IMG/VR virus record: IMGVR_UViG_2734482568_000007
Reading direction: 5' to 3' (one strand)
DNA from: a virus
Taxonomy: Duplodnaviria; Heunggongvirae; Uroviricota; Caudoviricetes
Length of the DNA stretch: 4,397 nucleotides
Shown: one piece after another, positions 1 to 4,397 of the stretch
Numbering within the stretch: position 1 is the first letter of the stretch
Layout of the letters: each line of letters opens with the position of its first letter
Made by a program: the position numbers and the translations under genes
Notes under the pieces: generated by a model
What the model was told of the DNA's origin: nothing
Seen by the model: the letters and a program-made list of their open reading frames with translations, nothing else
Database searches by the model: none

Positions 1-60
1 CTCTCGTCTGGGGAATATCTCCCCGGCAGCCTTCAGGGAAAAATATCATCAGATGGCTGC

Positions 61-414
61 TTAAAAAAAGAACAAATGGTAGTGTCCGCTATTGCCAGTA
101 CACCTCAATTGCTCTGCGGCTTCGCTCAGAGCTGGCGTATGTTCCCGGCCTACTGATTCACACAGGTAATCAACGAAACCGGACACCAGTTTTCGTTCGC
201 GAGGCGTGATCGCCCCACCGACCGGAGTCCAGTAATCGAAACCCAGTTGCAGGAGTTTGAAAAAACGCTTGTGGAATGCGTAGTTACACACACGCTTAAA
301 GTCTGCGTGTATCCACTCACCTATTTTGATTTGATGCAGAAAATCGCAACTCTCCGGCGTCGCCGGGAGAAGTAATCCGGAAGAGGTTTGTTTGACCAGT
401 TGTATATGTGCCAT
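61..414 (-). CDS. Hypothetical phage protein, 117 aa from ATG 414 (MAHIQLVKQ...); family not recognised
   Basis: Six-frame ORF 61..456. The track's start at 456 is a TTG; the first ATG is at 412-414 and is preceded by GGAGAAAG about 5 nt upstream. Stop TAA at 61-63. Same strand and tight spacing with neighbouring genes. Confidence 0.5.
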   Translation of the reverse strand: MAHIQLVKQTSSGLLLPATPESCDFLHQIKIGEWIHADFKRVCNYAFHKRFFKLLQLGFDYWTPVGGAITPRERKLVSGFVDYLCESVGREHTPALSEAAEQLRCTGNSGHYHLFFF

Positions 415-452
415 CGGCTTTCTCCGGTGGCACGGTGTTACACAGCAGGAGT

Positions 453-740
453 TCAATCCTGCTCAAGATTGTAGATGAGTTTATTCTTCAGCAAAAGCAG
501 AAAACCAGCCTTAAAACCAATCTCTTTCAAAACCCGTAATGATGTGACAAATTCGTCCTCACGCAAAATAAAACCGTCCGTCAGAAGTCCATTACAAAAA
601 TAAAATAACACAGCACCGCTCTTCCTTTGTTGAGATTGCAAACATCTAATGCGGCAATGGCTGACAATCGCTCCATTCTCAACGCGCACAGCATAGAGGC
701 CATTTTCACTAAAAATTTCACGCAATTCTTCGATTTTCAT
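453..740 (-). CDS. Hypothetical small phage protein, 95 aa; family not recognised
   Basis: ORF with ATG at 738-740 preceded by GGAAGGA about 9 nt upstream; stop TGA at 453-455 overlapping the next gene. The C-terminal about 20 residues lie in AT-rich sequence (480-620) and are low complexity, so the 3' end is less certain. Confidence 0.5.
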   Translation of the reverse strand: MKIEELREIFSENGLYAVRVENGAIVSHCRIRCLQSQQRKSGAVLFYFCNGLLTDGFILREDEFVTSLRVLKEIGFKAGFLLLLKNKLIYNLEQD

Positions 741-821
741 CTTCAGAATCCTTCCAGATAAATAGCTCTCCCCTGTTCGGGGTCCATCCCTCTTCTCCCT
801 GCGCGCTACTTAAGTGAGTCG

Positions 822-849
822 ATTCTATCTGCGAAGGTGCGCGAATCAA
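822..849 (-). promoter_or_regulatory. Predicted sigma70-type promoter for the downstream genes (-35 TTGATT, 16-nt spacer, -10 TAGAAT on the minus strand)
   Basis: Minus-strand reading: TTGATT (plus 844-849), 16 nt, TAGAAT (plus 822-827). It sits just downstream of the hok terminator and about 75 nt upstream of the ATG at 740. Hexamer match only. Confidence 0.3.
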
Positions 850-865
850 ATTCACCGGAAATAAA

Positions 866-912
866 CAACAAAAAACCCGCCGAAACGCTGAGAGATCACA
901 GCGATGGGCGGG
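866..912 (-). terminator. Rho-independent terminator at the 3' end of the hok transcript
   Basis: Minus-strand RNA: CCCGCC-CAU-CGCUG-[UGAUCUCU]-CAGCG-UUUC-GGCGGG followed by UUUUUUGUUGUUU. Two stacked GC-rich stems followed directly by a U run. Confidence 0.55.
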
Positions 913-915
913 TTA

Positions 916-933
916 AGTGCGGGTGCGTTGAGG
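916..933 (-). promoter_or_regulatory. fbi-like 3' element of the hok mRNA, complementary to its 5' end (1304-1320)
   Basis: Plus 916-933 agtgcgggtgcgttgagg is the near-perfect reverse complement of plus 1304-1320 cctcaagcacccgcagt (16 of 18, one 1-nt bulge). On the transcript this gives 5'-end/3'-end pairing as in hok-family mRNAs (tac/fbi). Confidence 0.45.
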
Positions 934-953
934 ATGCCTGACACATCAGAGGT

Positions 954-981
954 GGGCGGGGATGGGATCAGCTCCCCGCCC
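954..981 (-). other. Stable GC stem-loop just 3' of the hok stop codon
   Basis: Perfect 8-bp inverted repeat gggcgggg (954-961) / ccccgccc (974-981) with a 12-nt loop. No U run follows on either strand, so it is a structural element rather than a terminator. Confidence 0.4.
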
Positions 982-989
982 GGTCACTC

Positions 990-1145
990 TTACTTCCTGG
1001 ATTCGTAGTCTACGAAGACAGCGACCTCCGTCTGGCCGGTTCGGATTCGTACCTCACAGAGGTCTTTCCTCGTTACCAGTGCCGTCACTATGACGGTTAA
1101 ACAGATGACGATCAGGGCGATTAACATCGCCTTTTGCTGCTTCAT
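990..1145 (-). CDS. hok: Hok/Gef-family type I toxin, 51 aa membrane peptide (HokD/RelF-like)
   Basis: Translation MKQQKAMLIALIVICLTVIVTALVTRKDLCEVRIRTGQTEVAVFVDYESRK is near-identical over most of its length to the HokD/RelF and Gef sequences as I remember them; only the C-terminal 7 residues differ. ATG at 1143-1145 with AAGGAG 9 nt upstream; TAA at 990-992. The track's 70-aa ORF is an in-frame upstream extension (ATGs at 1202 and 1172). Confidence 0.9.
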   Translation of the reverse strand: MKQQKAMLIALIVICLTVIVTALVTRKDLCEVRIRTGQTEVAVFVDYESRK

Positions 1146-1321
1146 AGCCTGCTTCTCCTTGCCTTTCGGCATGTAAGAGGCTAACCTACATGTGCAAAGC
1201 ATGAAATTGGCCTCAGATTAATGTTAAGCGTCTTGCCGGACGCGTAATGTTAACTGGGGCTTTTCTCTATCTGCCTTTTGGTGTTCATGCCTGAAGCAGA
1301 TAGCCTCAAGCACCCGCAGTC

Positions 1322-1351
1322 ATTCTACTTACCTCGCCAATATGAAATCAA
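1322..1351 (-). promoter_or_regulatory. Predicted promoter of the hok mRNA (-35 TTGATT, 18-nt spacer, -10 TAGAAT on the minus strand)
   Basis: Minus-strand reading: TTGATT (plus 1346-1351), 18 nt, TAGAAT (plus 1322-1327). The predicted start near 1314-1318 coincides with the tac-like segment 1304-1320, giving a transcript of about 440 nt to the terminator at 866-912, typical for hok-family mRNAs. Confidence 0.35.
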
Positions 1352-1372
1352 TCAGAAAGGTGCCCCATAAAA

Positions 1373-2059
1373 TCACTCCTTCTCTTCTTTACCGTAGTGG
1401 AGTTGACCAATTTTGATAAGAGGGCGTCCCTGAGATTTGCGGTGTAGATTGGTATCGCGCAGAGAATACACACAGCCACAATATTCCTGCTGATAGAATT
1501 TTTCGCGCTTGCTGATTTCAATCATACGGGACGAGCCGCCCTGCTTGCGCCAGTTATAATCCCAGTACACCATGCCCGGATAATGCGCGACGGCTCGCCG
1601 CCCACAGTCGTTAACCTGCTGCATATTTTTCCAGCGTGAAATGCCCAGTGAACTGCTGATCACACTGAAACCATTTTCAGCGGCGTACAGCGCTGTCCGC
1701 TCAAAACGCATGTCAAAACACATGGTGCAACGGATCCCTCGTTCGGGCTCCCATTCCATTCCTTTGGCTCGTTCAAACCAGTTGTCTGTGTCGTAATCAG
1801 CATCAATAAACGGCACGCCGTGTTGTTCAGCAAAGCGAATATTCTCATCCTTACGAATTAAATACTCTTTCTGAGGATGAATGTTCGGGTTGTAGAAAAA
1901 GATGGTGTAGTCGATTCCCGAGGCCTGAAGCGCCTCCATCACCTCACCGGAACATGGAGCACAGCAAGAGTGCAGTAGTAGTTTGTTTGCCCCGTTTGGG
2001 AGCTCCAATTTGGGCCGTTTGAAATCAGCAACTGTCATAAATATGTTTATTGGGGTCAT
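1373..2059 (-). CDS. queH: QueH-like protein (DUF208, epoxyqueuosine reductase family), 228 aa
   Basis: Translation carries the [11 protein letters not shown] motif I associate with DUF208/QueH, plus further Cys pairs (RCTMC, CGC). Full-length ORF with ATG at 2057-2059; an alternative ATG at 2036-2038 exists and neither has a strong SD. Stop at 1373-1375. Confidence 0.8.
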
Positions 2060-2206
2060 AAAAATATCAAAGAGTGTAGCATTAGAACGGGGCTATCGGA
2101 AACAGATGTGTGACTGCTCCCCGCCCTTTCGGGTGGTCTCCTGATGATTTGAGGGTGCAGAAATCCCTCCGGTTAAGGATTAAATTTTTAACAGTGCTAA
2201 ATTTAA

Positions 2207-2563
2207 TTATTCAGTTCTGGATTTTGTCGCCCTGCGTATCCGCGCTTTCGCGTTACGCTCAATCTGTATCAGCTTTTCTATATTTCTCCGCCTTTCCTGT
2301 TCCTCCTGGCGCAATAGCCTTACATCATCTGCCAGTCTGGTTTCTCTTTTTGCCACAGAGAGCATCCAGTCAAACGGCTCCACAACCGCACCGCAGATTT
2401 TACAGCGGACCTGACGCTCTTTTTCGTCAACCCGTACAGAGGCGTGATGGCAATATGGTCTTTCCGATGGCTCATAAAGAAAATTAACCTGATTACGAGG
2501 GTCATCCTCTTTTACCGGAAATAAAACGATATTGCTTAACTCATCTTCTGGTTTTATTTCCAT
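2207..2563 (-). CDS. Hypothetical small phage protein, 118 aa, with a CHH...CxxC cluster (putative metal-binding) and a highly charged Arg/Glu-rich C-terminal tail
   Basis: ORF 2207..2620. The preferred start is ATG 2561-2563 with AAGGAGAGGAG ending 6 nt upstream. An alternative ATG at 2618-2620 directly abuts the stop of the upstream gene (TGA-ATG) and would add 19 residues. Motif CHHASVRVDEKERQVRCKICG; tail QEEQERRRNIEKLIQIERNAKARIRR. Confidence 0.55.
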   Translation of the reverse strand: MEIKPEDELSNIVLFPVKEDDPRNQVNFLYEPSERPYCHHASVRVDEKERQVRCKICGAVVEPFDWMLSVAKRETRLADDVRLLRQEEQERRRNIEKLIQIERNAKARIRRATKSRTE

Positions 2564-2620
2564 GCTCCTCTCCTTTGATGCGAATGCCAGCGGTAATTGA
2601 AGCCTGATAGCTAATTTCAT

Positions 2621-3043
2621 TCACAGTATCGCCTCCTGAAAATTACCCTGATAGAAAGCCAGTACACGCTGCATAGCTTCGCTCTTCCGGCACTCGCGAC
2701 AGATTATATTCAGGCGCCTGTCGTAGCGGCGTATTTCTCCGTCAGGTAATGACCAGATAAGGTCCGGATCAACAACAACCGGTTTCCTCACCTTTACTCT
2801 CGAGAGTTTTTTGCGGGCGCTTTGCCAGTCCTTGCGAGCCTGTTCAGACGGGAATAAGCCGTAGCCAGAATTATATACATCACCACTTGCGACCAGTTCT
2901 ATGCATAAGCGACCGACAGACGCACGACTGATACCTGTTTCATCTGACAACTGCCGAATCGTGACCCGACCGTCCTGATGCACGAGTTCCACAATTCGCG
3001 TCTTCAGTTCTTCCCGCTGTTCGGGAGTAAAAGGTTTCGCCAT
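2621..3043 (-). CDS. Phage helix-turn-helix/winged-helix protein, 140 aa; position matches the YdaW/DUF1627-type gene that follows the DnaC-like gene in Rac-like prophages (family name from memory, unverified)
   Basis: ATG at 3041-3043 with AGGAGG 4 nt upstream, 14 nt after the DnaC-like stop (TAG 3058-3060). Predicted HTH segment TIRQLSDETGISRASVGRLCIELVASG. Confidence 0.65.
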   Translation of the reverse strand: MAKPFTPEQREELKTRIVELVHQDGRVTIRQLSDETGISRASVGRLCIELVASGDVYNSGYGLFPSEQARKDWQSARKKLSRVKVRKPVVVDPDLIWSLPDGEIRRYDRRLNIICRECRKSEAMQRVLAFYQGNFQEAIL

Positions 3044-3057
3044 AAATCCTCCTGAAA

Positions 3058-3609
3058 CTACTTAACAACCCTCGAATGGCTAACATTCGGACGCCAGCTC
3101 TCCCAGTTAAAATTCACCCAGCGCCNNNNNNNNNNNNNNNNNNNNNNNNNNNNNNNNNNNNNNNNNNNNNNNNNNNNNNNNNNNNNNNNNNNNNNNNNNN
3201 NNNNNNNNNNNNNNNNNNNNNNNNNNNNNNNNNNNNNNNNNNNNNNGATAGCTGCCGCTAAGTGATTCTTCCCGGTACCAGGTTTTCCGCTGAACGCAAA
3301 ATTTGTACACCCGGTCATCAGTTCATCGGCGATGGATTTCGCCTGGCTTAACGCGTATCGCTGGCCGTCGTTCTGCACCTGGTAATTCGCAAACGAGCAT
3401 TTACGGTGCAACGGCTGGATGCCTGAGCGATTCAGAATTTTTTCCACCCGCAACTGGCGATTCAGGCGGTTGATCTCCTCGCTACGTTTCTGGCCTTCAG
3501 CAAGTTGCCACTCGCGCCACTCCGCTACCGTTCTGAATGGGGCGGTTACATGTGGCGGGGTCAGTCGGCGGATGCGTTCCAGAACGCCGCCTGTCGCAAT
3601 ATTTTTCAT
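3058..3609 (-). CDS. DnaC-like replicative helicase loader (prophage paralogue, YdaV-type), interrupted by a 121-nt N run
   Basis: N-terminal 121 aa align with E. coli DnaC as I recall it (MKN..., NRSGIQPLHRKCSFANYQV, Walker A FSGKPGTGKNHLAAAI). After the N run the same frame gives RWVNFNWESWRPNV, matching the DnaC C-terminus (WVIFNWDSYRSRV). ATG at 3607-3609 lies 6 nt after the upstream TAA. Confidence 0.85.
   Translation of the reverse strand: MKNIATGGVLERIRRLTPPHVTAPFRTVAEWREWQLAEGQKRSEEINRLNRQLRVEKILNRSGIQPLHRKCSFANYQVQNDGQRYALSQAKSIADELMTGCTNFAFSGKPGTGKNHLAAAIXXXXXXXXXXXXXXXXXXXXXXXXXXXXXXXXXXXXXXXXXRWVNFNWESWRPNVSHSRVVK
3126..3246. other. Run of 121 N (assembly gap or masked sequence) inside the DnaC-like gene
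   Basis: Positions 3126-3246 are all n. The reading frame happens to be preserved across the run, but it covers only 41 codons where canonical DnaC has about 105 residues between Walker A and the C-terminal motif. Confidence 0.95.
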
Positions 3610-3615
3610 GGTCCG

Positions 3616-4292
3616 TTACCCCCTGAAGCCTGGCGGGATCGCACTGTCCGGCAACGAGACGGTGTTAACCTGTCGGAGCAACGTCTCAGGCCGAACACCT
3701 TTCGGCGCGAACAGGCCCTGGTATTCATTGGCGATGCTGTGTCGAATCACCTGCTCAGGTGTAAAACCCTGCTGACGGAATTTTTCCAGTTCCCGTATCG
3801 CCCCGTTAGCGCCCTGCTCCGTTCGAATCGGTTTTCGCAATGCCTGTCTGAACCGGACCCACTCATGCCAGAGTGTTTCCGGCAACCAATCGGGCAGCTC
3901 AATAGCCTCCGGCTCGAATTTTTTAGACGCTCGTTTTTGGCGAGGGGGAGATCAGTATTTAGATCTTCCTCTTCCTCTTCCTCTGGTAACGCTTTTTGAT
4001 CCGTTTGTGTAACGCTGGCAGCGTTACCTTTTCGTTTCAGTTCGCGTATTTTTGTTACTCGCTCGTTTGTAACCGCCCGTTTTTTTTAGAGCTTTTTCCG
4101 TTATGACGTTCAAAGTTAGGTAGAGAAAGCCCTCCGTCATTTTCGACCAGCCATCCAACCTGAATTAACGCATCAGCAAAACCAGACATAAAAGTGATGC
4201 GATCTATTGCACTTTTTGTAACGCCGCGAGCGTTACAATCTGCATTACCGTCTATCATTTGTTGATCCGCCCATGCCCAGAAGCGAATAACC
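3616..4292 (-). pseudogene. DnaT-like / YdaU-type phage replication (primosomal) gene, 5'-truncated by the IS and split across three reading frames
   Basis: The C-terminal frame (3616-3951) ends RQVNTVSLPDSAIPPGFRG, matching the E. coli DnaT C-terminus (...NTVSEPDSQIPPGFRG). The upstream frame (4055-4292) stops 8 codons after an A8 run. A third frame is open from 4085 down through the region between them and includes a poly-Glu stretch. Both frame changes are one-base shortfalls in the same direction at homopolymers. The segment 4293-4318 of the track ORF is IS sequence. Confidence 0.6.
3985..4076. repeat. Cluster of direct and inverted GTAACGC-type motifs (iteron-like) inside the linker of the replication gene
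   Basis: ggtaacgc (3985-3992), gtaacgc (4009-4015), gcgttac (4021-4027, forming a perfect 7-bp palindrome with the previous copy around tggca), gttactcgc (4054-4062), gtaaccgc (4069-4076). A (cttcct)x3 tandem hexamer lies at 3965-3982 and A/T runs flank the cluster. Confidence 0.4.
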
Positions 4293-4397
4293 TGAGGTAG
4301 CCTGAGTTTAACGGACACTCCTTCCTGAAATAGAATGGCATCAGAAGGAGCTAATAATGAGCAGAAAAACCCAACGTTACTCTAAAGAGTTCAAAGC
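4293..4397 (+). mobile_element. Left end of an IS3-family insertion sequence (IS600-like), continuing beyond the window
   Basis: The terminal sequence starts TGAGGTAGCCTGAGTTTAACGGACAC, a TG-initiated inverted-repeat end of the IS3 type. It is followed by an SD (AGAAGGAG) and an orfA start at 4357 encoding MSRKTQRYSKEFK, which matches IS600 OrfA from memory. The boundary is approximate to within a few nt. Confidence 0.65.
4357..4397 (+). CDS. IS3-family transposase OrfA, N-terminal 13 codons (partial, runs off the window)
   Basis: ATG 4357-4359 preceded by AGAAGGAG with a 6-nt spacer; translation MSRKTQRYSKEFK. Confidence 0.65.
   Translation, partial: MSRKTQRYSKEFK

What the first reader, a model, noticed from the sequence alone, without database searches (positions are those of the whole stretch)
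866..1351. Apparently intact hok-type type I toxin locus with locatable RNA architecture
Chromosomal hok loci are often IS-disrupted or degenerate, but here every expected part is present. The Hok peptide is full length. A promoter-like TTGATT/TAGAAT pair would start the transcript near 1316. The extreme 5' segment (1304-1320) is the reverse complement of a 3' segment (916-933), as in tac/fbi fold-back inhibition. A terminator sits at 866-912 and a GC stem-loop at 954-981. Both ends also share an ATGCCTGA direct repeat (934-941 and 1287-1294), which would allow alternative pairing after 3' processing. The only upstream reading frame with a start codon is in frame with hok (ATGs at 1202 and 1172), not overlapping out of frame as in plasmid R1 mok.
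Basis: partly seen in the sequence, partly recalled or inferred. Interest (0 to 1): 0.55.

Follow-up and report, generated by a model that had tools for sequence, protein, structure and literature searches.

The report
Intact prophage hok/sok toxin-antitoxin locus
This is an ordinary, complete copy of the well-known hok/sok (hokW/hokD-type) RNA-controlled toxin-antitoxin module, sitting in an IS600-flanked remnant of a lambda-like prophage; all its RNA control elements can be located, but nothing about it is new.

Summary
The locus (window 868-1351, minus strand) is a complete hok/sok-family type I toxin-antitoxin module. The 51-aa peptide is a full-length Pfam Hok/Gef match. It is 98% identical to HokW of phage 933W/Sp5, which has been shown experimentally to be toxic, and the same protein is already annotated as HokD in RefSeq. 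The DNA is 92% identical to the annotated hokW/mokW/sokW locus. Rfam RF01794 matches the mRNA leader at 117 bits. Folding gives tac-fbi 5'/3' pairing with probability about 1 (MFE z = -8.8). Across 33 family loci, tac-fbi, the local metastable 5' hairpin and tac-ucb are 93%, 96% and 99% paired, with coupled compensatory changes. The ATGCCTGA repeat has an explanation: the 5' copy is tac's partner in the metastable hairpin, and the 3' copy abuts fbi and pairs with the mok start codon. The in-frame mok is the majority arrangement (20 of 33 loci; also mokC and mokW), not an oddity. Near-complete copies occur in about 2130 of 5426 complete E. coli genomes. Verdict: interpretation supported, already known, low interest.

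The parts
1322..1351 (-). hok/mok mRNA promoter: -35 TTGATT (1351..1346), 18-nt spacer, -10 TAGAAT (1327..1322)
   Evidence: 9/12 match to consensus. The -10 and downstream sequence are conserved with 933W hokW. The transcript start at 1315 is inferred from the Rfam model start and the family alignment.
868..1315 (-). Full-length hok mRNA (about 445 nt)
   Evidence: MFE -189.6 kcal/mol, z = -8.8 against dinucleotide shuffles. The ends are inferred from the promoter and terminator and by homology with R1, hokC and hokW.
1304..1315 (-). tac (translational activator element), GGGUGCUUGAGG, at the 5' end of the mRNA
   Evidence: Pairs with fbi in the MFE at probability 0.97-1.0. Nearly invariant in 33 loci.
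1287..1297 (-). Local partner of tac in the metastable 5' hairpin (GCUUCAGGCAU).
   Evidence: The nascent 30-50 nt fold into hairpin 3-13::19-29, -16.9 kcal/mol. 96.1% of cells are paired in 33 loci against 34-45% when slid, with compensatory U-A to C-G in 6 loci.
1256..1262 (-). ucb / anti-SD box (AAGCCCC). Pairs with the mok SD in the closed form and with tac in the open form.
   Evidence: Rfam RF01794 consensus structure. tac-ucb is 99.1% paired in 33 loci. In the full-length MFE, 1260..1254 pairs with 1216..1210, which includes GAGG.
1211..1214 (-). mok Shine-Dalgarno GAGG, 8 nt upstream of the mok AUG
   Evidence: CTGAGGC is nearly invariant in the family alignment.
990..1202 (-). mok leader reading frame, 70 codons, in frame with hok and sharing its stop (MLCTCRLASYMPKGKEKQA + Hok)
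   Evidence: Same arrangement as the annotated mokW and mokC. 20 of 33 loci are in frame.
1155..1160 (-). hok Shine-Dalgarno AAGGAG
   Evidence: Invariant CAAGGAG in the family alignment.
990..1145 (-). hok toxin gene, 51 aa
   Evidence: Pfam HOK_GEF 81 bits, full-length match. 98% identical to HokW, 90% to K-12 HokD, 78% to HokC, 40% to R1 Hok. Annotated hokD, WP_014532198.1, in an identical RefSeq locus.
1159..1187 (+). Sok promoter: -35 TTGCCT (1159-1164), 17-nt spacer, -10 TAACCT (1182-1187). The -35 overlaps the hok SD on the other strand.
   Evidence: Positionally conserved with the sequences upstream of the annotated sokW and sokC and the corresponding R1-type region. It is below the threshold of the simple scan, so promoter activity is inferred.
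1194..1264 (+). Sok antisense RNA (about 71 nt): single-stranded 5' tail covering the mok AUG, a long hairpin, and a U tail
   Evidence: Coordinates transferred from the annotated 71-nt sokW. Fold -30.2 kcal/mol, z = -4.7.
954..981 (-). GC-rich hairpin just after the hok stop codon (9-bp stem)
   Evidence: A GGCGGGGAG...TCCCCGCC hairpin is present at this position throughout the family alignment.
949..952 (-). Candidate dcb (CCUC), which pairs with the mok SD in the tac-ucb (open) conformer of truncated RNA
   Evidence: Constrained folds. This is an inference only.
934..941 (-). 3' copy of the 8-mer (UCAGGCAU on the RNA), immediately 5' of fbi
   Evidence: AGGCAU pairs with the mok start AUGCUU (1202..1197) in the full-length MFE, and the same pairing appears in hokW. 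The three AUG pairs are 89.6% conserved across 33 loci and the outer pairs 62-69%.
921..933 (-). fbi (fold-back inhibitory element), CCUCAA-C-GCACCC
   Evidence: tac-fbi is 93.4% paired in 33 loci, with 4 pairs changed on both sides.
868..914 (-). Intrinsic terminator: AACCCGCC...GGCGGGUU outer stem, nested CGCUG/CAGCG stem, then a U-run
   Evidence: Close relatives have a shorter ACCCGC-TTCG-GCGGGT-T(n) version at the same place.

Best explanation
Window 868-1351 is a complete hok/sok-family type I toxin-antitoxin module of the hokW/hokD subtype. It is carried on an IS600-bracketed remnant of a Rac/lambda-like prophage.

The proposed mechanism has these steps:

1. A moderately strong promoter (1351..1322) makes a stable mRNA of about 445 nt.
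2. While the mRNA is being made, its 5' tac element is held in a local metastable hairpin with 1297..1287.
3. In the finished RNA, tac pairs with fbi near the 3' end (933..921). The ucb box covers the mok Shine-Dalgarno sequence. The sequence next to fbi covers the mok AUG. The RNA is therefore neither translated nor bound by Sok.
4. Slow 3' trimming removes the terminator and fbi. tac then switches to ucb, which exposes the mok translation start and the Sok target.
5. Translation of mok is needed for Hok to be made. Here mok is in frame, so it reads straight through hok.
6. Hok is a 51-aa inner-membrane peptide that depolarises and kills the cell.
7. The unstable 71-nt antisense RNA Sok (1194-1264, + strand) pairs with the mok start region and triggers cleavage by RNase III.
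8. Hok therefore appears only when Sok synthesis stops, for example on loss of the element or on prophage induction.

Shown here at sequence and fold level: the presence, position and conservation of every element. Inferred from characterised relatives (R1 hok/sok, hokW-sokW): transcription, 3' processing, Sok action and toxicity.
For: - Protein: full-length Pfam PF01848 match at 81 bits; 98% identity to HokW and 90% to K-12 HokD.
- DNA: an identical locus is annotated hokD in RefSeq. It is 92% identical to the 933W locus, which carries mokW, hokW and sokW annotations.
- Leader: Rfam RF01794 covers 1315..1140 end to end at 117 bits against a gathering score of 59, E = 4e-27.
- Full-length fold: z = -8.8, with tac-fbi pair probabilities 0.97-1.0.
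- Controls with the same method: an R1-type mRNA gives tac-fbi, and K-12 hokC, whose fbi was removed by IS186, gives tac-ucb.
- Conservation in 33 loci from Escherichia, Shigella, Kluyvera, Photorhabdus, Pantoea, Rosenbergiella, Pseudocitrobacter, a P1-like plasmid and an R1-type plasmid: tac-fbi 93.4% paired with 4 doubly changed pairs; metastable hairpin 96.1%; tac-ucb 99.1%. All are far above the slid controls. tac position 4 changes from U to C together with A to G in both partners, which is a coupled covariation.
- Folding pathway: the nascent 30-50 nt fold as the metastable hairpin and 62 nt fold as tac-ucb.
- Sok: aligns with the annotated sokW and sokC, has a conserved promoter position, and folds as hairpin plus U tail, z = -4.7.
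- Experiments on the closest relative: HokW is toxic, SokW neutralises it, and neutralisation depends on RNase III and Hfq (PMC8621323).
- The canonical model (tac/fbi, ucb anti-SD, dcb, metastable hairpin) is as summarised in PMC9841398.
Against: - There are no expression data for this locus.
- The Sok promoter is a weak consensus match (7/12), and the simple scan did not call it.
- In folds of 3'-truncated RNA, the MFE keeps the closed form. The tac-ucb open form lies 1.9-2.2 kcal/mol higher. That gap is within model error, but it is not a positive prediction of the switch.
- The terminator is longer than in relatives, so about 55 nt would have to be trimmed to reach fbi.
- The peptide differs from the tested HokW by E50R.
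- The host prophage is defective, so the lysis-assisting role shown for hokW may not apply here.
Confidence: 0.93

Rival explanations
1. The locus is a silent relic. It looks intact, but it is no longer expressed or no longer toxic. Possible reasons are a weak hok or Sok promoter, the E50R change, or failure of 3' processing because of the enlarged terminator. It would persist only by hitch-hiking in the prophage remnant.
For: - The surrounding prophage is decaying: IS600 at both ends, a truncated DUF1367 gene and a frameshifted O-like gene.
- K-12 shows that hok loci are often inactivated: IS150 in mokA/sokA, IS186 next to hokC and hokE, and hokD stripped of its leader.
- The terminator carries an insertion of about 27 nt relative to close relatives.
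- There are no expression data.
Against: - Every element is present, in register, and pairs as in functional relatives.
- There are no frameshifts or stops in hok or mok.
- The promoter -10 and the leader are nearly identical to the experimentally active hokW locus.
- The single amino-acid change lies in the variable C-terminal tail.
Confidence: 0.06
2. The 5'/3' complementarity and the 8-mer repeat are chance features of a GC-rich untranslated region and play no part in regulation.
For: - Two copies of an 8-mer in 486 nt are not rare: 1.7 pairs are expected from shuffles.
- For several hokC-type loci the tac/3'-UTR duplex z-score is only about -1 against shuffled tac.
Against: - The region holds 7 repeated 8-mer pairs against 1.7 expected (p about 0.015).
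- tac-fbi and tac with the 5' copy pair in 93-96% of cells across 33 diverged loci, against 34-52% when slid by 1-3 columns. Compensatory and coupled changes are present.
- In loci where IS186 removed fbi, the pairing is lost as expected.
Confidence: 0.01

Closest known systems
hokW-mokW-sokW of Stx2 phage 933W / Sakai prophage Sp5 (AF125520; Takada et al. 2021, PMC8621323)
   Same: About 92% nucleotide identity from the -10 box to fbi. The toxin is 98% identical, differing at one residue. mok has the same in-frame 70 codons, Sok has the same position and hairpin, and tac and fbi are identical. Both sit in a lambdoid prophage.
   Different: - The -35 region and everything 3' of fbi are unrelated; the window has its own long terminator.
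- 7 of the 20 nt targeted by Sok's 5' tail differ.
- The neighbouring genes differ: here the locus lies between queH and a DUF1367/nin-type region.
- The host prophage is a defective, IS600-bracketed fragment.
E. coli K-12 chromosomal hok loci (hokD/relF in Qin; hokC/gef with mokC and sokC; hokA, hokB, hokE)
   Same: Same family. HokD is 90% and HokC 78% identical. mokC is also in frame with hokC. The tac, ucb and SD boxes are shared with hokC and hokB.
   Different: K-12 copies are crippled. Only 71 nt separate hokD from the end of relE, so hokD has no leader, mok or sok. IS186 sits directly after hokC and hokE and removes fbi. IS150 splits mokA and sokA. The window copy retains all parts. 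The RefSeq name 'HokD' for the window protein reflects protein similarity only.
hok/sok (parB) of plasmid R1 and the identical flm locus of F-type plasmids
   Same: Same architecture and folding logic: tac/fbi, metastable hairpin, ucb anti-SD, mok leader frame, Sok antisense to the mok start, post-stop hairpin and terminator (PMC9841398).
   Different: Only 40% protein identity and about 50% nucleotide identity. R1 mok is in the +1 frame relative to hok (58 nt between the ATGs), whereas here it is in frame (57 nt). R1 is plasmid-borne and this copy is prophage-borne.

Membership tests
hok/sok type I toxin-antitoxin family | Small hydrophobic Hok/Gef toxin (about 50 aa, Pfam PF01848) | tested here: met
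   81 bits, profile 1-42/42. 98% identical to HokW.
hok/sok type I toxin-antitoxin family | mok leader reading frame with its own SD, starting about 57 nt upstream of hok and overlapping it | tested here: met
   ATG at 1202 with GAGG 8 nt upstream; 70 codons, in frame. Same as the annotated mokW and mokC.
hok/sok type I toxin-antitoxin family | cis-encoded antisense RNA (Sok) with its own promoter, complementary to the mok translation start, with a 5' tail plus hairpin plus U tail | tested here: met
   1194-1264 (+), aligned to the annotated sokW and sokC, with -35/-10 at conserved positions. Fold z = -4.7. Expression was not tested.
hok/sok type I toxin-antitoxin family | tac/fbi long-range 5'-3' pairing in the full-length mRNA | tested here: met
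   Pair probability 0.97-1.0. 93.4% paired with 4 doubly changed pairs in 33 loci. Positive and negative controls behaved as expected.
hok/sok type I toxin-antitoxin family | Alternative tac/ucb stem, with ucb acting as anti-SD for mok | tested here: met
   The Rfam CM, which has this structure, scores 117 bits. 99.1% paired in 33 loci. ucb pairs with the mok SD in the full-length MFE. In truncated RNA the open form is 1.9-2.2 kcal/mol above the MFE.
hok/sok type I toxin-antitoxin family | Metastable 5' hairpin sequestering tac in the nascent transcript | tested here: met
   It is the MFE of the first 30-50 nt. 96.1% paired, with compensatory changes, in 33 loci.
hok/sok type I toxin-antitoxin family | Slow 3' exonucleolytic processing to a truncated, translatable mRNA | not testable with these tools
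   Needs Northern blots or 3' RACE. For hokW, truncated RNAs were noted on Northern blots (PMC8621323).
hok/sok type I toxin-antitoxin family | Toxicity of the peptide (membrane depolarisation) and its neutralisation by Sok through RNase III | not testable with these tools
   Shown for HokW/SokW, which differ from this toxin by one residue (PMC8621323).
hokW/hokD prophage subtype | High nucleotide identity across leader, CDS and fbi, and residence in a lambdoid prophage | tested here: met
   92% identity to 933W. Flanked by QueH, DUF977, ydaV-like, DUF1367 and other phage genes.

The most novel reading that the evidence does not exclude
In most chromosomal and prophage loci (20 of 33 sampled, including this one) mok is in frame with hok. 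Ribosomes starting at the mok AUG would therefore make a 70-aa, N-terminally extended Hok rather than a separate leader peptide. This extended form could itself be a toxin isoform, or the main one, with different membrane targeting or potency. 'Translational coupling' in the R1 sense would then not be what activates these loci.

A second, smaller possibility concerns Sok specificity. Sequence differences pile up in the 20 nt recognised by Sok's 5' tail, which may reflect selection to insulate the several hok/sok paralogues that coexist in one genome.
Probability: 0.2. Interest if true: 0.3.

Novelty: already known. Interest (0 to 1): 0.1.

Why it matters
It matters little beyond correct annotation. 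The RefSeq record for the identical locus lists only the hokD CDS, whereas mok, Sok and the mRNA control elements can all be placed to the nucleotide. The locus also shows that a first-pass reader can recover the whole hok mRNA architecture from raw sequence. It is one more case of a toxin-antitoxin module remaining intact while the prophage around it decays. No open question is made newly testable by this copy, because the one-residue-different hokW-sokW has already been characterised experimentally.

Tried and rejected
- The simple terminator scan found nothing in 800-1420. Its loop limit of 3-8 nt excludes this nested hairpin, and full folding shows the terminator.
- The search for related loci with the nine-sequence Hok alignment (A2) failed because it had no conserved stretch of 7-10 columns. 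Repeating it with five close sequences (A3) worked.
- My first regular expression for tac was wrong and found almost nothing. It was corrected.
- Unconstrained MFE folds of 3'-truncated RNA did not give the canonical tac-ucb open form. They kept the metastable hairpin or, when trimmed to 928, paired tac with the 3' 8-mer copy. Constrained folding shows the open form only 1.9-2.2 kcal/mol higher, so I treat this as uninformative rather than as evidence against the switch.
- Counts for the post-stop GC hairpin on alignment A5 are poor (63.9% paired). MAFFT misregisters the window's longer loop, so I did not use that number.
- I considered that the Rfam 'sok' hit on the minus strand might locate the antitoxin. 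I rejected this because the hit starts at tac and ends at the hok AUG, so it is the mRNA leader.
- I considered the second in-frame ATG at 1172 as an alternative mok start. I rejected it because it is GTG or absent in relatives and lies inside a small hairpin.
- I did not use the large protein searches, structure prediction or the metagenome scan, because the identity of the locus was already unambiguous.

Full report
**Observation**

- The 51-codon ORF at 1145..990 (minus strand) encodes MKQQKAMLIALIVICLTVIVTALVTRKDLCEVRIRTGQTEVAVFVDYESRK.
- The promoter-like pair is TTGATT (1351..1346) and TAGAAT (1327..1322) with an 18-nt spacer.
- The 5' segment 1304-1320 is the reverse complement of 916-933, with one bulged C and one mismatch.
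- The terminator is a nested hairpin at 914..874 followed by a U-run to about 868.
- The in-frame ATGs at 1202 and 1172 exist.

**Identity**

- The peptide matches Pfam PF01848 (Hok/Gef) over the whole profile at 81 bits.
- The 561-nt region is 100% identical to two RefSeq E. coli chromosomes, where the ORF is annotated hokD (WP_014532198.1). It sits between an epoxyqueuosine reductase QueH gene and phage nin-type genes.
- It is about 92% identical to the hokW/mokW/sokW locus of Stx2 phage 933W and many Stx phages.
- At protein level it is 98% identical to HokW (E50R only), 90% to K-12 HokD, 78% to HokC and 40% to R1 Hok.
- hokW-sokW has been characterised experimentally. HokW is toxic and localises to the inner membrane. 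SokW (71 nt) neutralises it in an RNase III- and Hfq-dependent way. The module speeds lysis and phage release after prophage induction (PMC8621323).

**RNA architecture**

Rfam RF01794 ('sok') matches 1315..1140 on the minus strand end to end: 117 bits against a gathering score of 59, E = 4e-27. The match begins at GGGUGCUUGAGG and ends at the hok AUG. The model therefore describes the hok mRNA leader, not the antisense RNA. It independently places the 5' end at 1315.

Folding of the full-length RNA (1315..872):

- The energy is -189.6 kcal/mol, z = -8.8.
- tac (1315..1304) pairs with fbi (933..921) at probability 0.97-1.0.
- The ucb box (1262..1256 region) pairs with the mok SD GAGG.
- The mok start AUGCUU (1202..1197) pairs with AGGCAU (939..934).
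- The hok AUG is fully paired.

Controls behaved as expected. An R1-type mRNA folded by the same method gives GGCGCUU::AAGCGCC end-pairing. K-12 hokC, whose 3' end is replaced by IS186, gives tac-ucb instead.

The first 30-50 nt of the window RNA fold into a local hairpin in which tac pairs with GCUUCAGGCAU (1297..1287). The first 62 nt fold into the tac-ucb structure. This reproduces the published folding pathway of metastable hairpin, closed full-length form and open truncated form (PMC9841398).

For 3'-truncated RNA the open tac-ucb form lies 1.9-2.2 kcal/mol above the predicted MFE. In that form the mok SD pairs with CCUC at 952..949, a candidate dcb.

**Comparative test**

A scan of species-representative genomes with a Hok alignment returned 55 loci. 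From these, together with 933W, a P1-like plasmid, an R1-type plasmid and K-12 hokB, I aligned 33 distinct complete mRNAs (A5). They come from Escherichia, Shigella, Kluyvera, Photorhabdus, Pantoea, Rosenbergiella and Pseudocitrobacter.

| Structure | Cells paired | Slid controls |
|---|---|---|
| tac-fbi | 93.4%, with 4 pairs changed on both sides | not reported per helix |
| metastable hairpin | 96.1% | 34-45% |
| tac-ucb | 99.1% | 19-71% |

For one search the slid control was computed only for the whole 43-pair structure: 81.4% paired against 42-52% when slid.

tac position 4 changes from U to C in six loci, together with A to G in both the local partner and fbi. This is the coupled-covariation signature of alternative pairings. 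The pairing of the mok AUG with the 3' 8-mer copy is conserved for the three AUG pairs (89.6%) and weaker further out (62-69%).

**The 8-mer repeat**

The repeat is not a coincidence. On the RNA both copies read UCAGGCAU. This is complementary, with G-U pairs, to tac GUGCUUGA and to the mok start AUGCUU. The 5' copy serves the metastable hairpin. The 3' copy extends the fold-back region over the mok start. Only in one partially trimmed in-silico form (3' end at 928) does the 3' copy pair with tac.

**Sok**

By alignment with the annotated sokW and sokC and the corresponding R1-type region, Sok runs from 1194 to about 1264 on the plus strand. Its promoter is -35 TTGCCT (1159-1164, overlapping the hok SD on the other strand) and -10 TAACCT (1182-1187). 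It folds as a free 5' tail covering the mok AUG, a long hairpin and a U tail, at -30.2 kcal/mol, z = -4.7.

**mok frame**

The leader frame from ATG 1202 is in frame with hok, with 57 nt between the ATGs. The same is true of the annotated mokW and mokC and of 20 of the 33 family loci. Eight loci, including the R1-type and P1-like ones, have 58 nt and a +1 frame. The feature is real but ordinary.

**How common are intact copies?**

- 4713 of 5426 complete E. coli genomes have a match, and 2130 have a copy covering at least 80% of the query.
- K-12 is atypically degenerate. Its hokD has lost its leader, with only 71 nt between relE and hokD. IS186 abuts hokC and hokE. IS150 splits mokA and sokA.

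Intactness is therefore not remarkable.

**Context**

- Window 1-107 and 4294-4397 are the end and the start of IS600, in the same orientation.
- The DUF1367 gene is cut at 108.
- The O-like replication gene is frameshifted relative to FDAARGOS_943, and a 121-N run replaces 316 nt of the ydaV-like gene.
- The toxin-antitoxin module is thus intact inside a decaying prophage fragment.

**Verdict**

Transcription, 3' processing, Sok action and toxicity for this exact copy are inferred from close relatives and were not shown here.

Noticed in passing
window 1-107 and 4294-4397: Both window ends are IS600: the last 107 nt of one copy and the first 104 nt of another, in the same orientation. The 4.2-kb prophage fragment 108-4293 is therefore bracketed by direct IS600 copies, a composite-transposon-like layout typical of Shigella-like genomes.
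   Followed up: partly
window 61-456 (-), 3616-4293 (-), 3126-3246: The prophage is decaying. The DUF1367 gene is truncated by IS600 (Pfam covers only 1-102 of 198). The O-like replication gene is frameshifted relative to E. coli FDAARGOS_943 (4 gaps) and cut by the other IS600. A run of 121 N replaces 316 nt of the ydaV/DnaC-like gene.
   Followed up: partly
window 1140-1315 (-): Rfam RF01794, named 'sok antitoxin', matches the hok-mRNA strand from tac to the hok AUG. The model represents the hok leader, not the antisense RNA. A naive reading of the Rfam hit would put the antitoxin on the wrong strand.
   Followed up: yes
window 1190-1209 (RNA positions 107-126): Among close relatives, differences cluster in the 20 nt targeted by Sok's single-stranded 5' tail: 7-13 of 20 in five of the six diverged close relatives (3 of 20 in the sixth), against 0-2 of 39 in the Sok hairpin target. 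This suggests diversification of antisense specificity between paralogous hok/sok loci.
   Followed up: partly
window 874-914 (-): The terminator hairpin carries an insertion of about 27 nt that forms a nested CGCUG/CAGCG stem, relative to the short ACCCGC-TTCG-GCGGGT terminator of close relatives. 933W has unrelated sequence 3' of fbi.
   Followed up: no
window 822-849 (-): A second TTGATT-16-TAGAAT promoter-like site lies just downstream of the hok terminator, in front of the 95-aa ORF 740..453, which has no Pfam match.
   Followed up: no
window 1373-2059 (-): A phage-borne epoxyqueuosine reductase QueH gene (Pfam 220 bits) ends only 22 nt upstream of the hok -35 box, so read-through transcription into hok is conceivable.
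   Followed up: no

Follow-up and report, generated by a model that had tools for sequence, protein, structure and literature searches.

Introduction

The locus analysed here raises the question of why a lambdoid prophage should carry a gene for the last step of queuosine synthesis in a host that has an enzyme of its own for that step. Queuosine (Q) is located at position 34 of tRNA-Asp, -Asn, -His and -Tyr, and E. coli has no de novo cobalamin synthesis. Frey et al. reportedly described in 1988 the cobamide dependence of the step from epoxyqueuosine (oQ) to Q in E. coli, and Zallot et al. are said to have found in 2017 that other QueH proteins complement a queG deletion. This conversion of oQ34-tRNA to Q34-tRNA (EC 1.17.99.6) is attributed to two enzymes, QueG and QueH (PMC5372724). 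QueG is cobalamin-dependent (PMC4646009, PMC5175355) and is listed among the cobamide-dependent enzymes of E. coli (PMC11841063), whereas QueH is described as iron-dependent (PMC9508795).

The stretch of DNA that was analysed, called the window throughout, is 4,397 nucleotides long and comes from a Caudoviricetes virus (IMG/VR record IMGVR_UViG_2734482568_000007). It is the early-right/nin region of a lambdoid (Rac/Qin-like) prophage, and all of its genes lie on the minus strand, in the order replication-type genes, DnaC/YdaV-like ATPase, DUF977, Zn-ribbon protein, queH, mok/hok, a 95-aa ORF and DUF1367/NinB-like. The gene of the DnaC/YdaV-like ATPase is partly masked by Ns at 3126-3246. A 99.9% identical stretch was found in E. 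coli FDAARGOS_944, in a prophage that runs from an integrase next to ybhA to the tail genes and carries four tRNA genes, and the annotated context in NZ_CP065613.1 bears out the prophage setting of queH. The answer that we consider likely is that the gene encodes a working QueH, captured and joined to a hok/sok locus, which gives the lysogen a B12-independent route to Q.

The prophage gene encodes a full-length QueH

A preliminary description, made from the window alone, had placed a QueH-like (DUF208) protein at 1373-2059 and had proposed a profile search and an alignment of the metal-binding residues as checks. Both confirmed the identification. The minus-strand ORF 1373..2059 of the window's ORF list, 228 aa long, matches the Pfam profile PF02677 (QueH) over positions 1-174 of 175, with E 1.9e-65 and 220.6 bits against a gathering score of 23.5, and it also matches the solved QueH of T. 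maritima, 7lc5 (E 5e-22). The NCBIfam profiles gave no match for the protein. The PADLOC defence profiles gave none for QueH, the Zn-ribbon protein, orf95 or Mok, and only sub-threshold noise for DUF977.

All seven QueH ligand positions (C32, C33, C36, C111, C114, C194 and C196) are present in the window protein, with no Cys/Asp ligand lost. Six of them are the invariant cysteines of the family, in the motifs CC, CxxC and CGC, and C36 takes the seventh, Cys/Asp position. These residues are reportedly divided, in structural work on QueH, between the [4Fe-4S] cluster and an extra iron. The ligand columns were read from 150 representatives of 50%-identity clusters, aligned to the window protein with HMMER. 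Cysteine was found in 118 of 119 representatives at the C32 column, in 119/119 at C33, in 138/142 at C111, in 134/138 at C114, in 86/87 at C194 and in 87/87 at C196, while position 36 was Cys in 116, Asp in 4 and Ser in 1 of 121. Among the 64 representatives that span all seven columns, 60 have the pattern CCCCCCC and 4 have CCDCCCC.

The window protein reads CCAPC where T. maritima QueH reads CCAPD. Asp13 of the T. maritima enzyme matters to researchers, since the PDB holds a D13N mutant; D13N and a second PDB mutant, C9S, are at T. maritima sites equivalent to ligand positions of the window protein. Cys36 in place of this Asp13 was considered as the loss of a metal ligand and was rejected, because Cys is the family norm and Asp is rare. 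The window QueH has the majority ligand pattern, and it is T. maritima QueH that has the unusual one.

The rest of the protein is equally conventional. In a 49-sequence alignment with identity down to 35%, the window protein keeps all 15 invariant columns, and N59, R69, E106, R110, R118, K144, Q191 and G195, which are invariant across the 49 QueH sequences, are all in place. The AlphaFold2 model built on this alignment has a pLDDT of 94.5 and a pTM of 0.89, and Foldseek aligned it to 7lc5 with E 1.5e-14, a target-normalised TM of 0.92 and an rmsd of 1.2 A over 179 columns. No other fold came close: TtuA-type and other adenine-nucleotide alpha-hydrolases, the next in rank, had a TM of at most 0.5. 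The prophage gene encodes a full-length QueH with its ligands intact, and we infer that it is very probably an active enzyme, which would act as a cobalamin-independent iron-sulfur epoxyqueuosine reductase turning oQ into Q.

The start codon and a promoter-like element upstream

The ORF has two in-frame ATGs, at 2059 (228 aa) and at 2038 (Met8, 221 aa), and no Shine-Dalgarno sequence was recognisable before either of them. The RefSeq CDS of queH is 666 nt long and starts at 2038, the Enterobacter orthologue ORFs start at the equivalent of Met8, and the queH of the Klebsiella plasmid has no ATG at the position equivalent to 2059. Because RefSeq, the orthologue ORFs and the Klebsiella plasmid copy agree, the conserved start is taken to be ATG 2038 and not the 2059 of the preliminary description. 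This makes the queH CDS 1373..2038 on the minus strand, 221 aa plus a stop, as indicated by the Pfam match, RefSeq, the starts of the orthologues, the selection described below and the AlphaFold2 model.

About 50 nt upstream of queH stay with the gene in every prophage class, and the sequence further upstream differs. Within this short stretch lies an extended -10-like element, TGCTACACT (2073..2081, minus strand), which by its conserved position is a putative native queH promoter. Of 80 species, 13 have it, in the form TGCTACA(C/A)T (2081-2073), at a fixed distance from the queH ORF; the background rate is 0.0077 per 210-nt window. TGCTACACT also stands upstream of queH on a Klebsiella plasmid. 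Further up, TTCCGATAGC (2092..2101, minus strand) may be read as supplying a -35-like hexamer, TTCCGA, with a 17-nt spacer to TACACT. It overlaps the block CCGATAGC, which is conserved in the prophage, island and plasmid copies of queH. The hexamers score 8/12, and a consensus promoter scan did not pick up this upstream element. These features would fit a native promoter that has moved along with the gene.

queH and hok/sok form one mosaic cassette in most of the prophages compared

Downstream of queH stands a hok/sok type I toxin-antitoxin locus with all of its elements present. A hok promoter-like site, TTGATT-18-TAGAAT, was found by the promoter scan at 1322..1351 (minus strand), 21 nt past the queH stop. 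The hok mRNA leader follows at 1140..1315 (minus strand), with the tac element (1315-1304) and the Sok target region; Rfam RF01794 (sok) matched 1315..1140 over the full model, with 117 bits against a gathering score of 59 and E 3.8e-27, and the 5' end of the hok mRNA is placed at 1315 by this alignment. The reading frames are mok (990..1202) and hok (990..1145), which share one frame on the minus strand and are supported by Pfam HOK_GEF (E 9.8e-23), by RefSeq hokD and by phrog_251, MokW-like. The hok 3' region (870..933, minus strand) reads as an fbi-like element at 933-921 and then a terminator-like T-run hairpin at 912-870. The tac element is complementary to the fbi-like element with one bulged C, which is the expected fold-back arrangement.

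The queH stop codon occupies 1373-1375. The preliminary description had noted that this stop lies against the hok promoter with no terminator between them, and the promoter and terminator scans agree with it. A simple terminator scan of 800-2700 reported none, and between the queH stop and the hok promoter no terminator-like site was found either by scan or by eye; the hairpin at 912-870 after hok had escaped the simple scan owing to its long loop. It is possible that queH transcripts read through into hok.

The best 80 of the 188 IMG/VR stretches that match queH were compared with the window. Similarity begins at 2109 in 61 of these 80 loci and stops at 908-911 in 44 of them, and hok comes after queH in 65, which answers the survey of gene neighbourhoods in other prophages that had been proposed in the preliminary description. 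Since the homology breaks recur at 2109 and 908-911 and hok follows in 65/80, queH and hok/sok behave as one mosaic unit of about 1.2 kb (908..2109, minus strand), shuffled among otherwise different lambdoid prophages. In these (Rac/Qin-like) prophages the cassette has the replication genes on one side and the nin/Q region on the other.

Another break falls at 1210, in 13 of the same best 80 loci. The 15 loci without a hok match were considered as a hok-free ancestral form, and this was rejected because all five that were read retain the hok leader and have a cytosine methyltransferase gene in place of the ORF. At the Z1768 locus of O157:H7 a methyltransferase and an NgoMIV-family endonuclease are in the hok position. 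In the Qin-like prophage of E. coli B the order is queH-hokD-rem, and in K-12 Qin it is relB-relE-hokD-rem. Judging from these arrangements, the slot is a hotspot.

Chromosomal, island and plasmid relatives

A genome scan found close homologues of queH, 78-92% identical, in 80 species. Chromosomal QueH orthologues with genus-stable, non-phage synteny are present in Erwinia, Serratia, Rahnella, Pectobacterium, Proteus, Providencia and Enterobacter. In Erwinia, Serratia and Rahnella/Ewingella the flanks of queH are conserved within the genus and are not phage genes, so queH there fits a native gene. Of the species scanned, Shigella flexneri and E. albertii alone have queH beside the same phage neighbours.

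The nearest non-phage copies are in Enterobacter, Scandinavium and Kluyvera. The E. hormaechei gene adjoins an integrase-family gene fragment and is located between housekeeping genes. Many Klebsiella plasmids carry the same queH lineage (92.8% identical), one of them an IncFIA conjugative plasmid without phage genes nearby. QueH was found in 302 plasmid records altogether, of which 136 are predicted to be conjugative. The gene is thus found on three kinds of carrier, namely prophages, plasmids and islands, and its repeated mobilisation into different hosts suggests a selectable trait.

Aligned by blastn, the prophage gene is 83.5% identical over 740 nt to the queH of E. hormaechei, the nearest chromosomal copy, and the similarity covers window positions 2102..1366 only, which includes about 45 nt upstream. 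This delimits a putative captured unit at 1366..2102 (minus strand), made up of the upstream element, the ORF and the 7 nt after its stop. The chromosomal copies run on into a GC-rich 3' hairpin, and the prophage copy is without it. The prophage gene therefore looks as though it was captured with about 45 nt of upstream sequence and minus the 3' hairpin. The proposed source would be a chromosome or plasmid lineage of the Enterobacteriaceae, from which queH would have been taken as a compact unit and joined directly to the hok/sok locus. Given that no terminator separates queH from hok and that the chromosomal hairpin is missing, transcripts from queH or from upstream of it would be expected to enter hok.

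queH is an additional gene in E. coli

queH DNA was found in 995 of 5,426 complete E. coli genomes (~18%), with at least 80% of the gene covered in 985 of them; 1,014 sites are on chromosomes and 3 are on plasmids. queG is present in 5,426/5,426 of the same genomes, and queH in E. coli is therefore always additional. This supports the preliminary description, which had seen queH as an addition to QueG in a prophage accessory region. Its broader statement that Enterobacteria use QueG was right for E. coli and did not extend to Enterobacterales, many of which have a chromosomal queH (Erwinia, Serratia, Rahnella and others).

Every listed E. coli copy is annotated in RefSeq as 'epoxyqueuosine reductase QueH', so the identity of the gene is already in the databases. 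On the phage side there is an annotation gap. The QueH family is phrog_3217 in PHROGs, labelled 'unknown function', and its profile does not start until residue 41 of the window protein. It was accordingly built from short gene calls that start at the internal Met41, without CCAPC and the first three ligand cysteines. The temperate Escherichia phage HannyBb is the only isolated phage that clearly has queH (96.5% identity), and its copy is annotated as hypothetical. The best 80 of the 188 queH-matching stretches in IMG/VR are 99-100% identical at the protein level. Most other 'phage' database matches (33-49% identity) come from gut-virome contigs without annotation or from very large, possibly bacterial records, and they were left out as evidence that phages carry the gene. 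BFVD returned no QueH-like viral structure.

No paper on a phage copy turned up when the literature was searched for phages or prophages in connection with QueH or epoxyqueuosine reductase. In their own set of viruses, Hutinet et al. 2019 saw no homologue of QueA, QueG or QueH (PMC6884629). The presence of the gene on phages appears undiscussed. What is new is the vehicle and its anatomy: a queH with a promoter-like element, fused to hok/sok and moving among lambdoid prophages, with sisters on plasmids. Mechanistic novelty is low, as QueH itself is ordinary and well conserved.

The protein is under purifying selection

The 228-codon queH ORF is intact in 82/82 prophage-type loci. In the 20 distinct alleles, variation is purely synonymous at 29 codons and alters the amino acid at 5, and the pooled pairwise dN/dS of the prophage-type alleles is 0.04. 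Between prophage and chromosomal queH the dN/dS is 0.013-0.034 in the five comparisons in which dS is unsaturated, the value against E. hormaechei being 0.013. Core identity of the prophage QueH to its chromosomal orthologues is 83-97% (96% for E. hormaechei). Tajima relative-rate tests of the prophage QueH against six chromosomal sisters with three outgroups gave a chi-square below 3.84 in 18/18 cases. The prophage queH is under strong purifying selection with no shift in rate, and a protein maintained at a steady rate argues against decay and against neofunctionalisation.

What the gene may do for phage and host

QueG needs cobalamin, which E. coli must import, and for this reason the prophage queH most likely gives a B12-independent Q route. 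If the upstream element is a working promoter, the lysogen would gain a second way to finish Q, and queH would be a lysogenic-conversion ('moron') trait. Corrinoids are generally available to E. coli in the gut, and any benefit could therefore be minor or depend on conditions. Whether B12 independence is the benefit for which queH is selected seems to us evenly balanced.

An alternative is that the phage itself benefits, in lytic growth. queH is located between the replication, nin and Q genes and is oriented as they are, and since it lies in early-right operon orientation, it would be expected to be transcribed in lytic growth too. In this alternative, queH would be transcribed chiefly in that operon, once the prophage is induced or a cell is infected, and its product would complete Q on the tRNAs of the host. 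The NAU/NAC codons of the phage (Asn, Asp, His, Tyr) would then be decoded optimally at any B12 level of the cell. The shared orientation speaks for it, as do the retention of queH by a viable phage, HannyBb, and the four tRNA genes of the FDAARGOS_944 prophage, which represent an investment in translation. However, the promoter-like element accompanies queH onto plasmids and islands as well, a sign that its expression may not need a phage; tRNA turnover within one lytic cycle is limited; and none of the four prophage tRNAs (Gly, Thr, Arg, Ile) is a Q-tRNA. We regard a lytic benefit as unlikely, though it fares best among the alternatives.

It is a little less probable still that queH is a hitchhiker with no selected role in E. 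coli, kept through its linkage to hok/sok, a stabilisation module, and to a hotspot of recombination. This would account for the travel of queH and hok/sok as a single cassette, and the slot before hokD does hold other cargo elsewhere (relBE in K-12 Qin; methyltransferase fragments). Against it, the protein is under strong purifying selection in prophages (dN/dS ~0.04, 82/82 intact), queH is retained where a restriction-modification system has replaced hok, and plasmid copies of queH occur without hok.

A repurposed QueH was suggested in the preliminary description, with deazaguanine-type modifications as an example. Its substrate would not be oQ-tRNA but, for instance, a free nucleoside or a 7-deazaguanine derivative in DNA. 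In favour of this, 7-deazaguanine chemistry is known from the DNA modification of phages, and the fold is related to QueC-like enzymes of phages, but the idea is very improbable: no DpdA/TGT-family, FolE, QueD, QueE or QueC gene is annotated among the 62 features of the 41.8 kb prophage region or in the HannyBb neighbourhood, every invariant residue is kept at 83-97% core identity to the chromosomal orthologues, dN/dS is 0.01-0.04 without acceleration relative to the chromosomal sisters, and Hutinet et al. saw no QueA/G/H with phage DNA-modification clusters (PMC6884629).

Returning to a working QueH that serves the lysogen, its consequences would reach beyond the prophage. If queH is active, about 1 in 5 sequenced E. 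coli strains, including E. coli B, would finish queuosine without vitamin B12, and K-12 could not. Strain comparisons in tRNA-modification, translation-fidelity and B12-limitation experiments would be affected, and a tRNA-modification enzyme would join the lysogenic-conversion genes.

We also put forward, tentatively and with slightly less than even confidence, a wider reading in which the gene serves as a mobile 'B12-independence' module for tRNA queuosine. A single lineage of enterobacterial queH, equipped with its own putative promoter, would have spread to presumed QueG-reliant bacteria by way of lambdoid prophages (E. coli, Shigella, E. albertii), conjugative plasmids (Klebsiella) and small islands (Enterobacter). 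If this is true, lysogeny would change the host tRNA, to Q instead of oQ, when corrinoids are scarce or their uptake is lost, as in btuB mutants selected by phages or colicins. As far as we have searched, this would then be the first known case of a phage carrying an enzyme from the tRNA-specific branch of queuosine synthesis.

Comparison with known systems

The solved QueH of T. maritima (PF02677/IPR003828; PDB 7lc5, 7lc7, 9deu) has in common with the window protein the profile, the fold, six invariant cysteines and the seventh ligand position. The two are only ~30% identical, and Asp13 in T. maritima stands against Cys36, the residue of 116/121 family members. The window protein also has ~25 extra N-terminal and 25 extra C-terminal residues, common to the gammaproteobacterial orthologues, and it is prophage-borne, unlike the T. 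maritima enzyme.

QueG (YjeS), which depends on cobalamin and a [4Fe-4S] cluster, is assigned the same reaction as QueH, and both are found in every queH-positive E. coli. Their folds and cofactors are unrelated: QueG needs cobalamin, whereas QueH is described as an iron enzyme without it. Dpd-type phage clusters (DpdA with FolE/QueC/D/E) resemble the prophage QueH in being phage-borne enzymes of the queuosine/7-deazaguanine pathway. Those clusters hold the preQ0 branch and a DNA transglycosylase without QueA/G/H (PMC6884629), whereas the prophage described here has, by its annotation, only the tRNA-specific last-step enzyme.

The closest relatives are the QueH proteins of Enterobacterales (E. 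hormaechei, Scandinavium, Kluyvera, Erwinia, Serratia, Proteus and the Klebsiella IncF plasmids), which are 78-93% identical in amino acids and have the same start codon as the prophage copy; the nearest of them also have the upstream TGCTACACT element in common with it. These copies have housekeeping or plasmid neighbours and a 3' hairpin of their own, whereas the prophage copy has lost the hairpin and is joined to the hok promoter. In arrangement the nearest parallel is relBE-hokD of K-12 Qin, where the cargo likewise lies directly upstream of hokD in the same orientation, with rem and Q downstream, and where hokD is, we assume, co-transcribed with relBE. The cargo of K-12 Qin is a toxin-antitoxin pair, and here it is a tRNA-modification enzyme.

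Truncated gene calls and doubtful phage records

QueH, the predicted epoxyqueuosine reductase encoded on the minus strand, is poorly visible in phage annotation. The PHROGs family phrog_3217, labelled 'unknown function', and several database representatives begin at the internal Met41 (window 1373-1939, residues 41-228 of QueH) and are therefore missing CCAPC, the motif holding the first three ligand cysteines. This looks like a truncated gene call which has been passed on and masks the identity of QueH. Several of the 'phage' records that match QueH (phage-collection matches H62-H63 and H80-H84) are either very large, at 280-380 kb, or fragments that lack annotation and are assigned to phages of Acinetobacter, Staphylococcus or Listeria. 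Both kinds may have been wrongly labelled as phage and be of bacterial origin.

Upstream neighbours of queH

The usual upstream neighbour of queH is a DUF977 gene (window 2621-3043, minus strand), whose product falls in PHROGs phrog_142, class 'Ren-like exclusion protein'. Between the two in the window lies a minus-strand gene for a 137-residue Zn-ribbon protein (2207-2620), with a weak Pfam Zn_Ribbon_TF match below the gathering score and membership of phrog_1621 ('unknown function'). Of the 80 prophage loci, only about 16 have this gene 5' of queH, so it is a separate mosaic insert. On its 3' side, just beyond the boundary of the queH cassette at 2109, is a GC-rich minus-strand hairpin with a GAAA loop and no T-run, CCACCCGAAAGGGCGGGG (2119-2136). 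Farther upstream, a run of 121 N at 3126-3246 covers the middle of a DnaC/YdaV-like ATPase gene (3058-3609), so that this ORF is only partly readable.

Restriction-modification genes at the hok locus

Similarity to the window stops at about 1210, within the hok region (908-1351), in 13 of the 80 IMG/VR prophage loci. Five of these 13 were read (L116, L117, L122, L150 and L156), and in each the hok ORF is swapped for a DNA cytosine-C5 methyltransferase gene (FCGAGG..GPPCQGFS) while the hok leader is retained. The E. coli O157:H7 locus Z1768 carries both a methyltransferase and an NgoMIV-family restriction endonuclease at the position of the hok ORF. The type I toxin-antitoxin locus thus appears to have received an inserted restriction-modification system. 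Together with DUF977 and hok/sok, these variants make the stretch look like an accessory zone rich in exclusion and defence genes.

QueH in other settings

QueH was found in 99 Klebsiella plasmid records. On pKpVSI78_2, an IncFIA conjugative plasmid of K. pneumoniae, the protein (6001-6669) is 92.8% identical to the prophage protein and is preceded by the same TGCTACACT element as the prophage copy; its surroundings include IS26, a TIR-domain protein and an EAL-domain protein.

In the queH prophage of E. coli FDAARGOS_944, the interval that separates the Q-like region from the lysis genes contains four tRNA genes (Gly, Thr, Arg and Ile; 17575-17885 of that locus), none of them for a queuosine-modified tRNA.

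In Qin-like prophages, the slot directly 5' of hokD-rem holds queH in E. coli B (strain B-DidR), whereas it holds relB-relE in K-12 MG1655 (prophage Qin). QueH is thus present in E. coli B strains and absent from K-12, a difference which bears on laboratory work on tRNA modification.

Follow-up and report, generated by a model that had tools for sequence, protein, structure and literature searches.

The window, by which we mean the whole 4,397-nt stretch of DNA analysed here, holds a 4.2-kb prophage remnant bracketed by IS600 in the manner of a composite element. Gene direction is that of the minus strand throughout the window, and the layout is as follows.

1–107, strand not specified: terminus of a second IS600 copy, oriented like the first, an exact match to the other IS600 terminus; it truncates the DUF1367 gene
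Low-coordinate end of the window, minus strand: truncated DUF1367 gene, cut by the second IS600 copy (from the gene table of locus L006)
740–453, minus strand: rem
1202–990, minus strand: hokD, with the sok RNA alongside
2059–1373, minus strand: queH
2620–2207, minus strand: hypothetical gene
3043–2621, minus strand: DUF977 gene
3058–3609, minus strand: dnaC-like loader gene (ydaV), downstream of the initiator remnant
3616–4292, minus strand: remnant of a replication-initiator gene, defined by alignment to the intact genes of E. coli FDAARGOS_944 and of the phage Rac record
4293–4397, strand not specified: last 105 bp of a 1264-bp IS600, from comparison with L006 and from the length and ends of the element

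The same gene order is found in the intact Rac-like prophage of E. coli FDAARGOS_944 and in phage Rac record MN652886. The replication module of the latter shows the order cro-like gene, ydaT, initiator, ydaV and DUF977, and shares 93% nucleotide identity with the locus described here. The start of ydaV lies 7 nt past the stop of the initiator gene. The window is a piece of a scaffolded draft, and ydaV is interrupted by a run of 121 Ns (3126–3246) that replaces 316 bp present in L006. Length is not preserved by this run; in L006 the 316 bp encode the central part of a dnaC-like YdaV that is intact at 248 aa. Duplicated or N-containing copies of ydaV are present in several related draft loci (L010, L012 and L015), and a ydaV repeat is therefore the probable cause of the break in the assembly.

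Two other genes of the remnant appear to have escaped damage. The hokD toxin ORF seems intact inside the decayed prophage, at a length of 70 aa in the ORF list and 51 aa in the RefSeq annotation. The only Rfam match in the window was the sok antitoxin RNA beside it (RF01794, full-length, 117 bits, 1140–1315), which is unrelated to the frame breaks described below; hokD and sok together span 990–1315 on the minus strand. Also intact is queH (1373–2059, minus strand), the epoxyqueuosine reductase gene carried by the prophage, and it is conserved in all related prophage loci.

We then analysed the reading frames of the initiator remnant. It comprises codons 36–262 of an intact 262-aa protein, spread over three frames, and its features are given below.

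4080–4087, minus strand: first lesion, a run of eight A residues (A8) on the mRNA strand, T8 on the plus strand; net frame change −1
4055–4057, minus strand: premature TAA stop of the N-terminal frame, eighth codon past the A8 run
3966–3983, minus strand: coding repeat of the Glu run, GAAGAG twice in the window; part of a linker in which the copy number depends on the allele
3943–3950, minus strand: second lesion, the junction of a 10-bp deletion; net frame change −1
3919–3925, minus strand: A_AAA_AAT in the middle frame, ancestral and the same in intact genes, hence no lesion

Three-frame translation and codon layout showed that the N-terminal frame reads ...NGKSSKKNGRLQTSE and runs ...NGK SSK KNG RLQ TSE up to the TAA at 4057–4055. 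One base back, the frame stays open across KKRAVTNE...PEEEEEED... (open stretch KKRAVTNERVTKIRELKRKGNAASVTQTDQKALPEEEEEED). The C-terminal frame, SPPRQKRASKKFEPEAIELPDWLPETLWHEW..., has its stop at 3616–3618 and opens only past a TGA at 3954–3952, and a second net −1 shift at or below 3951 is therefore needed to reach it. Since each indel amounts to a net −1, the gene reads in three successive frames. A preliminary description of the window, made from its letters only, had already proposed a stop eight codons after the A8 run, an open frame one base back through the poly-Glu linker, and a second shift of the same sign, all of which were borne out by the translation.

Alignment to two intact genes revealed the nature of the two breaks. 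At the first site, the window carries A8 where the intact genes carry A6, that is, two extra bases. At the second site, the intact sequence GATC-TCCCCCTAAA-TCCCCCT-CGCC is represented in the window by GATC-TCCCCCT-CGCC, with a single TCCCCCT left at 3949–3943. The 10 bp lost are one unit of the direct repeat TCCCCCTAAA|TCCCCCT, for which the full intact sequence is TCCCCCTAAATCCCCCT. The breaks had been described as two one-base shortfalls at homopolymers; their position and sign hold, and their nature does not, in view of A8 against A6 and of a 10-bp deletion. Among the homopolymers put forward for the second site, the C5 run does lie within the deleted repeat, but the A5 and A6 runs are the same as in intact genes. 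In a megablast search of complete E. coli genomes, 694 bases of the query were paired with 702 of the subject; the gap of 8 bases, where two one-base shortfalls would give 2, is explained by changes of +2 and −10 that each equal −1 in frame and sum to −8. When AA was removed and TCCCCCTAAA re-inserted, 228 of 228 residues from codon 36 onwards were identical to those of the intact 262-aa E. coli prophage protein, so the lesions are not a chance reading of the sequence. The repaired remnant differs from the intact gene at one synonymous position in 684 nt and, together with the complete identity in protein sequence, this indicates that the decay is recent.

The third lesion lies at the upstream edge of the remnant, where IS600 sits after codon 36 and is flanked by a 3-bp duplication of its target (GGT). 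The 1264-bp element stands in L006 between the opening 108 nt of the gene (MASNWIKLEVITPDKPEIFRLAEILNIDPDAALGKV) and the rest. The element ends in TGAGGT...ACCTCA, and its orfA starts at 4357 on the plus strand. RefSeq uses the label 'IS3-like element IS600 family transposase' for elements with which it shares 99.8% identity, and the NCBIfam IS3 transposase model hits its orfB with E = 1e-99. A length of 1264 bp, TG...CA ends, the 3-bp duplication and the presence of both orfA and orfB identify it as IS600 of the IS3 family. The gene had been suspected of being truncated by an IS; involvement of an IS is correct, but this is a simple IS600 insertion with the N-terminal codons on its far side in L006 and not a mere truncation. 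As a consequence of the insertion, the 87-aa ORF that enters the remnant takes its GTG 'start' (4318) and its nine N-terminal residues (MSVKLRLPQ) wholly or partly from IS sequence. This GTG is preceded by a GGAAGGA motif within the IS end, and judging from that arrangement the 87-aa ORF may be translated to some extent.

Both ends of the window (1–107 and 4293–4397) are exact termini of one insertion-sequence type in the same orientation. Beyond the right-hand IS600, L007, L010 and L012–L015 have a different sequence, with a truncated ydaV of a second Rac-like prophage as one example. This suggests IS600-mediated rearrangements between prophages, with the proviso that some of these loci are scaffolded drafts.

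To what family does the intact protein belong? The 262-aa protein matched PHROG 2509, 'replication initiation protein', over residues 1–262 with E = 1.2e-89, and this full-length profile match, along with a position directly upstream of the dnaC-like loader gene, places it with the PHROG 2509 initiators. PHROG 6451, 'primosomal protein', matched residues 118–262 (E = 1.7e-39). The label 'DnaT-like' given to the gene earlier can be kept in part: a DnaT-like C-terminal region is plausible from the PHROG 6451 profile, but the match to the DnaT model itself (NCBIfam PRK02854) was confined to the last 19 residues and reached 16.2 bits (E = 0.006) against a cut-off of 201. A Pfam search of the intact protein and of the fragments returned no family, PF07120 included (for the intact protein, none at E ≤ 0.01). 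The gene is called ydaU in phage Rac record MN652886 and in one RefSeq annotation. Membership of DUF1376 (PF07120), the family of the K-12 YdaU type, was considered and rejected in view of the Pfam result. In L010 and L012–L014, a different prophage has a 285-aa DUF1376 protein at the corresponding position; the 262-aa protein is thus analogous to it in position without belonging to DUF1376. Like the initiators of the lambda O type, it has two domains joined by an acidic linker, and PHROG 678, 'replication initiation O-like', matches part of it; we take this as no more than a resemblance.

The gene also contains repeated palindromes. A 19-bp palindrome, GTAACGC-N5-GCGTTAC, occurs at 4009–4027 and at 4218–4236 of the remnant (two seen, 0.01 expected by chance), with an extra half-site at 3986. 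Intact loci have three copies, with spacings of roughly 192 and 207 bp; they lie within the gene and immediately before it, the third copy, at 3866–3884 of L001, being 13 nt upstream of the intact start codon. The copies of the gene in E. coli, phage Rac and S. flexneri all share the palindromes. By analogy with lambda O, where the origin lies inside the gene, they are candidate binding sites for the initiator, and they might alternatively form an operator. In S. sonnei, the IS600 insertion parts the first copy from the other two.

The preliminary description had offered homopolymer under-calling in a draft assembly as one explanation of the frame breaks, in which case the indels would be miscalls and the true gene a single ORF. 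The window is indeed part of a scaffolded draft in which 121 Ns stand in for 316 bp of L006, the first site is a homopolymer, and a natural in-frame allele with A9 exists. We therefore looked at how the lesions recur in public data. The 87-aa product is diagnostic of the disrupted locus, since it runs across the IS600 junction into the frameshifted tail. An exact look-up found this product in 481 index blocks and on 492 public contigs. A8 and a single TCCCCCT were present in ten of the ten loci fetched (L006–L015), of which four are on contigs of 4.80–4.82 Mb; many of the carriers are short-contig assemblies. Loss of 10 bp at a direct repeat is unlike a homopolymer error, and the IS600 insertion is an independent mark of a dead gene. 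Because both lesions are shared by all ten fetched loci, including the four contigs of about 4.8 Mb, an assembly error is excluded and both indels are real and heritable. Under-calling is thereby refuted, also by the nature of the second site as the deletion of a repeat unit, and we regard any explanation by sequencing or assembly artefact as exceedingly improbable.

The named sources of the 87-aa product include 'putative bacteriophage protein [Shigella sonnei]' and 'FORC11_0721 [Shigella sonnei]', and the assignment to Shigella sonnei is that of the source labels on identical proteins. The segment is held by 685 complete E. coli genomes, and among the matches listed none carries both lesions. 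The best full-length identity among the listed complete E. coli matches was 94.8%, as 12 gap columns predict, and none of the full-coverage matches had only one of the two lesions. E. coli records that appeared in bands of high identity and were absent from the full-coverage rows were taken as partial alignments.

Comparison of the A run among homologues provided further insight into the first lesion. Of the 93 protein representatives with a readable motif, 86 have KK followed by R, which corresponds to A6 in the loci checked at the DNA level, and two have KKK followed by R. One of the latter, P0028, is an intact protein of 261 aa with the source label Shigella dysenteriae, and its contigs (L016–L018) carry A9 on a nucleotide background almost identical to that of the window. 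A9 is thus a rare intact allele, and A8 is one base short of it. Consequently, the idea of a one-base shortfall at a homopolymer fails against the common A6 form, but the in-frame A9 allele makes such a shortfall possible at the first site. A comparison of flanking SNPs found a sole variable site, 4133, which sets the S. sonnei copies apart from both the A6 and the A9 alleles; the A8 of S. sonnei may be a change of +2 from an A6 ancestor or of −1 from an A9 ancestor. A genome scan of a species-representative collection with a pattern of variable A-run length returned two A6 loci only, in S. flexneri SFBU1023 and E. coli ECMA0423, and both carry an unrelated 11-bp deletion.

The A9 loci L016–L018 are short contigs labelled S. 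dysenteriae and two SRA-derived assemblies, and they encode an intact initiator with an extra Lys. The partial protein P0002, with the same KKK, carries an S. sonnei label. Some Shigella isolates may have a second, uninterrupted copy of the prophage module.

We next considered if the split gene could still be expressed as one protein. Codon layout confirmed that the slippery heptamer A_AAA_AAC at 4085–4079 is in register with the incoming frame, as had been proposed, with AAA AAA AAC as the in-frame codons. A −1 frameshift at this heptamer, or slippage that adds one A to A8, followed by a second −1 event (for example at A_AAA_AAT, 3925–3919) would give a protein of nearly full length. Each heptamer lies in register with the frame that leads into it, and A8 plus one A equals A9, the in-frame allele of intact genes. 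Runs of eight or nine A residues permit some slippage by RNA polymerase in E. coli. However, the two-frame layout is not conserved, and intact homologues are single ORFs with A6. The 79 nt downstream of the heptamer fold at −15.3 kcal/mol, no better than shuffled sequences (z = −0.9), and the stems found there are the ancestral GTTAC/GTAAC palindromes. The A6 at 3919–3924 is likewise ancestral and did not evolve for frameshifting. Two independent events of low efficiency would be required, and IS600 has taken away the first 36 codons, the start and the upstream region. The site resembles programmed −1 frameshift or slippage sites, such as those of IS3-family orfAB and dnaX, in its in-register A_AAA_AAC on an A8 run, but unlike them it lacks a conserved split and a stimulatory element and is accompanied by a second, unrelated lesion. 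Programmed −1 frameshifting, which had been raised earlier as a remote option, is thus unsupported by homologues that are single ORFs, by an A8 that is derived and by the fold score, and we consider recoding of this gene very unlikely.

The repeats of the linker vary among related loci. One copy of GAAGAG is found in L003 and L016–L018, two in the window and L001, five in L008 and L009, and six in L011; the five- and six-copy forms thus occur within the S. sonnei pseudogene itself. Glu runs in homologues are of about 2 to 9 residues. The A run occurs in three lengths (A6, A8 and A9) and GAAGAG in four or more copy numbers, in sequences that otherwise hardly differ at the nucleotide level. It could be argued from this that the A run and the GAAGAG and TCCCCCT repeats form a hypermutable linker that, under selection, switches the initiator on and off. 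Several observations make such a contingency locus extremely doubtful. A8 was present in all ten loci fetched through the 87-aa product, so that no switching was seen in this limited sample, and A6 predominates in intact genes. In-frame variation of repeats would presumably be neutral in an acidic linker, and neither the 10-bp deletion nor the IS insertion is readily reversible. A narrower form of the idea, in which the A run is a slippage hotspot that, where the gene is otherwise intact, would provide a reversible switch of prophage replication or a partial rescue by transcriptional slippage, also appears to us most unlikely. In the window any such rescue is moot, given the IS600 insertion and the 10-bp deletion.

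Taken together, these results indicate with high confidence (a probability of about 0.93) that the locus is a recently inactivated pseudogene of the initiator of a Rac-like lambdoid prophage remnant, fixed in a lineage for which the named sources are Shigella sonnei. Intact orthologues exist, disabling lesions are present, and these are reproduced in independent assemblies. Genuine decay, which was among the explanations first offered, therefore gains support from the three lesions (IS600, A8 and the 10-bp deletion), from the intact orthologue and from the repair that restored 228 of 228 residues. The gene was put out of action by three distinct changes: the insertion of the 1264-bp IS600 after codon 36, which splits it; a change at the A run, probably by slippage, giving A8 from A6 (+2) or from A9 (−1); and the loss of one 10-bp unit, as would be typical of replication slippage between direct repeats. 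The three lesions together would mean that no functional product is made.

The same gene has been damaged elsewhere in Shigella. An independent 11-bp deletion (GGGCGCTAACG; the equivalent in the window is 3814–3804) is present in S. flexneri SFBU1023 (L004) and in L005. In both loci it frameshifts the C-terminal domain of the initiator. Going by the sequences of the loci examined, this is parallel decay, with one initiator gene put out of action by different lesions in S. flexneri and in S. sonnei. Expansion of IS600 has been documented, as have no fewer than 199 pseudogenes in each Shigella reference genome (Hawkey et al., 2020, PMC7373316). Set beside the part of that account drawn on here, the present locus is like other IS and indel pseudogenes of Shigella in its combination of IS600 with frameshifting indels, in affecting a dispensable prophage gene and in its clonal fixation, with no essential difference. 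The kind of event is already known and is one of ordinary gene decay.

S. sonnei genomes list two small ORFs here, for example FORC11_0721 and FORC11_0720, as 'hypothetical' or 'putative bacteriophage' proteins; both are pieces of a single initiator gene that is dead. Annotation as a single pseudogene is called for, and the finding has little significance beyond correct annotation. It does carry a caution for readings made from the sequence alone, since what appeared to be under-calling was a +2 homopolymer change and a direct-repeat deletion, and the nature of the breaks was revealed only by comparison with intact homologues. For the biology of Shigella, the locus provides a further example of one prophage gene lost in parallel in S. 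sonnei and S. flexneri.
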